From positions 1-45,287 of the forward strand of contig JAZDKW010000015.1 in the NCBI GenBank assembly GCA_043802665.1: 45,287 nucleotides of DNA, in the 5' to 3' direction. Both the position numbers and the translations under genes were made by a program. This DNA comes from Patescibacteria group bacterium. Lineage in GTDB: Bacteria; Patescibacteriota; Kazan-3B-28; UBA10110. The notes beneath the pieces were generated by a model. The model was not told the DNA's origin. It did not search any database and saw only the letters and a list, made by a program, of their open reading frames with translations. Position 1 is the first letter of the stretch. Each line of letters begins with the position of its first letter. Of this stretch, positions 1 to 45,287 are shown in pieces.

Positions 1-1
1 C

Positions 2-277
2 GCTGTTAATATGCCAATCCAGGGCACAGCCGCGGATATTATGAAGTCCGCTATGATTGAGGTCGCCAAAAATCTGCCTCGGGTTAGCCCCAAAACCAGA
101 ATGCTTCTGCAGGTTCACGACGAGTTGGTGTTAGAAGTGCCCACCAAAGAAGCGAAAAAAGTCGCGAAATTGGTTAAAACTGCGATGGAGAATGTTTATA
201 AATTAGACGTGCCGATCATCGCCAATGTCGCCGCCGGCCCCTCCTGGGGCACCACCACCCCCATCAAAATTAATTAA
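2..277 (+). CDS. polA: DNA polymerase I, C-terminal end (5' partial)
   Basis: Open frame from window edge; AVNMPIQGTAADIMK and motif C LLQVHDELVLEV of family A polymerases. Confidence 0.96.
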   Translation, partial: AVNMPIQGTAADIMKSAMIEVAKNLPRVSPKTRMLLQVHDELVLEVPTKEAKKVAKLVKTAMENVYKLDVPIIANVAAGPSWGTTTPIKIN

Positions 278-284
278 AAATAAT

Positions 285-318
285 GAACGGCTCAACGGGG
301 TGAGCCGTTGAGCCGTTC
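285..318. repeat. AACGGCTCAAC palindromic repeat, copy 1
   Basis: 14-bp stem GAACGGCTCAACGG/CCGTTGAGCCGTTC, 6-nt loop; related copies at 2631, 5531, 44195, 45010. Confidence 0.9.
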
Positions 319-333
319 GACTATTGGGTAGAT

Positions 334-355
334 AAAAACCCGCGAATAGCGGGTT
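334..355 (-). terminator. Intrinsic terminator for 383..913 (possibly bidirectional with polA)
   Basis: AACCCGC-N5-GCGGGTT followed by T run on minus strand. Confidence 0.75.
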
Positions 356-382
356 CTAATAAGGTGCATTTTGCAATTGTGG

Positions 383-913
383 TTAAGTTTTGTTCTGCTC
401 CCCTTTCTTGGCGTGCTGATAAATCTTATACATAAGGTCTTCTACCTCTTGCTCTTCCTTCACGTCGCGAAGGATCTCCTTCTCCTCTGCAGGCGAAAGA
501 TCGAAAGCATGTCCCCAAACTGGAGACAAGTTACCCCCGAACTCTGCTTCGCCTAAGATGCTCGCCAACAACCAGAGCGAGGCAATATCGTCAACAAGGG
601 CGCCGATCTGCTTAGCTGTGACTATCTTCTCTTGATAGGCACAGACTAAGCCTAATCGAGCGATCTCTCTCATTTTCTTAGGAGAGATTTTGAATTTCCC
701 TGCCTCGAGGCGATTGTGGGCGGCATCAAAGGCATGCCTCTCGCTATTTTCCAGGAAATAGTGTCTTTCGTTGCACCACTTTGATCCGCTGGCCAACGCA
801 TCTTCGATTTGTTGGACAACCTCGATTGCCTCCTTCTTAGGCAATGCAGGCAAAATATGCTTAAAAATAGTCGTGGGTGGGATTAAATCCGGTTCCACTT
901 CTGGTTCTGGCAT
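383..913 (-). CDS. Hypothetical protein (176 aa)
   Basis: ORF with AAGGAGGA SD at 921-928, promoter upstream, terminator downstream; no recognised family. Confidence 0.8.
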   Translation of the reverse strand: MPEPEVEPDLIPPTTIFKHILPALPKKEAIEVVQQIEDALASGSKWCNERHYFLENSERHAFDAAHNRLEAGKFKISPKKMREIARLGLVCAYQEKIVTAKQIGALVDDIASLWLLASILGEAEFGGNLSPVWGHAFDLSPAEEKEILRDVKEEQEVEDLMYKIYQHAKKGEQNKT

Positions 914-948
914 TATTTCTTCCTCCTTTTTGATTTGTCAATTTACTT

Positions 949-977
949 ACATTACCAGTTTTATTATACCCTGTCAA
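949..977 (-). promoter_or_regulatory. sigma70-type promoter
   Basis: TTGACA (977-972)-N17-TAATGT (954-949). Confidence 0.7.
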
Positions 978-1019
978 TGATTTTCCCCTCCGGGCCAAAG
1001 GCCCACCGGGCCGGAGGCC

Positions 1020-1037
1020 GCCCCCAGAGCTGGTTTT
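1020..1037. repeat. 18-bp direct repeat GCCCCCAGAGCTGGTTTT, copy 1
   Basis: Identical to 1581-1598; variant in reverse orientation at 44239-44253. Confidence 0.9.
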
Positions 1038-1077
1038 CCAACAAATGAAAAACCCGCCTTAGATGGGGTGGCAGGTT

Positions 1078-1494
1078 TCATTTGGATAGATAGGTGCATA
1101 ATAGGGATAGCGCCTCCGGGTTATGAGCCAATTGAGCGAGCTGTTCGCCAGACACCTCATGGGCGTCAAACGCTCTCTTGATTTGGCTTCCCCAGGTGAT
1201 TATATACGCGGAATGGGGAGATCCTCCCGAAAGAATACTAAACCTAAACATTGACTGAGGAACATCAACAACAATCACCCTCGCGTCATGATCAGATATA
1301 AAGATTCTGTCCGGATCAACCCCATAGAGTTGGTGAAAAGCTTTGATAGCATTTAGCAATGAGATTCTAAGAGAAACCCATTCGACGCTACTTAAACTTT
1401 CCAACAAAGCAGATATTGTTGTGGCATCCATTTTCTGCCCTATTGGCTCACCATTAACACAGACGAACCCATACATAGCGTTCAGTGGTATCAT
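1078..1494 (-). CDS. Hypothetical protein (138 aa)
   Basis: GGAGG SD, TTGACT-N17-AAGAAT promoter (1572-1544), weak terminator-like hairpin 1048-1069. Confidence 0.75.
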   Translation of the reverse strand: MIPLNAMYGFVCVNGEPIGQKMDATTISALLESLSSVEWVSLRISLLNAIKAFHQLYGVDPDRIFISDHDARVIVVDVPQSMFRFSILSGGSPHSAYIITWGSQIKRAFDAHEVSGEQLAQLAHNPEALSLLCTYLSK

Positions 1495-1580
1495 CCGTCG
1501 CCTCCATCAGCTCGTTCTATCTGAAAAAGTTGTCAATGTTGTTATTCTTTCATAATATTTAAAGATAGTCAAGTTTTGTT

Positions 1581-1598
1581 GCCCCCAGAGCTGGTTTT
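1581..1598. repeat. 18-bp direct repeat GCCCCCAGAGCTGGTTTT, copy 2
   Basis: Identical to 1020-1037. Confidence 0.9.
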
Positions 1599-1631
1599 TC
1601 CCCTGTGGCTATTGGGGTGTAAAATGAGGCT

Positions 1632-2492
1632 ATGCCAGAGTTACCAGAAGTAGAAACGATTGTGGGTGAGTTAAAAAGAGGCCTTGCCGGGGCGACTATT
1701 TTGGATGCCACTTTTTCTCGCCCCAAGCTGATTAAAAATATCTCCTATCCCACCTTCAGAAAAACTATCAAAGGGAAAACAATCCAAAAAATTGAGCGGA
1801 GGGCAAAATACATTCTTATTCATCTTTCTGGAAATAAAACTCTAATTCTCCATCTGGGAATGACCGGGCGGCTCCTCTTACACCCCCAAAAAGAGAAGGG
1901 ACAAGTAGTTAATCTCAAAACCAAGAAGAAAGAGCCGGATCGCTTTATCCGGGGACAATTTTTCTTAAATAAGGATAGGGTTTTGGATTTCTCCGATCTG
2001 CGGCTTTTCGGCAGAGTTTATCTGGTTGATACTAAAACGCTCCTTCAAAAAAAGCCAATCAAAAAATTAGGGGTTGACCCGCTCTCTAAAAACTTCACCT
2101 ATTCCCTCTTTACCGACCAACTCGCAAAAAGAAGAGGAAAAGTTAAAACTATTCTGATGAATCAAACTTTTTTGGCCGGAATTGGGAACATCTACAGCGA
2201 CGAGATTTTATTTGAAGCTAAAATCCACCCCCTTTCCCCCGTCCAAAAGTTAAAGCCTTCTCAAGTTAAGACACTTTACGCGGCCATCAAAAAAATCCTC
2301 AAAAAAGGGGTTAGGTATCGCGGGACTTCGGATTCCGACTATTTTGACCTCCAAGGAGAGACCGGAAACTTCCAAAAACATCTCAAGGTTTATGGCAAAA
2401 CCGGCCAACCTTGTTTCCGCTGTCCCGGAAAAGTGGAACGCCTAAAAGTCGGTGGCCGCAGTGCCCACTTCTGTTCAATGTGTCAACATTGA
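1632..2492 (+). CDS. mutM: Formamidopyrimidine-DNA glycosylase (Fpg)
   Basis: N-terminal PELPEVE, HLGMTG, H2TH GIGNIYSDE, C-terminal CxxC...CxxC zinc finger. Confidence 0.97.
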   Translation: MPELPEVETIVGELKRGLAGATILDATFSRPKLIKNISYPTFRKTIKGKTIQKIERRAKYILIHLSGNKTLILHLGMTGRLLLHPQKEKGQVVNLKTKKKEPDRFIRGQFFLNKDRVLDFSDLRLFGRVYLVDTKTLLQKKPIKKLGVDPLSKNFTYSLFTDQLAKRRGKVKTILMNQTFLAGIGNIYSDEILFEAKIHPLSPVQKLKPSQVKTLYAAIKKILKKGVRYRGTSDSDYFDLQGETGNFQKHLKVYGKTGQPCFRCPGKVERLKVGGRSAHFCSMCQH

Positions 2493-2680
2493 CCCCGAGC
2501 TAGTCGAAGGGCCATTTTTGCCCCCTCTGCCAGTCTTCGCTACATTCGTAGCTTCGCCTGGTTTCACCAAAAATAACCCCTCCCATACCTCCCCTTAATA
2601 AAGGGGAGGAGAGGTGGGGATGTGTTTCTCAACGGCTCAACCCGCTGAGCCGTTTAAAAATATCTCTGGGCTGGTTTTGG
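2493..2680. repeat. Cluster of short palindromic repeats
   Basis: CCGAGCTAGTCGAAGG (2495-2510), CCTCCCCTT-N4-AAGGGGAGG (2588-2609), AACGGCTCA-N6-TGAGCCGTT (2631-2654), GGGCTGGTTTT variant near 2668-2678. Confidence 0.75.
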
Positions 2681-2686
2681 AGAACG

Positions 2687-2713
2687 AAAAAGCCCCCGCT
2701 AAACAGCAGGGGC
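2687..2713 (-). terminator. Intrinsic terminator
   Basis: GCCCCTGCT-GTTT-AGCGGGGGC then TTTTT on minus strand. Confidence 0.75.
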
Positions 2714-2829
2714 ATTGAAAGATTATTTCTAAAAAAGTTCATTCGAAGTCAGGTTTTTGCCCATAAGTAATGGCCAGCGGAATCGAACTTGAACAAACAC
2801 ATGTTGTAGTTAGGCAACAACCACTGCTG

Positions 2830-3405
2830 TCAATATTCTTCTCTCCTTCTCTCATCTTCTCTTCTCTCGTCATCTCTTCTATCGTCGTCTCTCCTTCTCT
2901 CATCTTCTTTTCTCTCATCTTCTCTTCTTTCTTCATCTCTTCTTCTCTCGTCATCTTCTCTCCTCTCGTCATCTCTTCTCTCGTCGTCTCTCCTCCAGCC
3001 TTCTCTCATCTCTTCATCTCTTCTCTCATCTTCTCTCGTCTGGTATTCTATTCTCTCGTATTCTCTTCTCTCCTCTTCTTCCTCTCGTATTCTCTCATCG
3101 TCTCTCCTCTTCTTCCTCTTATCTTCTCCCGTCCAGTATTCTCTTCTCTCGTCTTCTTCGTCTCCTTCCTCTCGTATTCTTCGTCTCCTTCTCTCGTCTT
3201 CTTCCTCTTTATCCTCTCGTCTTCTCTTCTCTTGTTGTTCTCTCCGGTATGCTAATTCACCATTCAAAGCGTTTGACTCTATCAAGACTGCCCCAATAAT
3301 AATGAGAACAATAACGAGAAAAATAGGGAGAATTGGAATATCTGCGCGAAAAGTTATGGTCAGCAAGAGTGCAGCGATCATCAGAAAAAAGAATATCTGT
3401 CGCAT
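2830..3405 (-). CDS. Membrane-anchored protein with R/E/D low-complexity tail
   Basis: AGGAGGT SD and promoter upstream; two hydrophobic N-terminal segments then about 135 aa dominated by R, E, D (DERR repeats). Confidence 0.7.
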   Translation of the reverse strand: MRQIFFFLMIAALLLTITFRADIPILPIFLVIVLIIIGAVLIESNALNGELAYRREQQEKRRREDKEEEDERRRRRIREEGDEEDERREYWTGEDKRKKRRDDERIREEEEERREYERIEYQTREDERRDEEMREGWRRDDERRDDERREDDERRRDEERREDERKEDERRRDDDRRDDERREDERRREEY

Positions 3406-3543
3406 TTTAGCGACCTCCTTTTTGGGATTAGTTGGGTTGGATTGTCAAGGTGCCTTTCTGCCCCTATTTATATCAAGCCATTGTTGGCGATTATAGGTGG
3501 CAATCAAGTCAGCTATATTATGGCATATGGAGGAGTTTGTCAA
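3406..3543 (-). promoter_or_regulatory. Duplicated promoter/leader module, copy A
   Basis: TTGACA (3543-3538)-N17-TAATAT (3520-3515), leader hairpin, GCACCTTGACAA, AAGGAGGT; 27-bp and 20-bp blocks identical to 5343-5468. Confidence 0.85.
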
Positions 3544-3708
3544 TGGAACCCTTAGCCACCATTGCCGTCTTAGCGCACCAGTCTACGCTATAGCGTATAC
3601 TCATGCGTTCTGGTTTCAAACCAGCCATTGGAGCCTGAGCGTTTTTTCTATCCCTACTCCGGCCATTGGAGGAGAGGCGTCAATGAAATGAGTTCAGGGC
3701 GTGACACG

Positions 3709-3737
3709 AAAAAACCCCTTGAATCTCAAGGGGTTTT
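3709..3737 (-). terminator. Intrinsic terminator
   Basis: AAAACCCCTTGA-N3-TCAAGGGGTTTT inverted repeat with T tract. Confidence 0.85.
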
Positions 3738-3760
3738 GAAATATTATCCGAAAAGGTTCA

Positions 3761-4348
3761 TCAAAGGACGGGAACGACCGGAACACAACTCTGCGCCGTA
3801 TGATTGAAATACATGGCCCAGTTGTTGCCTGGGAAAGGATAACCCTTGCCCCAAGCTGTCTCTTCCTGAACCACTTCATGCTGAGACACCGCAGTACTTT
3901 CGCCCAGCCTCCAAACCTTCGCATGGGCCGCGACATAAAGCATTGTACCATCAGACCAAAGGCTCCGGTCAATCCAGCTGTCGATGGTGTAAGCGAATTG
4001 CCCGACTTTCGGATTCCCCGTCTTGGTTTGGGGAATACCTTCCAGGGAATCAGACACGGCAACGTGCGTTTCTACTAATACCCAAGGTGCCCATGTTGTA
4101 TACTCAACATAGACAAACTGAGCATCGTTCGTGACAATGACCCTGCCGATAATCATGTTCTGACCGGCAATGAGAGGTGTCGTGGTTGCCTTACCGCAAT
4201 AAACTGGCGGGAGATAAGAAAGATCCCTTACCTCCGATCCGGACGCTATGGTAGGCATCACAGGACTGACCGCGTTGTCTTTGCCAGCGCATGAAATTAT
4301 GGCAAGCAAAAGCATAGTGATCATCAGAGAAGAAAGTATCTGTCGCAT
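3761..4348 (-). CDS. Putative lipoprotein with uncharacterised beta-rich domain
   Basis: Signal peptide ending AIIS-C; motifs LIAGQ, ETHV, GNPKVGQF, AAHAKV, ETAWG, NNWAMYF; AGGAGGT SD. Confidence 0.8.
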   Translation of the reverse strand: MRQILSSLMITMLLLAIISCAGKDNAVSPVMPTIASGSEVRDLSYLPPVYCGKATTTPLIAGQNMIIGRVIVTNDAQFVYVEYTTWAPWVLVETHVAVSDSLEGIPQTKTGNPKVGQFAYTIDSWIDRSLWSDGTMLYVAAHAKVWRLGESTAVSQHEVVQEETAWGKGYPFPGNNWAMYFNHTAQSCVPVVPVL

Positions 4349-4433
4349 TTTGGCGACCTCCTTTTGGAATTGTAGTTGATTCTATGTCAACAGGTGGAGA
4401 TTAGTATCTCTATCCTGAATTGATGGGATTCGG

Positions 4434-5342
4434 TCATCTTATTAGTCTTCTCAGCTCTTCCCAAGCTTGAAACCCTTCTTCAGTTGCTTGTGAAAGAGGG
4501 GTTTGTTTCAAAAGTTTTTCCGCATCGTACTTGATCTCACTATAAGGATCTTCGATGCTTGCTATCAGCTCCTCCAATTCCCTCTTTCCTCTTTCATGGA
4601 AGTTTTTAGAGTGAAAAAGAGCAGTGCCAACAAGAAATCTTAGCTTATCTCTGTCCAATTTCCTATCTGTGCTTACTTCATTTGCTCTTGCGTTGTAGTT
4701 CAATTTAAGCCAGAAAGGTTCATAATCACTGTACATTTTTAATTGCGTTTCCGCGCCGGACAAGAATAAATAACTTGAAATATCTGGCTCTAGTCCTTGT
4801 TCAGATAGAATTTCAAGAGTGCCTTCAGAGGTTAAATTTTCTATTTCACTAGCCGTGGGAATCTTAGGAATTGTCCATAACTCAGAATGATAAGAATCTA
4901 AATATCTTTCAAGCAAAACATCGTAATCTTGGACAAGTTCCCTTGCAGTGTTTTCAGATCTATCAGATAGTTCTCTGACTTGTTGCATATGGGCATCAGC
5001 TTCGCTAAAATATCTCCTTTGAAATTCTTCTGATTGATACTGTCCCATCTCAGCAAGTTTTTCAGTAGCGGCTTGAACTTCTGCTGTGGCTTGCTGAGCT
5101 TCCCATCTGTATAAAGTTGAATCCAAATTAAATGCTCTTACTGCCGCTTCAGCCGCAAGCGGAGAATCAGGGAAGTCACTGATAATCATTCTGTACCAGT
5201 TCCTTGCGTCTTCAAACTCCGCATTTAGATGGTGTTTTTCTGCTGTTTGAAAAGGGCGTTCCGCTTCATCCTGAGCACAAACAATGACGGAGTAAAAACT
5301 TATAAGTACAATGGTGATCAGAAAAGAAAGTAGCTGTCGCAT
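4434..5342 (-). CDS. Secreted TPR-like helical protein
   Basis: Signal peptide ending VCA-Q; YRMIISDFPDSPLAAEA resembles the BamD/CpoB-type TPR motif; AGGAGGT SD. Confidence 0.75.
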   Translation of the reverse strand: MRQLLSFLITIVLISFYSVIVCAQDEAERPFQTAEKHHLNAEFEDARNWYRMIISDFPDSPLAAEAAVRAFNLDSTLYRWEAQQATAEVQAATEKLAEMGQYQSEEFQRRYFSEADAHMQQVRELSDRSENTARELVQDYDVLLERYLDSYHSELWTIPKIPTASEIENLTSEGTLEILSEQGLEPDISSYLFLSGAETQLKMYSDYEPFWLKLNYNARANEVSTDRKLDRDKLRFLVGTALFHSKNFHERGKRELEELIASIEDPYSEIKYDAEKLLKQTPLSQATEEGFQAWEELRRLIR

Positions 5343-5468
5343 TGTTTGCGACCTCCTTTAGGATAGATTTTCAAGGGGCAACCTGCCCCTATTTATATCA
5401 AGCCATTGTAGGCAATTATAGGTGGCAGTATAGTCAATTATATTATGGCATATGGAGGGGTTTGTCAA
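5343..5468 (-). promoter_or_regulatory. Duplicated promoter/leader module, copy B
   Basis: TTGACA (5468-5463)-N17-TAATAT (5445-5440); homologous to 3406-3543. Confidence 0.85.
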
Positions 5469-5470
5469 AG

Positions 5471-5519
5471 GAGAATTCTATACTCCCACCTCCCCCAGCC
5501 CCTCCTCGGGCAGGAGGGG
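5471..5519 (-). repeat. CCCCTCCTGCC-GAGGAGGGG hairpin repeat
   Basis: Reverse complement nearly identical to 43080-43127. Confidence 0.85.
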
Positions 5520-5530
5520 AATTTCTACCC

Positions 5531-5562
5531 AACGGCTCAACGGGGCGAGCCGTTGAGCCGTT
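5531..5562. repeat. AACGGCTCAAC palindromic repeat, copy 3
   Basis: 13-bp stem AACGGCTCAACGG/CCGTTGAGCCGTT; nearly identical to 285-318. Confidence 0.9.
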
Positions 5563-5571
5563 CGCTTATTT

Positions 5572-5607
5572 AATTACGTAAGGAATTACGTAATTCCTTA
5601 CGTAATT
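5572..5607. repeat. Perfect 36-bp palindrome
   Basis: AATTACGTAAGGAATTACGTAATTCCTTACGTAATT equals its own reverse complement; abuts the recF stop. Confidence 0.9.
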
Positions 5608-6708
5608 CTAAATACCAACGGCCTGTAATTGAGTAGCCCCACCTGCTTTAACTTTAACAATAGTGGCTGTAGGGGTGATGAATCTTTCGTCTGTGGTGGT
5701 ATAGATAGTCTGCCCTGCGCTTAAAAACTTTATCAAAGCCTGGGATTTGTGGGCGTCCAACTCTGAAAATACATCATCCATCAAATAAACCGGGGTTTCA
5801 TTAAACCTCTGCTGGATATATTCTCCTTCAGCTAACTTAAGAGCCAGCACCATCAGGCGGAACTCTCCTTGAGAGGCGGTATTCCGGGCATCCCATCCGT
5901 TTAGGAGAAACATTAAGTCGTCACGGTGCGGACCAAAATTAGTGTGCCCCGATTTAATATCAATCGGTCTGATTTGCACTAATTTTTCCTTATACACCAC
6001 TGGGTCAGTAAATTTAGGTTCCGCCGCATAAATTATGCTAAAATCTTTATTACTTTCGGCAAGAGTATGAAAAAACGGTTTGAGTTTTTGGTTTAACTGC
6101 TCCACCAACTCCAACCGCGCCTGGATGATTCGGCTCCCCAGTTCGGACAATTTAGCATCCCACGCATCGATCTCGATGTAATCCTCCCGCCCTATTTTGG
6201 CTAAAAATAACAATTGGTTGCGTTGCTTTAGAGTTTTGGTGTAATCCAAGAGGTCGGCATGGTAAGCCTTATTGGTGCGGGAGATCAGACTATCTAAAAA
6301 TCCGCGGCGCTGAGCCGGCATAAGCCGCAGTAAACTTACATCATCTGGTGAAAAAATTACCGAGAGTAGTTGCCCCAGTATTTGTTTGCGGGAAACTTTA
6401 GCTCCATTCAGTTTAAATTGTCGTTGAATCGTCTCTTCTCCTCTCTCCCAAACTGCCTCCAAACTGCCTTCGCGGCCATCACTATAAACAAAATTGCTTT
6501 TAATGCAACTAAATAATTCGCCCTGGGTGATTAACCATTCCTCGCGATGAGTTTTGAAAGACGACCCTGCCGACAAATAATAAAGTGCTTCCAAGATATT
6601 GGTTTTACCTTGGGCGTTATCACCAATAATAAAATTAGTGGCACTAAAATTTAGACCGGCCTGGGACAGGTTGCGGAAATTAGTTAACTCAGCCGAAAGA
6701 AGCTTCAT
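5608..6708 (-). CDS. recF: DNA replication/repair protein RecF
   Basis: FRNL, Walker A GDNAQGKTN, GPHRDDL, ASQGE, LMDDVFSELD; follows dnaN. Confidence 0.96.
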   Translation of the reverse strand: MKLLSAELTNFRNLSQAGLNFSATNFIIGDNAQGKTNILEALYYLSAGSSFKTHREEWLITQGELFSCIKSNFVYSDGREGSLEAVWERGEETIQRQFKLNGAKVSRKQILGQLLSVIFSPDDVSLLRLMPAQRRGFLDSLISRTNKAYHADLLDYTKTLKQRNQLLFLAKIGREDYIEIDAWDAKLSELGSRIIQARLELVEQLNQKLKPFFHTLAESNKDFSIIYAAEPKFTDPVVYKEKLVQIRPIDIKSGHTNFGPHRDDLMFLLNGWDARNTASQGEFRLMVLALKLAEGEYIQQRFNETPVYLMDDVFSELDAHKSQALIKFLSAGQTIYTTTDERFITPTATIVKVKAGGATQLQAVGI

Positions 6709-6710
6709 AA

Positions 6711-7799
6711 TTAGCTCCGGAGGGGCATAATGATATACATAATGCCCGAGCCATTTTCTGGCCGAATTACTCCAGGATTAAGTTTGCCGATCATTTCTAA
6801 AGTTACCCTCGCGCTATCCACCCCGTTTAAAGCATCAAGGAGGTATTTAGCGTTAAAGCTGATTTCATTTTCTTCCCCCGTCACCTCGCAAGGAATTTGA
6901 GATTTAAAGTTGCCCAACTGGGAAGAAGTAGCCTCTACTAAAATATGGTCTTTGTGAAAAGTGAATTTAACATTATTGGCATTCTCTCGGGCGAACAAGC
7001 TGGCAGTTTTGATGGTGGTAGCCAACTCTCCTGTTGCTACGCTGGTTTTAGTTTTAAAACTCTTTGGGATAATTTGTTCATAATTAGGATACTCCCCTTC
7101 AATAATCCGTGAGGTAATATCCATATCAGGGAGGAGGAACATCACTTGGTTTTCAGAGGCGACAATCTTTACTTTTTCTAATCCAGTGAGAATCCGATAA
7201 AGTTCGTGAATGGTTTTAGCCGGCACAATAAAGGTAGCTTCTTGGGCGGACGGCAAAGAAATAGTTTTCTCGGCTAAACGATAACTATCTGTCGCTACTA
7301 ATTTAAGTGTGCCTTGGTTGATGATAAAATATACCCCCGTCAGTACTGGGCGCGATTCGTCATAAGAAGCTGAGAAAACTACTTGGTTGATGGCGCTTTT
7401 TAACACATTGCCGCCTATCTCTAAAATATCCCGGCCTACTACCTTGGGAATAATTGGAAAATCGTCAGCGGGCATTCCATTAATATTGGCTTCGCTTTTT
7501 TCGGTTTGGGCAAACAATACTCCATTGGTGGTCTGTAGGGAAATCTTCTCTTCGCTTAGGCTACTTACAAAATTGCTTAATACCCGCCCCGGAACCGTGA
7601 TGCTACCTATTTCTTCGATTTTGCCTCCCAAATAATAATTCACTCCTATTTCCAAGTCGGTAGCCGATAAGACTACTTGATTTTCTTCAGTTTTAATTAA
7701 GACATTATTTAAAATCGGCAGAGTATTTTTGCTCGCGACAATACGATCAACCGAATTTAATCCTTTTTTAAATTTCTCCACTAAGACAGATATCCTCAT
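6711..7799 (-). CDS. dnaN: DNA polymerase III beta clamp
   Basis: ATDLEIG, SRPVLTGV, VATDSYRLA, YPNYEQIIP, C-terminal IMPLR. Confidence 0.97.
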   Translation of the reverse strand: MRISVLVEKFKKGLNSVDRIVASKNTLPILNNVLIKTEENQVVLSATDLEIGVNYYLGGKIEEIGSITVPGRVLSNFVSSLSEEKISLQTTNGVLFAQTEKSEANINGMPADDFPIIPKVVGRDILEIGGNVLKSAINQVVFSASYDESRPVLTGVYFIINQGTLKLVATDSYRLAEKTISLPSAQEATFIVPAKTIHELYRILTGLEKVKIVASENQVMFLLPDMDITSRIIEGEYPNYEQIIPKSFKTKTSVATGELATTIKTASLFARENANNVKFTFHKDHILVEATSSQLGNFKSQIPCEVTGEENEISFNAKYLLDALNGVDSARVTLEMIGKLNPGVIRPENGSGIMYIIMPLRS

Positions 7800-7980
7800 G
7801 CGCGTGATAGTTATAAGTTAATAATGCTCTTAAATTAATCTAAATAGTAGTTAATAGAACTGTGGATTCTGGTTATAAGCGTGATTTTTACTGTTTGGGG
7901 GAAGAGTTTAGATAGAAAACAATGTTGATTAATTGGGGATAGAGTGTTGATAAGTTTATGTGGCAAAGAGTTTACCCCAA
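7800..7980. other. Probable replication origin (oriC)
   Basis: dnaA-dnaN intergenic; several DnaA-box-like 9-mers (TTATCAACA, GAATCCACA, TTATAACCA, CTATCCCCA on minus strand); AT-rich 7808-7858 with trio-like CTATTAACTACTATT next to a box pair. Confidence 0.8.
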
Positions 7981-9378
7981 CTAATCCACGCTGTAAAGCT
8001 TTTCTTTAATGGCGTAAATTTCCATTTCTAAGTCGTTATTTTCCAGGAGTAGGTTTTTAATTTTATTGTAGTTATGAATAATAGTGGTGTGATCTTTGCC
8101 ACCAACCTCTCGAGCGATACTGGTGTAAGGCAGGTCTAACTCTTCTCGAAGAAGGAAAATTAAGATTTGTCGGGGCACCACAATCTCTTTATTGCGGCGT
8201 TTCCCCAGAAGGTCTTCTTTTTTCAAGCTATAATGTTTGCCAACCACTCGGGTCACATCGGCGGGCTTCAGTAATCGTTTACCAGGATTTATTAGTATAC
8301 CACCTAATAAACTCTCCGCCTCCTCTAAAGTAGGAGTGGTGTTGTTGAGTTGGCCAAAAGCCACTATACGCGTTAATGCTCCTTCTAATTCGCGGATATT
8401 GTTTTGGATTTTTTGAGCAATAGAAGCTAAAATCTCTTCTGAAAGAGGGAATTTAGAGTTGGCCATCTTAGATTGTAAAACAGCTAAGCGCATCTCGTAA
8501 TTAGGAGGTGAAATATCCGCGATCATCCCCCACTCAAACCGGGAACGAAGACGGGCCTCTAAGGCTGGGATGGCTTTAGGTGGGCGGTCAGAGGCCAAAA
8601 CTATCTGTTTGTTGCCTTCATATAAAGCATTAAAAGTGTGGAAAAATTCTTCTTGGGTGGCATCTTTACCCTCCAAGAACTGGATATCATCAATTAGTAG
8701 ACAATCTACGCGGCGATACTTTTCTTTAAACTCTCGGGTGGTTCTTTTGCAGATGGCGTCCACTAATTCATTAGTAAAGCGTTCGCTGGTGATATAAACC
8801 ACCCGTTTTTTAGGGTAATTAGTTAAAATGGCGTTTCCCACAGCCTGTAAAAGGTGGGTTTTACCCAATCCGACTCCCCCGTAGATGAATAAAGGGTTGT
8901 AGGTGATGCCAGGAGCTTTAGTTACCGCTTCCGCGGAAGCGTGAGCTAAACGGTTACTCTCGCCAACTACAAAAGACTCAAAGGTGTAGCGAGGGTTGAG
9001 CCGTTCGGCAGTTTCTCCGGCGACACGTGATTTTACTGCTGTGGCCAGAGCTGCCACTGATCGCTCTACCGCGCTGTTTTTTGCAGGGACGGAAAGAGGA
9101 GTAGAGAAAATTACCTCTTTTTGCGGCTTAACACCGACAACATATTCAATCTTTTGCAGATGGGGTATATTGCGGAGCAAACATTTCCTAATAATCTCCT
9201 TTTCGTATTTTTTCTCAAACCATTCTTTAACGAAAGTGTTGGGAACGCGAATAAAAGCGATAGTTTCGCTAGCGTTAATGATCTCGGTGTTTTTAAACCA
9301 AGTGCTAAAATTTGCCTTACTCAAGGTAATTTCAGCCTCCCCGAGCACACTTTGCCATAGTTGTTTATTATCCACCAT
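7981..9378 (-). CDS. dnaA: Chromosomal replication initiator DnaA
   Basis: YNPLFIYGGVGLGKTHL, LLIDDIQF, RLRSRFEWG, KDHTTIIH; ATG at 9378 (GGAG upstream) preferred over 9396. Confidence 0.97.
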   Translation of the reverse strand: MVDNKQLWQSVLGEAEITLSKANFSTWFKNTEIINASETIAFIRVPNTFVKEWFEKKYEKEIIRKCLLRNIPHLQKIEYVVGVKPQKEVIFSTPLSVPAKNSAVERSVAALATAVKSRVAGETAERLNPRYTFESFVVGESNRLAHASAEAVTKAPGITYNPLFIYGGVGLGKTHLLQAVGNAILTNYPKKRVVYITSERFTNELVDAICKRTTREFKEKYRRVDCLLIDDIQFLEGKDATQEEFFHTFNALYEGNKQIVLASDRPPKAIPALEARLRSRFEWGMIADISPPNYEMRLAVLQSKMANSKFPLSEEILASIAQKIQNNIRELEGALTRIVAFGQLNNTTPTLEEAESLLGGILINPGKRLLKPADVTRVVGKHYSLKKEDLLGKRRNKEIVVPRQILIFLLREELDLPYTSIAREVGGKDHTTIIHNYNKIKNLLLENNDLEMEIYAIKEKLYSVD

Positions 9379-9458
9379 TGCTTTTGCTCCACCCAAGGTA
9401 ATTTTACTAAAGTTATCCCCAAACTACAATCCGTAATAACACTCTATTATAAACTAAA

Positions 9459-9488
9459 TTGACGGGGAGTAACCCTTGCCGATATACT
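9459..9488 (+). promoter_or_regulatory. rpmH operon promoter
   Basis: TTGACG-N18-TATACT. Confidence 0.6.
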
Positions 9489-9525
9489 GGAGAAGTAACT
9501 AATTATTTCCACCTAATAACAACTT

Positions 9526-9660
9526 ATGAAGCGCACCTATCAGCCCCATAAAAAACGTCGCCAAAGGAAGTTGGGTTTTCGTGCCCGGATGGCTACTAAA
9601 GATGGGCGCAAGGTGGTATCTCGGCGGAGAGCCCAGGGGCGCAAACGTTTAACAGTGTAG
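9526..9660 (+). CDS. rpmH: 50S ribosomal protein L34 (absent from the ORF track)
   Basis: Hand translation [44 protein letters not shown]; divergent from dnaA. Confidence 0.97.
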
Positions 9661-9662
9661 TT

Positions 9663-9956
9663 ATGCTCACGCGGCAACCTGGTCGAGTTATTCACCATCC
9701 AGCTTTTACCTTGCGCTACAGCGGTGCCCGTCCCCCCCGTCCGGTCAAGTTGCGTGTGGTGGTGAGCACTAAATTATCTAAAAAAGCTACCGAGAGAAAT
9801 CGTTTAAGGAGAAGGGTGCGAGAGATCTGGCGTGTTTTACCAGTCACCACCCTTCCACCAGTAGTTACTATTTATATGAAATCCTTATCGCTTAATATGT
9901 CGTTCGCAGAGTTGCGCATGGCGATTACTCGGATAATTCCTCGGTTGCAATCATAG
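9663..9956 (+). CDS. rnpA: Ribonuclease P protein component
   Basis: VVVSTKLSKKATERNRLRRRVRE (RNR motif); rpmH-rnpA-yidD-yidC order. Confidence 0.9.
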   Translation: MLTRQPGRVIHHPAFTLRYSGARPPRPVKLRVVVSTKLSKKATERNRLRRRVREIWRVLPVTTLPPVVTIYMKSLSLNMSFAELRMAITRIIPRLQS

Positions 9957-9962
9957 TTATTT

Positions 9963-10208
9963 ATGTATCATTGGCCTCGTCGAGCAATTTTATCCCTCAT
10001 CCAGATTTATCAGAGAACCTTATCTCCTGATCACAGCTGGGTAAAACACCTATTCCCTTATAGCGGGTGCCGGTTTTATCCATCTTGTTCCCAATACGCC
10101 CATGATAGTATTGAGCGCCACGGCGTAGTTAAAGGTTCGGCGGAAACTCTACAACGGTTAATCAAATGTCACCCTGGTCATCCTGGAGGAGTAGATTTAG
10201 TAAAATAA
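9963..10208 (+). CDS. yidD: Membrane protein insertion efficiency factor
   Basis: YQRTLSP, CRFYPSCSQYA, KCHP, GGVD. Confidence 0.95.
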   Translation: MYHWPRRAILSLIQIYQRTLSPDHSWVKHLFPYSGCRFYPSCSQYAHDSIERHGVVKGSAETLQRLIKCHPGHPGGVDLVK

Positions 10209-10215
10209 TAAAATT

Positions 10216-10974
10216 ATGAATCCTCTTGCCAACATAACCATCAACGAAAAAGCGCTGATCACCAAGATTCTATATCAGCCATTGTTTAATTTATTAATGC
10301 TTCTGTATGTTTATTTGCCAGGGCAAGATTTAGGTGTGGCTATTATTGCTCTCACGTTAATCATTCGAATAGTGCTTTACCCTTCTTATGTTAAGACTTT
10401 GCGCTCCCAGCAAGACATGAAGAAGATCCAACCAGAGATAGATGCCATCAAAAAACAATACCAGGGCGACCAAACCAAGCAGTCAGAAGAGACTATGCGG
10501 GTATATCGAGAAAACAAAATCAACCCCTTGGGCGGGTGTCTGCAACTAATCATTCAACTACCTTTCCTCTATGCACTTTACCGGGTGTTTATGTTTGGAT
10601 TAACAACAGATAGTCTGAAGCTACTATATACTTGGTTCCCTCATGCCCCTGTGGAGATCAACACAATGTTTTTGGGATTTATGCATATTAAAGCATGGGA
10701 GGTTAATTTAGCAACCCCTAATATTTATATGGCCGTGTTGGCAGGAATAGCCCAGTTGCTCCAAAGCTGGTTAGCGGCCAAGTTTAATCCCACTCCGTCT
10801 AATGGAGGTGTGGCCAAGCTAATTAATATGCAGATGCTTTATCTCTTCCCCATCATTACCTTGGTAGTGGTAATGAACTTGCCGGCGGGGGTAGGACTTT
10901 ACTGGATCGCCTCGGCGGTATTTATGTCTTTGCAACAACTTATGGTAACCAATCAATTTAAAGAGGTAAAATAA
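10216..10974 (+). CDS. yidC: Membrane protein insertase YidC (short form)
   Basis: GVAIIALTLIIR, KINPLGGCL..IQLP, GLYW; synteny. Confidence 0.93.
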   Translation: MNPLANITINEKALITKILYQPLFNLLMLLYVYLPGQDLGVAIIALTLIIRIVLYPSYVKTLRSQQDMKKIQPEIDAIKKQYQGDQTKQSEETMRVYRENKINPLGGCLQLIIQLPFLYALYRVFMFGLTTDSLKLLYTWFPHAPVEINTMFLGFMHIKAWEVNLATPNIYMAVLAGIAQLLQSWLAAKFNPTPSNGGVAKLINMQMLYLFPIITLVVVMNLPAGVGLYWIASAVFMSLQQLMVTNQFKEVK

Positions 10975-10984
10975 TAAACCGATT

Positions 10985-11449
10985 ATGAAAACCGAACCTA
11001 AAGAGTTCCTTCCCGAGTTTATTGAAGAGTTTTTTGCGGAGTGGCCGATTCGGCCAGAAACCGAGGTCTTGGTTGAAGAAAAAGCTATCATTGTTGTTAT
11101 CAGAACAGGCAAAGACTTTATCTTTACTCAACCTAATGCCCAGCCGCTCCTGGCGCTTCAACATCTGCTCAGGCTGATTTTCAAAAAACATTTTCCAGAT
11201 GATCCACACAGGTTGTTGATAGATATAAATGATTTCCGCGCTAAACAACAAGCTGCTATAGACGCCGCGGTTAAAGAAGCGATTTGGCAAGTGAAAGCCG
11301 GCGGCAACTCGGTGCATCTTTTGCCTATGTCATCTTTTGAGCGTCGATTAGTCCATACGCATATTGCGGAAGAAGCGGGCTTGACCTCAGAAAGTACAGG
11401 GATAGGCAGTGAACGCCATGTTGTCATTAAATTAACCGCCGAGGAATAA
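10985..11449 (+). CDS. jag: Jag/KhpB-like RNA-binding protein (KH-like + R3H)
   Basis: LLALQHL, PMSSFERRLVH (R3H), SESTG..ERHVVI; follows yidC. Confidence 0.85.
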   Translation: MKTEPKEFLPEFIEEFFAEWPIRPETEVLVEEKAIIVVIRTGKDFIFTQPNAQPLLALQHLLRLIFKKHFPDDPHRLLIDINDFRAKQQAAIDAAVKEAIWQVKAGGNSVHLLPMSSFERRLVHTHIAEEAGLTSESTGIGSERHVVIKLTAEE

Positions 11450-11452
11450 TTT

Positions 11453-12043
11453 ATGACCCAATGGTCACATTATTATGCTCGTAGTGTAGATGCTGATCTT
11501 TACATTCGCCAGCTATACGGTCAAAAAGAATTTTTGCAGGCGATTGTCAAAGAAGATCCCCGTAAAGTTGCAGAGATAGGGGCTGGCACGGGCATAATGA
11601 GCGTTTTTTTATCTCACCTGGGCATAGAGGTGACAACTTTAGATAATGATCCAGCGGTAATAGAGCAAGCAAAACTGACTCGTTCCCGTTTCGGGGGTAA
11701 TAATAAATTAGTGGAGGGCGACGCTTTTCAATTACCCTTCCCGGACAATAGTTTTGATGTGGTCTTTCACCAAGGACTATTGGAACACTTTTCTGACGAA
11801 CAAATTCAGGAATTAATCCGAGAACACCTGAGAGTGGCACCAGTGGTATGGGCGAGTGTGCCGAATAACCATTATCCCAATAGAGATTTAGGCAATGAAC
11901 GCTTATTGGGACCAGCGGCATGGGCAAAAATCCTACATCCTTTTACTGTGCTACAAAATCGGACTTATGCGCCTAAAATTTTCCCGAAATGGTATTTGCC
12001 TCGAGTGAATATCCAGTATATGGCCAAAATAATCCGAGGATGA
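11453..12043 (+). CDS. Class I SAM-dependent methyltransferase
   Basis: EIGAGTG motif I, GDAFQLPFPDNSFDVV, GLLEHF. Confidence 0.9.
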   Translation: MTQWSHYYARSVDADLYIRQLYGQKEFLQAIVKEDPRKVAEIGAGTGIMSVFLSHLGIEVTTLDNDPAVIEQAKLTRSRFGGNNKLVEGDAFQLPFPDNSFDVVFHQGLLEHFSDEQIQELIREHLRVAPVVWASVPNNHYPNRDLGNERLLGPAAWAKILHPFTVLQNRTYAPKIFPKWYLPRVNIQYMAKIIRG

Positions 12044-12044
12044 A

Positions 12045-12150
12045 CCCCGTTAGAAAGAAGTCAGTAAAACTGGACAATAAACTTAAATTCTGAGTAACTA
12101 AATTAATCTCACAGATTCATACCAATTTAGCACATAAATTTCTAACGGGG
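12045..12150. mobile_element. MITE-like element (106 bp), copy 1
   Basis: 12-bp TIR CCCCGTTAGAAA/TTTCTAACGGGG, flanked by TGAA at 12041-44 and 12151-54. Confidence 0.8.
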
Positions 12151-13574
12151 TGAACAATACCCAAAAAATTGCCTTGAACACCGGAGTCCAGTTGGTTGGC
12201 AAGGGTGTGACGGTAGCCACCTCTGTATTGATCATTGCTTATCTGACCCGTTACCTGGGGGTGGCTGGTTACGGTGACTATGCCACAATCTTTGCCTACT
12301 TAGGGGTATTCGGGGTAATGGTTGATTTGGGGTTGTTTGTTATCGCTGTTCGGGAGATCGCTAAAACTCCCCAACAAGAGAGAAGTATTTTAGGCAATAT
12401 ATTGGGTTTAAAGATCGCTTTGAGTGTTGCGGTTTTGGGCGGAGCATATCTTTTAACTTGGGCGCTCCCCTATACGGCAGTTGTCCGCCAAGGAATTTTG
12501 ATCGGAGCTATTTCACAATTATTCATATCACTCAACCAAGTGCCATTAGGCTCTTTCCAGGCTAATCTGACTATGTACAAAGCGGCTTTGTCGGATGTGG
12601 TGGGCAGATTGGCAATGTTGGGATTAGTCTGGTGGCTCATTTACACCCAGAGCGGTCTGTTGGGTATGATTTGGGCAGTGGCGGCGGCTAATGCCGTGGT
12701 GCTACTGCTGAATATCATTATGGTGGGGGCAAAGTACTGGTTGTTGCCTTTGTTTGAATGGCCGCGCTGGAAAAAGTTGTTCGTGGCGGCCTTACCAATG
12801 GGGGTTGTGATGGCCCTGGGAGTAATTTATTTTCGGATAGACATTTTATTATTAGCCGCTATCAAAGGGAGTTTCGCTGTTGGGATTTATAGCGCGCCAT
12901 ACAAGGCTTTAGAGGTGCTTTTGGCTGTTCCCAGTATATTTATGAGCTCTGTTTTACCAGTAATGACTATTGCGTTAGCCAAATCCACAATGGAAGCCGC
13001 CCGGATATTCCAAAAAGCTTTTAATTTTCTAAGTCTTGCAGCCCTGCCTTTAATCGCAGGGACTTTAGTGGCGGCCACACCGGTGATGTTGCTCATTGCT
13101 GGGCAAGATTTTATATTATCAGGGCCTATTTTACGCGTTCTCATTTTGGCTATTGGCGGATCGTTCTTAAATAGTGTGATGATCTATACTATCATGGCTG
13201 CTAATCAGCAGTCGCGATTGATTACACCATATGTGTTAGCAGTGGTTTTTAATGTGGCGGCCAACTTATTGTTGATTCCCCGATTTTCTTACTGGGGGGC
13301 GGCTGTTGTTACGGTGGCAACAGAATTCTGGGTGTTGGTGGCAAGTATGTATATAGTGTGGAAGTATTTGCACTTCTCGGTTGATTGGCGCGTATTCAGT
13401 AAAACTCTTTTTTGTAGTGCGGTGATGGGAGGGCTACTGTATTACCTCAGAGATTTAGCAGTTTGGTGGATTGCGCTAATCGGGGTCGGCGTTTATGGTG
13501 GGTTGGTTATGCTAACTCGGGCAGTGACCTGGGCAGAGATTTTAGAAATATTGCCCCGTTGGGCTAAAAATTAA
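12150..13574 (+). CDS. Wzx-type polysaccharide flippase
   Basis: Many TM segments; TRYLGVAGYGDY, DLGL...REIA, YFRIDILLL, VGIYSAPYK, LLIPRFSYWGAA; GTG start formed at the MITE end. Confidence 0.9.
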   Translation: MNNTQKIALNTGVQLVGKGVTVATSVLIIAYLTRYLGVAGYGDYATIFAYLGVFGVMVDLGLFVIAVREIAKTPQQERSILGNILGLKIALSVAVLGGAYLLTWALPYTAVVRQGILIGAISQLFISLNQVPLGSFQANLTMYKAALSDVVGRLAMLGLVWWLIYTQSGLLGMIWAVAAANAVVLLLNIIMVGAKYWLLPLFEWPRWKKLFVAALPMGVVMALGVIYFRIDILLLAAIKGSFAVGIYSAPYKALEVLLAVPSIFMSSVLPVMTIALAKSTMEAARIFQKAFNFLSLAALPLIAGTLVAATPVMLLIAGQDFILSGPILRVLILAIGGSFLNSVMIYTIMAANQQSRLITPYVLAVVFNVAANLLLIPRFSYWGAAVVTVATEFWVLVASMYIVWKYLHFSVDWRVFSKTLFCSAVMGGLLYYLRDLAVWWIALIGVGVYGGLVMLTRAVTWAEILEILPRWAKN

Positions 13575-13577
13575 GGG

Positions 13578-14651
13578 ATGATTATTGGGATTGATGCGAG
13601 AGCGGGGGCCAAGGCAGAACGAGCTGGCAAAGGCGAATATGTCTATCAGCTGGTTAGTCATTTAATTAAAGATTCTCGTCATCAATTTATCTTATTCTTA
13701 GACACCGATCTTCCTTTGGAGTGGCGGAAAGATAATGTGCGCGGGGTAACCTATCGCGTAAGTGCTTGGCTGTGGCAACTGCTGTTACTGGGATACTTAG
13801 AATTATTGCGGCCCGTGGACGTTTATCTATCTACTACCAGTTTAATTTTACCGGCATTAGTCCGGAGCGTGCCGGTAGTGACTGCCTTAATGGATTTTGT
13901 TAGCTTTGTTTTGCCGGATCGGCATGAGGCCAAAGCGGTCTGGCTGGAAAGGATGTGGATGCGGCCAGCCTTGAGATGTTCACGTAAATTAATCGCCATC
14001 TCCGAGTATACTAAACAAGACGCTGTGCGTTTGTTTGGAGTGTCCCCTGAAAAAATTACCGTCACGTATCTGGCGGCGAGTTTTAGTTTGGACCAACAGG
14101 ATTATCCTTTGCCATACCCTAAAATTATCCTGTGTGTTGGAACTTTGGAGCCGCGCAAGAATTTAGAACGGGTGGTAGCCGCTTTTAATTTAATTAAGCC
14201 GAGTTTACCTGATGCTCATTTAGTGTGGGTAGGCAGGTGGGGTTGGCAAAGCGAAGGTATCCGTCAGGCAGTTGCAAGTAGCCCGTTTTGTTCCGACATT
14301 CATATATTGGATAATATTAGTGCCTCAGAAAAAAAATCTATCTACCGACAAGCCGATGTGTTAGTGTTTCCGTCTTTGTATGAAGGTTTCGGCCTTCCAC
14401 CTTTGGAGGCGATGGAGCTGGGGGTGCCAGTGGTGGCTTCTCGAGTCTCAGCTATTCCGGAGGTGGTAGATGAGGCAGGGATATTGATTGATCCGCTCTC
14501 CCCCACAGCTATTGCCGAGGCCATTAAAAATGTTTTAACAGACAGCCAACTGGCTGAGCGATTGCGTCAGAAAGGGTTAGAGCGGGCTAAATTATTTACT
14601 TGGGATTCTACAGCTCAGAAAACATTAGATGTTTTACAAAATATTTTCTAA
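13578..14651 (+). CDS. Glycosyltransferase family 4
   Basis: [31 protein letters not shown]. Confidence 0.95.
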   Translation: MIIGIDARAGAKAERAGKGEYVYQLVSHLIKDSRHQFILFLDTDLPLEWRKDNVRGVTYRVSAWLWQLLLLGYLELLRPVDVYLSTTSLILPALVRSVPVVTALMDFVSFVLPDRHEAKAVWLERMWMRPALRCSRKLIAISEYTKQDAVRLFGVSPEKITVTYLAASFSLDQQDYPLPYPKIILCVGTLEPRKNLERVVAAFNLIKPSLPDAHLVWVGRWGWQSEGIRQAVASSPFCSDIHILDNISASEKKSIYRQADVLVFPSLYEGFGLPPLEAMELGVPVVASRVSAIPEVVDEAGILIDPLSPTAIAEAIKNVLTDSQLAERLRQKGLERAKLFTWDSTAQKTLDVLQNIF

Positions 14652-15858
14652 AAGATCTATTATCCACTGGAGTCTGCTCATTTTGGCAGTAGCCATAGTG
14701 GGTGATCGCTTATTGGTGATTAATCTTCCTGCGGTCGGCAGGGTGCCTTTGTTGGATGTGGTGGTAGTTGGTTTAGCGATTTGGGGAGGATTGAGTTACG
14801 TGCGGAAGATTAAATCTTCTGTGACTCCTCTGTTTGTGTGGTTTGGAGGATTGTTTATTATCTTGGCGGGAATTGCTTTGGCGGGAAGCGGCCGCTGGCT
14901 AACTTTGTCAGAGATTTTCCAGTCCAGTCTGTTTTGGTGGCGATGGATATTTTATTTTGGATTGATATTTTGGGTGGCAGAGCTTCCCGTAAAAATTAAA
15001 CAATGGTTAGCTCAATTACTGGGCATAATGTGGGGAACAGTTGCTTTATTGGGTTGGATACAATTAATTTTTGTACCTGACTTAGGTTTCTGGGAACGCT
15101 TAGGCTGGGATCCGCATCAACACCGATTAGTATCAACTTTTTTAGACCCCAATTTATTAGGAGGATTTTTGGTTTTAGGGTTGGCTTTTTGTTTGGCGCA
15201 ACTTACTTCTACTCATCTGCCTAAATCGAAACGCTGGTGGTGGGGAGGGTTAGCGGCATTGTTATTAATTTCTATAATATTTACTTATTCGCGGAGCGCC
15301 CTACTGGCATTGTTGGTTTTAGGTTTGTTCTGGGGGTGGCGCTACTGGAAGATAGCGCTTATAGGTTTGGCCGTTATGGGTTTGATTTATGGCCTGTCGC
15401 CAAGATGGCAAGAACGCATATCAGGAGCGATGAATTTAGACGAAACAGTTCGCTATCGTTTAGAATCATGGGATCAGGCAGTTGATATTATGCGTCAACA
15501 GCCCTGGTTGGGAGTAGGATACAATACTCTTAGGTTTACCCGCGAGGATTATGGTTATCAGCCTGTGAGCCATGCTACAACTGGTTTTGATAGCAGTCTG
15601 CTTACTATTGGGGTAACCGCTGGGAGTTTAGGGTTAGCGGCTTATTTAGGACTGTTGGTCAGTGCCTTAGCCTGGGCTAAACAGCAGATAACCAACACCA
15701 ACCGAGTTGTCGCTCGTGTGGCACAAGCTTTTTTGGCAGGGATGAGCGCTCTATTAGTCCACTCTCTTTTTGTAAATAGTTTACTTTATGCCCCCATTAT
15801 GGTTGTTGGATGGATTATATTAGGTTTAATATGGAATAATCGAACCGATGATGTTTAG
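14629..15858 (+). CDS. O-antigen ligase/Wzy_C family membrane protein
   Basis: RLVSTFLDPNLLG, TYSRSA, R..SW...PWLGVGYN; multiple TM segments. Confidence 0.85.
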   Translation: MFYKIFSKRSIIHWSLLILAVAIVGDRLLVINLPAVGRVPLLDVVVVGLAIWGGLSYVRKIKSSVTPLFVWFGGLFIILAGIALAGSGRWLTLSEIFQSSLFWWRWIFYFGLIFWVAELPVKIKQWLAQLLGIMWGTVALLGWIQLIFVPDLGFWERLGWDPHQHRLVSTFLDPNLLGGFLVLGLAFCLAQLTSTHLPKSKRWWWGGLAALLLISIIFTYSRSALLALLVLGLFWGWRYWKIALIGLAVMGLIYGLSPRWQERISGAMNLDETVRYRLESWDQAVDIMRQQPWLGVGYNTLRFTREDYGYQPVSHATTGFDSSLLTIGVTAGSLGLAAYLGLLVSALAWAKQQITNTNRVVARVAQAFLAGMSALLVHSLFVNSLLYAPIMVVGWIILGLIWNNRTDDV

Positions 15859-17131
15859 TTTAGCAACCGGTATTTGGGTGTTGTTAGTGGGATATTTAGC
15901 TTGGCGATATCCACACTGGATTATGGAACTATTGGCGATAGCCTTGCCAATGTATTTACTGCGTCTCAAATTGTTTGGCATTCCTACTACTTGGTTGGAA
16001 TTAGCTATCTATGCTGTCTTTGCGGTATGGGTGTTGCGGGGTTATCTCCGCCCTCAATGGTGGGAACCATTATTTTTATATTGGCAACCACTATTATTAA
16101 TTGGAATTGGGTTAGTTGTGGGCACAGTAGTATCGACCGAGCCCCTGGTGTCGTTGGGCATTATTAAAGGATGGTTTATTGACCCCTTGTTGCTATTTAT
16201 TCTGATTACTAATTCTACTCATAAACGTTTTTCTCCAACGACTGAATTTAATTATGTAGTATTTGGCTTATGGTTTTCAGGGGTAGTTTTGGCTGTAGTG
16301 GCACTGTACCAAACAATATCAGGGAATTTTATTACAGTTGATCAGCGGGCATCCGCTTGGTTTAGTTCAGCCAATTACTTGTCCCTTTATTTAGTGCCAA
16401 TTATGGTGTTGGTGATGGGCTGGTGGAAACATTTAGAGAGTTCTGTCCAACCAACCTGGTCTCGTTGGATAATTTGGGTGGGGTGGGGTCTTATGGCTGG
16501 AGCGCTCTACTTTACTTTCTCGTATGCGGGGTGGTTAGCGTTGTTGATTGGCTTAGCTGTCTGGGGGTACTGGAGTTTTCCTAAAGTTAAGTGGTGGTTA
16601 ATCTGGGCTGGAGGTGTGGTACTGGTGATTCTCTCGCAATGGCAGAGCTTCAAATTCCGCCAAACGTTTGATTTAATTGGTCGATCATCATCCCATGTGA
16701 GAATACAAGTTTGGCAAACTGCATTACTGATGATTAAAGAGCATTGGTTGACTGGAATCGGGTTGGGATTATTTGAACAGCGTTATTTAGAATTTGCTTC
16801 ACGCTTATTCCATCCCCCCTTGGAATTGATCATGTTGCACGCCCATAATATTTTTCTGCAATTTTGGGTTAACACCGGCATTATTGGTTTTATTGGTTTT
16901 GTCTGGTTGTTGGCAAAATGGGCCCGGCAAATGTGGCCGTTTGTAGTCCACTATAAGAGATATGAGATAATCACACTAACGGCCGCTATGGTAGCTTTAC
17001 TGGTCCATGGCCTATTTGATGTGGCATACTGGAAAAACGACCTATCTGCGTTGTTTTGGATCATCGTAGCTTTGGGGGCAATCTTAACTCAATCAACACA
17101 TGGAAGAGAAAATCTATCGCATCGGAATTGA
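15848..17131 (+). CDS. O-antigen ligase/Wzy_C family membrane protein
   Basis: RASAWFSSANYL, RIQVW, GIGLGLF, HAHNIFLQ, LVHGLFD. Confidence 0.88.
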   Translation: MMFSLATGIWVLLVGYLAWRYPHWIMELLAIALPMYLLRLKLFGIPTTWLELAIYAVFAVWVLRGYLRPQWWEPLFLYWQPLLLIGIGLVVGTVVSTEPLVSLGIIKGWFIDPLLLFILITNSTHKRFSPTTEFNYVVFGLWFSGVVLAVVALYQTISGNFITVDQRASAWFSSANYLSLYLVPIMVLVMGWWKHLESSVQPTWSRWIIWVGWGLMAGALYFTFSYAGWLALLIGLAVWGYWSFPKVKWWLIWAGGVVLVILSQWQSFKFRQTFDLIGRSSSHVRIQVWQTALLMIKEHWLTGIGLGLFEQRYLEFASRLFHPPLELIMLHAHNIFLQFWVNTGIIGFIGFVWLLAKWARQMWPFVVHYKRYEIITLTAAMVALLVHGLFDVAYWKNDLSALFWIIVALGAILTQSTHGRENLSHRN

Positions 17132-18245
17132 TGCTCGACTGTTCGGCACTGCCCAGGCGGCTGGCATCGGCCAATATGCTGAAGAGTTAATCAGACATCT
17201 TTTAAAAAATGATACGGTTAATCAATACCGAGTGTTTCTGTCGCCAAAATCTTGGGTAGGATTTCCCATCTACGCGCCGAATCTAAATAAGATCAGGGTT
17301 AATATGCCTCATTATTCTCTGAGTGAGCAATTATCCTATCCGGCGATTTTGCAAAAGGCTGATTTAGATTTGGTTCATTACACTAATTTCAATTCTCCGA
17401 TTTGGTGGCGGAAGGTGCCCAGCGTAGTCACCATTCATGACCTAACTTTGTGGTTTTTTGCGGGGCGGACCCACAAAAGCTGGTGGCGACGTTGGGCGTA
17501 TCGCATAGCTATCCGGCAGGCTTGTCGTAATGCTCGTCGCATTATTGCGATCACAGAAGCGACTAAACAAGACGTGGTCAATATCTTGCAAGTTGATCCA
17601 ACAAAGGTCACGGTGATTTATGAAGCGGTGGCCGATCGTTACAGGCCGGCTACCGATGCGCATCGCTTAGAACGCCTGCGGCATAAATTTAATATCAGCA
17701 AACCCTATCTTTTATATGTAGGGCAATGGCGCCAACATAAAAACGTGGTTCGACTAATTCGGGCTTTTCATCTGTTGCGGCGGCGGTATTATTTGGATTA
17801 TCAATTAGTGTTAGCGGGCAAAATTGATTATCAATGCCCAGAAGTCCTCTCAACAATTGCTAAATTGGGATTGAAATCAGAAGTGGTGTTGACAGGGTAT
17901 ATCCCAGATGCAGATCTTCCATTGCTTTACAATGGGGCCGAGTTATTCGTCTTCCCTTCTTTGTATGAGGGATTTGGTTTGCCACCTTTGGAAGCTATGG
18001 CCTGTGGCACTCCTGTGGTTGCCGCATGTGCTTCCTGTATACCTGAAGTCTTAGGGGAAGCGGCGCGCTATTTTAATCCCACCAATGTAGAGGATATGGT
18101 AAAAACTATTGCCGAAGTAGTAAAAAGTCAGAGTTTGAGACAACGTTTGCGTGCGGCGGGATTTAGACGCGTACGCCGCTATTCTTTTGATCAAATGGCC
18201 AAACAGACATTAGAGGTTTATCAGCAAGTGCTGAATGGCTTATAA
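17100..18245 (+). CDS. Glycosyltransferase family 4
   Basis: [36 protein letters not shown]. Confidence 0.95.
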
Positions 18246-18323
18246 TTAATTTGGAGTTTTCGTCCCAGAGTAGAGCAGTATATAATACGGTGTGAATTTA
18301 TAATTAATTTTTTATTTACGATT

Positions 18324-20327
18324 ATGGTTGACCAAGTTATCTTATTCACTACGCTCAGTGCCATAGTAGCCCTACTTTACGGAGTTGGTTTGATTAATTG
18401 GGTAATGCGGCTGTCGGCAGGAAATGAGCGGATGCAGGAGATCGCTACCGCTATTCAACAGGGAGCTAAAGCTTATTTAAACCGCCAATACACTGCCATC
18501 GCCATAGTGGCGGTAGTGTTAATGGTGGTTATTTGGGTAGCCTTAGGTTATAAGATTGCTTTAGGTTTTTTGGTAGGGGCTATCTTTTCGGGATTAGCAG
18601 GATTTGTGGGGATGAATGTATCGATTCGAGCTAATGTACGCACTACCCAGGCCGCAAGTACCGGTATGTCCAAGGCTTTACAGGTAGCGTTCCGCGGTGG
18701 CGCTGTTACTGGATTTTTTGTAGTGGGCTTAGCCTTGTTTTCAGTGAGTGTTTTTTATTGGATTTTCCGCGATGTCTCTGCTTTGATTGGTTTGGGTTTT
18801 GGCGGTAGTCTGATCTCTATTTTTGCCCGGCTGGGTGGAGGAATTTATACAAAGGCGGCTGATGTGGGGGCCGACCTGGTGGGTAAAGTAGAGGCTAATA
18901 TCCCAGAAGATGATCCTCGTAATCCAGCGGTGATTGCTGATAATGTGGGCGACAATGTTGGCGACTGTGCTGGTATGGCCGCTGATTTATTCGAAACCTA
19001 CGCTGTTACTGTGGTGGCGGCGATGATACTGGGGCAGTTGTTGTACGGTGCAGACAGCATTATTGTTGTTTATCCCCTGCTTTTGGGTGGTGTTTCTCTG
19101 CTGGCTTCAATTGTGGGCACGTGGTTTGTTCGCTTAGGTAAAGCCAAAAAGATTATGGCTGCTCTATATGCTGGCTTGGCGGTAAGCGGAGGTCTGGCGG
19201 CTGTTGGTTTTTATCTGGTGAGTAGACTACCTGTCTGGAAAGAGGCAGGATTGCCAATGATGGCGATGTTCTACGCCGCCTTAATCGGGTTAGCGGTGAC
19301 GGCCTTGATTGTTTTAATAACCGAGTATTATACTTCTACTCATTTCTCACCTGTCCGGCAAATTGCAGCTGCTTCTGAGACGGGGCACGGCACTAACATC
19401 ATTGCTGGATTGGCGGTAGGAATGAAATCGGTAGTTTGGCCGGTCTTGGTCATTGCCGCCGCTATTTGGGGATCCTATGCTTTAGTTGGATTGTATGGAG
19501 TAGCTGTGGCGGCAGTGGCGATGTTATCAATGACGGCTATTATCGTAGCCATAGATGCTTACGGTCCAATTACTGATAATGCAGGCGGGATTGCTGAGAT
19601 GGCTGGGTTGTCAGAGGCAATCCGCCAGATTACAGATCCCTTGGATGCTGTGGGAAATACAACCAAGGCGATTACTAAAGGTTACGCTATTGGTTCAGCT
19701 GGCTTAGCCGCAATAGTGCTTTTCGCGGCTTACGGAGAAGAGCTTCAACATTTGTCCGGGCAAACCTATCAGTTCCTGTTGGGCGATCCATATGTGTTGA
19801 TTGGTTTGTTTATTGGTGGTCTGCTCCCCTATTTATTCGCTGCCATTTCGATGGAAGCAGTCGGCAAAGCGGCTGGTAGTGTAGTAAAAGAGGTGCGCCG
19901 GCAATTCAAAGAGATCGCAGGCCTAATGGAAGGCCGGGTCAAGCCGGATTATGCTAAAACGGTGGACATTGTCACACAAGCGGCTATCAGAGAGATGATC
20001 ATCCCTGCCCTCATCCCAGTAGTTGCCCCTATTTTAGTTGGTTTGTTACTTGGCCCGATCGCTTTAGGCGGGATGTTAGTTGGTAGTATTGTGACCGGTA
20101 TTTTTATGGCCATTTCTATGACTACTGGCGGTGCCGCTTGGGATAATGCCAAGAAATACATTGAAGAAGGGCACTTAGGGGGGAAGGGATCAATTAGCCA
20201 TAAAGCGGCAGTGACAGGAGATACAGTGGGAGATCCTTATAAAGACACAGCCGGACCGGCAATCAATCCAATGATTAAAATAGTTAATATTGTAGCACTG
20301 CTCATTATTGGTTTGATCATTAAATAA
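18324..20327 (+). CDS. hppA: Membrane pyrophosphatase, likely K+-independent H+-pumping
   Basis: [49 protein letters not shown]. Confidence 0.96.
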
Positions 20328-20561
20328 TTGACCGGGGTGCATACTGAACAATTGACCGAACATCAAATTCAGGTGAAGGTGGCTAATCAAGATGGCCACC
20401 TGACTATTAGTTTATCAGATGGGCAAATCTACACCTGGCCGATTAATGATCCTACTTTAGCTCCCGGGACTTTTTATTTAACTTTATCTGCTGTGCCGAT
20501 TTTGCCGACCAAACATGAATTAGCTAAATTGGTATTAGCAGAGATTTTAAAGATTAACTAG
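20328..20561 (+). CDS. Small hypothetical protein
   Basis: ORF fills the gap exactly between hppA and the VanW gene; start uncertain. Confidence 0.6.
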   Translation: MTGVHTEQLTEHQIQVKVANQDGHLTISLSDGQIYTWPINDPTLAPGTFYLTLSAVPILPTKHELAKLVLAEILKIN

Positions 20562-22399
20562 TGAAAGACCAGTATATGCGGGGGCGACAGCGGGAAATAA
20601 TCTGGTGGGTGGCCAGTGTAGGGTTATTGTCCCTGTTTTTGGTTAATTTAATTTTGGATGTGGCTTATGCCGGCAAGGTTTTGCCGCGTGTGTATTGTGC
20701 CAGACTTAATCTCTCCGGGCAGACCTACACTGCGGCTCTGTCGCAGATTGATACGGCAGTCAAGATGGCCCAGTTAGAGAAGATAACTTTTCAGATAGAT
20801 AGTTTTACCAAGGCATATCCCTTTAAAAGTTTAGGAGTAGTTTGGTCGGCCGCTGAAACAGCGCAGGCCGCGGTCAATTTTGGCCATCAGGGCAATTGGT
20901 GGAATCGCTTAATTGATCGAGGGCGAGCGCTGATTTTTGGGGTGACTTTGCCTGTAATCTATCAAGAACAACTCAATCTGGCTGAACAAATTATGGCCGA
21001 AATAGACCATTTAACCGCTGTGGCGGGAGTGGATGGCGACGTAGTTATTGACCGAACGGGAAAAACAGCCAGCATTGAGTCAGCGGTGGTGGGCCAGGCT
21101 TTAGACAAAGTAGCTCTTCATAAACTTCTATCTCGCCGGTTGGCTCAGTTAGATACCAGTGTAGTTAGCCTACCAGTGCAGCTTATAGAACCGATTTTTA
21201 GTGATGATGTTACTAAATTAGTGGCAAATAAACTTAACCAAGACCTTTCGCAAGGGTATTTATTGTCTGCTCAACATGGACAATGGGAGTTGCCCAAAGA
21301 AAATTTATGGCAATGGGTAGAAGTAGTCAAACAAAAAGATTCGTTAATAGTTCGTTTACGTTCCGCTGATTTGGAGGATTATATCCAATCATTAAAACAG
21401 CAGATTGATCAGCCTGTTCAAGATGCCGTGTGGGAAGCCATTGGAGAGAAGGTAACTAAATTCCAACCTGATCAACCTGGAGTTAGTCTGCGCTCAGAGG
21501 CCACAGCAGAACTAATTCAGGCCACATTACTAACTCCGCGCCGTCAGATAGAACTCCCCATTGATTATCAACAGCCAGCAGTAACACTCTCCCAGCTTAA
21601 TAATTTTGGCATCCAAGAGTTAGTTGCTCAAGGGGAATCTAATTTTGCGGGCAGCCCCTCTAATCGTCGTCATAACATTAAAGTAGGGGCTAATCGATTT
21701 GACAAAGTTCTTATTGCTCCTGACGCCACATTCTCGTTCAACACTATTTTAGGAGAAGTAACCGCTGAAACTGGTTATTTACCGGAATTGGTTATCAAGG
21801 GAGATGAGACTACTCCAGAATTTGGTGGCGGACTCTGCCAAGTGTCCACTACAGTATTTCGAGCAGCCTTGAATGGGGGCTATCCTATCGTGGCTCGCCA
21901 CAATCATACCTACCGAGTATCTTATTACGAACCAGCGGGGTTGGATGCTACGGTTTACCAACCGTATCCCGACTTTAAATTTTCCAATGATACAGAGGCT
22001 TACATTTTAATTCATACGCGCATTGAAGGAGATATTCTTTACTTTGATTTTTATAGCACTAAATTAGACCGGCGGGTTGAGCTGGAAGGGCCACGCGTCT
22101 ACAATGTAGTTGAGCCTCCCCCACCAATCTATATTGAAACATCTACCTTGCCCGAGGGAGAAGAGAAAAAGATTGATACTGCTCACTGGGGGGCAGAGGT
22201 GATAGTTTATCGGCATATTTATGATGATAATGGCCGGGAGATTCGCAAAGATACTTTTGAAAGCTTTTATATTCCCTGGCCAGCTAAATATTTAAAAGGT
22301 GCACCAGTGGCTCCTGAGGTGGAAACTGATTTAGGGAATCTCCCACCAGAGGTTACTGCCCCCGCTGGGGAAGAGGCCGCTCCCCCGCTTAATTATTAG
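20561..22399 (+). CDS. VanW family protein with N-terminal TM and peptidoglycan-binding-like repeats
   Basis: NRRHNI, FSFN, GGGLCQVSTTVFRAAL, GLDATVY, DFKFSNDT. Confidence 0.9.
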   Translation: MKDQYMRGRQREIIWWVASVGLLSLFLVNLILDVAYAGKVLPRVYCARLNLSGQTYTAALSQIDTAVKMAQLEKITFQIDSFTKAYPFKSLGVVWSAAETAQAAVNFGHQGNWWNRLIDRGRALIFGVTLPVIYQEQLNLAEQIMAEIDHLTAVAGVDGDVVIDRTGKTASIESAVVGQALDKVALHKLLSRRLAQLDTSVVSLPVQLIEPIFSDDVTKLVANKLNQDLSQGYLLSAQHGQWELPKENLWQWVEVVKQKDSLIVRLRSADLEDYIQSLKQQIDQPVQDAVWEAIGEKVTKFQPDQPGVSLRSEATAELIQATLLTPRRQIELPIDYQQPAVTLSQLNNFGIQELVAQGESNFAGSPSNRRHNIKVGANRFDKVLIAPDATFSFNTILGEVTAETGYLPELVIKGDETTPEFGGGLCQVSTTVFRAALNGGYPIVARHNHTYRVSYYEPAGLDATVYQPYPDFKFSNDTEAYILIHTRIEGDILYFDFYSTKLDRRVELEGPRVYNVVEPPPPIYIETSTLPEGEEKKIDTAHWGAEVIVYRHIYDDNGREIRKDTFESFYIPWPAKYLKGAPVAPEVETDLGNLPPEVTAPAGEEAAPPLNY

Positions 22400-22402
22400 A
22401 CT

Positions 22403-23344
22403 ATGATCCATTTATTATATGGTCCCAATGATTTCCAGGTGCGGGAAAGGATCCAGCAAATCTTTGCCGAGCAAAAAAAGCTCCATCCGGACTTAGTCCT
22501 AACGCGGCTACCTGACGAAAAAACAAGTTTAGCACAACTTCAACAGGCATTAATTGGCCAATCGTTACTTTTTTCTCACCGCTTCATTGTTGGGCACAAT
22601 CTATTGACGGGTTCTGGAGACGATGTTCGAAAGGGATTGGCGCGTTGGCTGGGAGGGATTGCTCCGGAGCTAACCCTGGTCTTAGTGGAGGTAGAGCTTC
22701 CTCCACGTAAAAGCGAGTGGACTATTAATCTGCGGCAGTGGCAAGTTGAAGCTTGCTTGCAATTGAATGCAACGGAGATTCGAGATTGGTTAGAGTGTCA
22801 GACTACTCGTCGTGGAGTCAAAATGAATATGGCGATGAAACAATTTTTGATCGCTAACTTTGGTGATGATCAGTGGCGCTTAAGCCAGGAATTAGACAAG
22901 TTGTGTCTTTGGTCTCACGAGGGAGTTATTGATCCGGATATTTTAGAGCAAGTAGTAGTGCCTAATTTGCCAGACAATATTTTTCGGGCTGTTGACGCCT
23001 TAGCCCACAAAGATTTAAAGGCGGCGAATAGAGCGATTAATATCCAATTAGCGGTAGGTACCAGCGAAGCCGAGTTGCTAACGATGATAGCCTATCAATT
23101 CAGGAACATTATCTTGGTCAAATCTTTAAGGGAGACAGGTTGTCCAGAACCTAAGATAGCCAGCCGTGCTGGCCTGCATCCCTATGTGGCTAAAAAAAGT
23201 ATGCTGTTCAGCCAAGGGTTCTCCTGGCCTCAACTGCGGCGCATATTTTATCTGCTCCACAAAGTAGATCTGGCTATAAAAAGAAGCCAAACCCCATCTC
23301 GAATCGGGTTGGATATTTTGGTGGCCCAAGTAATCAGCTGTTAA
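22403..23344 (+). CDS. holA: DNA polymerase III delta subunit
   Basis: MIHLLYGPN, ELDKL, NIFRAVDAL, LHPYVAKK, DLAIK; convergent with rpsT. Confidence 0.9.
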   Translation: MIHLLYGPNDFQVRERIQQIFAEQKKLHPDLVLTRLPDEKTSLAQLQQALIGQSLLFSHRFIVGHNLLTGSGDDVRKGLARWLGGIAPELTLVLVEVELPPRKSEWTINLRQWQVEACLQLNATEIRDWLECQTTRRGVKMNMAMKQFLIANFGDDQWRLSQELDKLCLWSHEGVIDPDILEQVVVPNLPDNIFRAVDALAHKDLKAANRAINIQLAVGTSEAELLTMIAYQFRNIILVKSLRETGCPEPKIASRAGLHPYVAKKSMLFSQGFSWPQLRRIFYLLHKVDLAIKRSQTPSRIGLDILVAQVISC

Positions 23345-23577
23345 GCAGTTTTGCGCTTAGTCAACCGAGACTTTAGGCGGGCGGCTTTGTTTTTGTGAAC
23401 CAAATGGGAACCGACGGCTTTGTCTAACACTTTTTGGGCAGCACACAAGTTTTCAGGGCTGGGCTCGCGCCGAGCCCTTTTGACAGCCTGTTTTACGGCA
23501 TTCTTAACCTGAAGGTTGTGAGCCCGTTTTCCTTTGTCGGAACGCATTTTTTTCTTAGCCGAGGAAGTAATAGGCAT
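23341..23577 (-). CDS. rpsT: 30S ribosomal protein S20
   Basis: MPITSSAKK, LDKA, HKNKAARLKSRL. Confidence 0.96.
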   Translation of the reverse strand: MPITSSAKKKMRSDKGKRAHNLQVKNAVKQAVKRARREPSPENLCAAQKVLDKAVGSHLVHKNKAARLKSRLTKRKTA

Positions 23578-23646
23578 AAATATGAGGTTACTTATGTTAT
23601 TTTAGGGTAAAAGTTAGCCATAGTAAATACTTTTTTATCTTCCAGT

Positions 23647-23675
23647 TTGACAGAGAAGGAGTTATTTACTATGAT
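23647..23675 (+). promoter_or_regulatory. sigma70 promoter for the DHH gene
   Basis: TTGACA-N17-TATGAT. Confidence 0.75.
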
Positions 23676-23700
23676 AACTTCTTAAAGTAAGCTGATTACA

Positions 23701-25035
23701 ATGGAATTAACCCCCAAACAACAAGCCTTAGAGCTAATCAATAAATCAAAAAATATTCTGTTAGTTACCCATGAACGGCCAGACGGCGATGCTATGGGTA
23801 GCTTGATGGCGCTATATTTGGTTCTGGGAAAGTTAGATAAAAAAGTTACAGCAGTAGTGCTGGATAAGCTTTCCAGTAAATACCAGTTTTTGCCTAAAGT
23901 GGATGCTCTATCTCACCAATTGGTTGCTTTGCGCGATTTTATTATCAGTATTGATTGTGCTCGGGCCACTGCTGACCGCTTAGCATATAATTTTCAGGAA
24001 AATAAACTCAACATCGTGGTTACTCCCAAAGAAGGAAACTTCCAATCACAAGATGTGAGTTTTGGAGAAGGAAACTTCCAATTTGACCTCATCATCACAT
24101 TAGATGCCGCTGATTGGGACCAGGTAGGCAAAATATATGCCGATAATGTCAAACTTTTCCAGGGCGTTCCTGTAGTTAATATCGATCATCATTCCAGTAA
24201 TGATTATTATGGCACGGTTAACCTGGTAGATTTAACGGCCACAGCTACGGCCGAGATTTTAGTAGGATTGATTGAAGCTTTAGGCTCCACTTTGATGGAC
24301 GAGGATGTGGCGACGGCATTGCTCGCTGGTATTATCAGTGATACTGGCAGTTTCCAGAATGGTCAGACAACTCCCAAATCTCTCACTATTGCCGCTCAAA
24401 TGGTGGGATTGGGCGGTCGCCAACAGGAAATTATTAAGAATCTGTTTAAGACCAAAGCTCTAACTACCCTAAAATTGTGGGGTAAAATCCTGGCTGGGAT
24501 TAAATTTGACGCCGCGCGCAAGCTAAGTTGGGGCGTTGTCCCACTCGCTTATTTTGCTGAAACAGGAGCAGAGACAGAAGAGACTAGCGGAGTAATTGAT
24601 GAGCTGATGACTAGTGTGCCCGGAGCTGACATCGTGGTTTTGCTATCAGAGAAAGAGCCGAAGAGCATATCGGGAAGCATCAGGACGAAAAAAGGAGTAG
24701 ACGCCGCCGAGTTAGCTTCTTTGTTTGGTGGAGGCGGACACCCTGGTGCAGCAGGATTTAAATTAGCTGATATGGAGGTAGGAGCGGCAGAAGACCTGGT
24801 CATTACTAAAATTAGGGAATATCAAGAAAAGAAGACTACAATGTCCCCCGACCTGGTGAACAACAACTCTGCAGGAGGGGCAGCGGTTGTTGCCGAGTCA
24901 AAGACAGAGGAAGAAAAAGAGCCAAAAACAGAACCAGAACCTTCTTCGTTGCCGCCAGAGATCTTCCCTGCCTCACCAGAGGTGGTTGGACCAGAATTGG
25001 CTCCCTCAGCGGAAAATCTTGATAAAAATGAGTAA
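23701..25035 (+). CDS. DHH/DHHA1 phosphoesterase (NrnA-like) with Pro/Glu-rich tail
   Basis: HERPDGDA, IDHH, GIISDTGSF, GGGGHPGAAG. Confidence 0.92.
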   Translation: MELTPKQQALELINKSKNILLVTHERPDGDAMGSLMALYLVLGKLDKKVTAVVLDKLSSKYQFLPKVDALSHQLVALRDFIISIDCARATADRLAYNFQENKLNIVVTPKEGNFQSQDVSFGEGNFQFDLIITLDAADWDQVGKIYADNVKLFQGVPVVNIDHHSSNDYYGTVNLVDLTATATAEILVGLIEALGSTLMDEDVATALLAGIISDTGSFQNGQTTPKSLTIAAQMVGLGGRQQEIIKNLFKTKALTTLKLWGKILAGIKFDAARKLSWGVVPLAYFAETGAETEETSGVIDELMTSVPGADIVVLLSEKEPKSISGSIRTKKGVDAAELASLFGGGGHPGAAGFKLADMEVGAAEDLVITKIREYQEKKTTMSPDLVNNNSAGGAAVVAESKTEEEKEPKTEPEPSSLPPEIFPASPEVVGPELAPSAENLDKNE

Positions 25036-25056
25036 AAGTGATATAATAAGATAAGT

Positions 25057-25326
25057 ATGGCACTACAAGCGGCAAAGAAAAAAAAGATTATTGCGGGTTT
25101 CCAGGCGCATAAAAAGGATACTGGATCATCTGAAGTCCAGATTGCTTTGTTGACCGAAAAGGTTAAAGAGTTGACCAAGCATCTTAAAGCTCACAGTAAA
25201 GATTTTCATTCCCGCCAAGGCTTATTTAAGATCGTGGGCAATCGGCGGCGCTTGCTCAACTATTTGAAAAAATCTCACCCCAGAAAATATTCAGCTTTAA
25301 TTAAACAATTAAAAATTAGGAAGTAA
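25057..25326 (+). CDS. rpsO: 30S ribosomal protein S15
   Basis: DTGSSEVQIALLT, KDFHSRQGL, RRRLLNYL. Confidence 0.97.
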   Translation: MALQAAKKKKIIAGFQAHKKDTGSSEVQIALLTEKVKELTKHLKAHSKDFHSRQGLFKIVGNRRRLLNYLKKSHPRKYSALIKQLKIRK

Positions 25327-25334
25327 GAGTAAGT

Positions 25335-25420
25335 AAGGATTGTCATAGAGCCTAGAATTAAATAAATTTTTGCCAAGTTTGTTTGATTCTAAGCTTTATG
25401 CCAGATTGGCTGCAATCCTT
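25335..25420 (+). promoter_or_regulatory. Long stem-loop in the pnp leader (candidate RNase III site)
   Basis: AAGGATTG..CATAGAGCCTAGAATTAAATAAATTT pairs with AAGTTTGTTTGATTCTAAGCTTTATG..CAATCCTT, using G-U pairs that work on the + strand. Confidence 0.7.
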
Positions 25421-25449
25421 GGTAACTCAGTACTTCCAGGAAAGGACAA

Positions 25450-27561
25450 ATGGAAAAATTTGCAATCAAGGTTGGTGATGCCACTTTATCTCTTGAAACC
25501 GGCAAATTAGCTCGGTTAGCTTCGGGATCGGTAACGGTGCGCTTGGGCGATACGGTATTATTAGCTACAGCGATTGTTAGTGATGAACCCAAAGAAGATG
25601 TAAGCTTCTTCCCTCTTCTTATTGACTTCGAAGAGAAGATGTATGCTTCCGGCAAGATTTCTGGTAGTCGGTTTATTAAACGCGAAGGCCGAGCCTCGGA
25701 TAATGCAATTTTAACTTCTCGATTAACTGATCGTCCCCTGCGGCCGCTCTTTGCTAAGGGGTTTTATAATAATACCCAAGTAGTTATTACGGTCTTATCG
25801 GCCGATTTAGTGCACGATCCAGATGTATTATCGATCATAGGGGCTTCTGCGGCGTTGATGTTGACTGATGCCCCGTTTGCTGGTCCGGTGGGGGCGGTGA
25901 GGGTTGGCCTGATCAACGGAGAATTAGTGGTCAATCCATCATATGAACAGTTAGAAAAAGATAGCCAGTTGGATTTAGTGGTGGCAGGGACTAAAGACAA
26001 AGTATTAATGATTGAAGCAGGTGCCAAGGAGGTGGATGAAGCAACTTTTGCCAAAGCAATTCGTTTCGCCCATCAGGCTCTTCAGCCGACCTTAACTGTT
26101 CAAGAGCAGTTGCTTAAAGCGAAAAAGAAAGATCATCACAAAGATTATACCCTGCTTACCCCTACGGCAGAACTCACAACAGAGATCAAAGCATTTGTTG
26201 GTGATCAAGCAGAAAAGGCTATTTATCAATCGGATAAAACTCAGCGCAATGAGTTAATAAACAAACTAAGAAAACAGGTAAAAGAAAAGTTTGTGACGGA
26301 TAGCATCCCTGAAATAGTGGTGATGGACGCGTTGGATCAGATTGTAGAGAAGATTTTATGTCAGAATATTTTGCAATCAAGCCATCGGCCTGATGAGCGT
26401 AAACTTACCGAGATGCGTCCGCTCTCTTGTGAGGTGGGGATTTTGCCCCGGACGCACGGTTCAGCCCTGTTCAATCGGGGGGAAACCCAGGCGCTTACCA
26501 CTATTACCTTAGGACCGGTATCAGATGAACAGATGATTGATACGATGGATGCCACAACTACCAAGCGCTACCTCCACCACTATAATTTTCCGCCTTATGC
26601 TACTAATGAAGTGCGACCAATGCGAGGCCCAGGTCGTCGCGAAATCGGACATGGCGCTTTAGCGGAAAAAGCTCTCTTGCCCATGATCCCTTCTAAAGAA
26701 GAGTTCCCTTATACCATTCGCGTAGTTTCAGAGATTTTGGCCTGCAACGGTAGTAGTTCGATGGCGTCGATTTGCGGGAGCAGTTTGAGTTTGATGGATG
26801 CCGGCGTGCCCATCAAAAAGCCGGTAGCAGGAATTGCTATGGGAGTGTTCACTGGTGATGACAATGAGTTTAAAATCCTTACCGATATTGCTGGCTTAGA
26901 AGATTTCAACGGGGATATGGACTTCAAAATTGCCGGGACTAAAGATGGCATCACTGCTATCCAATTAGATATGAAAGTATCCGGTTTAGGGTTTGATGTT
27001 TTAGAACAAGCTCTGACCCAAGCTAAATCCACCCGGTTAGATATTTTAGCAGTAATGGCTAAGTGTATTCCTGTTCCCCGAAAAGAAATCTCAGCCTACG
27101 CTCCAAGAGTGGAAGTAATTAAAATCCATCCCGACAAGATCAGGGAAGTTATTGGCTCTGGTGGCAAGGTAATTAATGGCATCATCGACCGCGCAGGCGG
27201 CAAAAATGTTACCGAGATTAATATAGAAGAAGACGGGACCATTTATGTTTCATCTGCAGATGCCAAATTGGCCGCCCAAGCTATGGAAGAGATCGCCAAT
27301 ATTATTCGAGAACCCGAAGTGGGGGCGTTATATCAAGGAAGAGTAACTCGCATTATGGACTTTGGCGCTTTTGTTGAGATCTTCCCTGGAACTGAAGGCT
27401 TGGTCCATATTTCTCAATTAGATACTAAACGCGTAAACAAAGTAACTGATATAGTAAAAGAAGGCGATATTATTCCGGTAATTGTAACCGAGATTGATTC
27501 CCAAGGGAGAGTTAATCTTTCCCGAAAGGCGGCGCTCCTAAAGCACCCACCCAAGCAATAG
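25450..27561 (+). CDS. pnp: Polyribonucleotide nucleotidyltransferase
   Basis: DRPLRPLF, HGSALFNRGETQ, RREIGHG, GDMDFK, KH and S1 domains. Confidence 0.98.
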   Translation: MEKFAIKVGDATLSLETGKLARLASGSVTVRLGDTVLLATAIVSDEPKEDVSFFPLLIDFEEKMYASGKISGSRFIKREGRASDNAILTSRLTDRPLRPLFAKGFYNNTQVVITVLSADLVHDPDVLSIIGASAALMLTDAPFAGPVGAVRVGLINGELVVNPSYEQLEKDSQLDLVVAGTKDKVLMIEAGAKEVDEATFAKAIRFAHQALQPTLTVQEQLLKAKKKDHHKDYTLLTPTAELTTEIKAFVGDQAEKAIYQSDKTQRNELINKLRKQVKEKFVTDSIPEIVVMDALDQIVEKILCQNILQSSHRPDERKLTEMRPLSCEVGILPRTHGSALFNRGETQALTTITLGPVSDEQMIDTMDATTTKRYLHHYNFPPYATNEVRPMRGPGRREIGHGALAEKALLPMIPSKEEFPYTIRVVSEILACNGSSSMASICGSSLSLMDAGVPIKKPVAGIAMGVFTGDDNEFKILTDIAGLEDFNGDMDFKIAGTKDGITAIQLDMKVSGLGFDVLEQALTQAKSTRLDILAVMAKCIPVPRKEISAYAPRVEVIKIHPDKIREVIGSGGKVINGIIDRAGGKNVTEINIEEDGTIYVSSADAKLAAQAMEEIANIIREPEVGALYQGRVTRIMDFGAFVEIFPGTEGLVHISQLDTKRVNKVTDIVKEGDIIPVIVTEIDSQGRVNLSRKAALLKHPPKQ

Positions 27562-27579
27562 TACTATTTCAGGATTCTT

Positions 27580-27903
27580 ATGAAGTGTAGTGAATGTGCC
27601 CGTCGCAACCATGATGATAATCAGTTTTGTATCTATTGCGGCACCACTCTCAAAACGGAAACTCGGCGTCAGTCTGGGGAACGGTCAGGCTGTTCAGCGA
27701 TGCTTCCGCCCCAAGACATAGATGAGTTAATCGGAGATCGGTATAGCTGCCATCAGCAATCTTCCCGCCAAATCCATCCGGCAGTGCCGATGATTTTGGC
27801 CATCGCGGTGGGGCTATCAGGGGCCTATTACTGGTTCTTTTATCGTGATGTTTACCAAATCTTAGCAATTGATTATCAAACAACCCAATTAGTGAATGAG
27901 TGA
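27580..27903 (+). CDS. Zinc-ribbon membrane protein
   Basis: CSEC...FCIYCG at the N-terminus, one C-terminal TM. Confidence 0.7.
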   Translation: MKCSECARRNHDDNQFCIYCGTTLKTETRRQSGERSGCSAMLPPQDIDELIGDRYSCHQQSSRQIHPAVPMILAIAVGLSGAYYWFFYRDVYQILAIDYQTTQLVNE

Positions 27904-28531
27904 ACGCGCCCAAGCTTTGCAACAAATTATTACTGATATTAAAAATCACCAGTGCTCTCTGCGTGCGGGTTGTACACAAGCGGTTCCAGGTGAGGGTAGC
28001 CCCGAAAGCGAGATTGTTTTTATCGGGGAAGGGCCTGGTCGGGTAGAAGATGATCAAGGTCGGCCATTTGTTGGGCCGGCAGGAAAGTTGCTCAATGATT
28101 TATTAAATAGCATTGGTCTTAATCGTGAAGATGTTTATATTACCAATGTGGTGAAATGCCGCCCACCTGGCAATCGCGATCCTCTGCCAGAAGAAGTAGC
28201 TGAACACAGTGATTTTCTAAAACGGGAGCTGGATTTGATCCAACCAAAGCTGATTGTCTTGCTGGGACGGCACGCTCTGCACTGGTTCTTGCCCGATGAG
28301 CAGATCTCTAAGTGTCGAGGAAAGGCTAAACGTCAAGGCCAGCATATTTATTTTCCTATTTACCATCCTGCCGCCGCGTTGCATAACCCCAACTTATCGT
28401 GCACCCTCAAAGAAGATTTCTTAAAAATCCCAGCTGTTTTAGAGAAAATATCTGAGTTATCTCCGATCTCCTCTACTGAGAGTGTTATTTCGGTGAAGGC
28501 GGATCGTCCGTCCCAACTAACTATCTTTTAA
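27896..28531 (+). CDS. Uracil-DNA glycosylase, family 4-like
   Basis: FIGEGPG, GRPFVGPAGKLL, NVVKCRPPGNRDP, YHPAAALH. Confidence 0.93.
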   Translation: MSERAQALQQIITDIKNHQCSLRAGCTQAVPGEGSPESEIVFIGEGPGRVEDDQGRPFVGPAGKLLNDLLNSIGLNREDVYITNVVKCRPPGNRDPLPEEVAEHSDFLKRELDLIQPKLIVLLGRHALHWFLPDEQISKCRGKAKRQGQHIYFPIYHPAAALHNPNLSCTLKEDFLKIPAVLEKISELSPISSTESVISVKADRPSQLTIF

Positions 28532-28532
28532 A

Positions 28533-30257
28533 ATGAAATTATCTCGTTCTGCTAAAACTAAATCTAATAAACCGTCCGCCCAATCACCCCAGCGAACAGA
28601 TGCCTTACGCATTATTCCTTTGGGTGGGTTAGACAGTATCGGCATGAACATGCTCTTAGTTGAGTATGGACAAGATATCGTGGCACTGGATTGTGGCATG
28701 ATGTTCCCTGATGAAACAATGTTAGGGGTAGACTATGTGATCCCCGATATCAGTTATTTGCGCAAACATCGCAAAAAACTTCGGGGCATCATTATCTCCC
28801 ATGGTCATGAGGATCACATTGGTGCTATTCCCCATTTAGCTCCTGAATTAGGGGTGCCAATCTATGCCAGTACTTTGGCGAAAGCTTTAATTGAGGCGAG
28901 GCTGAGCGAGTTCCCTGGGGCCAAAAACGTCCAAGTTAAAAATTACCAAGAGAATGACGAGTTAAAATTGGGAGTTTTTCGGGCGAAGTTCTTCCGAGTG
29001 CATCACAGTATCCCAGATAGTTTTGGTATTATTTTGGATACTCCAGTGGGGCGCATAATTTATACGGGAGACTTTAAGTTTGACCCATCCATACCGGCAG
29101 ATACCTTAGTGGATTTTGCCAAAATCACTGATAATGGTAAGCTTCAGCCACTTCTGTTGCTATCGGAAAGCACTAATGCTGAAACAGCAGGCTTTACTAT
29201 CTCCGAACATGAAATTGGTGAAAGTTTTGATCGCATCTTTGCCCAGACCACCGGTCGCTTAATTGTCTCGTCGTTTGCTTCCCGGATTGACCGAATGCAA
29301 TATACACTGGCCTCAGCCCAAAAATATGGCCGCAAGGTGACGATTTCCGGTCGGAGTATGCTAAAATATTTTGAAGCGGCGTCTAAATTAGGATATCTCA
29401 AATACCCGAAAGATTTATTAGTGCCTCTTAAAACCATCGCTAAGATCCCAGATGACAAATTAGTTATCTTAAGTACGGGCAGTCAAGGTCAACAAGGGTC
29501 ATCCCTGGCCCGGATGGCATTTAAAGAACATACTCAAGTTAAGATTAAGCCGGGCGATACTGTAGTGATCTCTGCCTCCCCTATCCCAGGGAATGAGCGT
29601 TCGGTCTCGGCGATTATCAATAATCTCTGTCGTGAGGGGGCAGAAGTGATCCATAGCCGCAATATGCAAGTGCATGTCACAGGGCACGGTTTTCAAGAAG
29701 AATTGAAAATGATGATCAAGCTGACTCGACCAAAATATTTTGTTCCCATTCACGGTGAATATCATATGAGGTTCGCACACAAGAAATTGGCGATCAGCTT
29801 AGGTATTCCTAACACTAATATTTTCTTGATAGAAAACGGCGATGTGATTGAATTTGATAAAACTGGCGCTAAAAAATTAGCCAAGAGTGTTTCGGCCGGC
29901 CTGGTGATGGTAGATGGGTTAGGGGTAGGAGATGTTGGTGAAATTGTGCTCCGGGATCGCCAAGCTATGGCTCATGAAGGTATGTTTGTGATCATTGTGA
30001 CGCTCGAGAAAAAAACAGGCAGATTAATCAACAATCCCGATATTATCTCGCGTGGGTTTGTCTATATGCGAGAGCAGGAGGATCTAATTAACCGAACACG
30101 CGATGAAGTTAAAAAGATTCTAAGTCTTCGGAAGGGCAAGGGTTCCCCTGATGGCTGGAGTAATGTTAAGCAGAAAATTAGAGAGGAGATCGGCCAATTT
30201 CTTTATCGGGAAACCCAACGTCGTCCAATGATCCTACCAGTGGTGATAGAAGCCTAA
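28533..30257 (+). CDS. rnj: Ribonuclease J
   Basis: PLGGL..IGMNM, SHGHEDHIG, HSIPD, TGDFK, HVTGH, PIHGE, RRPMILPVVIE. Confidence 0.96.
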   Translation: MKLSRSAKTKSNKPSAQSPQRTDALRIIPLGGLDSIGMNMLLVEYGQDIVALDCGMMFPDETMLGVDYVIPDISYLRKHRKKLRGIIISHGHEDHIGAIPHLAPELGVPIYASTLAKALIEARLSEFPGAKNVQVKNYQENDELKLGVFRAKFFRVHHSIPDSFGIILDTPVGRIIYTGDFKFDPSIPADTLVDFAKITDNGKLQPLLLLSESTNAETAGFTISEHEIGESFDRIFAQTTGRLIVSSFASRIDRMQYTLASAQKYGRKVTISGRSMLKYFEAASKLGYLKYPKDLLVPLKTIAKIPDDKLVILSTGSQGQQGSSLARMAFKEHTQVKIKPGDTVVISASPIPGNERSVSAIINNLCREGAEVIHSRNMQVHVTGHGFQEELKMMIKLTRPKYFVPIHGEYHMRFAHKKLAISLGIPNTNIFLIENGDVIEFDKTGAKKLAKSVSAGLVMVDGLGVGDVGEIVLRDRQAMAHEGMFVIIVTLEKKTGRLINNPDIISRGFVYMREQEDLINRTRDEVKKILSLRKGKGSPDGWSNVKQKIREEIGQFLYRETQRRPMILPVVIEA

Positions 30258-30364
30258 TTAGTTTCCTTGATCCTGCTTAATCAATCCCAGCGTAGTGGGT
30301 GGTTTAGTCCAACCAGTGAGATGATTCGCTATGATATAATCAATCTGTTATTTAATGATTTTTA

Positions 30365-32575
30365 ATGGCCAGGACTAAGAAAAGAAAAAGAAAGTACCGC
30401 TATCGTTCGTACCAGACCTCCAAATGGGTGGATGGGCTGAATTTGGATTTGGAATTGGAGCCGCATGTGGTGCGAGAAGTAGTTGCTGTGTTCTTAATGG
30501 GCTTGGGATTGTTCACTCTCTTAGCTATCTTGGGGGTCGCTGGGAACATTGGGAATGTCTTTTTCACCGCTCTGCGACTGGGCTTAGGTTGGACCAGTTT
30601 TATCTTACCGGCAGTACTGGCCGGAGCTGGAGTGGCCTTATTCTACCCAGTTAAATATAAATTTAACGCTACCAATACCGTTGGATTAATCTTATTAGTG
30701 ATTTCCCTTTCCGCCTTGCTACACCTATTTATTGCTCCCGGGAATGGAATTGGTATTGCCCAAAGTGGTGCCGGAGGTGGATATATTGGTTTTGCTATTG
30801 CTTTAGCTTTAGTGCGATTGGTTGATCTCTGGGCCTCTTTGCTGATCATGGTCATGGCTTTGGCCATTTCCTTGCTCCTCATCTTCGGTCAGCCTCTGCG
30901 GGAATTATATTATCGTGCCAAGCTGAATTTGCCCGCCTTTCCCCATTCGCCAAAGTTGGTGATTCACACAGCCAACAAGCCAACTAAAGGCGGGAGGGTC
31001 TCTTCGGTTGATGAAAAAGAAGAAGACGACCTAACTAAGTCTGATACCGACAACCTGGTTGTAGAAAAAACTTTTGTTAGGAAAAAAATGACTGAACCAG
31101 CCAGCGACTTTATCCCTCAATTCTCTCCCGCTGGTGACTGGAAATTACCCCCAACTGACCTATTAAGCGATGTGGTCACCAAGGTGGATAGTGGGAACAT
31201 TCGTCAAAACGTTAGCATTATCCAGGAAACCTTAGAAGATTTTGGGATTCAGGTGGAAATGTCAGAGGTCAACGTTGGGCCCACAGTCACTCAATACACT
31301 CTCAAGCCAGCCGCTGGGGTGAAATTATCTCGGATCAGCAACTTAGCTAATGATTTGTCATTAGCATTGGCGGCCCACCCGATTAGAATGGAGGCTCCTA
31401 TCCCCGGTCGTTCCTTAGTCGGGGTTGAGGTACCCAATAAGAAAGCTTCCTTGGTTCGTTTGAGAGAGATCATCGAATCCGATGCTTTCCAAGCGGTGCG
31501 GTCTAATCTGCGAATGCCGCTGGGGCGAGATGTGGCAGGGGCACCCGTAGCGGCCGATCTGGTGCGAATGCCGCACTTGTTGATTGCTGGTGCTACTGGG
31601 ATGGGTAAAAGCGTTTTTCTTAACTCATTGTTAATTGGTTTAATCTATCAAAACTCTCCGGCAGATATGCGCTTAGTCTTAGTGGACCCCAAAAGAGTAG
31701 AATTCACCTCTTATAATGATGTGCCGCATTTATTAGCTCCAGTTATTGTTGATCCCTATAAAACCATTGGCGCTTTGAAATGGTTGGTGATGGAGATGGA
31801 GCGACGCTATAAAATGTTGTCTGAACATAATGTTAGGTTTATTGAGGCTTTCAATCGGAGCAACCCTGATTCTCGGATGCCATACATTGTATTAGTGATT
31901 GATGAGTTAGCCGATCTGATGGCGGTATCTGCCCGCGAAGTCGAAGCCTATATCTGTCGGTTGGCACAAATGTCTCGTGCGGTGGGTATTCACTTAGTCT
32001 TGGCTACCCAGCGGCCGTCAGTTGATGTTATTACCGGTCTAATCAAAGCGAACTTCCCTTCTCGGATGGCCTTCGCGGTAACTTCCGGAACGGATTCTCG
32101 TACCATTCTTGATACAGTAGGAGCCGACAAGCTCGTAGGTAATGGCGATATGTTATTTTTGCCTTCTGATGCCAGCAAACCGCGTCGGATCCAGGGTGTT
32201 TATGTAGGAGATAAAGAGATCAAGGCCGTCACTGATTTTGTTAAACAGCAAGACAATCCGATGTATGTGGACGAACTAATCGCTGAGCGCAAAGAGTCGA
32301 AACAGTCAGAGATTGAAGCTGAAGGCGACCCTCTTTTGCAAGAAGCTACCGAATTGGTAGTGCGAACTGGCAAAGCCTCTGCTTCTTATCTGCAAAGAAG
32401 GTTCCGTGTTGGTTATGCCCGGGCCGCTCGCTTGTTAGACTTATTAGAGGCCAAGGGAATAGTCGGGCCAGGTGAAGGCGCAAAGCCGCGTGAAATTCTT
32501 ATGTCTCGTACTGAGTTGGTGGGCCAAACCACCGGCGAGGGAGAAAATGAATTCCGTGAGGGCGAAGATTATTAA
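30365..32575 (+). CDS. ftsK: DNA translocase FtsK/SpoIIIE
   Basis: 4TM N-terminus, PHLLIAGATGMGKS, IDELADLM, ATQRPSVDV, gamma domain LQRRFRVGYARAARL. Confidence 0.97.
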   Translation: MARTKKRKRKYRYRSYQTSKWVDGLNLDLELEPHVVREVVAVFLMGLGLFTLLAILGVAGNIGNVFFTALRLGLGWTSFILPAVLAGAGVALFYPVKYKFNATNTVGLILLVISLSALLHLFIAPGNGIGIAQSGAGGGYIGFAIALALVRLVDLWASLLIMVMALAISLLLIFGQPLRELYYRAKLNLPAFPHSPKLVIHTANKPTKGGRVSSVDEKEEDDLTKSDTDNLVVEKTFVRKKMTEPASDFIPQFSPAGDWKLPPTDLLSDVVTKVDSGNIRQNVSIIQETLEDFGIQVEMSEVNVGPTVTQYTLKPAAGVKLSRISNLANDLSLALAAHPIRMEAPIPGRSLVGVEVPNKKASLVRLREIIESDAFQAVRSNLRMPLGRDVAGAPVAADLVRMPHLLIAGATGMGKSVFLNSLLIGLIYQNSPADMRLVLVDPKRVEFTSYNDVPHLLAPVIVDPYKTIGALKWLVMEMERRYKMLSEHNVRFIEAFNRSNPDSRMPYIVLVIDELADLMAVSAREVEAYICRLAQMSRAVGIHLVLATQRPSVDVITGLIKANFPSRMAFAVTSGTDSRTILDTVGADKLVGNGDMLFLPSDASKPRRIQGVYVGDKEIKAVTDFVKQQDNPMYVDELIAERKESKQSEIEAEGDPLLQEATELVVRTGKASASYLQRRFRVGYARAARLLDLLEAKGIVGPGEGAKPREILMSRTELVGQTTGEGENEFREGEDY

Positions 32576-32664
32576 ACGTACCCTTTCAAGAGTATATAGA
32601 ATTCTTTTTGCCACTTTTCCAGCCTGCCCGGGCTGGGGGACAAAAAATAGTTTAGAATAAGAAT

Positions 32665-33159
32665 ATGGCAAGTGAATTTTCTTTTGATGTAGTATCAGAG
32701 ATTGATCGGCAGGAGTTAACCAATGCTTTAGATCAAGCTCGTCGCGAGATCACTGCCCGCTATGATTTTAAAGATGTAGTGGTAGAGATTAAATTAGAGC
32801 CCAATCATTTAATAATCTCAGCTCCCAGTGAATTTAAATTCAATGCCGTCATGGATATTGTCAAATCTAAGCTTATGCGCCGTCAGTTGGATCTGCGCAT
32901 CTTGGGAGAAGCTAAGATTGAGCCGGCCAGCGGTGGGACTGTTCGAGCAAATGTGCCATTAGCCGAAGGAATCGCAGCCGATACTGCTAAAAAAATTAGC
33001 AAAATAATCCGAGACAATTTCCCCAAAGTCAAACCTACTATCCAAGGGGAAGCGATCCGGGTGAATTCCAAGAGCAAAAATGAATTACAGGCAGTTATGA
33101 CTCTCCTGAAACATCAAGACGAGCTTGTTCTGCCCCTCCAATTCACTAATTACCGGTAA
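32665..33159 (+). CDS. yajQ: YajQ family nucleotide-binding protein
   Basis: [29 protein letters not shown]. Confidence 0.95.
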
Positions 33160-33185
33160 TTAATTTATTAACTTACAATAGAGAT

Positions 33186-34181
33186 ATGCCTCCATCAAAA
33201 ACTCTTCCTAAAACTTCAACCGATTTAACCGACACTTTAAGCCAGATTGAGAAAAAGTATGGTAAAGGAGCAGTGATGCGTTTAGGTGATGTTAAGCATG
33301 TAGAAGTGGAAGTAATTCCTTCCGGCTCTCTCACTTTGGATTTAGCTATTGGGGTGGGAGGTATTCCTCGCGGACGGGTAACCGAAATTTTCGGGCCCGA
33401 ATCTTCTGGCAAAACTACCTTAGCTTTACATATGATTGCCCAAGCCCAGAAGAAGGGTGAAACGGCGGCTTTTGTGGACGCTGAACACGCCCTTGATCCT
33501 GAATATGCTAGAAGGATCGGTGTAGATACCCAGAATTTGTTAATTTCCCAGCCTGACAATGGCGAGCAAGCTTTAGATATTGTAGAGGCTTTGGTTCGTT
33601 CTAATGCCGTGGGAATTATCGTTATAGATTCGGTGGCGGCACTGGTTCCGCGAGCCGAGATAGAAGGTGATATGGGAGATTCACATATGGGGTTGCAAGC
33701 TCGGCTGATGAGCCAAGCTCTCAGAAAGATCACTGCCTACGTTAGCAAATCGCGTACCTCGGTTATCTTTATCAACCAGTTAAGGATGAAAATTGGGATT
33801 ATGTTCGGCAATCCGGAAACGACCACCGGCGGCAACGCCCTTAAATACTACTCCTCAGTGCGGCTGGATATCCGCCGGATTGAGACGTTGAAAGTAGGTG
33901 AAGTGGTGGTGGGCAACCGCGTACGGGTAAAAGTGGTAAAAAATAAAGTTGCTCCTCCCTTCCGTCAGGCCGAGTTTGATTTGTTGTTCGCGCAGGGGGT
34001 TTCCTATGAAGGCGAACTGATTGATTTGGGATTGGCGAAGGATATTGTGATTAAATCTGGTTCTTGGTATGAATTTGATGGCAACAAGATCGGCCAGGGC
34101 AAAGAAGCAGCCAAAGAATTCCTAAAAACTGATAAAAAAGCGGCCGAAAAGCTCGGCAAGATGATTCGCGCCGTAGTTTAA
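33186..34181 (+). CDS. recA: Recombinase RecA
   Basis: [44 protein letters not shown]. Confidence 0.99.
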
Positions 34182-34193
34182 CCCAAGAGTAAC

Positions 34194-35138
34194 TTAAGCG
34201 ATGACTACTGGGGTGCCGTTGGGGGCCCAGTAATATAAAATCCGTGAAGTCTCTATGCCTAAACGAACACAACCGTGGGACATTGGCTTGCCTAAATGCT
34301 CGTAATCTTCATAGAGTTTACCGTTGGTGTAGAGGCGGCCGTTTTTTACTTCCCCTTCAACACGGTTACCTTGGCTAACTTTCCAATAAGGCAAACGGTG
34401 CAGGCCATATCCGGTGACTTCACCATAAGAATTTTTTAGTGCCATCCAGTAGTCCATCCATAATTGATAGGGCGCTGAGTAGGCGGTTTCTTTATGATTG
34501 AAAATTGTATAATTTCCTTTGGGTGTGGTGTATCCGGCTCGACCGCTCGAGATGGGGATATCCATAACAACCACATCATTTTCAATCGCCCAAATTCTTT
34601 GTTCGGCTCGCCAGATTTTAATTTGTTTACCAGCGGCGCTTTGATAACTCAACTCGTTCCCTACTTGGATCTGCCAACGAATGGGGTCTCCCATAACGGT
34701 GAGCAATCCAGCATGAAGATTAAAGTTTTCTTGGTAAATAGCATTTCGAGTAGGTGCCTGGATTGGAATATAAAAAGTAACGGTGTCCCCAGGATTGATG
34801 CTGTCTTGTGGTAAAGAGTTATACAACATAATACGATTTTGATCTATCCAAGCTGTCGTGGCAAACTGGCTGGGGCGATCGGGTGTACCATCAAAATAAA
34901 TACTCCCCATATATAATTGATGGGTTGGCCAGGGAGCAGTGCCGGTATTTTTTAAAGTAATCATTAAAATACCCGGCTGAGCAGGAGATAGTACCGGCGA
35001 TTGGCTTTGGTTAGCGATTTCGTAGCGGTAAGACGGGGTTATCTCTGCGGCTTGGGATACCTTGGTGTAAACTATAAACCCTCCTGCCAGTAAGCTGAAG
35101 GCCACCAGAGACATACCTAAAGTTCGGAGGATTTTCAT
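34194..35138 (-). CDS. Secreted L,D-transpeptidase (YkuD) with N-terminal Ig-like domain
   Basis: Signal/TM, LKNTGTAPW, ISSGRAGYTTPKG, YGLH, SHGCVRL catalytic motif. Confidence 0.88.
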   Translation of the reverse strand: MKILRTLGMSLVAFSLLAGGFIVYTKVSQAAEITPSYRYEIANQSQSPVLSPAQPGILMITLKNTGTAPWPTHQLYMGSIYFDGTPDRPSQFATTAWIDQNRIMLYNSLPQDSINPGDTVTFYIPIQAPTRNAIYQENFNLHAGLLTVMGDPIRWQIQVGNELSYQSAAGKQIKIWRAEQRIWAIENDVVVMDIPISSGRAGYTTPKGNYTIFNHKETAYSAPYQLWMDYWMALKNSYGEVTGYGLHRLPYWKVSQGNRVEGEVKNGRLYTNGKLYEDYEHLGKPMSHGCVRLGIETSRILYYWAPNGTPVVIA

Positions 35139-35180
35139 GTTTATTTTTATATGGGTATTTTAAGATATAGGTTAATTCTT

Positions 35181-35275
35181 ATTATATCAAAAAATTGGCT
35201 CCCCGTCAATAAAAATCTTGACTCATAGGAGTAGATGTGATAGGTTATAATGATTTTAGCACTTTAACAAGGAGG
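35181..35275. promoter_or_regulatory. Divergent promoters plus boxA-like motif and SD
   Basis: Minus: TTGACG-N17-TATAAT (35209-35181). Plus: TTGACT-N17-TAGGTT (35218-35246), GCACTTTAACAA (35259-35270), GGAGG. Confidence 0.7.
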
Positions 35276-35285
35276 AAAGAAGCAA

Positions 35286-35705
35286 GTGGTCAAAACTAAA
35301 GCTTTGCCCAAGATACTCAAGAATCGGCGGCATTATGGAGGAGAAGGCCTTTTGTTTCCTGGTAGGCCTGCCCCCCCGACTAATCAATTTGATCATTTCC
35401 GGGTGAGATTTGTATTTATGGGGTATCATCCCGAAGATGGAGAATTCCATGTAACATTTTTGGCGGAATGCATTCAAGCTGAAAATCAAGACGAGGCGAT
35501 CGAAAAAGCCTTGGCTATCGCCAAAGAGAAATACAAACATTATGGATTTGATTACCAGATTGGGGGAAAATCTGGCTCGGGCGCATTCCTGATTTATAAG
35601 AATATGCGCCATGTATTTGTTAGGGCGTCGAGTAAAAAAGAAGCTCTCCGCCGTGTTGGGGGAAACCAGTGTTTTTCCATCCAAGTAAAACCCTTAGATA
35701 TCTAA
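35286..35705 (+). CDS. Hypothetical protein (139 aa)
   Basis: GTG start behind AAGGAGG SD and its own promoter; no recognised family. Confidence 0.7.
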   Translation: MVKTKALPKILKNRRHYGGEGLLFPGRPAPPTNQFDHFRVRFVFMGYHPEDGEFHVTFLAECIQAENQDEAIEKALAIAKEKYKHYGFDYQIGGKSGSGAFLIYKNMRHVFVRASSKKEALRRVGGNQCFSIQVKPLDI

Positions 35706-35710
35706 GGGTT

Positions 35711-35920
35711 TTAAAATAACAGTGACAGGGTTTGGGGTAGATCGGTGTAGTTGATCACGACCATGCTGACCAAAAAGGTAATCACCAAAACAATTAGTAC
35801 CCAAAATAGCCAGTGTAGCCCGTCTTCTAATTCATCGGGCAACCAAATGATATATGGTTTTTTCTGCGGGATAAGTGACTTTAATTTGATGAGTCCGGTG
35901 GAGATTTTGCGTGTCGCCAT
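35711..35920 (-). CDS. Small membrane protein
   Basis: One TM segment; starts 2 nt after the rsmI stop. Confidence 0.6.
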   Translation of the reverse strand: MATRKISTGLIKLKSLIPQKKPYIIWLPDELEDGLHWLFWVLIVLVITFLVSMVVINYTDLPQTLSLLF

Positions 35921-35922
35921 AA

Positions 35923-36636
35923 TTATTTTTGTTTAGGCTCGCCTCGCATCGAAGCGGTCTCGCCTCGCTTTGAAGCGGGTAGTATCATTATAACAAACTC
36001 TCCCTTAGGAGTTGCTTTAGAAAAATATTCAGCCAGTTCAATAAGACTTCCGCTTCGGACTTCCTCAAATTTTTTCGTTAATTCCCGAAAGATGATAGCT
36101 GGTCGATTACCTAAATAGTGAAGAGCATCTCGCAAGGTCTTCCCTACCCGCATCGGTGATTCGTATATGACAAGAGGGAGCTTCCAAGTAGAAATTTGTT
36201 TAAAAAGAGTTTCTCGGCCCTTCTTTTTAGGCAAAAATCCAAGAAAGACAAAATTGTCGGTGTTAACTCCAGCGATGCTAAGAGCGGCGGTGAGGGCAGA
36301 TGGGCCAGGGACGGCTAAGACTTCTATCCCGGCTATCCGGGCCGCTTGGACGATCTTTCCTGCGGGATCTTGGATGCCAGGGGTGCCTGCATCGGTGATC
36401 AGGGCAAGGTTTTTCCCGATCGTTAGTTGTTCTATCAGATAATTAACTTTACTTTCCCGACTATGTTGGTGATAAGAAGTAAATGGGGTTTTAATCTGGT
36501 AGTGCTCTAAGAGTTTTCGGCTGGTCCGAGTGTCTTCGGCGGCAATTAAATCCACTGTGCGCAATGTTTCTAAAGCGCGCAAAGTAATATCTCCCAGATT
36601 TCCTATTGGGGTGGCCACTACATACAACGTACCCAT
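35923..36636 (-). CDS. rsmI: 16S rRNA C1402 2'-O-methyltransferase
   Basis: LYVVATPIGNLGDITLRA, AEDTR, DAGTPGIQDP, YESP, RELTKKFEE, KGEFV. Confidence 0.96.
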   Translation of the reverse strand: MGTLYVVATPIGNLGDITLRALETLRTVDLIAAEDTRTSRKLLEHYQIKTPFTSYHQHSRESKVNYLIEQLTIGKNLALITDAGTPGIQDPAGKIVQAARIAGIEVLAVPGPSALTAALSIAGVNTDNFVFLGFLPKKKGRETLFKQISTWKLPLVIYESPMRVGKTLRDALHYLGNRPAIIFRELTKKFEEVRSGSLIELAEYFSKATPKGEFVIMILPASKRGETASMRGEPKQK

Positions 36637-37898
36637 CAGAATATCTTAGTTAGTAACCAAACATCAAAAAACACCATTAGCGCCACTGCACCAATTCCCA
36701 ATAAGTTACTTCCCCACTTGTTGGTGTGGTGGCCCATAACTCGTTGATCATTAGTAATTAGTAGAAGAATTATCACTAAAATAGGAGTTAAAATTCCGTT
36801 CAACACTTGGGTGTACAGCATCATTATCATCGGAGAGATATTAATAAACATTAAGAAGCTACCAATTAACAAGGAGCCTGCTATAACGCTGTAAAACCCT
36901 CGGGCTTGTTTCAAATGTTTGCTTAATCCTCCTGGCCAATTGAATGCTTCGGCCACCGAGTAAGCGGTAGAAGAGGCTAGCACGGGTATCCCGATCAGGC
37001 CGGAACCGATGATACCAAGAGCAAAAGCCAGAAAAGCCCACTGGCCCACCAGCGGTTTCAACAATAAAGCGGCCTGGGCGGCGCTGGTGATAAATTGATC
37101 CCCCCGCAATATAGTAGCGGCCAAAGCAATGATGGATAAAGCTATGAGAAAGAAAAAAATGAATCCTATAACTATGCTACGCAACTCGGTTTTAATGTCT
37201 TTAACGCGTTTTTTGCCCTCTACCTCTTCGGTATTTTGCCAGAAGATAAGACAAGGCGAGATAGTAGTGCCCAGTAAAGCGACCGTCGCTAATAACCAGA
37301 TATCGGAACCGATAAATTGAATGGGCCAGATCTCTTGCCAGGCCGTTGGCCAGCTAACCTGGATATTCAACACCGCGACTATATAAAACACCAGCGCTAA
37401 GGTTAGCCACAGCAAATAGCGGCTGATTTTTGGATAGTTATTTTTAATTAGGATAGTTGCCAAGGTCAGCGCAACAGGCAGAACCCACCACTCCCAGGCG
37501 ATCTTGGTAAAGATTTGCAAGATCTCTGCCATGGCCGACACATTAGCACCAATGGCGGCGATATTACAGACAGCTAAGATGGTTACTACTAACCCAGCCA
37601 CTCCCGCCCCGTAGCGATATTTAATAATCTTGGTCAGGCCCTGGTGAGTTTTTTCGCCGATTCGGGCGCTCATTTCCTCTATGGCGACAACAGCAGGAAT
37701 GATCAGGGCTAAAAGCCAAACGAGACCAAAACCAGTTACAGCCCCTACTTGAGCAAGGGTAGTAATGCCGGCGGGGTCATTACTGGCTGATCCGGTGATC
37801 ATTCCAGTTTTGATCGCCGATAGCCAACCTAACTTACCCGCAACAACATTTTTGTGGTAAGTTACAACTTGATGATATCTCGATATAATTTTAGCCAT
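36636..37898 (-). CDS. Nramp-related divalent metal transporter
   Basis: SNDPAGI, EMSARIG, GTTISP, about 11 TM segments. Confidence 0.88.
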   Translation of the reverse strand: MAKIISRYHQVVTYHKNVVAGKLGWLSAIKTGMITGSASNDPAGITTLAQVGAVTGFGLVWLLALIIPAVVAIEEMSARIGEKTHQGLTKIIKYRYGAGVAGLVVTILAVCNIAAIGANVSAMAEILQIFTKIAWEWWVLPVALTLATILIKNNYPKISRYLLWLTLALVFYIVAVLNIQVSWPTAWQEIWPIQFIGSDIWLLATVALLGTTISPCLIFWQNTEEVEGKKRVKDIKTELRSIVIGFIFFFLIALSIIALAATILRGDQFITSAAQAALLLKPLVGQWAFLAFALGIIGSGLIGIPVLASSTAYSVAEAFNWPGGLSKHLKQARGFYSVIAGSLLIGSFLMFINISPMIMMLYTQVLNGILTPILVIILLLITNDQRVMGHHTNKWGSNLLGIGAVALMVFFDVWLLTKIF

Positions 37899-38704
37899 TC
37901 CTGTAGGTTAAGAGTTTGGGCGCGCCGGTCAGACGCAATGCCACTGACCGTTAAAATATTTTTGATGGTATCAACATCTAAATTGAGTCCTCCGGCCAAA
38001 GAGTTGTGAATCTGCTTACGGCGCTCCCCGAAGCCGGCTTTAACGATTCTAAAGAACTTTTTCTCATCTACTGTGGCAGGCAATTTTTTATGCGGAGTAA
38101 TCCGAATGATTGCCGAGTCTACTTTAGGGATGGGCCAGAAATCTTGTTTGGGGATGATAGCAATAATTTCGGGGTGGCTATAAAATTGGACTGCCACACT
38201 TAAAATGTTAGCTTCTGGCGGGGTGGCCACGATGCGTTCAGCCACTTCTTTCTGCACCATTAATACCATCATAGCAGGGCGATATGCGCTTTCTAAGAAA
38301 AAGCGGATAATTGCTGAAGTTAAATAATAAGGGAGATTGGAGACTAATTTATATTTTCTGTCCGGAAAATATTCCTGGAAGAACAGGTTGTCTAAAGTCA
38401 GGGCGTTGCTCTCTATGATTCTGATGTTGGTTAGATCCGAATTTAGACTTCGGCAGGCCTTGGCCATAATGGGGTCTTTTTCGACGGCGATAACTCGGTT
38501 TGCGGAGAGAGCCAGTTCACGGGTAAGGGTGCCCAGCCCCGGGCCAATCTCTAAAATTTCATCCTGGTCGTTCACTTGAGCGGCTTGAATAATCTGGGTC
38601 AGTACGGAGCGGTTGATTAAAAAATGTTGCCCGAGTCTTTTTTGGGCAAACGTTTGATATTCCCGGAGAATCTGCCGAATTGTTACCAGATCAGTAAGGT
38701 CCAT
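37862..38704 (-). CDS. rsmA: 16S rRNA adenine dimethyltransferase KsgA
   Basis: KRLGQHFL, EIGPGLGTLT, SNLPYY, MVQKEVAERI, PKVDSA; ATG formed at the MITE end. Confidence 0.97.
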   Translation of the reverse strand: MDLTDLVTIRQILREYQTFAQKRLGQHFLINRSVLTQIIQAAQVNDQDEILEIGPGLGTLTRELALSANRVIAVEKDPIMAKACRSLNSDLTNIRIIESNALTLDNLFFQEYFPDRKYKLVSNLPYYLTSAIIRFFLESAYRPAMMVLMVQKEVAERIVATPPEANILSVAVQFYSHPEIIAIIPKQDFWPIPKVDSAIIRITPHKKLPATVDEKKFFRIVKAGFGERRKQIHNSLAGGLNLDVDTIKNILTVSGIASDRRAQTLNLQEWLKLYRDIIKL

Positions 38705-38821
38705 CCCGTTAGAAGCAGGGAGTCCAGGGCTCCCGACTGGTTAACAATAAGGTATCTGATAATAAATTAGTTATTGAGTGATTCATATAGTTTAGTGCTT
38801 GGAAGAGTGCTTCTAACGGGA
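38704..38821. mobile_element. MITE-like element (118 bp), copy 2
   Basis: 14-bp TIR TCCCGTTAGAAGCA/TGCTTCTAACGGGA, flanked by TCCA at 38700-03 and 38822-25. Confidence 0.8.
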
Positions 38822-38826
38822 TCCAT

Positions 38827-39531
38827 TTAAATCCGATAATATTTGATGGGGATCTTCCCGGCACCCAACGGGGCCAACTTAGCAAAAGCCGGTTTGTTGA
38901 GATCCAGCATTACATCTGTCCAAGCCTCGGGACCGTAGTCATTAATGGTAATTACAATAGCTTTTCCAGAATTAACGGCAATTACCCGCAAGCGAGTTCC
39001 CCTGGGGAATTGAGTGCTGGCGGCGTTCATGCCGGTGCCAAAACTATACCAGCTGGCTGTGCCGTGGTAGGTGGGAGATTTAGCGACGAGAGCTTCCTCG
39101 GCTTTAAGTTGGGCTTCGGCCGCCTTTTGTTTGGCTAAATCAGCCACTCTTTTAATAGTATCTTGCATATTGGTCGCCACGATAGTATTGCGCGCGGTAG
39201 GTTGAGTGGTGATAGCAACAAAACTCTGGTTGGTTAAAATTTTTGACCGGACTGGAGTCACGGAAGTTACCTGCTGGTTGCTAAGATTAAGCTCATTCAA
39301 GAGTCCCCCCACAGTCAAACTATCGGTAGTGTAGGTATCAGCCAGGCCGTTAATAGAAACAACTACTGTTTTAGTGCTGGCTTCTACCACGGTGCCTAAT
39401 TGAGATAGAATATAAACTAATAAAATCACCGACCCAATTGTTGCCGCGTTTGCCCAAGGTCTAATCTTAGGATGAAGCAGAGATTGGGGTGAAGATGAAC
39501 TTTTTGATTTATCTCTATGATTAACCAACAC
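38827..39531 (-). CDS. Cell-wall protein with DUF348-like and RlpA-like double-psi beta-barrel domains
   Basis: N-terminal TM, TVGGLL segment, GTASWY, INDYGP, LDL...AF; upstream of rsmA like yabE/rpfB. Confidence 0.8.
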   Translation of the reverse strand: MLVNHRDKSKSSSSPQSLLHPKIRPWANAATIGSVILLVYILSQLGTVVEASTKTVVVSINGLADTYTTDSLTVGGLLNELNLSNQQVTSVTPVRSKILTNQSFVAITTQPTARNTIVATNMQDTIKRVADLAKQKAAEAQLKAEEALVAKSPTYHGTASWYSFGTGMNAASTQFPRGTRLRVIAVNSGKAIVITINDYGPEAWTDVMLDLNKPAFAKLAPLGAGKIPIKYYRI

Positions 39532-39553
39532 CCTATTATTATATCGTAGAAAT

Positions 39554-41680
39554 TTAAGTACTAAACTCTACAGGAGAAGGGATCTTTTTAATAGGGGCCA
39601 AATTTTTGGCTAATCTTTTTATGCCAAAGCGCTGGAAGGCGGCCACCACCTCGGTTTTGGTAACGCTGATGACCTTTCCGGGACCGAAATGCTTGTGTTC
39701 AATCCAATCACCCATCTTAATCCTGATGGAAGCAGTGGGGATGATGTCTTCGGTTGAGCGGGCAGAGTCATCACCATTGGTACGAAGCTCAGCTGGGATG
39801 TCATCAATAAAGCGAGAAGGCATACTGGGGGCTGCGGTGCCATAAATTAGGCGCTGGATAGTGTAAATTAAATAGAGTTTTTGTTTGGCTCGAGTGATCC
39901 CGACGTAGCAAAGTCGACGTTCCTCTTCTAATTCTTCATCATCTAAAACACTACGGGAGTGCGGGAAAAGATTTTCTTCCATCCCGGCGATAAAGACACA
40001 GGCAAACTCCAGTCCTTTAGCGGAGTGCAAAGTCATCAGGTTGACGGCGTTCTCAGTGGCGTCGTATTTGTCTACATCTTGGATTAGACTGACTTCCTCT
40101 AAGAAAGTAGGCAAGCCGATGCTGATGTCCAGCACATCGTATTTTTCCATTACGCTCTTTAATTCTTTGACGTTTTCAATGCGGGTCTCCCCTTCGATGG
40201 TTTTATCGTCCAACCATCTAAGATAGCCGGTTCGATCCATTATAAAATCAAAAAGTTTGCTTAAAGTTTTGGTATTTTTTCGCGCTTCCGTAAAGATTTG
40301 TCCCAATTTGCGGAGCTCGGCCTGCGCTTTGGCGCCAACTGGGGCATCTAAGAGAATTTCGCTGGTCGGTTGGTTATGAGTAAAAGCATATTTTTGTAAT
40401 TCTTCCCAGGTTTTTTCCCCCACTCCGCGGGGTGGAAGATTGATAATCCGCTTTAGGCTAAGATCATCCTGGGGATTAGCCACTACTTTCAAGAAAGCCA
40501 GAGCATCTTTAATTTCTTTGCGATCGTAGAATCGGGTACCACCAATAATGCGATACGGAATGCCTTGTTGCAAAAAGGCCTCTTCTAATGAGCGGGATTG
40601 GGCGTTGGTGCGGTATAAAACGACAAAATCGTTAAACTCTAAACGTGGGTCGGCAAATTTGCGTTGTAAAACCTCCTGAACAATGAAACTGCCTTCCTGT
40701 TGCTCGTTGAAGACTTGTTTAACAGTGATAGGATCCCCTTCTTCATTTTTAGTCCAGAGCTCTTTTTCACTCCGGTGTTTATTGCCAGCGATAACTGCGG
40801 CGGCACTGTTAAGCAAGTTTTGGGTAGAGCGATAGTTTTCCTCTAATTTAACAATCTTGGCTTTGGGATAATCCTTATTGAAGTTAAGAATATTACGATA
40901 ATTTGCGCCCCTAAAGCTGTAAATCGACTGCCAGTCATCGCCACAAACAAAAATATTTTTATGTTTATCTGCTAATAATTTCATTAATTGATATTGGGCA
41001 GTATTGGTATCCTGGTATTCGTCTACCATCAAATATTTAAACTTGCTTTGGTATTTAGCGAGAACAGCTGGATTACCTCGGAATAATTGAACAGTCATCA
41101 TTAGCAAATCATCAAAGTCCAAGCTGTTATTGGCCAACAAAATTTCTTGATAGCGCGGATAAACCTTAGCAACGACCTTTTGGAAGTAGCCATAAGCCAT
41201 TTCGGGGTATTCCTCGGCATTTATAAGTTCGCTTTTGGCGGAGGAAATATAATTTAACACTGCCCCAGGAGCGAACTTTTGAATATCAATATTTAGGTCG
41301 TTCATCGCCTGCTTGGTAGCCGTGAGTTGTTCATCGGTATCCAAAATAGTGAAATTTTGATTCCGGCCAATGTGTTGGATGTCGGAGCGCAAAATCCGCG
41401 CGCACAGCGAATGAAAAGTGCTGATATGAAAAGCCCGGTCGGAACGGAGGCGGAGGAGGTGTATAATCCGCTGTTTCATCTCCCCGGCCGCTTTGTTGGT
41501 GAAAGTAACCGCCAAAATCTCGCCCGGGGTAGCTTTTTTGGTTTGGACTAAATAAGCCACCCGCGAGGTCAGGGTTTTGGTCTTTCCGCTCCCGGCTCCC
41601 GCCAAGATCAAGACCGGCCCTTCCGTGGCCTTCACCGCCTTCACCTGCTCCGGATTAAGATTGTCTAATAAATCCATCAT
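39554..41680 (-). CDS. pcrA: UvrD/PcrA DNA helicase
   Basis: LAGAGSGKT, TFTNKAA, VDEYQDTN, GDDWQSIYSFRGA, NYRST, TLHSAKGLEF, EERRLCYVGITRA. Confidence 0.97.
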   Translation of the reverse strand: MMDLLDNLNPEQVKAVKATEGPVLILAGAGSGKTKTLTSRVAYLVQTKKATPGEILAVTFTNKAAGEMKQRIIHLLRLRSDRAFHISTFHSLCARILRSDIQHIGRNQNFTILDTDEQLTATKQAMNDLNIDIQKFAPGAVLNYISSAKSELINAEEYPEMAYGYFQKVVAKVYPRYQEILLANNSLDFDDLLMMTVQLFRGNPAVLAKYQSKFKYLMVDEYQDTNTAQYQLMKLLADKHKNIFVCGDDWQSIYSFRGANYRNILNFNKDYPKAKIVKLEENYRSTQNLLNSAAAVIAGNKHRSEKELWTKNEEGDPITVKQVFNEQQEGSFIVQEVLQRKFADPRLEFNDFVVLYRTNAQSRSLEEAFLQQGIPYRIIGGTRFYDRKEIKDALAFLKVVANPQDDLSLKRIINLPPRGVGEKTWEELQKYAFTHNQPTSEILLDAPVGAKAQAELRKLGQIFTEARKNTKTLSKLFDFIMDRTGYLRWLDDKTIEGETRIENVKELKSVMEKYDVLDISIGLPTFLEEVSLIQDVDKYDATENAVNLMTLHSAKGLEFACVFIAGMEENLFPHSRSVLDDEELEEERRLCYVGITRAKQKLYLIYTIQRLIYGTAAPSMPSRFIDDIPAELRTNGDDSARSTEDIIPTASIRIKMGDWIEHKHFGPGKVISVTKTEVVAAFQRFGIKRLAKNLAPIKKIPSPVEFST

Positions 41681-41710
41681 TAATGTTAACTTATCCCATT
41701 ATCCCACAAC

Positions 41711-41736
41711 AAAAAACCCACTAGTTAGCGGGTTTT
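41711..41736 (-). terminator. Intrinsic terminator
   Basis: AAAACCCGC-N6-GTGGGTTTTTT on minus strand. Confidence 0.7.
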
Positions 41737-41775
41737 GTAACCAATGAACGAGAGGGGCCGAGAAGACCATTATGA

Positions 41776-42189
41776 CTATGCACCTGATTCTTTTTCCGTT
41801 ACTGCTCCCATCACTACTGACGCAACCAGCGTGATAATGAAGCTCATCGCAATTAGGAGAAAAGTGTAACGCCCTTCACCGACAGTGGGTGGGTCTGCGA
41901 TCGCCTCAAACATTAATAGACAAACAAACAAGATGGCTGCTCGGCGGGGTATGGATATCGGTATAATCGCAATTGGAGTGGCAGTCGCAATATAGAGAAA
42001 TATTACCCCCCAATATGTTCCTATCGGATATAACCATATTGCCAGTGATGTAGAAATAAGCGATGAAACTATTGCAATCTGTGACAAACCCTCTGCATTA
42101 CTTAAATATTCACGGCCTATCCTGGCGATAATTGCTACCATCCATCCCACCGACATCAAACAGAACAACAATGCCACAGCGAAGTACAT
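41776..42189 (-). CDS. Hypothetical membrane protein (about 5 TM)
   Basis: ATG at 42189 preceded by AAGGAGGTGA; promoter TTGACT-N16-TACTAT (42276-42249); start revised from 42234. Confidence 0.75.
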   Translation of the reverse strand: MYFAVALLFCLMSVGWMVAIIARIGREYLSNAEGLSQIAIVSSLISTSLAIWLYPIGTYWGVIFLYIATATPIAIIPISIPRRAAILFVCLLMFEAIADPPTVGEGRYTFLLIAMSFIITLVASVVMGAVTEKESGA

Positions 42190-42331
42190 AGGTGTCGTCA
42201 CCTCCTTATGATTTTTCTTAAGTTCTTGAGTCAAGGTTCTAAGAGTTCATAGTATCAAAAATTTACTCCCAGTCAAGATTATTTTAGTTGTTGTATTCTT
42301 CTGATATACTAATCCTGTAAGGGAGTTTTCT

Positions 42332-43078
42332 ATGTCTGGACACTCAAAATGGGCCACAATCAAGCGGAAGAAAGGAGCACTGGATGCCAAGCGCGGGGCT
42401 CTGTTTACTAAATTAGTCAAAATTATTGAGGTAGCGGCCAGAGGCGGAGCGGATCCGACGATGAATTTTAAGCTAAAATTAGCGGTCCAAAAGGCTAAAT
42501 CTGCCAATGTCCCCAGCACTACTATTGATAAAGCCATCAAAAAAGGGAGCGGGCAGGACAAAGAAGCGAGCAAATTAGAGGAGGTGACTTACGAAGGATT
42601 AGCCCCAGGAAATGTGGCGGTGGTAATTCAAGCCCTGACAGATAACAAAAATCGCACCGTGGCGGATTTGCGCAGTTTTTTCACTAAAGCTGGCGGGAGC
42701 TTTGGCCAGCCGGTGAGTTGGCAATTTAACCATCGCGGGATTTTGCAGGTGGAGAAAGTCCCCGGGAAAACTGATGACCTGGAATTGGCAATTATCGATG
42801 CCGGAGCGCAGGATTTTTCCGATGCCGGCGATGCGATAGAAGTTTATACTGAGCCAAAATTATTAGATCAGGTGAAAAATCAATTAGAATCGGCGGGTTT
42901 TAAAGTAACTTCCAGTGCTTTGGGGCTGGTGCCTAAAAATAAAACTGTGATTGCTGATCCCAGTATGGCGAGAAGGGTGTTGAATCTTTTGGATGCATTA
43001 GATGATTATGACGATGTGACCGAAGTCGCGAGCACTCTCGATGTCCCCGATGAAGTTTTAAATAAATTAGAGGGTTAG
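42332..43078 (+). CDS. yebC: YebC/PmpR family protein
   Basis: MSGHSKWATIKRKK, YEG, TDNKNRT, LDDYDDV; upstream of ruvC. Confidence 0.96.
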   Translation: MSGHSKWATIKRKKGALDAKRGALFTKLVKIIEVAARGGADPTMNFKLKLAVQKAKSANVPSTTIDKAIKKGSGQDKEASKLEEVTYEGLAPGNVAVVIQALTDNKNRTVADLRSFFTKAGGSFGQPVSWQFNHRGILQVEKVPGKTDDLELAIIDAGAQDFSDAGDAIEVYTEPKLLDQVKNQLESAGFKVTSSALGLVPKNKTVIADPSMARRVLNLLDALDDYDDVTEVASTLDVPDEVLNKLEG

Positions 43079-43079
43079 T

Positions 43080-43575
43080 CCCCTCCTGCCTGAGGAGGGG
43101 TTGGGGGAGGAGGGAGTATAATTTCTCCAATTTTGTAAAATCAATAAAACTTTTCTTGTCACCCATTTGCCTGCCCCGAGTATTTGGGGCGCCGCCAAAT
43201 CCTTTTCTGTTACTTTCCCGAGCCTGCCCGTGCCGGGCTTTGACGGCCAGGGGAAAGTAACCAAAGTCTCCAGGCAGTCGTCGAGGCTATGAAATGGCAA
43301 AAATCTCTGGGTGTTAATGGGCCAAACTCAGCCGATATGCCATCGGCCTCAAACATAGCCCTCACCCACAGAGATTTTACTCCCGACTTTACTAAAGCTA
43401 CGACGGGCAGGCATTTCATAACGCCTCTCCCTGCCTACCGGCAGGCAGGCTCCAATGCCCGGTTTTAGGTAGTAGAAACCCAACAGCTCATCCATACTGG
43501 GCAATTTTACTATTGGCAATCTGAATTTGCTCAATGGGTTAGAAGCCAAAAACGCTCGAGCTCCAATGGCTGGAT
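43080..43575. repeat. Composite of nested palindromic repeats
   Basis: Hairpin repeat 43080-43127; GTTACTTTCCC/GGGAAAGTAAC; AAAATCTCTG/CAGAGATTTT; CCTGCCTACCGGCAGGCAGG; blocks shared with 3621-3690 and 45243-45285. Confidence 0.8.
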
Positions 43576-43616
43576 GTCTGGCCCAGGGGAATGCCTTGGG
43601 GTGTAAAATGGAAGAA

Positions 43617-44105
43617 ATGAACAGAATAATTTTAGGGATAGATCCCGGAACTGCTACGACGGGTTTTGGAATAGTGCGAGATGCCAAAGGACAGGTTGAA
43701 TACATCGATTGCGGTTGTATCGCAACGAGCAAAGGCATTCCCCCGGCAGAGCGCCTACTCACTATCCAAAAATCGCTGGAAATACTAATCAAAAAATACC
43801 GGCCAGAGAAAGTGGCAGTAGAAAAATTGTTTTTTACCAAAAACATCACTACCGCTATTTCGGTAGCCGAGGCACGTGGGGTTATTTTGGTATCAGCCGC
43901 TAAACATAATTTAGAAATTGTGGAATATACTCCTCTGCAAGTTAAACAAACTCTTACTGGCTATGGAAAAGCGGATAAACAGCAGATGCAGAGGATGGTA
44001 AAATCTATTCTAAAATTGCAGAACATTCCTAAGCCAGATGATGCCGCTGATGCGTTGGCTATCGCGATTTGTGCTGTGCATCACCAGGTTCGTGTGTCAT
44101 CTTAA
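43617..44105 (+). CDS. ruvC: Holliday junction resolvase RuvC
   Basis: ILGIDPG, AVEKLFF, EARGVI, TGYGKADKQQ, PDDAADALAIA; start moved to ATG 43617 (43608 possible). Confidence 0.96.
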   Translation: MNRIILGIDPGTATTGFGIVRDAKGQVEYIDCGCIATSKGIPPAERLLTIQKSLEILIKKYRPEKVAVEKLFFTKNITTAISVAEARGVILVSAAKHNLEIVEYTPLQVKQTLTGYGKADKQQMQRMVKSILKLQNIPKPDDAADALAIAICAVHHQVRVSS

Positions 44106-44128
44106 ACTGGTGAAGAATTCCTTGCTTC

Positions 44129-44313
44129 GTCATTCTGGCTTGCGCTATCCCTCCGTAGCCTTGGCGAAGGACGGGTCCAGAATCGTATAATTTAAACGGC
44201 TCAATACTTGCCCGCCTTGGGAGGGGGTTGAGCCGTTCAAAACCAGGTCTGGGAATGGCCTCAGGCCCGGAGGCCTTCCAGCTCGCTTTACGAGCACCGG
44301 ACCGAAGGGAAAA
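44129..44313. repeat. Repeat cluster upstream of the orphan gene
   Basis: ATTCTGG/CCAGAAT stem with nested CCCTCCGTAGCCTTGGCGAAGGACGG; AACGGCTCAA/TTGAGCCGTT (44195-44237); AAAACCAGGTCTGGG; GGCCTCAGGCCCGGAGGCC. Confidence 0.8.
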
Positions 44314-44316
44314 CTT

Positions 44317-44376
44317 TTGACTGAAACCTACTCTTTATGTTACTTTGGAACCATTCTTGATTACAATCTTTGACAA
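44317..44376 (+). promoter_or_regulatory. Promoter and boxA-like motif
   Basis: TTGACT-N18-TACTTT with TG extension; AATCTTTGACAA at 44365-44376. Confidence 0.6.
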
Positions 44377-44424
44377 AAGAGGGTTGGCTAATGGCGACCC
44401 CTAGCAGAAAAGTGGAGATGTCTC

Positions 44425-44913
44425 ATGTCAGGCACAAATATAGTTAGCCAGAAGATTATCCAGATTGATCCTGACCAACCGTTTAACCCCACCGAGTTTA
44501 TCGGTAAAGGTTGGACTATTGATGAGGAAGATGAGAGAGATCTTTCTTTCGCCGAATTGGATCTGTCTAAGATTCAGTTCGAGACGTGTCTTAAAGAAAA
44601 TGAATTCGTCATCACCGGTGAGGAAAAGCTTAGGCGCTTGAAAGCTATGAAAGTTATCCGGCATGGTGGCAACATTTTCCTGGCGCTGTGGCAGGATTAC
44701 AAAGCCAATAATGAGAACAGTGGTTTGAAATGGATTTACCAAAACCAAGGAGTTACCCACCTTGATTTCTTTGGCCTTGTTATGCGCAACCCTGTTAGCT
44801 TTCGTCATGTACCCTCTTTTTATTGGCGTAGCGGCAGGTGGTTCTGGCGTTGCCTCTGGCTCGACCGTGACTGGTGGCGCAGTAACCATCCTTCGGCTGT
44901 ATCTACCAAGTAG
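44425..44913 (+). CDS. Hypothetical protein, candidate DGR target with C-terminal variable region
   Basis: GGAG SD; Trp-rich C-terminus ending PSAV; A-poor, NNY-codon-rich 3' end. Confidence 0.7.
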   Translation: MSGTNIVSQKIIQIDPDQPFNPTEFIGKGWTIDEEDERDLSFAELDLSKIQFETCLKENEFVITGEEKLRRLKAMKVIRHGGNIFLALWQDYKANNENSGLKWIYQNQGVTHLDFFGLVMRNPVSFRHVPSFYWRSGRWFWRCLWLDRDWWRSNHPSAVSTK

Positions 44914-44970
44914 AATAGTTTTTAGAATTTTTCCTTATCGCCCTTCCTTCGCACTTTTGTTGTGAATATC

Positions 44971-44995
44971 AGCCCCGCATTGTTGCGGGGTTTTC
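44971..44995 (+). terminator. Intrinsic terminator/hairpin
   Basis: GCCCCGCA-TTGT-TGCGGGGT followed by T run. Confidence 0.75.
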
Positions 44996-45009
44996 TCATA
45001 GGCGCTTTT

Positions 45010-45050
45010 GAACGGCTCAACGAACGGCTCAACGCGTTGAGCCGTTCGTT
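45010..45050. repeat. AACGGCTCAAC palindromic repeat, copy 5
   Basis: Perfect 32-bp palindrome 45019-45050 plus an extra tandem GAACGGCTCAAC. Confidence 0.9.
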
Positions 45051-45112
45051 TTGTCATTCCGACCGGAGTGGAGGGATCTGGTCGCTTTGAAAGCGACCCT
45101 AAGTTATTTTGC

Positions 45113-45287
45113 CACCCATTTGCTCCGCCAAACGGGTGGCGCCCAAAGGCGATCCCAATCCCAAATCCAGTTGCCAAAAACTAAAATTGCCCTTTCTGGA
45201 TTTAACCGCAAACTCCTCCTCGTTCTACTCGTCGTCAGACATGCTCATCCATACCGGGCAATTTTACTATTGGCAATCTGAATTTAC
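45113..45287. repeat. Second, truncated copy of the 43160-43530 element
   Basis: CACCCATTTGC shared with 43160-43170; 45243-45285 matches 43486-43528 at 42/43 nt. Confidence 0.8.

Follow-up and report, generated by a model that had tools for sequence, protein, structure and literature searches.

A conserved promoter module with a putative operator heads lineage-specific orphan genes throughout an order of Patescibacteria

Integron cassettes have no promoter of their own; structured attC sites of 57-141 nt delimit them, and they depend on an IntI integrase next to attI. Class I sites of CRP are promoter-proximal dyad operators of a dimeric activator, and the UP element is an A/T-rich stretch at about -40 to -60 that is bound by the C-terminal domain of RNA polymerase's alpha subunit. 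To our knowledge, almost nothing is known about gene control in CPR/Patescibacteria, and the orphan genes of these bacteria are usually handled as unstructured noise.

Cassettes that carry their own promoter have been described as PeSLs (promoter-early stem-loops) in the T4-type phages RB49 and phi1 (PMC2839356). In the part of that report used here, PeSLs are repeated sigma-70-like promoters, AT-rich upstream of the -35 box, that head small orphans with their own terminator or stem-loop; they cluster in variable regions, and where one genome has an orphan between two copies, a relative has one copy alone, a difference that the authors ascribed to recombination between the repeats (PMC2839356). 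A short operator of comparable position is that of Mor at the middle promoter of phage Mu, given in the available text as a 16-bp element with two 5-bp inverted repeats centred at -43.5 (PMC4390567). A word search of an open-access library, which is not proof of absence, returned no description of a promoter motif of Patescibacteria and none of promoter-mediated cassettes of such kind in cellular genomes.

Here, we describe a promoter module from a Patescibacteria genome of 28 contigs and 626,583 bases (G000). The window, i.e. the whole stretch of 45,287 nucleotides that was analysed, is its contig C15. It was compared with 25 further genomes of the same order, which belong to two families (f1, n = 12; f2, n = 13), with 15 genomes of other orders and with L086, a single metagenome contig of a close relative; G001, G004 and G005 are relatives within the genus. 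The features on which the analysis rests are as follows.

284..320, no strand: palindrome AACGGCTCAAC..GTTGAGCCGTT, in the interval from polA to the end of the 176-aa gene
383..913, minus strand: 176-aa orphan gene with homologues in three of five genus relatives
949..986, minus strand: core promoter of 383..913, with GGAAAATCA (978-986), TTGACA (972-977), a 17-nt spacer and TAATGT (949-954)
987..1019, minus strand: 33-nt GC-rich insertion that separates the dyad region from GGAAAATCA, absent at the corresponding place of L086
1020..1037, minus strand: motif copy A (18-mer), A-tract and left part of the dyad, in the promoter of 383..913
1040..1077, minus strand: terminator-like hairpin with TTTTT, directly 3' of the 138-aa gene
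1078..1494, minus strand: 138-aa orphan gene, the ORF bracketed by both motif copies
1537..1599, minus strand: promoter module B, which heads the 138-aa gene (model E 1.9e-9, nhmmer E 3e-6)
1618..1634, plus strand: TGTAAAAT, of the extended -10 type, 6 nt ahead of the mutM ATG
44195..44238, no strand: palindrome AACGGCTCAA..TTGAGCCGTT, abutting copy C (fold z -4.53, equalled by 0 of 200 shuffles)
44239..44256, plus strand: motif copy C, A-tract and the dyad variant GTCTGGGAAT
44257..44307, plus strand: 51-nt GC-rich insertion at the same module position as in copy A (fold -11.8 kcal/mol, z -1.43)
44308..44346, plus strand: core promoter of 44425..44913, with GGAAAACTT, TTGACT (44317-44322), a spacer and TACTTT
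44425..44913, plus strand: 162-aa orphan, paralogue of a retroelement target gene on contig C24 (E 2.8e-8)
45011-45050: second palindrome like AACGGCTCAA..TTGAGCCGTT, behind the 44425 gene

An earlier note on this DNA had reported two copies of an 18-mer, GCCCCCAGAGCTGGTTTT, that bracket a complete one-gene unit. Both exact copies are indeed present, at 1020-1037 and 1581-1598, where 0.02 are expected by chance and none of 100 shuffles reached two; a third match was not found, even at 3 mismatches. The bracketed unit is complete, with TTGACT 8 nt past the 18-mer, GGAGG ahead of the ATG, the ORF 1078..1494(-) and the terminator-like hairpin (fold of 1040-1080(-): -7.1 kcal/mol, z -2.54, equalled by 4 of 200 shuffles). 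Re-reading of the sequence also bore out the promoter layout that had been described upstream of 383..913 and of 44425..44913. The shorter AAAACCAGNNCTGG is found at 1024-1037(-), 1585-1598(-) and 44239-44252(+) and has no further copy in the 626,583 bases of the 28 contigs; at up to one mismatch 0.39 are expected, and three were reached in 1 of 100 shuffles. Likewise, all three copies of AAAACCAGnnCTGG in the genome (627 kb) are inside the window.

Two elements of the proposed motif had to be redrawn. The dyad had been taken as CCAG-N2-CTGG, but the C preceding CAG is not conserved and the dyad kept throughout the family is GCTC-N3-GAGC, in the 11-mer GCTCTGGGAGC. The GGCCTC..GGAGG spacer had been regarded as part of the design; it is an insertion, of 33 nt in copy A (where runs of G leave the boundary uncertain by 2-3 nt) and of 51 nt in copy C. 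L086 lacks the GC-rich block, and so does a unit of G004 (L014) in which the same motif stands upstream of a gene distantly related to 44425..44913. Within G000, a sequence like GGCCTCnGGCCCGG is seen at copies A and C only, the remaining matches (at most 2 mismatches) being dissimilar; related GC-rich blocks occur in other contexts in relatives. We regard the blocks as recent insertions of a small repeat that lie outside the design. Read as a hairpin, the block in copy A folds no better than shuffles (z 0.49), and that in copy C is marginal. The last 3 nt of the 18-mer in copy A fall at the insertion junction, which leaves the 15-mer AAAACCAGnTCTGGG as the repeat that is really shared.

Judged from its surroundings, AAAACCAGnTCTGGG is the upstream end of a promoter module of 60-67 nt and not a stand-alone site. 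The module consists, in this order, of a distal A-tract, the 11-bp near-palindrome GCTCTGGGAGC, a proximal A-tract (GGAAAAC), TTGACA, a 17-nt spacer and TAnnnT. Counted from predicted starts, the distal A-tract is at about -62 to -59, the near-palindrome at about -55 to -45, some 50 nt upstream of the likely start, and the proximal A-tract at about -42 to -39. In module B these elements read as an A-tract, the dyad GCTCTGGGGGC (1581-1591), AACAAAAC, TTGACT, a 17-nt spacer and AAGAAT. Element order and spacing are identical in nine copies of G000 that were read in register. TTGAC is nearly invariant and is followed by a 17-nt spacer and TAnnnT, both in 12 copies of G000 and in 26 aligned matches from the 25 relatives. 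In these 26 matches, the information content per position is as high in the 11-mer as in TTGAC, whereas the spacer and the flanks are near random, and the distance from dyad to -35 is 9-11 nt. In four promoters of G000 the 11-mer is inverted (GCTCCCAGAGC, GCTTCCAGAGC) at unchanged position, as also in G006, G008, G012, G020 and G025. The ORFs downstream mostly have ribosome-binding sites of the GGAG type.

The module is characteristic of the order. A profile built from nine copies found 15 sites in G000 at E<0.05, and a sequence model gave 23 matches there at E<=0.01; at the same cut-off all 25 relatives matched (12 of 12 in f1, 13 of 13 in f2), with 7-23 matches each. Outside the order, 6 of 15 genomes gave 1-4 weak matches (best E 2e-4), and the one listed among these spans model positions 23-65 only. 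The exact module pattern was found in four stretches of the genome collection, in two records that correspond to G004 and G005. Random placement of the motif relative to promoters is refuted, since it lies 9-11 nt from a near-consensus -35 box in 15 strong copies of G000 and in all 25 relatives. Such a site recurs at a fixed position in many promoters and is retained in orthologous promoters beyond the random background of the spacer: the homologues of the 176-aa protein in G001, G002 and G005 are 32-48% identical, and each has the motif upstream. The core promoter of 383..913 has the same layout in G002 and reads TTGACA-N16/17-TATAAT in G001 and G005. Units of module plus ORF recur in tandem, for example in G008, and in G003 the matches are grouped in co-oriented clusters. 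Rfam gave no match across the window at gathering scores and none at E<=0.1 over nine module loci; tRNA and tmRNA genes were found neither in the window nor in seven module loci. We also considered a phage origin of the module and rejected it: no viral contig had the exact pattern, and a looser pattern was present in one, together with one weak model match, a level that chance may give.

The genes behind the module are almost all orphans. At 14 of the 15 strong sites of G000 an ORF follows, and none of the 14 proteins reached the Pfam cut-off, the nearest being one sub-threshold match to ScsC_N. At the best locus of each relative (n = 25) an ORF was found in 23 cases; again none reached the cut-off, and 22 had no Pfam family at E<=0.01, one having a sub-threshold match to Glucosaminidase. 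PHROGs and NCBIfam gave no family for 15 module-driven proteins. As background, 36 of 45 other ORFs of at least 70 aa in the window have a Pfam match (E<=0.001). These counts rest on simple ORF calls, and the few ORFs with leaders of 122-253 nt may not be real genes. Save for one family of three, the module-driven proteins are not paralogous. The 138-aa protein, like the other two orphans of the window, has no family in Pfam, PHROGs or NCBIfam; its gene is absent from the 12 genomes of the family that were searched, is present on one metagenome contig, L086, and is represented by only two protein clusters, 89-90% identical, among 5.8 billion. Module-driven genes also include both targets of a diversity-generating retroelement, whose reverse transcriptase is at C2:2170-2778; each is directly behind a module, and in the two repeat pairs 21 of 23 and 13 of 16 mismatches are at template adenines. 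For the 3' end of the 44425 gene no template repeat was found in the genome; contig C24, which carries its paralogue, overlaps the window end by 141 nt.

Taken together, the interpretation offered earlier was partly right. It had left a choice between an operator or UP element of an orphan-gene regulon and a recombination site for promoter-carrying cassettes. The former is supported, and more widely than proposed, given that the element is present throughout the order and the downstream genes almost all lack a family. We consider it probable that the palindrome is the operator of an order-specific, putative dimeric regulator that co-regulates the orphan units. This regulator, specific to an order of ultra-small (Patescibacteria/CPR) bacteria, would bind the palindrome and act on RNA polymerase from about -50, flanked by two UP-like A-tracts. 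It would thereby co-regulate some 15-23 mostly single-gene units per genome that encode fast-evolving, lineage-specific proteins, including both retroelement targets and a conserved basic protein of 52-57 aa. Against this explanation speaks, among other points, the size of the site: for a classical helix-turn-helix dimer, 11 bp with a distance of 7 bp between the arms would be short.

The 52-57-aa basic protein is itself a candidate for the regulator, but only a lead from its phyletic distribution. It is present in 22 of 41 genomes, all within the order, which is the best phyletic match to the module, and in 15 of these 22 the module is directly upstream of its gene, as seen from the coordinates. 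AlphaFold2 predicts a single long helix, at low confidence (pLDDT 70.5, pTM 0.27), in which no DNA-binding fold is recognisable, and the ESM Atlas returned no usable match. A dyad also stands about 33 nt upstream of the -35 box of a gene for a protein with Sigma70_r4 and HARE-HTH domains (C26:13591-14763); this protein was rejected as regulator because 39 of the 41 genomes encode it, among them 14 of the 15 from other orders.

Alternatively, the module could be a lineage-specific element read by RNA polymerase itself, i.e. a strong promoter without a separate regulator, in which changes in the alpha C-terminal domain or in a sigma region permit recognition of the GC dyad together with the A-tracts. 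We regard this as unlikely, but it has points in its favour: the A-tracts fall where the proximal and distal UP subsites lie in model bacteria such as E. coli, the -35 and -10 boxes are near consensus, and the conservation coincides with one order, as would that of a change in the polymerase. However, the dyad is found at only 16 of 100 TTGAC[AT]-N16-18-TAnnnT sites in G000, and it is missing from the promoters expected to be strongest, with none within 200 nt upstream of 48 tRNA genes and no canonically spaced copy at the 16S rRNA gene. That the dyad is found either way round at one position suits a symmetric dimer better than a directional polymerase contact, and we know of no UP element with such a GC-rich core. 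It is considerably less probable that the copies are a mobile promoter, a repeat spread by descent or hitch-hiking whose members are alike only because they are young and whose palindrome has no function now. Groups of highly similar promoters ahead of unrelated genes have been described in prokaryotes (the part of PMC3575422 available to us), and the modules of G000 do precede non-homologous genes. Yet in the aligned copies from 25 genomes, which represent two families, the 11-mer and the boxes hardly vary and the intervening positions are randomised, a pattern that argues for selection on specific positions rather than recent copying. The retention of the motif in orthologous promoters at 32-48% protein identity also speaks against a mobile promoter.

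The least probable reading, and one we hold to be very improbable, takes the motif for the core of a dedicated att- or attC-like site at which a recombinase inserts and excises promoter-carrying cassettes. It would account for direct repeats that bracket a complete one-gene unit, for the dyad symmetry of the core, for the varying polA-mutM interval among relatives, and for a genus relative, G001, with a single copy and without the 138-aa gene. It does not agree with a motif that keeps its distance to the -35 box at no fewer than 15 loci and in both orientations, which recombination cores do not need; the positions are conserved as in a promoter element, and att- or attC-like anatomy is absent from the motif copies. 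Moreover, most copies head single units that have no second bracketing copy, and the 18-nt identity falls to 15 nt given the insertion junction. Among the 48 ORFs of the window the only recombinases are the general RuvC, RecA and FtsK; the single tyrosine recombinase of the genome (a Phage_integrase match, C2:3039-3545) is encoded on another contig.

A co-regulated set under one operator may extend beyond the orphans, because dyad B is, in addition, 19 nt upstream of TGTAAAAT, the -10-type box of mutM, and this spacing is equal in G000, G001 and L086. Since this box is only 6 nt from the ATG, mutM is probably leaderless, as far as the sequence can tell. In copies A and C, the insertion shifts the dyad, or splits it, 33 or 51 nt away from the -35 box, and a regulator that depends on spacing should not cope with this. 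Both promoters may thus be free of control, or spacing may be less important than assumed.

The module copies may also serve as homology for ordinary recombination that adds, deletes or homogenises units of promoter plus orphan, such as the 138-aa gene; we put this forward less firmly than the operator. The idea comes from the module being the only sizeable repeat common to the units. The earlier note had expected that relatives without the 138-aa gene keep one copy of the motif, and G001 does: between mutM and the homologue of 383..913 it retains one (15 of 18 nt), with a left flank that matches the copy B side and a right flank (GGAAAAATCATTGACA) that matches the copy A side. This fits recombination between repeated promoter modules, by analogy with PeSL cassettes. 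The single copy may also be ancestral rather than a deletion product, as G001 is distant (mutM about 42% identical). L086 has the two-copy layout of G000 and a 138-aa protein that is 90% identical; both of its copies read CAGTTCTGG, both of those in G000 CAGCTCTGG, a C/T change at a single site. The polA-mutM interval has five differing contents among G000/L086, G001, G002/G005, G003 and G004. Among public DNA contigs from four runs of three studies, which are pieces of 150-300 nt at low depth, there are two that span copy A exactly (802-1085 and 863-1067); contigs from the same runs, too fragmentary to count as evidence, contained no skipped or circular joint and no deletion.

It is tempting to combine both aspects and to speculate that the module has a dual role as promoter-operator of portable one-gene units of fast-evolving, probably host-interaction genes, namely those for retroelement-diversified proteins and for lineage-specific orphans, a reading that is possible but rather doubtful. 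If true, the module would place the whole variable gene set under one order-specific putative regulator and would, at the same time, supply homology for insertion, deletion and exchange of units; it would correspond, in a cellular genome, to what PeSL cassettes are in T4-type phages, and small GC-rich insertions inside the operator would uncouple single units from control. Recombination between promoter copies is a testable route for gene gain and loss in very small genomes. Whatever the regulator, a sequence model of 67 nt picks a defined set of about 10-23 promoters in every genome of one order, and the genes behind them are those with the least conservation, the diversity-generating retroelement's targets among them. 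The module is thus a concrete DNA bait for a regulator search and lets the variable gene set of uncultured organisms be defined from sequence alone.

How does the module compare with the systems described before? Like integron cassettes, the units have one gene each and occur in variable arrays, where a recurring, dyad-symmetric sequence bounds them. Unlike these, each unit has its own promoter-like site with -35 and -10 boxes, and no integrase adjoins the units among the 48 ORFs of the window. The likeness to PeSLs, as far as the available descriptions go, is a repeated strong promoter with an AT-rich upstream region that heads orphan genes in variable regions. The host of the module, however, is a cellular genome and not a phage, and its conservation is highest in a GC-rich palindrome upstream of the -35 box, an element that the text at hand does not ascribe to PeSLs. 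Terminator-like hairpins or AACGGCTCAAC palindromes are found just upstream of some modules (copies A and C, C2:19314, C20:59567 and C24:203). Unlike the PeSL stem-loops as described there, the palindromes belong to a separate, genome-wide family, which is intergenic (29 matches to the palindrome's own 11-mer at no more than one mismatch, plus strand of the genome) and mostly does not adjoin modules.

Compared with a UP element, the module has two A-tracts, at about -42 to -39 and -62 to -59 from predicted starts, with a GC-rich palindrome between them. With the sites of Mor, as far as these are described in the part of the source available, and of CRP it shares a short inverted repeat just upstream of a sigma-70-type -35 box, next to what may be a partial UP element, that would define a co-regulated set of promoters; it differs from both in its unrelated sequence, in a centre near -50 and in a consensus instead of a weak -35 box. 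Finally, as in the promoter reuse by mobile promoters described in the accessible part of PMC3575422, highly similar promoters precede unrelated genes within and between genomes, but the similarity of the modules is confined to functional positions and is kept throughout the order, which argues for a shared regulator rather than recent copying.

The 18-mer GCCCCCAGAGCTGGTTTT occurs in the window at 1020-1037 and 1581-1598 and has no further match there even with three mismatches; the chance expectation is 0.02, and two copies arose in 0 of 100 shuffles. AAAACCAGNNCTGG is found at 1037 (minus strand), 1598 (minus strand) and 44239 (plus strand), and the whole assembly (626,583 bases in 28 contigs) holds only these three occurrences. 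The copies precede the following genes:

Copy A, 1020-1037: before the 176-aa gene at 383..913, minus strand
Copy B, 1581-1598: before the 138-aa gene at 1078..1494, minus strand
Copy C, from 44239: before the 162-aa gene at 44425..44913, plus strand

The 138-aa ORF is bracketed by copies A and B and has TTGACT 8 nt behind the 18-mer, GGAGG ahead of its ATG and, past the stop, a hairpin with a T-run (-7.1 kcal/mol, z -2.5). The region of copies A and B is flanked by the end of polA and by mutM, copy C is situated behind ruvC, and the three ORFs that follow the motif all lack a Pfam family. The observation of the earlier note, 18-mer copies that bracket a complete one-gene unit and a third site far off, is real.

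The window also contains other repeats. A palindrome, AACGGCTCAAC..GTTGAGCCGTT, is always intergenic there, lies on both sides of the 44425 gene and has, genome-wide, 29 plus-strand matches to its 11-mer with at most one mismatch; it is not a classical terminator because no T-run follows. Its positions in the window are:

284-320
2627-2654
5527-5563
44195-44238
45011-45050

A 43-nt direct repeat (43486-43528 and 45243-45285, 98% identical) brackets a 1.76-kb segment with ruvC, copy C and the 44425 gene. A 90-nt block (3458-3547 and 5383-5472, 90% identical) ahead of two orphan genes contains another promoter type, TTGACA-N17-TAATAT without the dyad described below, and two adjacent orphan genes share a 79-nt block (3344-3422 and 4287-4365, 80% identical) over their 5' ends. 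The ORF at 2830-3405 (minus strand, 191 aa) has no Pfam family; a hydrophobic start is followed by a long Arg/Glu/Asp-rich low-complexity region that is coded by imperfect repeats with a 15-nt period.

In genus relatives, degenerate forms of the motif precede the genes for homologues of the 176-aa and 162-aa proteins, at the same distance to a TTGAC, and a relaxed pattern retrieved from the genome of the window (G000) a series of sites that align gap-free over about 60 nt. The consensus of this promoter module is an A-tract, CAG, nTCTGGGAGC, GGAAAACTC, TTGACA, 17 nt and TAnnnT, often followed by AAAAATATA. Its core is an 11-bp near-palindrome, GCTCTGGGAGC (the dyad), which is inverted (GCTCCCAGAGC or GCTTCCAGAGC) in four G000 promoters at the same 9-nt distance to TTGACA. 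A profile from nine copies, taken from the genome by coordinates, gave 40 matches in G000 at E<=10, 15 of them at E<0.05. The dyad CCAG-N2-CTGG, as proposed before, is true of the three window copies, but it is not the family-conserved element because the base ahead of CAG varies.

A sequence-only model of 12 copies was searched against G000 and 40 relatives. It matched all 25 other genomes of the order (12/12 and 13/13 in its two families), with 7-23 matches per genome of the order at E<=0.01 and 23 in G000. Outside the order, in the same phylum, nine of 15 genomes had no match and the others one to four weak ones; the outside match among those listed spans only the -35/-10 part. Across 26 matches, drawn from the 25 relatives, the 11-mer is position for position as informative as TTGAC, the spacer and outer flanks are near random, and 9-11 nt separate dyad and TTGAC; the inverted form is present in five of these genomes. 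As an exact string, TCTGGGAGCGGAAAAYNNTTGAC turned up in two public genome records, in four stretches whose positions match those in the genus relatives G004 and G005, and in none of the viral contigs searched. One viral contig (L091, IMGVR_UViG_3300020125_000659) has at 590-660 a module-like series of A-tract, CGCTCTGGGAGCG, AAAAAAGAC, TTGACA, 17 nt and TAAACT; this single copy in a 45-kb record could be chance or mark a phage of this lineage. The literature searched held no description of the motif. The element is conserved, symmetric and fixed in position upstream of near-consensus promoters, and it is restricted to one order (apart from the weak matches in 6/15 outside genomes) and to a promoter subclass heading lineage-specific genes.

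An ORF of at least 45 aa lies within 400 nt behind 14 of the 15 strong G000 sites (exception: C20:53104), according to simple ORF calls of which some long-leader cases may be wrong. None of these 14 proteins reached the Pfam cut-off; the one on C16 has a sub-threshold ScsC_N match (19.9 bits, cut-off 25.8). Six more proteins, behind weak matches (E 0.18-1.6), were scanned and three have ordinary families. The best-scoring locus of each relative has an ORF in 23 of 25 cases, 22 of them without a Pfam family at E<=0.01 and one with a sub-threshold Glucosaminidase match. PHROGs and NCBIfam gave no family for 15 module-driven proteins. For comparison, 36 of the 45 other ORFs of at least 70 aa in the window (3/3 plus 33/42) have a Pfam match at E<=0.001.

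The module-driven proteins are mutually non-paralogous, save one family of three (C15:44425 in the window, C24:391 and C16:12357), a family that serves as target of a diversity-generating retroelement. G000 encodes a reverse transcriptase (C2:2170-2778) and carries two template/variable repeat pairs, whose mismatches coincide with template adenines in 21/23 (C2) and 13/16 (C24) cases; a strong module immediately precedes each of the two target genes (C2:398-1168, C24:391-972). C24 begins with the 141 nt that end the window; therefore, the 44425 gene, which lacks its own template repeat, stands in tandem with the C24 target, each gene behind a module. Parts of the element lie at C2:398-2778 and C24:391-1431, and in the assembly no reverse transcriptase is close to the C24 pair. 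Leaders of the retroelement-target family share a block behind the -10, AAGGTGG, a variable hairpin and AACCACyrGCACCTT, at these loci:

L028 (G000:C24), about 300-385
L033 (G000:C16)
L014 (G004)
L025 (G009)

The block has the look of a 5' leader with conserved structure; L028 and L033 had no Rfam match, and the 44425 paralogue lacks the block.

The 138-aa protein is a true orphan. It was not found in the 12 family genomes searched and forms only two clusters (89-90% identical) among 5.8 billion proteins; the gene was found on one metagenome contig, L086, from a close relative (92% DNA identity over a 749-column alignment of the two stretches). The order there is as in G000: mutM, copy B', 138-aa gene, terminator, copy A' and the start of a 176-aa homologue. 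Both L086 copies read CAGTTCTGG versus CAGCTCTGG in both G000 copies, and this one substitution, a single site common to copies 561 nt apart, suggests gene conversion between copies A and B. G001 is a genus relative with about 42% identity in mutM. Between its polA and mutM lie a 160-aa homologue of the 176-aa gene and then a single motif copy, with neither the 138-aa gene nor a GC-rich block; a crossover in the 15-mer common to copies B and A would yield this arrangement. A different divergent gene adjoins the 176-aa homologue in G002 and G005, G004 has another neighbour beside mutM, and in G003 (L050, G003:C2, 712-1493) the place of the module-driven orphans is taken by a 137-aa and a 129-aa gene, which are unrelated and lie on the strand of polA and mutM. 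Module matches form co-oriented clusters in G003, and G008 has two modules 551 nt apart with one ORF behind each.

In G000 (window 1581-1634), G001 and L086, TGTAAAAT lies exactly 6 nt ahead of the mutM ATG, which suggests a leaderless mutM mRNA. Dyad B is a constant 19 nt upstream of TGTAAAAT in all three while the intervening sequence differs, and given this conserved distance mutM may share the control.

Within G000, GGCCTCnGGCCCGG-like sequence is present in copies A and C only. Copy A' of L086 has no GC-rich block and reads AAAACCAGTTCTGGGAGAGCAAAATCCTTGACA; therefore, the 33-nt block (about 987-1019) was inserted in the G000 line alone. It lies inside or directly at the right arm of the dyad and its first bases recreate ..CTGGGGGC, so that the 18-nt identity of copies A and B consists of 15 shared and 3 junction nucleotides. 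Similar blocks stand in unrelated places in relatives, and in G004 no such block is present in a unit that shares the AAAACCAGGTCTGGG motif and precedes a gene distantly related to 44425. Compared with shuffles, the block of copy A folds no better (z 0.49), and that of copy C is a marginal case (z -1.43). We read the blocks as probable insertions of a small GC-rich repeat. Both entered at the same module point, perhaps through a target preference or through copying between modules, and should disturb a spacing-dependent site.

What does the dyad do? The main alternative to a regulatory site is an element intrinsic to promoter recognition by the polymerase. Against this stands that the dyad is present in either orientation and lies, with up to two mismatches and both orientations allowed, 7-11 nt upstream of only 16 of 100 G000 sites fitting TTGAC[AT]-N16-18-TAnnnT. 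It is also missing at stable-RNA promoters: no such 11-mer was found within 200 nt upstream of any of 48 tRNA genes, and of two 2-mismatch 11-mers upstream of the 16S rRNA gene, neither canonically spaced, one is 28 nt upstream of TTGACT-N17-TATAAT and the other is not followed by any TTGAC. The dyad is therefore not a general mark of strong promoters. We favour a predicted dimeric regulator that would bind the dyad near -50, between the two A-tracts, and would control the module promoters jointly, as either an activator or a repressor. An operator or UP element of an orphan-gene regulon was one half of the earlier note's reading; it is supported and extends to a whole order (25/25 other genomes).

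The other half, a dedicated recombination site for promoter-carrying cassettes, is unlikely because the motif is built as part of a promoter and none of the units has a recombinase beside it. What survives of it is ordinary recombination between repeated promoters, which would account for the single copy and the missing 138-aa gene in G001.

A basic protein of 52-57 aa is a recurrent member of the set, present in 22 of 41 genomes (G000, 21/25 others of the order, 0/15 outside); by coordinates, a module is directly upstream in at least 15 of the 22, among the matches listed. Its structure model was uninformative on a role as regulator. A Sigma70_r4/HARE-HTH protein was dropped as a candidate regulator, being not order-specific (39/41 genomes). 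In G000 (390 aa, C26:13473-14763, L042) it is preceded by a consensus TTGACA-N17-TATAAT, with a perfect AGCTCTGGGAGCT palindrome some 33 nt further upstream.

With the module, it becomes possible to test how CPR bacteria regulate genes and how their variable genes turn over. It combines known kinds, a promoter-proximal operator and promoter-borne orphan cassettes. The closest described system is the PeSL cassettes of T4-type phages: strong promoters in repeated copies, with stem-loops and an AT-rich upstream region, head orphan genes in hyperplastic regions, and single orphans are lost or gained when the copies recombine (PMC2839356). The comparison of G000 and L086 with G001 has the same form as the ORFan192 example described there (PMC2839356).

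Follow-up and report, generated by a model that had tools for sequence, protein, structure and literature searches.

A lineage-restricted promoter, leader and translation-start cassette in front of unrelated accessory cell-envelope genes of a Patescibacteria bacterium

The vpma genes of Mycoplasma agalactiae and the vsp genes of M. bovis share a conserved 5' UTR and signal-peptide region, beyond which, according to PMC2268961, there is no significant homology. A related arrangement is found in the upstream homology box (UHB)/Erp genes of Borrelia, where, as outlined in PMC7002432, different families of outer-surface lipoproteins (OspE, OspF and Elp) have similar promoter sequences. At the protein level, a single N-terminal signal-peptide motif, the SVM signal motif of phytoplasmas (PF12113), is carried by unrelated effectors, e.g., SAP11 and SAP54, as summarized in PMC8026896.

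Here, we analyze a comparable arrangement in a 45,287-nt stretch of DNA (hereafter, the window; contig JAZDKW010000015.1 of assembly GCA_043802665.1, positions 1 to 45,287) from a Patescibacteria group bacterium. The ultra-small Patescibacteria (CPR) are believed to live in dependence on other cells, with their surface proteins as the likely point of contact; very little has been described of how CPR express and renew these proteins. At the RNA level, 5'-terminal stem-loops stabilize the mRNAs of abundant envelope proteins, as in Escherichia coli ompA and Lactobacillus slpA. The titles and abstracts of the top-ranked Patescibacteria papers in a full-text library contain no description of the cassette reported below. 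The pattern, known from mycoplasmas and Lyme spirochetes, is not known from the group of this tiny-genome groundwater bacterium.

Anatomy, distribution and conservation of the cassette

Genes A, B and C lie in tandem on the minus strand (Table 1), and their open reading frames (ORFs) begin with MRQIFFFLMIAALLL, MRQILSSLMITMLLL and MRQLLSFLITIVLI, respectively. The original prediction placed all three starts behind a common Shine-Dalgarno (SD) motif, and both coordinates and sequences proved correct: GGAGGTCGC-N4/5-ATGCGACAG occurs on the minus strand at 3397-3418, 4340-4361 and 5334-5356, and the start motif AAGGAGGTCGC-N4/5-ATGCGACAG has 3 matches in the window versus 0 (mean and maximum) in 100 dinucleotide shuffles. 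Both identical blocks (27 bp and 20 bp) seen farther upstream of genes A and C are contained in a 90-nt direct repeat (3458-3547 = 5383-5472; 90% identity, 1925 nt apart), and the three copies fall within 2.6 kb. The 2 genes also have the same TTGACA-N17-TAATAT promoter, as first noted. Two consensus promoters and 2 terminators are present in this region; gene B has no promoter match of its own, and the promoter/terminator scan found no terminator in the C-B gap; hence, C and B probably form one operon.

In its full form, the cassette consists of a near-consensus, predicted sigma-70 promoter, a leader that is about 110 nt long and has a predicted stem near its 5' end, a 9-10-nt SD ((A)AAGGAGGU), a predicted 5-bp hairpin (GUCGC/GCGAC) with A and U of the start codon in its loop, and the first 8-20 codons, MRQ(I/L/T)(L/F)S.L.... 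The short form is limited to SD, hairpin and codons; for gene B, homology to the gene A copy reaches about position 4378. Promoter and leader are common to A, C and a gene for an SLH-domain protein on another contig, as well as to single genes in the related genomes G003, G004 and G005, and the -35 hexamer is invariant in 6/6 full copies. Homology has a 5' edge at the -35 box, whereas its 3' edge differs between pairs. The 16S rRNA 3' end of 4 relatives (..ACACCUCCUUUCU) is complementary to the cassette SD, with the adjoining CGC outside the complementarity. An extension of the SD:anti-SD pairing into this CGC was accordingly rejected, because the same 4 rRNA ends (..GGAACACCTCCTTTCTA) do not complement it. 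A search of the present assembly for its own 16S 3' end gave no match.

Table 1. Features of the cassette region in the window
Feature	Position	Strand	Description
Gene A	2830..3405	-	191 aa; B-type lipoprotein leader, then second hydrophobic segment, then R/E/D-rich tail
Gene B	3761..4348	-	195-aa lipoprotein, lipobox IISC, all-beta domain (predicted) of widespread unnamed family
Gene C	4434..5342	-	302 aa; signal peptide (VCA/QDE), TPR-like N-terminal repeat, then predicted all-helical body
Predicted promoter of gene A	3515..3543	-	TTGACA, 17 nt, TAATAT
Predicted promoter of probable C-B unit	5440..5468	-	TTGACA, 17 nt, TAATAT; 10/12 consensus matches
Predicted structured 5' leader, gene A copy	3441..3514	-	Covariance model R1, 96.2 bits, E 3.8e-22
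Predicted structured 5' leader, gene C copy	5367..5439	-	Covariance model R1, 85.9 bits, E 2.4e-19
SD and predicted start hairpin, gene A	3397..3420	-	GUCGC-UAAAAU-GCGAC
Short cassette form before gene B	4340..4363	-	SD and predicted hairpin GUCGC-CAAAAU-GCGAC
SD and predicted start hairpin, gene C	5334..5358	-	SD AAGGAGGU; GUCGC-AAACAAU-GCGAC; contains AUG of gene C
Intrinsic terminator after gene A	2692..2713	-	9-pair stem, T-run
Terminator-like hairpin and T-run after gene B	3715..3732	-	
REP-like palindrome	2631..2654	.	AACGGCTCAAC..GAGCCGTT; flanks block
REP-like palindrome, second flanking copy	5531..5554	.	From direct and inverted repeat search

The window copies neighbor the housekeeping genes recF and fpg. 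The flanking ORFs at 383-913 and 1078-1494 have no Pfam match. A 43-nt direct repeat (2612-2654/5512-5554) was considered as the ends of an inserted block and discarded; its core is the REP-like hairpin, a genome-wide repeat with 19 copies that is not specific to the cassette.

Counting the module and mapping where its homology ends, the check originally proposed, yielded 5 copies in the genome: the 3 in the window, one before the SLH-domain protein (C10:13349; Pfam SLH in 2 stretches, E 2.3e-11, 43.9 bits versus a gathering cut-off of 20.8) and one at C20:18204. The motif was found in 4 of the 26 genomes of the order and 4 of the 401 genomes of the phylum, all belonging to a single family, f1 (5 matches in this genome, G000, one each in G003 and G004, 2 in G008 and 0 in the other 397), and the reversed-pattern control had 0 matches in all phylum genomes scanned. 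Strong matches to the leader model R1 are confined to the genus g1 (6 copies in 4/26 order genomes). R1 also gave 3 weak matches, with E-values of 0.09-0.9 (G003:C4, G004:C5 and G020). In the species collection, the exact pattern was present in 2 records, each titled as a Candidatus Saccharibacteria MAG.

In 9 of the 10 copies, a long ORF with a hydrophobic leader begins at the ATG, and the 5' leader is absent from 5 of the 10 (B, C20, both G008 copies and a metagenomic B-long gene). The C20 copy yields an ORF of only 19 codons, upstream of a gene that is in another frame and has an SD and ATG of its own, and the decayed G005 copy, located before thrS, is the only one to precede a housekeeping gene. 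Thus, fusion to a secreted cargo is not the rule for every copy of the cassette.

The cassette is conserved beyond neutral expectation. Its 11-nt AAGGAGGTCGC and 8-nt ATGCGACA segments are the same in 10/10 copies, bar one C-to-T change that preserves a G-U pair, while the 6-9-nt loop between the hairpin arms varies in sequence and length, and a 15-nt block, UGGCUUGAWAUAAAU, is invariant in 6/6 full leader copies. CGA accounts for 15% of Arg codons genome-wide, yet is used in 10/10 leaders, and in a rough screen, the other 27 candidate signal-like N-termini of the genome do not begin with MRQ. Nucleotide identity of the leaders is about 70-86% both within (70-85%) and between (71-86%) genomes, although RecF protein identity is only 73-78% in 4 of the 5 other genomes of the genus and 50% in G002.

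Unrelated cargoes and the position of the junction

The cargoes are unrelated to each other, as had been proposed for the mature parts of the 3 window genes. The best E-value in blastp among mature parts is 0.7, and a B-family versus C-family alignment by hhalign extends over just 17 signal-peptide columns (probability 2%), so that neither method points to remote paralogy. The predicted structure of gene B is all-beta (pLDDT 85), whereas that of gene C is all-alpha in a model of pLDDT 47, which we use for the secondary-structure class only. The cargo types comprise a membrane segment with a charged tail (A), an all-beta lipoprotein domain (B), a predicted helical protein (C), an SLH-domain protein and a DUF4352 protein; the lipoprotein cargoes of 834 aa in G003, which has SBBP repeats, and 852 aa in G008 share an N-terminal domain.

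Apart from the window protein, 96 relatives of the B domain are present in the database, with Eisenbacteria, Atribacterota and one Nitrososphaeria archaeon among the source names listed, and the profile of this family has no match by sequence to solved structures. Members of the C family are about 270-320 aa long and have individual leaders. For gene A, the ESM Atlas provided no usable feature match and structural look-alikes are weak (TM below 0.5); the SLH cargo alignment found no relative in the species collection, and the NCBIfam search hit no named signal-peptide family, with sub-threshold compositional matches only. Nothing in these searches for relatives and similar structures points to the host-derived cargoes suggested at first. 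Among the 12 other genomes of the family, the A, C, SLH and C20 cargoes are each found in none, and the whole B domain occurs only in G004, with residues 1-30/31 alone matching in G003 and G008. Between recF and fpg, 4 relatives have an ORF of 98-105 aa, which we take to be DUF721-like, and 2 of them other genes as well, in place of those of the window.

All 3 window proteins had been described as exported. The description suits B and C, which have a lipobox and a signal peptidase I-like site, respectively. The signal peptide of gene B ends in I-I-S-C at Cys20, matching the lipobox [LVI][ASTVI][GAS]C, and the genome encodes Lgt (E 2.0e-65) and LspA (E 3.6e-24), which qualifies the product as a lipoprotein. 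The cleavage sites of C (VCA/QDE) and of the SLH protein (VQA/DEN) are unlike this lipobox and resemble those of signal peptidase I. For gene A, which has a second hydrophobic segment, export is doubtful, because its R/E/D-rich tail, composed of 15-nt repeats, is most likely cytoplasmic by the positive-inside rule. In its B-type leader, CGC (Arg) stands in the place of the lipobox Cys codon TGC.

Copies with different cargo agree at 11-15 of 15 nt in codons 1-5 and at 4-14 of 15 nt in codons 6-10. Similarity falls to the random level past nt 45-60, or at about nt 90 among lipoprotein-type leaders. The copies therefore share the front of the signal peptide, but in some cases not its remainder.

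Homologues of the cargoes place the junction more closely. Those of the SLH protein, with identities of 58, 55 and 44%, start with MNYHFPEEPLMKIKI.., MAMKIKI.. and MRVRF.., respectively; ..ALIV.F..V..V(Q/R)ADE is common to the copy here and the 2 closer ones, and the 44% one shares the mature part only. A C homologue (63% identical) starts with MNKIIKRNLV.., yet shares FY.V..C, and all 9 more distant C-family members inspected have other leaders. Homologues of B with up to 54% identity have other lipoprotein leaders, and 4 with 77-79% have MRQ. As the more distant homologues of these 3 cargoes (B, C and SLH) have other leaders, simple block transfer from a donor lineage already combining leader and cargo is not what is seen. 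Since the C and SLH relatives differ at the N-terminus but agree in the C-terminal half of the signal peptide and in its cleavage site, the graft appears to have taken place inside pre-existing signal peptides. In these 2 genes, about the first 10-14 codons, together with everything upstream, appear to have been replaced, a direction that we infer by parsimony; over its whole length, the leader of the C homologue with 63% identity can be weakly aligned, and the start of gene C could also have arisen by divergence instead of replacement. As judged from these comparisons, the cassette would supply signals for expression and translation start, but not for export. Hence, the initial notion of a reusable express-and-export front end holds in that one front is shared by non-homologous cargoes, and fails for export, for which the relatives of C and SLH already have signal peptides.

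Explanations for the recurrent start

With moderate confidence, we favor a selected, lineage-restricted 5' expression cassette on accessory envelope genes, analogous to vsp/vpma and UHB. Such a cassette would have been set before non-homologous genes by duplication and recombination, with the recombination junction within existing signal-peptide codons, so that each cargo would retain its own cleavage site. The swap would affect the n-region of the signal peptide and the signals for transcription and translation start, and the likely role would be to provide changing surface proteins with the same strong, coordinated expression and translation start. The promoter activity, RNA folds and expression role entering this explanation are predictions from sequence; among the RNA runs listed, none covers 2600-5700.

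Possible, although we think it somewhat unlikely, is that the cassette core is a regulatory switch, in which the leader, as an RNA or a DNA operator, would sense a signal or bind a factor and gate the SD, the surface genes being its regulon. Segment 2 (AUAGGGGCAG) would pair with either segment 1 (CUGCCACCUAU; P1) or segment 3 (GCMCC; H2), and the CCUU in segment 3 could pair with AAGG of the SD. Consistent with such a switch, RNAalifold predicts P1, H1, CCUU:AAGG and the start hairpin, which are paired in 93.7% of cells versus 37-50% with slid partners, and the H2 alternative is paired in 93.2% versus 30-46%. Furthermore, one segment 2 column (G or U) covaries with C or A in segments 1 and 3, the 15-nt leader block is invariant, and in the gene A start region (minimum free energy [MFE] -11.7 kcal/mol, z -3.4), the SD is also predicted to pair with the downstream U-tract of codons 4-7. 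However, the sequence set consists of 6 related leaders from one genus, among which pairs change on both sides in 3/10 of P1, 1 of H2 and none of H1 (4 such pairs in the first structure, 2 in the alternative). The H1 stem, which never covaries, would suit a DNA/protein recognition site equally well, and half of the copies do without the leader. Searched over 2400-5800 (E up to 1), Rfam 15 has no match in the leader; the lone match (E 0.6) lies at 3711-3743. Nor is the SD less accessible than the genome background: compared with 105 other gene starts, the 80-nt start regions of cassette genes have MFE percentiles of 0.34-0.56 and SD-to-AUG accessibility percentiles of 0.04-0.53. Because these regions are not unusually structured, the start hairpin is not a strong block.

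A bolder combination, which we consider unlikely, is an "expression trap" with a genus-specific riboregulator, in which the leader would toggle between 1:2 and 2:3 pairing to free or hide the anti-SD, the start hairpin would be the landing site of a dedicated factor, and recombination in signal-peptide codons would bring new surface genes under the switch. If true, an ultra-small and probably episymbiotic bacterium would switch on its variable surface proteins together, e.g., on host-cell contact.

Phase or antigenic variation of the Mycoplasma vsp/vpma type, with recombination at conserved 5' regions moving a promoter or swapping cargo, appears improbable. The conserved 5' UTR and signal-peptide region on unrelated mature parts fit the vpma/vsp description given in PMC2268961, and the tandem clustering of the window copies with their 90-nt direct repeats, as well as cargoes specific to strain or species, would be expected. 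However, the only tyrosine recombinase match in the genome (PF00589; contig C2) is near no copy, and the ORFs neighboring the copies lack Pfam matches. All window copies have the same orientation, and with own promoters for two and an operon for the third, there are no silent cassettes. Copies within a genome are no more alike than those of different species, which argues against ongoing conversion. Contigs from 3 DNA runs (depth about 2-6, pieces of 150-460 nt, many identical to the window) contain no rearrangement joints; those from 1 RNA run are few, less than 95% alike, and overlap the stretch only in part. The active gene-capture or diversification system originally envisaged is not demonstrated, there being no nearby tyrosine recombinase, no terminal repeats and no rearranged contigs in these runs, and the copies within the genome being as diverged from each other as from those of other species.

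Very improbable, too, is that the start hairpin is a copy of a small mobile hairpin element that inserts at start codons and rebuilds SD and ATG, the shared N-terminus being an element-encoded extension. The C20 copy, with its 19-codon ORF upstream of a gene with a separate SD and ATG, would fit such an element. Yet the 3 full copies have no terminal inverted repeat in common, the palindrome measures only 16-19 nt, and no genome has more than 5 copies (0-2 in relatives), with none in 397/401 phylum genomes. Moreover, the ATG nearly always starts a long ORF with a hydrophobic leader, homology begins at the -35 box and ends at pair-dependent positions, and a housekeeping gene (thrS) lies downstream of the decayed G005 copy only. 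Finally, functionless leftovers of a recent segmental duplication, or signal peptides alike by chance, as their similar composition and readily aligning U-rich codons might suggest, are already contradicted by the results: neither the shuffles nor the 397 genomes, forward or reversed, yield a match, MRQ is missing from the other signal-like N-termini, and the copies are old, as diverged within as between species, with arms, SD and 15-nt block fixed while the loop drifts.

Comparison with known surface-gene systems

The expression cassette that we favor resembles vpma/vsp in that unrelated genes have a conserved 5' UTR and signal-peptide start, in the clustering of genes, in the very small genome and in the surface lipoproteins. 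However, in vpma/vsp, the adjacent Xer1 recombinase inverts DNA and a single promoter serves one gene at a time, whereas here there is no adjacent tyrosine recombinase, several promoters are predicted and all copies have one orientation; furthermore, the cargo includes non-lipoproteins, and only the signal-peptide front is common. With UHB, the locus shares a promoter and leader upstream of different envelope genes, an analogy only, drawn from descriptions. The UHB/Erp genes reside on cp32 prophage plasmids, with known operator proteins, whereas the copies here adjoin housekeeping genes. SVM is a protein-level motif linked to mobile units, whereas conservation of the cassette is strongest in the noncoding SD and hairpin, and the PF12113 profile has no match, at E up to 1, in the A, B, C and SLH proteins. 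As in ompA and slpA, a long leader is found on envelope genes, including an SLH-domain gene, with a predicted stem a few nucleotides from the predicted 5' end; the likeness comes from predicted folds alone, with no sequence relation.

The locus shows one lineage re-using a single cassette of promoter, leader and translation start on changing, unrelated envelope genes, with the join within the signal peptide. The leader is a compact, testable candidate regulatory element, and the sequence tag AAGGAGGTCGY-N4-9-ATGCGACAR offers a handle for locating the accessory surface genes of this lineage. The surface-gene families of mycoplasmas and Borrelia would thereby have a parallel in a third, unrelated group with small genomes.

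The A-B-C locus

Three tandem genes, A, B and C, open on a common start, AAGGAGGTCGC-N4/5-ATGCGACAG, which matches three times in the window, compared with no match in 100 shuffles. Upstream, A and C share a 90-nt ungapped repeat with 90% identity (3458-3547 = 5383-5472), and both are preceded by a predicted TTGACA-17-TAATAT promoter, from which transcripts would start ~7 nt past the TAATAT box (near 3508-3510 and 5433-5435). These results bear out the original prediction of a common start motif on three tandem genes, as well as of an upstream block and promoter common to two of them. Because terminator-like hairpins follow A and B and none was found in the C-B interval, the transcription units are probably C-B and A.

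Features of the A-B-C locus (window coordinates)
Feature	Position	Strand	Size or place
gene A	2830-3405	minus	191 aa
gene B	3761-4348	minus	195 aa
gene C	4434-5342	minus	302 aa
recF	5608-6708		one flank of the A-B-C block
fpg	1632-2492		other flank of the A-B-C block
terminator-like hairpin after A	2713-2692	minus	
terminator-like hairpin after B	3732-3715	minus	

The tail of gene A (window 2830-3250) is made of imperfect 15-nt repeats, in up to 15 copies, encoding ~130 residues that are nearly all R, E or D; the opposite strand holds a spurious 161-aa S/L/F-rich ORF. Directly past the recF stop codon lies a perfect 36-nt palindrome of TTACGTAA units (window 5572-5607), with a single occurrence in the genome (13 for the 8-mer TTACGTAA). 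Another palindrome, AACGGCTCAAC-N-GTTGAGCCGTT, follows gene ends at window 286-309, 2631-2654, 5531-5554 and 45023-46 (four window matches, none in 100 shuffles; 19 in the genome, often doubled) and represents a REP-like or terminator-like repeat family.

In four relatives (G004, G005, G001 and G003), recF is followed by an ORF of 98-105 aa and then by convergent fpg, with further genes in the interval in G001 and G003. This ORF, presumably DUF721-like by resemblance, was not found in the window's own genome (G000) with the query used, and A, B and C occupy its place. Since the interval contains other genes in relatives, the spot occupied by the A-B-C block is a variable one.

Cassette copies and their cargoes

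In its full form, the cassette comprises the promoter, a leader of ~110 nt, the SD, a start hairpin and the first codons; the short form consists of SD, hairpin and codons. The G000 assembly (626,583 bases, 28 contigs) contains five copies of the SD/start motif, three of them in the window. The copy at C10:13349, with full promoter and leader, lies upstream of a 260-aa SLH-domain protein. In the copy at C20:18204 (G000:C20:18188-18263), the ATG opens just a 19-codon ORF. In another reading frame, this ORF runs into the start of the gene for a 261-aa membrane-anchored repeat protein with its own SD and ATG; the copy could represent an upstream ORF, or else a graft that has decayed. Among 31 candidate signal-like N-termini obtained from G000 by a rough screen, the MRQ start is confined to the four cassette ones.

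The motif is present in 4 of the 26 genomes of the order and, across the phylum, in 4 of 401 genomes sampled, all from one family (five copies in G000, one each in G003 and G004, two in G008), and a reversed-pattern control gave no matches in the genomes scanned. A stricter pattern matched four metagenome loci; two of them carry the genes seen in G003 and G008, and the other two carry a single additional B-type gene whose upstream region differs. Strong matches to the covariance model of the leader (R1) were restricted to one genus, g1 (4/26 genomes; three in G000 and one each in G003, G004 and G005). In the species collection, exact matches to the invariant leader block came from two records, each bearing the title of an uncultured Candidatus Saccharibacteria MAG. 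In the G005 copy (C3, 1500-1680 of the region examined), SD and start are decayed (AAGGAAGGTTGGCCAGAACAG); it lies at a contig end, ~60 nt upstream of a gene whose N-terminal sequence was recognised by eye as that of a threonyl-tRNA synthetase. The two cassette genes of G008 (C1) adjoin each other and share another proximal upstream box (CACATAGATTTC), resembling what precedes gene B (ACATAGAAT) and the metagenome long B gene (AGATAGATTT).

The cargoes, i.e., the protein parts downstream of the cassette, are unrelated and mostly accessory. In blastp, the mature portions of A, B, C, the SLH-domain protein, the C20 protein and a DUF4352 protein from G008 matched one another at no better than E 0.7. 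B is an all-beta domain (predicted fold, pLDDT 85) and C is predicted, with low confidence, to be all-helical (pLDDT 47); hhalign of the two families aligned only 17 signal-peptide columns, with a probability of 2%. The unrelatedness of the mature parts, as first proposed, is thus upheld. In relatives, the cassette leader is also found on a long B form with SBBP beta-propeller repeats (a metagenome gene; the G004 long form has SBBP-similar repeats, judged by eye), on lipoproteins of 834 aa (G003, with SBBP repeats) and 852 aa (G008) with a common N-terminal domain, and on a 202-aa DUF4352 protein. Searches of 12 other family genomes recovered none of the A, C, SLH and C20 cargoes, and B was found whole only in G004, the matches in G003 and G008 covering residues 1-30/31 (the leader) only. 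Nothing was found pointing to host-derived cargo. Two small G000 lipoproteins (C10:54608 and C2:39872) have both leader and mature N-terminus in common (..TSCKGNIKGAGVPQEPG.. and ..ISCKGKIGGPNVPKEPG..) and are ordinary paralogues, in contrast to the cassette genes.

Conservation and predicted structure of the leader

RecF proteins are 73-78% identical in 4 of the 5 other genus genomes (50% in G002), and neutral DNA is therefore expected to be unalignable. Leader copies are 70-86% identical, those of G000 being no more alike to each other than between species, which argues for long-standing copies maintained by selection rather than for recent duplication or conversion. Across 10 copies, AAGGAGGTCGC and ATGCGACA are invariant save for one C-to-T change that keeps a G-U pair, and the loop between the hairpin arms is variable in sequence and 6-9 nt long. 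The start hairpin, GUCGC/GCGAC, which includes the AUG, is part of the predicted minimum-energy fold of 8/9 copies. In the four relatives where it was read, the 16S 3' end is complementary to (A)AAGGAGGU; since the adjoining CGC falls outside this complementarity, pairing with the GCG of AUG-CGA would most simply explain why CGC is conserved. Genome-wide, 15% of Arg codons are CGA, whereas 10 out of 10 leaders use it.

RNAalifold predicts a helix close to the 5' end (P1) enclosing a small hairpin (H1), pairing of CCUU with the SD's AAGG, and the start hairpin; an alternative helix, H2, has one strand in common with P1. On these folds, the leader looks like a regulatory switch with mutually exclusive P1 and H2 pairing: each structure is ~93% paired versus 30-50% in slid controls, and one column common to both helices covaries with both partners. 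However, this signal comes from six related sequences, in which H1 shows no covariation, start regions of cassette genes show no loss of accessibility against 105 other gene starts, and the leader has no Rfam match. For these reasons, regulation is treated as a rival or novel reading, and our default is a stabilising leader that would support strong expression. A mini-ORF, AUG GCU UGA, lies inside the invariant 15-nt leader block (window 3477-3485) and at the same place in other copies; it starts with GUG in G004, and no SD stands ahead of it.

The proposed graft junction and known surface-gene systems

Between copies with different cargo, codons 1-5 agree at 11-15 of their 15 nt, and codons 6-10 mostly at 8-13 of 15 (4-14 when every pair is counted). 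Identity is random past nt 45-60, or past ~nt 90 among lipoprotein-type leaders, in agreement with the predicted end of homology within the signal peptide. A and B have ~20 codons in common, and the lipobox Cys codon TGC of B reads CGC (Arg) in A, whose lipoprotein leader is therefore disabled.

Homologues of the SLH-domain protein with 58, 55 and 44% identity start MNYHFPEEPLMKIKI.., MAMKIKI.. and MRVRF.., respectively, and in the first two the remaining signal peptide and cleavage site (..ALIV.F..V..VQADEN) are as in the G000 copy. Not counting B, 96 database proteins are relatives of its domain; those with <=54% identity carry other lipoprotein leaders, and four at 77-79% carry MRQ. An exhaustive profile search recovered C-family proteins of ~270-320 aa, and each of the nine members inspected has another leader; a 63% homologue starts MNKIIKRNLV.. 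and has FY.V..C in common with C. Given that relatives outside the lineage combine other N-termini with the same remaining signal peptide, parsimony suggests that the cargoes had signal peptides before the cassette arrived. The cassette would then have replaced the upstream region and roughly the first 10-14 codons of each cargo gene, a direction of grafting that parsimony likewise favours; for the C leader, plain divergence may apply in place of replacement. Accordingly reduced, the reusable express-and-export front end of the original prediction holds for the common expression and start part and fails for the supply of export, as cargo relatives have their own signal peptides.

The further proposal of an active gene-capture or diversification system was not substantiated: no recombinase machinery was found adjoining cassette copies, and the G000 copies are not homogenised. 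A vsp/vpma-like variation system is unlikely on the same two grounds, and on orientation and promoters. A start-codon hairpin element can be dismissed on size, copy number, distribution and terminal repeats, no terminal inverted repeat common to the three full copies having been found.

Of known systems, the vsp/vpma families of Mycoplasma (PMC2268961), the UHB/Erp genes of Borrelia (PMC7002432) and the SVM signal motif of phytoplasmas (PMC8026896) come closest, and by analogy the cassette may work like them. Unlike these three systems, the cassette has no recombinase found beside its copies, which adjoin housekeeping genes (in the window, recF and fpg); its cargoes are of mixed cleavage types, its join falls inside the signal peptide, and its conservation is strongest in the non-coding SD and hairpin. 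Collectively, the cassette is judged real and lineage-restricted, a variant of a known surface-gene pattern.

Follow-up and report, generated by a model that had tools for sequence, protein, structure and literature searches.

A short sequence with inverted ends stands exactly where a class I methyltransferase gene meets a flippase gene in the 45,287-nucleotide stretch of Patescibacteria DNA analysed here (the window), and this locus raises the question of what kind of element can enter a start codon and leave the genes on both sides intact. The original prediction was that a 106-bp insert lies between TGAA repeats at a former ATGA overlap of the two genes, and the window sequence is as described: copy 1 has inverted ends and a flanking TGAA duplication (Table 1), with junctions that read ...GGA-TGAA-[CCCCGTTAGAAAG ... 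ATTTCTAACGGGG]-TGAA-CAATACC. The left TGAA retains both the methyltransferase stop (TGA, 12041-12043) and the old flippase ATG. On the right, the last G of copy 1 and the duplicated TG form a GTG, so that an RTG made of the terminal purine and the right TGAA takes the codon position of the old start. Both genes are intact, as predicted: their products have Pfam matches, with the Polysacc_synt profile match opening at flippase residue 10, and the flippase N-terminus (MNNTQKIALN) agrees with orthologues that lack the element. The old ATG does open a 17-aa peptide, as foreseen; its ORF terminates at 12091-12093, 57 nt ahead of the GTG, and is the only gene content of copy 1.

Table 1. Features of the copy 1 junction and of copy 2, in window coordinates.
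Feature	Position	Strand	Basis or remark
Upstream gene, class I methyltransferase	11453..12043	+	ORF list; Pfam Methyltransf_25/11, Methyltransf_25 E 4.2e-17
Old flippase ATG, now heading the 17-codon ORF MNPVRKKSVKLDNKLKF* through the left arm	12040..12093	+	Translation
Left target-site duplication copy, TGAA, 4 bp	12041..12044		Single copy at the empty sites of G003, G008 and G006
Gene-less element copy 1, subfamily B, C...G end type	12045..12150		106 bp; orthologous junction empty in 5 related genomes
Left 13-nt arm CCCCGTTAGAAAG	12045..12057	+	Family-wide arm is 13 bp
Right 13-nt arm ATTTCTAACGGGG; final G is base 1 of the rebuilt start	12138..12150	+	Stem predicted in RNA and DNA folds
Right duplication copy, TGAA	12151..12154		Window sequence
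Wzx-type flippase gene, rebuilt GTG start	12150..13574	+	Polysacc_synt, E 3e-22
Copy 2, 118 bp, subfamily A, T...A end type	38704..38821		TCCA duplication at 38700-38703 and 38822-38825

The arms of copy 1 are complementary at 12 of 13 end positions, and the stretch folds with z scores of -4.0 as RNA and -4.6 as DNA, equalled by none of 200 shuffles. An Rfam scan of 11500-12700 (E up to 10) gave no match on copy 1; one match to CRISPR-DR6 lies off the element and was dismissed as chance (15.5 bits against a threshold of 39). Between 11800 and 12400, a promoter scan returned no promoter-like sites and a terminator scan returned one weak minus-strand site that did not rise above shuffles. Four sequencing runs contain short Logan contigs, mostly from other family members with the same arms and other fillings, and one such member sits in an RNA-library contig; none of the Logan contigs of these runs spans the copy 1 site.

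Related genomes show what the junction looks like without the element (hereafter, G000 is the 626-kb genome of the window, G001 onward are related genomes, and C numbers are contigs). The empty orthologous sites that had been predicted were found in G003, G008, G006, G001, and G002. The flippase junction of G003 reads ...CGAACG-TGAA-CAATACC..., and the other four carry R/T-TGA-R stop/start overlaps, likewise insert-free. G000 has two copies of TGAA where G003, G008, and G006 have one, and one TGAA together with the element accounts exactly for the difference between the filled and empty alleles. The flippase start codon at the empty sites begins with the R of R-TGA-A. The element went into an R-TGA-A stop/start overlap with a 4-bp TGAA duplication. 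The congeners G004 and G005 hold a 106-bp orthologue of copy 1 (74-77% identity), and the insert has been kept at the flippase site in three species. In genus g3, the same junction was entered independently by a different insert, whose duplication is TGAG. Copy 1 is therefore MITE-like in its inverted ends, its empty-site-confirmed duplication, its small size, its multi-copy occurrence, and its lack of genes.

The prediction that copy 2 docks in the same way at rsmA also holds. It rebuilds the ATG of the minus-strand RrnaAD (rsmA/ksgA) gene at 37862-38704, and its TCCA duplication is TGGA on the opposite strand; the site is empty (R-TGGA-CC) in G003, G004, and G005, and filled in G002. Elsewhere in the genome, the copies at C1:6230 and C8:5442 are G000-specific insertions with irregular junctions, and at the start codon orthologous to C8:5442, G002 has an independent insert with a TTCA duplication.

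These copies belong to a large family. The 10-nt arm core has 63 exact occurrences in the G000 genome, and the 11-mer was observed 30+33 times, compared to 1+1 for a reversed-pattern control; together with the fold statistics, this indicates that the copies are not due to chance. Across the order, 22 of 26 genomes have the 11-mer, with 2-69 occurrences each (control 0-3); the 99%-complete congener G003 lacks it. G000 contains 35 distinct arm pairs spanning 68-122 bp, of which 13 are flanked by perfect 4-bp direct repeats and 22 are not. A purine precedes the left repeat in all 11 G000 copies with TG-type repeats. The copies occupy dozens of unrelated genes and have only R-T(G/A)A-R as a common target; three of the 35 arm pairs enclose a tRNA gene. 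Contigs C3, C19, and C24 of these fragmented assemblies end at copies.

Docking on start codons is frequent: in 15 of the 35 G000 copies, the terminal purine supplies base 1 of a start codon that opens an ORF of 60 codons or more, and six further copies sit 7-13 nt upstream of a start. A tolerated-sites model predicts docking in 14.8% of copies, and the roughly 3-fold excess (binomial p 6e-5) is based on crude longest-ORF gene calls. It had been proposed that the element targets translation starts; the excess at starts is in line with this, and targeting and survival as causes of docking are only partly separated by these counts. None of the 15 docked copies supplies a classical Shine-Dalgarno (SD) sequence. 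In this genome, an SD core occurs at -20 to -4 in 21% of crudely called gene starts vs 10.7% of random positions.

The prediction further envisaged a long version that has these terminal inverted repeats and encodes a transposase. Long copies do exist, as plain 11-mer and protein searches revealed, with the difference that their product is a stand-alone GIY-YIG nuclease and not a classical transposase. The order has nine of them (275-287 bp, in seven genomes), each with a GIY-YIG ORF; that of G000 is at C16:3156-3431 (276 bp), with its 86-residue protein encoded at 3174-3431. The protein has 86-94 residues and Pfam GIY-YIG as its only domain (PF01541, E 9e-17 and 4e-15), with no DNA-binding domain beyond the 86-residue core. 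An AlphaFold model (pLDDT 85) has the GIY-YIG fold, for which UPF0213 BH0048 and the structure-selective nuclease Slx1 are the closest solved structures, with the I-TevI catalytic domain also similar; among solved relatives, the UPF0213 protein 1zg2 ranks first. Of the best 80 nuclease loci in public genomes, 70, from several phyla, are bounded by both arms with at most one mismatch, and the length of these loci is fixed at 274-283 bp, as expected if the gene belongs to the element. Based on these shared 13-bp ends, copy 1 is very probably a gene-less, non-autonomous rider within a family of very small mobile elements whose full form is about 278 bp with one GIY-YIG nuclease. Short and long copies resemble each other only over the outermost 12-26 nt, which does not establish descent by internal deletion. 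In the incomplete assemblies G001 and G004, which have 39 and 26 arm matches, respectively, the best nuclease match (E about 3e-15) is not a close homologue.

The nuclease reading frame runs on through the right arm (...L-T-G) to end at the duplicated TGA or TAA. This stop is right behind the terminal purine in seven of the nine long copies of the order and at +3 from it in 55 of the 70 arm-bounded public copies. All nine long copies of the order are followed by a host ORF of 105 codons or more, and in the public set a host ORF begins on the terminal purine in 29 of 70 copies and 3-12 nt later in 18 more. Since the nuclease stop overlaps or abuts the rebuilt start, the full-length element is an extra cistron within the operon, and the coupling is re-created. 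The idea that insertion uncouples translation thus fails for full-length copies and applies only to gene-less ones such as copy 1, in which the ORF is cut short. Two related ideas found no support. An open frame running through gene-less copies, from old start to terminal stop, is rejected: the ORFs of copy 1 and subfamily A are truncated, and the lengths of gene-less copies are not confined to values divisible by three. Nor do the data support the host's old start as the constant start of the nuclease, since of 28 long copies that still have an old start, 13 have it in frame and open, around the one-in-three level of chance. Long copies of the C...G type have mostly inverted-looking flanks (TTYA...TRAA), with a perfect direct repeat in 6 of 32.

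Short and long copies have the arm consensus Y-CCCGTTAGA-NNN ... NNN-TCTAACGGG-R, a 13-bp inverted repeat in which positions 2-10 are invariant family-wide and positions 1 and 11-13 covary. Each of positions 1-13 forms a Watson-Crick pair in no fewer than 68 of 70 long copies and 32 of 35 short ones; from position 14 inward, pairing is at chance level. Position 1 of the long copies is T-A in 37 and C-G in 31, and positions 11-13 have three to four pair types each. This covariation points to a hairpin form. An integron attC-like reading of the GTTAGA/TCTAAC cores was discarded, as the core order is reversed and there is no array.

Three other explanations can be weighed against these data. DDE elements typically have terminal inverted repeats and a short target duplication, and copy 1 could be an ordinary MITE of a classical DDE insertion sequence, its arms being transposase sites, its partner unseen, and the GIY-YIG gene mere cargo. 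The inverted ends and the 4-bp duplication fit this, and the assemblies are fragmented, with contigs ending at copies. However, no G000 arm pair encloses anything larger than the 276-bp nuclease copy, the public nuclease loci are bounded by exactly these arms at a near-constant length, and the variable arm positions covary in pairs, which two independent binding sites would not require; we therefore regard a DDE origin as very unlikely. An immobile host regulatory leader or processing RNA stem, conserved in place, would account for a strong stem in transcribed junctions and for an insert kept at exactly 106 bp in three species. It is at odds with presence and absence at orthologous sites with a 4-bp duplication, with the lack of any copy in the 99%-complete G003, with the unrelated host genes, with the long copies that carry a nuclease gene, and with the lack of an Rfam match. 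As a sole explanation, a host leader is already contradicted, and we give it hardly any credence.

The remaining alternative is copying driven by the nuclease itself, which would cut at R-TGA-R or at the stem base, with repair from an element-bearing template via 4-nt microhomology, the duplication being retained microhomology. GIY-YIG enzymes of mobile DNA are homing endonucleases, and these bacteria are thought to take up DNA. A TIGR01453 match to the nuclease (E 2e-7 to 7e-6) is weak and below cutoff, the same junctions have been struck independently in different genera, and many copies have irregular or missing repeats, all of which is compatible with homing-like copying. Against this, dozens of unrelated genes with just 4-5 nt in common are occupied, the protein is confined to its 86-residue core, and the arm covariation suggests recognition of the structure of the element and not of the target. 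We consider this route unlikely, if less so than the DDE origin.

We favor a mobile element whose nuclease acts on the element's own ends. The nuclease would recognise the paired arms as a hairpin or cruciform and cut at the stem base, so it would mobilise its own element as well as gene-less riders such as copy 1; this role in mobilisation is inferred. A hydrolytic GIY-YIG enzyme alone cannot join DNA, and therefore integration needs host functions or another, as yet unseen protein. Insertion would be near-neutral because the start is rebuilt and the host depends little on Shine-Dalgarno sequences. Ribosomes that start at the old ATG of copy 1 and move on across the left arm may unfold the stem in which the new GTG is hidden.

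Altogether, it is possible rather than probable that the family represents a new class of prokaryotic transposable element: about 278 bp long and the smallest autonomous mobile DNA of cells, encoding an 86-residue structure-selective nuclease, moving as a single-stranded DNA hairpin, inserting at stop/start junctions as a translationally coupled cistron, crossing phyla, and mobilising anything between its arms, including whole tRNA genes. If so, it would be a transposon pared to two 13-nt arms and one 86-residue nuclease, and it would show how a mobile element survives in an approximately 85-90% coding genome: by landing in the sole 4-5 nt where an operon splits harmlessly, restoring stop and start, and taking over the coupling for its own gene. 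A tRNA gene carried as cargo would replace the tRNA copy that was broken, making the insertion hard to lose. The family would also offer a natural system for how a purely hydrolytic nuclease integrates DNA, and for annotation, it would mean that many 5' leaders, short upstream ORFs, and odd GTG starts in ultra-small bacteria are its footprints. A small hairpin-specific nuclease with a 13-bp site may be useful as a tool.

As anticipated, the literature searched holds no description of this family, nor of one that rebuilds start codons, and the closest known systems each share part of its features. Correia elements of Neisseria and ERIC are about 100-150 bp long, with terminal inverted repeats, target duplication, many transcribed intergenic copies, and presence/absence among strains; they duplicate TA or other sites, and are linked to DDE transposons or have no known partner. 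Our family is likewise short, multi-copy, and variably present, with inverted ends and target duplication, whereas its partner would be a nuclease, as judged from arm sharing. To our knowledge, no report describes a Correia- or ERIC-type MITE that enters a start codon and restores it.

IS200/IS605 elements with their PATEs, and REP/RAYT systems, use HUH tyrosine transposases, have a subterminal hairpin at each end, and make no duplication. They resemble our family in hairpin-linked mobility, probably of single-stranded DNA, in tetranucleotide targets, and in small gene-less derivatives, and IS200/IS605 differ in that here the two ends pair with each other, are inverted, and are flanked by a 4-bp duplication, with GIY-YIG as the sole gene between the arms. 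Free-standing GIY-YIG homing genes of phages (Seg type, I-TevI relatives) have DNA-binding domains and one cognate site, with no inverted ends, duplication, or gene-less riders. Here too, a GIY-YIG gene with a fold like the I-TevI catalytic domain is a selfish insert between host genes, but there is no single cognate target.

In the available text of a MITE review and of a MITE survey of 183,232 genomes, the term "start codon" occurs 0 times in each. Rickettsia palindromic elements are described, in the available part of the source, as in-frame inserts in coding regions that become part of the protein (PMC10969869). As with these, a palindromic mobile element sits in expressed genes without destroying them; unlike these, our family sits at the stop/start boundary and re-creates codons.

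The closest parallel is the Ssn nucleases with their NTS/SRM hairpin repeats (Chenal et al., Nat Commun 2025, PMC11893778), which, if our reading is right, would be extended from a repeat-binding host factor to an actively spreading element. In the portion of that paper available, an Ssn gene encodes a single GIY-YIG domain of about 90 residues and has a dispersed hairpin-forming DNA repeat on both flanks; the authors remark on the IS-like repeat-gene-repeat architecture, and mention IS200/IS605 and REP/RAYT in the Discussion. The same portion describes no target duplication, start-codon docking, stop/start overlap, or gene-less riders with other DNA, and "start codon", "MITE", and "Patescibacteria" occur 0 times each. 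Further marks of the Ssn system are membership of the cd10448 clade and cutting confined to single-stranded DNA beside the hairpin. Like Ssn (about 94 residues), the protein of our long copies (86-94 residues) has a single GIY-YIG domain, and its gene lies between dispersed repeats. The long-copy protein of G000 is akin to other small GIY-YIG ORFs of the same genome (31-41% identity to P0001), and one of these ORFs (C16:909-1133) is separated by 81 nt from a hairpin that fits the published NTS core. G000 has four dRS3-type hairpins (C6:6981, C13:17708, C16:1214, C17:13396), all away from the long copy, whose nuclease is flanked by the 13-nt arms and not by self-folding SRM/NTS hairpins. The Ssn repeat is, in the text available, a self-folding hairpin of about 30 nt of the ATTCCC-N8-GGGAAT type, whereas here each 13-nt arm pairs with the other end of the element.

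Window positions 12036-12161 read ...GAGGA-TGAA-[C-CCCGTTAGAAAG ... ATTTCTAACGGG-G]-TGAA-CAATACC, which places a gene-less element (copy 1) at the junction of a methyltransferase gene and a flippase gene. The Polysacc_synt profile match to the downstream open reading frame (ORF) starts at residue 10, and the old ATG (12040) opens a 17-codon ORF that runs through the left arm (the 13-nt inverted end) to a stop at 12091-12093. The copy 1 stretch folds into a long stem closed by both ends (z -4.0 as RNA, -4.6 as DNA). Every detail of the description of copy 1 in the original prediction proved right, and a second copy behaves likewise at rsmA, as had been claimed. The observation of a start-rebuilding element in the window is thus confirmed.

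Window features, with positions on the forward strand
Feature	Position	Length or location	Details
Copy 1 element	12045-12150	106 bp	TGAA on either side
Class-I methyltransferase ORF	11453-12043	Upstream of copy 1	Stop is the TGA of the left TGAA
Polysacc_synt (Wzx-like) ORF	12150-13574	Downstream of copy 1	Start GTG is the element's last G plus the right TG
Copy 2	38704-38821		TCCA/TGGA repeat; docked likewise on the ATG of the RrnaAD (rsmA) gene
Inverted pair	5479-5520 / 43079-43120	42 nt	Rich in CCCCTCC/GGAGGGG
CT-rich tandem units	2822-3242	~400 bp	Imperfect 15-nt units (TCTTCTCTC...)
Repeated palindrome	282-325, 2627-2670, 5527-5570, 45010-45059		AACGGCTCAAC...GTTGAGCCGTT

If copy 1 is an inserted mobile element, as predicted, empty orthologous sites should exist, and they do. 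We searched 41 related genomes with the copy 1 junction region, inspected the junctions, and found empty sites in the congener G003 (...CGAACG-TGAA-CAATACC...), in G008 (...AAG-TGAA-TAATACT...), in G006 (...CTA-TGAA-CTACGCT...), and in both G001 and G002 (...T-TGAG-...). All five are stop/start overlaps (GTGA, ATGA, TTGA), and the flippase N-terminus at these sites is identical to that of the source genome. In two further congeners, G004 and G005, this site is filled by a 106-bp element from the subfamily of copy 1 (74-77% identity to copy 1), so the insertion is older than these species, which have tolerated it ever since; G004 now has A in place of the element's terminal G, giving an ATG start. 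G007, which belongs to another genus, also has this junction occupied, by a different element that is longer, shares the arms, and is flanked by a TGAG duplication. Altogether, these comparisons show that copy 1 is an insertion with TGAA duplication into an ATGA overlap, that stop and start codons were both kept, and that the element has been kept long-term; the interpretation originally put forward for copy 1 is supported. The R-TGGA-CC sites corresponding to copy 2 are empty in G003, G004, and G005. The start codon orthologous to C8:5442 of the source genome is empty in three congeners and occupied in G002 by an independent insert that is flanked by a perfect TTCA duplication. At this same start, G005 (L068, G005:C31) has an 83-nt insert of AGATTAGAG-type tandem units that is no family member; different insertions make this junction a hot spot.

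The source genome (626 kb, 28 contigs) contains 63 occurrences of the 10-nt arm core, and the 11-mer of arm core plus Y prefix occurs 30+33 times compared with 1+1 for a reversed-pattern control. Pairing of left and right cores gave 37 pairs, reduced to 35 distinct units (68-122 bp) by dropping two nested pairs in contig C9. Their interiors are diverse (a cluster of eight, a cluster of four that includes copy 1, and 23 singletons), and the outermost base pair is complementary in every unit (T...A in 17, C...G in 18). With genes called crudely as the longest ORFs of 80 or more codons (611 genes, 85% coding), none of the 35 units interrupts a gene. The terminal purine is the first start-codon base of an ORF of at least 60 codons in 15 of the 35 units, which we call docked, and six further units sit 7-13 nt upstream of a start. 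Eleven docked copies have a perfect TG-type repeat; in these, the left repeat is preceded by the initial base of the old start codon, A in 10 and G in one. Outside elements, there are 8094 R-TG-R-R sites, comprising 193 called starts, 1108 intergenic sites, and 6793 coding sites. The start-docked share is 43%, compared with 14.8% expected if only non-disruptive sites survive (p 6e-5). This excess over tolerated sites supports the proposed targeting of start codons to some extent, with evidence that is only moderate because the gene calls are crude.

A long copy with the same terminal inverted repeats, which the original prediction had proposed looking for, was found, and it encodes a GIY-YIG nuclease. 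Related genome G009 has a 285-bp unit that shares the arms and contains a 94-residue ORF with a GIY-YIG domain. The source genome's own unit (C16:3156-3431) is 276 bp long, and its 86-residue GIY-YIG ORF is intact (Pfam E 3.7e-15). Order-wide, there are nine long copies (275-287 bp) in seven genomes, with arms common to all. In seven, the ORF continues across the right arm (...F-L-x-L-T-G) and ends on the TGA or TAA after the terminal purine; in the other two, the stop is a TAA inside the arm. A host ORF of at least 105 codons follows all nine, starting on the terminal purine in seven and 4 nt later, in TAAATG, in two.

A public scan of one genome per species yielded more than 563 related loci, of which we analysed the best 80. 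These 80 share 65-74% identity with the query and, judged by record title, span many Patescibacteria lineages plus Omnitrophota, Elusimicrobiota, Planctomycetota, Thermodesulfobacteriota, and others; one lies on a 2.2-Mb contig, so a mis-binned ultra-small genome does not explain it. Both arms are present with at most one mismatch in 70 of the best 80, at lengths of 274-283 bp. Among these 70, the stop lies at +3 from the terminal purine in 55, and the host ORF begins on the terminal purine in 29 and 3-12 nt later in 18; after 23, no ORF reaching 60 codons was seen. Perfect 4-bp direct repeats occur in 27 of the 70 (21/38 T...A-type, 6/32 C...G-type). In the passage available, PMC12455944 predicts that "GIY-YIG catalytic domain" genes have moved out of Patescibacteria into other bacteria, and gives no more detail. 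Just inside one arm of many T...A-type short (gene-less) copies is a GC hairpin that varies in sequence with pairing kept: GGGAGCCC..GGGCTCCC, GGAAACC..GGTTTCC, and GGAAGCG..CGCTTCC (in the source genome C4:10728, C19:93, C19:689, C20:38701, C20:41202, C28:28213, and others). Part of this hairpin resembles the final ~23 nt of long copies.

The arms of the 70 public long and 35 short copies are Watson-Crick complementary at end positions 1-13 in at least 68/70 and 32/35 copies, respectively, and pairing falls to chance from position 14 on. Positions 2-10 never vary, position 1 is either T-A or C-G, and positions 11-13 covary, each showing three to four pair types. Such covariation is a requirement of a stem rather than of two separate protein sites, which makes a hairpin or cruciform the probable active form. 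The modelled nuclease (pLDDT 85) most closely resembles the stand-alone UPF0213 protein 1zg2 and Slx1, which is a structure-selective nuclease acting on branched DNA; this likeness fits, but does not prove, a nuclease that would cut at the stem base.

Copy 1 was probably mobilised in trans by the family's GIY-YIG nuclease, and its insertion would be harmless partly because the organism rarely uses Shine-Dalgarno (SD) sites. An SD core (GGAG/GAGG/AGGA at -20..-4) precedes 127/604 crude starts (21%) compared with 10.7% of random positions, and SD use appears low genome-wide; none of the 15 docked copies supplies an SD core. The coupling ORF of the full-length form would have been lost in copy 1, given the stop of its old-ATG ORF, and ribosomes that start at the old ATG and pass through the left arm could, hypothetically, still melt the stem burying the GTG. 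Some observations fit this scheme less well. Ligation is beyond the reach of a hydrolytic nuclease, which sits awkwardly with nuclease-only mobility. A perfect repeat is absent from 22 of the 35 short copies, and the flanks of C...G-type long copies are usually TTYA (left) and TRAA (right), resembling an inverted repeat extended by 4-5 bp more than a duplication. Two insertions specific to the source genome have irregular junctions; one copy lies at a synteny break, so recombination between copies accounts for some cases. Similarity between short and long copies is limited to 12-26 nt at the ends.

Elsewhere in the source genome, the arm-bounded units C4:6647-6750, C9:1330-1437, and C17:3241-3359 carry complete tRNA genes (Arg-TCT, Ala-CGC, and Met-CAT). 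Each is embedded in a degenerated copy of the tRNA that it carries, with the break in the T-loop or anticodon loop and nesting up to three deep; the cargo looks like a replacement for the tRNA destroyed by insertion. Units C2:11097-11197 and C17:1960-2062 adjoin the 5' end of tRNA genes, their terminal GGG forming tRNA nucleotides 1-3 with CTCG/CGAG flanks, the tRNA counterpart of start-codon rebuilding. Other small GIY-YIG ORFs, distinct from the family nuclease, also adjoin tRNA genes (C16:909-1133, C28:12604-12825, C28:14863-15099, C10:58415-58645, C10:58976-59224, and C7:4073-4285), several with tRNA pieces repeated on both sides, and seem to represent a second type of very small nuclease insert that targets tRNA genes. 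A motif like CCCCTCC/GGAGGGG occupies the stretch upstream of rsmA in G003 and G005, the position of copy 2 in the source genome, and is another dispersed repeat family.

The original prediction knew of no described family with such behaviour, and our full-text literature searches of main texts likewise gave no description of such an element, nor did looking up terms in a MITE review and in a large survey of MITEs. The element is real, its family is very widespread, and it appears to be undescribed in print. The element is an inverted-repeat mobile element with gene-less riders, a known kind, and there is a substantial chance that the family is a new class of transposon. It has general anatomy in common with classical MITEs, but its partner and target are different. 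Among published systems, Ssn and its NTS/SRM hairpins (PMC11893778) come closest. The source genome has four dRS3/NTS-type hairpins (ATTCCC-N8-GGGAAT; C16:1214, C13:17708, C6:6981, and C17:13396), two of which match the NTS core as printed there, and one of the four lies 81 nt upstream of the GIY-YIG ORF C16:909-1133; from these motifs, an Ssn-like unit seems to be present. The small GIY-YIG ORFs share 31-41% identity among themselves, including with the family nuclease, which together with the nearby hairpin suggests that Ssn-like units coexist with the family and are related to it. Unlike the present family, Ssn has self-folding repeats, and duplication, start-codon docking, and riders are unreported in the available part of PMC11893778; the two systems have in common a repeat-gene-repeat arrangement and a protein of the same type.

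Follow-up and report, generated by a model that had tools for sequence, protein, structure and literature searches.

In the genome of a Patescibacteria group bacterium (GCA_043802665.1), an old ATG directly follows the stop codon of an RlpA-like gene, and rsmA, which lies downstream, starts at another ATG more than 100 bp away. What occupies the space between the two start codons, and how did rsmA keep its reading frame? The window, that is, the whole stretch of DNA analyzed, comprises 45,287 nt of contig JAZDKW010000015.1, and its relevant features are collected in Table 1. Very probably, the segment 38704-38821 is a non-autonomous, MITE-like copy of a family of mobile elements, which was inserted at TAA-ATG GAC and rebuilt the rsmA start.

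Table 1. Features at the rsmA start and the second family copy in the window (window coordinates)
Feature	Position	Strand	Remarks
Element proper	38704..38821	- (rsmA direction)	118 bp, outer base to outer base, without nuclease gene
rsmA-proximal terminal inverted repeat	38704..38717		TCCCGTTAGAAGCA on +
Distal terminal inverted repeat	38808..38821		TGCTTCTAACGGGA on +
Target-site duplication, rsmA-side copy	38700..38703		TCCA on +, TGGA on gene strand
Target-site duplication, copy beside the RlpA-like stop	38822..38825
19-codon ORF	38767..38826	-	From the stranded old ATG; MDPVRSTLPSTKLYESLNN and stop
25-codon mini-ORF	38709..38786	-	MNHSITNLLSDTLLLTSREPWTPCF and stop
Internal hairpin	38718..38734		GGGAG-7 nt-CTCCC; adjoins the rsmA-proximal repeat
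rsmA/ksgA	37862..38704	-	16S rRNA dimethyladenosine transferase; PF00398, 185 bits
RlpA-like (DPBB) gene	38827..39531	-	PF03330; TAA stop, then old ATG
Copy 1 of the family	12045..12150	+	106 bp; from inverted-repeat search

The insertion at the rsmA start codon

An inverted-repeat search gave two arms of 15 nt (38703-38717 and 38808-38822), 100% complementary and 90 nt apart. The outermost of the 15 pairs consists of the palindromic ends of the target-site duplication, so that the element proper has arms of 14 nt. This is the sole perfect 15-mer inverted repeat at 20-400 nt spacing in the window, and 100 first-order shuffles of the window contained a mean of 0.01 such repeats (maximum 1). Re-reading the junction recovered exactly the minus-strand layout given in a sequence-only reading that preceded this analysis, TAA-A-TGGA-[TCCCGTTAGAAGCA...TGCTTCTAACGGGA]-TGGA-CCTT. 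The present start codon of rsmA takes its A from the outer base of the rsmA-proximal repeat and its TG, like the GA of codon 2, from the rsmA-side copy of the duplication; as that reading had it, the terminal A and the duplicated TGGA re-create ATG GAC, and the rsmA reading frame therefore stays intact. The other copy of the duplication (38822-38825) forms, together with position 38826, the old ATG (38826-38824, minus strand), and the 19-residue peptide said to open there was found in the translation. With its 118 bp and ORFs of 19 and 25 codons only, the rsmA copy is too small for an enzyme of its own. The empty target reads TTTAAATGGACC.

An empty allele had been predicted at the RlpA-like/rsmA junction, and six genomes of other genera (G006-G009, G011, and G012) carry one. 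The predicted empty junction, TTTAAATGGATCTC, is present in relatives of other genera; it reads TTTAAATGGATCTCACC in G006, the two genes overlap as TGATG or TAATG in G009, G011, and G012, and a spacer of 7 or 16 nt separates them in G008 and G007. The congener G002 carries an element at the same rsmA position, and the genome of the window is therefore not alone in having the insertion. Among Logan contigs from four runs, both junctions of the filled allele were bridged (X2 record 3 and X1 record 2) and none ran across an empty site; the remaining Logan pieces were other copies of the family, and one contig from an RNA run matched the arms alone, around a different interior.

The same-site copy of G002 is 87% identical to the rsmA copy, vs. 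72% for the flanking rsmA and 60% for the 3′ end of the RlpA-like gene, and a predicted RNA fold pairs the arms and sequesters the AU of the start codon AUG. Both observations would suit a conserved cis-acting RNA structure for rsmA expression, such as a leader, an attenuator, or a processing stem, with no mobile insertion at all. This explanation is, however, highly improbable: the element is missing from the same junction in the six genomes above, copies stand at unrelated genes in either orientation, the element has flanking duplications, the region folds only weakly better than its shuffles (z = -1.84; matched by 8 of 200), and an Rfam search of 38500-39000 with E up to 1 gave no match. 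The repeats, the duplication, and the empty sites in relatives establish the insertion at rsmA. The rsmA copy shows several of the characters by which bacterial MITEs are recognized, namely terminal inverted repeats, a fixed 4-nt duplication, dispersed copies, and presence/absence at orthologous sites.

A family linked to start codons

Copy 1 is flanked by TGAA at 12041-12044 and 12151-12154, and with its outer G a Wzx-like gene now starts at GTG, where an ATGA stop/start overlap originally supplied ATG. The outer bases are C..G in this copy and T..A in the rsmA copy. When the interiors of the two were aligned on the same strand, the score had z = 4.9 and was reached in none of 2000 shuffles; on opposite strands z was 0.9, and 416 of 2000 shuffles reached the score. 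The interiors thus align on the same strand only, which places the two copies in opposite directions with respect to their host genes. Both the reversed orientation and the shared interior had been anticipated, as had the assignment of both copies to one family, to which the rsmA copy belongs by its core arms, its interior, and about 40 inverted-repeat pairs of the family in this genome.

These pairs were counted in the 626-kb, 95%-complete genome of the window (G000), where 27 copies fit the exact pattern. Their arms lie 66-270 nt apart and enclose the unit, and they are found at unrelated genes in both orientations. A perfect 4-bp direct repeat, expected by chance in 1 of 256 pairs, flanks 15 of the 40, and 25 are without one; 16 of the 40 adjoin a start codon that opens a reading frame of 80 codons or more. 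The empty sites reconstructed from the 15 duplications read A|TGAA, A|TGGA, or A|TGAG in 10 cases. A pattern search of public genomes returned at least 125 stretches, mostly of Patescibacteria, and 81 elements were examined in 80 of those loci, with the reservation that related genomes are non-independent samples in such counts. A perfect 4-nt duplication is present in 56 of these 81 outside elements, and in 54 a start codon with 19 or more open codons after it lies on one side only; none has this on both. The duplicated tetranucleotides outside are diverse (TGAA, TGGA, TGAG, TAAA, TATG, and others) and of the TNNA type. Across the family, the elements are linked to (A)TG start codons with purines after them.

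The ends of the elements form a strictly complementary 13-bp stem. At the variable arm positions 0, 10, 11, and 12, the two arms are complementary in 38, 40, 37, and 37 of the 40 pairs, respectively, and complementarity falls to chance level from position 13-14 on. Co-variation of the terminal bases, noticed at first in two copies, extends to 38 of the 40 pairs here and to 80 of the 81 elements of other genomes, and mixtures of the T..G or C..A kind are absent among the pairs of this genome. Matching arms do not in themselves prove pairing, because an end-binding protein or fold-back copying gives the same pattern.

Some arrangements recall recombination or gene conversion between existing repeats, a homing-like spread in which the 4-nt repeats would be microhomology at the joints. 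Elements adjoin or are nested (C4:10730 lies beside a partial copy, and contig C9 has nested pairs), contigs C19 and C24 have one flank of a copy in common and differ in the other, and the copies that G000 and G002 have at the rsmA site are not mutual nearest relatives (AU test p = 0.016). Spread of this kind is nevertheless improbable, since the reconstructed empty sites resemble the element ends in nothing but the start codon, and the duplicated tetranucleotides are as diverse as described above. Two other candidates were discarded: a 1.4-kb pair with CCGTTAG on contig C6, considered as an autonomous element, is a different 43-nt repeat flanking ndk, and an attC-like recombination site was dropped on its anatomy, the conserved heptamers being arranged oppositely to those of attC.

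The rsmA copy belongs to a subfamily with additional features. A compact internal hairpin, whose stem co-varies among the subfamily copies, is found within this subfamily only. The TAA of the mini-ORF lies inside the proximal repeat, 4 nt upstream of the rsmA ATG, and a mini-ORF aimed at the host start is present in all 12 copies of the subfamily. Among the 54 outside elements with a start codon on one side, it is gene-proximal in 19 and gene-distal in three; 35 of the 54 have none, nor do copy 1 and its subfamily. Since many elements have no mini-ORF, translational coupling is not a general requirement. A shared promoter or terminator role was rejected, since the rsmA copy contains one weak promoter-like site (on the + strand, pointing away from rsmA) and no terminator, and copy 1 contains no promoter-like site.

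Full-length relatives encoding a GIY-YIG nuclease

At C16:3158-3429 of the same genome, an inverted-repeat pair encloses an ORF for an 86-aa GIY-YIG protein, the nuclease of C16:3174-3431. The stop codon TGA of this ORF overlaps with the start codon ATG of a host ORF of 415 codons. Such full-length relatives measure about 270 bp, and the nuclease is their sole encoded protein. Its residues 1-68 match the profile PF01541 (56 bits), its predicted structure (pLDDT 89) matches GIY-YIG folds, including the catalytic domain of I-TevI, and its nearest sequence in the PDB is the UPF0213 protein 1zg2 (E = 8e-7); NCBIfam gave a sub-threshold match to group I intron endonucleases only. The partner of the ORF-less copies, which shares their core ends, encodes a GIY-YIG nuclease and not a recognized transposase. 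A joining activity is not encoded; a GIY-YIG nuclease only cuts.

Terminal inverted repeats with a short duplication of the TNNA type are typical of DDE-dependent MITEs. Both are seen in this family, and the nuclease-bearing copies are without the duplication, as might be expected if the element were an ordinary MITE of a classical family (e.g., IS5- or IS630-like) whose DDE transposase is absent or unassembled here, the GIY-YIG gene being cargo or a secondary invader. Several observations make this unlikely. Profile searches of the 95%-complete genome found no match to Y1 (PF01797), DDE_Tnp_1, or DDE_3 transposases. Repeats of the same kind bound each of the 11 loci whose protein is 53% or more identical to the C16 nuclease, across several genera. 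Furthermore, the number of elements goes with the presence of the nuclease: at least three elements are found in 10 of 26 related genomes, eight of these 10 have a repeat-bounded core-type nuclease gene, and none of the 16 genomes holding two or fewer elements has one. Among the matches listed, G004 (13 elements) and G024 (three) showed no repeat-bounded nuclease gene. Finally, four variable arm positions kept complementary in many combinations in a single genome are hard to reconcile with one sequence-reading transposase.

In the nine full-length copies with flanks read, the 4-bp duplication is absent; TTTA predominates in the left flank, and TGAA or TAAA in the right one. Full-length copies may therefore spread differently from the ORF-less ones. 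Origin of the rsmA copy by internal deletion of a full-length element was rejected, since beyond the arms its interior, compared by eye, is unlike that of G009 L044, which has the same arm variant.

Proposed course of insertion and comparison with known systems

On the preferred reading, a mobile element of this family entered the tight TAA|ATG GAC boundary that separates the RlpA-like gene from rsmA. It split the start codon after the A, duplicated TGGA, and left the old ATG stranded upstream. The nuclease may mobilize the ORF-less copies in trans, and movement may involve a single strand folded back on itself so that its two arms pair; such pairing would explain why the variable arm positions are kept complementary. 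A target preference for TGRR, combined with loss of gene-breaking insertions in a near-spacerless genome, could account for the start-codon habit. In the subfamily of the rsmA copy, the 25-codon mini-ORF probably passes ribosomes on to rsmA across the 4 nt before its ATG, where in relatives rsmA would be coupled directly to the upstream gene. A more far-reaching version is possible but doubtful. According to it, the family would represent an autonomous transposon in minimal form, about 270 bp long, with the 86-residue, Ssn-like GIY-YIG nuclease as its sole protein and a single-stranded fold-back on the 13-bp stem; it would target and rebuild start codons, its gene-less copies would persist on essential genes through the ribosome-handing short ORF, and sister derivatives would bring along entire tRNA genes, overwriting the tRNA copy already in place.

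Several known systems have some of these features. The Correia elements (CREE/NEMIS) of Neisseria have 26-bp repeats and a TA duplication and are not aimed at start codons; to our knowledge, they have no GIY-YIG partner. Like similar MITEs, they share with the present family a size of about 100-150 bp, terminal inverted repeats, many copies, and a gene-adjacent, co-transcribed position in which the arms can pair in mRNA, while the duplication here is of 4 nt and the TNNA type. IS200/IS605 with PATEs, and REP/REPIN-RAYT, depend on a Y1 HUH transposase and have subterminal hairpins and no target duplication. By analogy, their derivatives seem similar in being small and hairpin-dependent, in a probable use of single-stranded DNA, and in gene-less copies that would be mobilized in trans, but G000 has no PF01797 match, the full-length forms here carry GIY-YIG, and the inverted repeats here are terminal. 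Free-standing GIY-YIG homing endonucleases of the I-TevI type have the catalytic fold in common and are likewise selfish genes at precise sites of host genes. Unlike them, the 86-aa protein is without a DNA-binding domain, and homing does not produce inverted-repeat ends or gene-less derivatives with duplications.

No description of the family was found in the literature searched, where Ssn/NTS is the closest published system. Ssn nucleases, which are single-domain GIY-YIG proteins (94 aa in Neisseria) and cut single-stranded DNA only, beside the repeat, form NTS-ssnA-NTS modules with NTS/SRM hairpin repeats, and the insertion-sequence look of the module is noted by its authors (Chenal et al., 2025; PMC11893778). 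As far as that account describes them, the two systems agree in a GIY-YIG protein of about 90 residues with repeats on both sides, in gene-less repeats scattered between genes, and in a repeat number that goes with the presence of the gene. They differ in that two 13-bp arms enclose the whole unit here, vs. the compact, directional SRM hairpins of 20-50 nt described there; no NTS-like consensus was seen here, and the 4-bp duplications and the start-codon position are features of the present family. Ssn nucleases are grouped as clade cd10448 and UPF0213 members as cd10456; the nearest solved relative of the present nuclease is the UPF0213 protein. The family, found in Patescibacteria and widespread in ultra-small bacteria, appears to be undescribed.

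If the reading holds, the recently described small GIY-YIG single-strand nucleases would gain a selfish-element context, and the family would rank with the smallest known mobile elements that are self-contained. Nuclease and stem together are a candidate for a new site-specific DNA tool, which is directly testable. Gene callers would mis-place starts at such sites, as in the ATG turned to GTG at copy 1 and the stranded ATG upstream of rsmA. For the Patescibacteria themselves, start codons would be a regular landing site of mobile elements, and a near-spacerless genome would tolerate such repeats because only insertions that restore the signal survive.

The inserted copy at rsmA and the history of its site

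On the minus strand, the surroundings of the rsmA start read TAA-A-TGGA-[TCCCGTTAGAAGCA ... TGCTTCTAACGGGA]-TGGA-CCTT, exactly the layout proposed in a sequence-only reading for a second start-codon MITE. A repeat finder located both arms (38703–38717 and 38808–38822) as 15-nt sequences with 100% complementarity and a gap of 90 nt. Since the outermost of the 15 pairs is contributed by the duplication, as the T..A termini of TGGA, copy 2 itself is smaller by one pair, as listed in the table. The arms are the sole perfect 15-mer inverted repeat at 20–400 nt spacing in the window, where a mean of 0.01 is expected from 100 first-order shuffles. Translation from the stranded old ATG gives the same 19-residue peptide as before.

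Coordinates of the features discussed (C numbers, contigs of genome G000, to which the window belongs; other positions, window)
Feature	Position	Strand	Remarks
Copy 2, element proper	38704-38821		118 bp, 14-nt arms
TGGA duplication	38700-38703 + 38822-38825		flanks copy 2
RlpA-like DPBB protein ORF	38827-39531	minus	flanks copy 2
rsmA/KsgA ORF	37862-38704	minus	PF00398, 185 bits; flanks copy 2
rsmA mini-ORF	38786-38709	minus	TAA inside arm, then CGGG before ATG
Nuclease-bearing member	C16:3158-3429		same-core inverted-repeat pair around 86-aa ORF
Same-core arm pairs around intact tRNA genes (Ala-CGC, Arg-TCT, Met)	C9:940-1600, C4:6640-7100, C17:3200-3400
Small GIY-YIG ORFs adjoining tRNA genes	C16:897-1139, C28:12553-12873, C10:58982-59230, C28:14773-15108, C7:3884-4249

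Copy 2 is an insertion. When a 1.2-kb region was searched against 41 genomes, the RlpA-like/rsmA junction was read in 11 loci, and it is compact in other genera of the same family: in genome G006 it is TTTAAATGGATCTCACC, the predicted empty site, while TGATG or TAATG overlaps are found in G009, G011, and G012, and spacers of 7 and 16 nt in G008 and G007, respectively. The empty allele that the sequence-only reading had suggested looking for is thus present in relatives, so the alternative that all of them carry the element does not hold. Among congeners, the junction in G002 is occupied by this element too, with position and orientation unchanged and TGGA flanking it on either side. In G003, G004, and G005, the junction spacers of 137–180 nt are filled by different, unrelated palindromic repeats rich in CCTGCC/GGCAGG (retrieved loci L003:1973-2111, L004:1997-2178, and L005:1973-2111). 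Small elements have landed at this junction repeatedly.

The same-site copies of G000 and G002 are 87% identical (106/122 columns), and the identity is 72% in the adjacent 600 nt of rsmA and 60% in the final 400 nt of the RlpA-like gene. They are unpaired in a tree built from 25 copies in four congeners, where the G000 copy groups with paralogues in its own genome and the G002 copy with G002_C51; a tree constrained to unite them is worse by 15.2 log-likelihood units (AU p = 0.016, in a post hoc test on 118-column rows). This pattern points to recurrent insertion at a single permissive site or to conversion between copies, and away from a quietly inherited relic.

Target sites, arms, and orientation of the family

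The G000 genome comprises 626 kb in 28 contigs, with the window as C15. A core-arm scan yielded 37 short pairs, and 40 were tabulated after a nested case on C9 was re-paired into two and the nuclease-bearing C16 and degenerate C21 pairs were added. The exact pattern occurs 27 times in G000, and its backward reading does not occur there. Start codons of the form (A)TG-purine are the targets of the family, and 4 bp are duplicated on insertion. Just beyond the outer base, 15/40 pairs have a perfect 4-nt direct repeat and two an inverted one, and in 16/40 the outer base plus two flank bases form an ATG or GTG opening at least 80 codons. Reconstruction of the empty sites for the 15 with direct repeats gave A|TGAA, A|TGGA, or A|TGAG in ten; the others are G|TGAA beside another element (one), G|TTGA (two), the 5′ end of a tRNA-Met gene (one), and a variant (one). 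In three copies an ATG start became GTG through the outer G of the element. One is copy 1, at 12041–12154, where the ATGA stop/start overlap of a methyltransferase gene and a Wzx-like gene is split and the latter now starts with GTG at 12150.

Outside this genome, the pattern CCCGTTAGAA-N85-115-TTCTAACGGG matches at least 125 stretches of public genomes; among the matches listed, most are Patescibacteria (Saccharibacteria, Kaiserbacteria, Nomurabacteria, Kazan, and others) and a few come from MAGs with the label Omnitrophota, Deltaproteobacteria, or Scalinduaceae. The 80 loci listed hold 81 elements, of which 56 have a perfect 4-nt duplication (TGAA/TTCA 23, TGGA/TCCA 6, TGAG/CTCA 6, TAAA/TTTA 7, plus others) and 80 have complementary outer bases. 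In 54 of these 81 listed elements, exactly one side has a start codon with 19 or more open codons after it; none has this on both sides.

The two arms of each G000 pair were aligned with the outer base as position 0. Positions 0–12 form the complementary stem, and complementarity falls to chance level from position 13–14 on. The outer pair is T..A in 19, C..G in 18, G..C in one, and non-complementary in two. Positions 10, 11, and 12 are variable, with all four bases at position 10, and yet complementary in 40/40, 37/40, and 37/40 pairs. The covariation noted in the sequence-only reading is therefore general, and the arms are kept identical; pairing in a single strand, fold-back copying, or a protein acting alike at both ends would each account for it. 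Given that one genome with a single intact nuclease gene contains many arm variants, a structural requirement is the favoured reading.

For the interiors of copies 1 and 2 (82 and 90 nt without the arms), same-strand alignment gives z = 4.9 (0/2000 shuffles) and opposite-strand alignment z = 0.9. Copy 1 has its host gene on the right and copy 2 on the left, so gene-relative orientation is reversed; shared interiors and reversal had both been recognized in the sequence-only reading. Orientation is constant inside each subfamily. All 12 copies of the copy-2 type (C19:95 and C24:11726 among them may be one locus assembled twice) have an internal hairpin and an ATG-started mini-ORF of 24–31 codons aimed at the host start, which ten abut directly and two face with the ATG 7 nt beyond. 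In the copy-1 type, the three gene-abutting copies are turned the other way and lack a mini-ORF. Among the outside elements listed, a comparable mini-ORF of at least 15 codons lies at the gene-proximal end in 19/54 and at the distal end in 3/54.

Three contigs end in or near family copies (C19:1-208, C24:11726-11933, and C3:1-55). C19 and C24 share the gene-side flank and differ on the other side (TGGA/TGGA vs TGAA/TGGA), suggesting strain variants or recombination between copies. Furthermore, elements abut the 5′ ends of tRNA-Leu and tRNA-Met genes (C2:11016-11195 and C17:1888-2060), the first bases of the latter being rebuilt by the terminal GGG and the duplicated CTCG. Where arm pairs enclose an intact tRNA gene, a broken copy of that tRNA surrounds them, interrupted in its anticodon loop or T-loop; on C9 the nesting is three deep. 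An enclosed tRNA-Met gene recurs in two genomes of another genus (G009:C4:123981-124092 and G011:C18:50211-50322), so this arrangement is either old or itself mobile. A second palindromic family (GAACGGCTCAACG and its complement) occurs in the window at 285–318, 5531–5562, 44191–44241, and 45010–45059, its 13-mer and complement being counted six times there and ten times in the genome. At C6:28190-29660, ndk lies between perfect 43-nt inverted repeats, and the core of one arm is found again on C2.

The nuclease-bearing partner

A nuclease gene is the sole coding partner of the family. G000 has ten PF01541 matches, and no match to Y1_Tnp, DDE_Tnp_1, or DDE_3. One of the PF01541 matches is the 86-aa GIY-YIG ORF on C16, whose TGA overlaps the ATG of a 415-codon host ORF. 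Its relatives were listed at 30 loci in 25 other genomes, and all 11 listed loci with at least 53% identity (own locus counted, L030 and L046 as one) are repeat-bounded, eight by the same core and three by a variant core. In each, the terminal TGA or TAA lies on or beside an ATG or GTG, a long host ORF being confirmed at the G000 copy only. In a comparison of 26 genomes, which are kin, ten have at least three exact-pattern elements, and eight of these have a repeat-bounded nuclease gene of the same core among the loci listed, frameshifted in G001. None was seen among the listed loci in the other two, G004 and G024, or in the remaining 16 genomes, which hold no more than two elements each.

The nuclease model (pLDDT 89) matches UPF0213, HIGLE, Slx1, and the catalytic domain of I-TevI; Y5, Y16, G18, H30, T38, K66, and G70 are invariant, and R26 and E62 nearly so. 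Five other small GIY-YIG ORFs in G000, 34–43% identical to the repeat-bounded one, adjoin tRNA genes and lack the inverted repeats; those at C16:897, C28:12553, and C10 have duplicated fragments of a tRNA gene on either side.

A possible mechanism and its consequences

In full-text literature searches, and in passages of PMC12455944 and PMC11270868, neither inverted-repeat elements on start codons nor a repeat-bounded GIY-YIG element in Patescibacteria was found described; PMC11270868 mentions GIY-YIG proteins within non-intron insertions of CPR rRNA genes. The closest published system is Ssn/NTS (PMC11893778). Correia elements and IS200/IS605 derivatives serve as further comparisons. The nuclease would act in trans on ORF-less copies, with the 13-bp stem as the recognized structure, probably in single-stranded DNA by analogy with Ssn nucleases (PMC11893778), and host repair would do the joining. 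Against this model stand the nine full-length copies read, all without duplication, and the reads, in which an empty or new allele at the rsmA site was not seen.

At copy 2, predicted folds have z = −3.4 as DNA (0/200 shuffles) and −1.8 as RNA (8/200); as they close the arms, the A and U of the rsmA AUG would be paired. In relatives, rsmA is joined stop-to-start with the upstream gene. We propose, as the weakest step, that the mini-ORF may now relay ribosomes to rsmA. Selection in a spacer-poor genome would leave mainly those insertions that rebuild a start.
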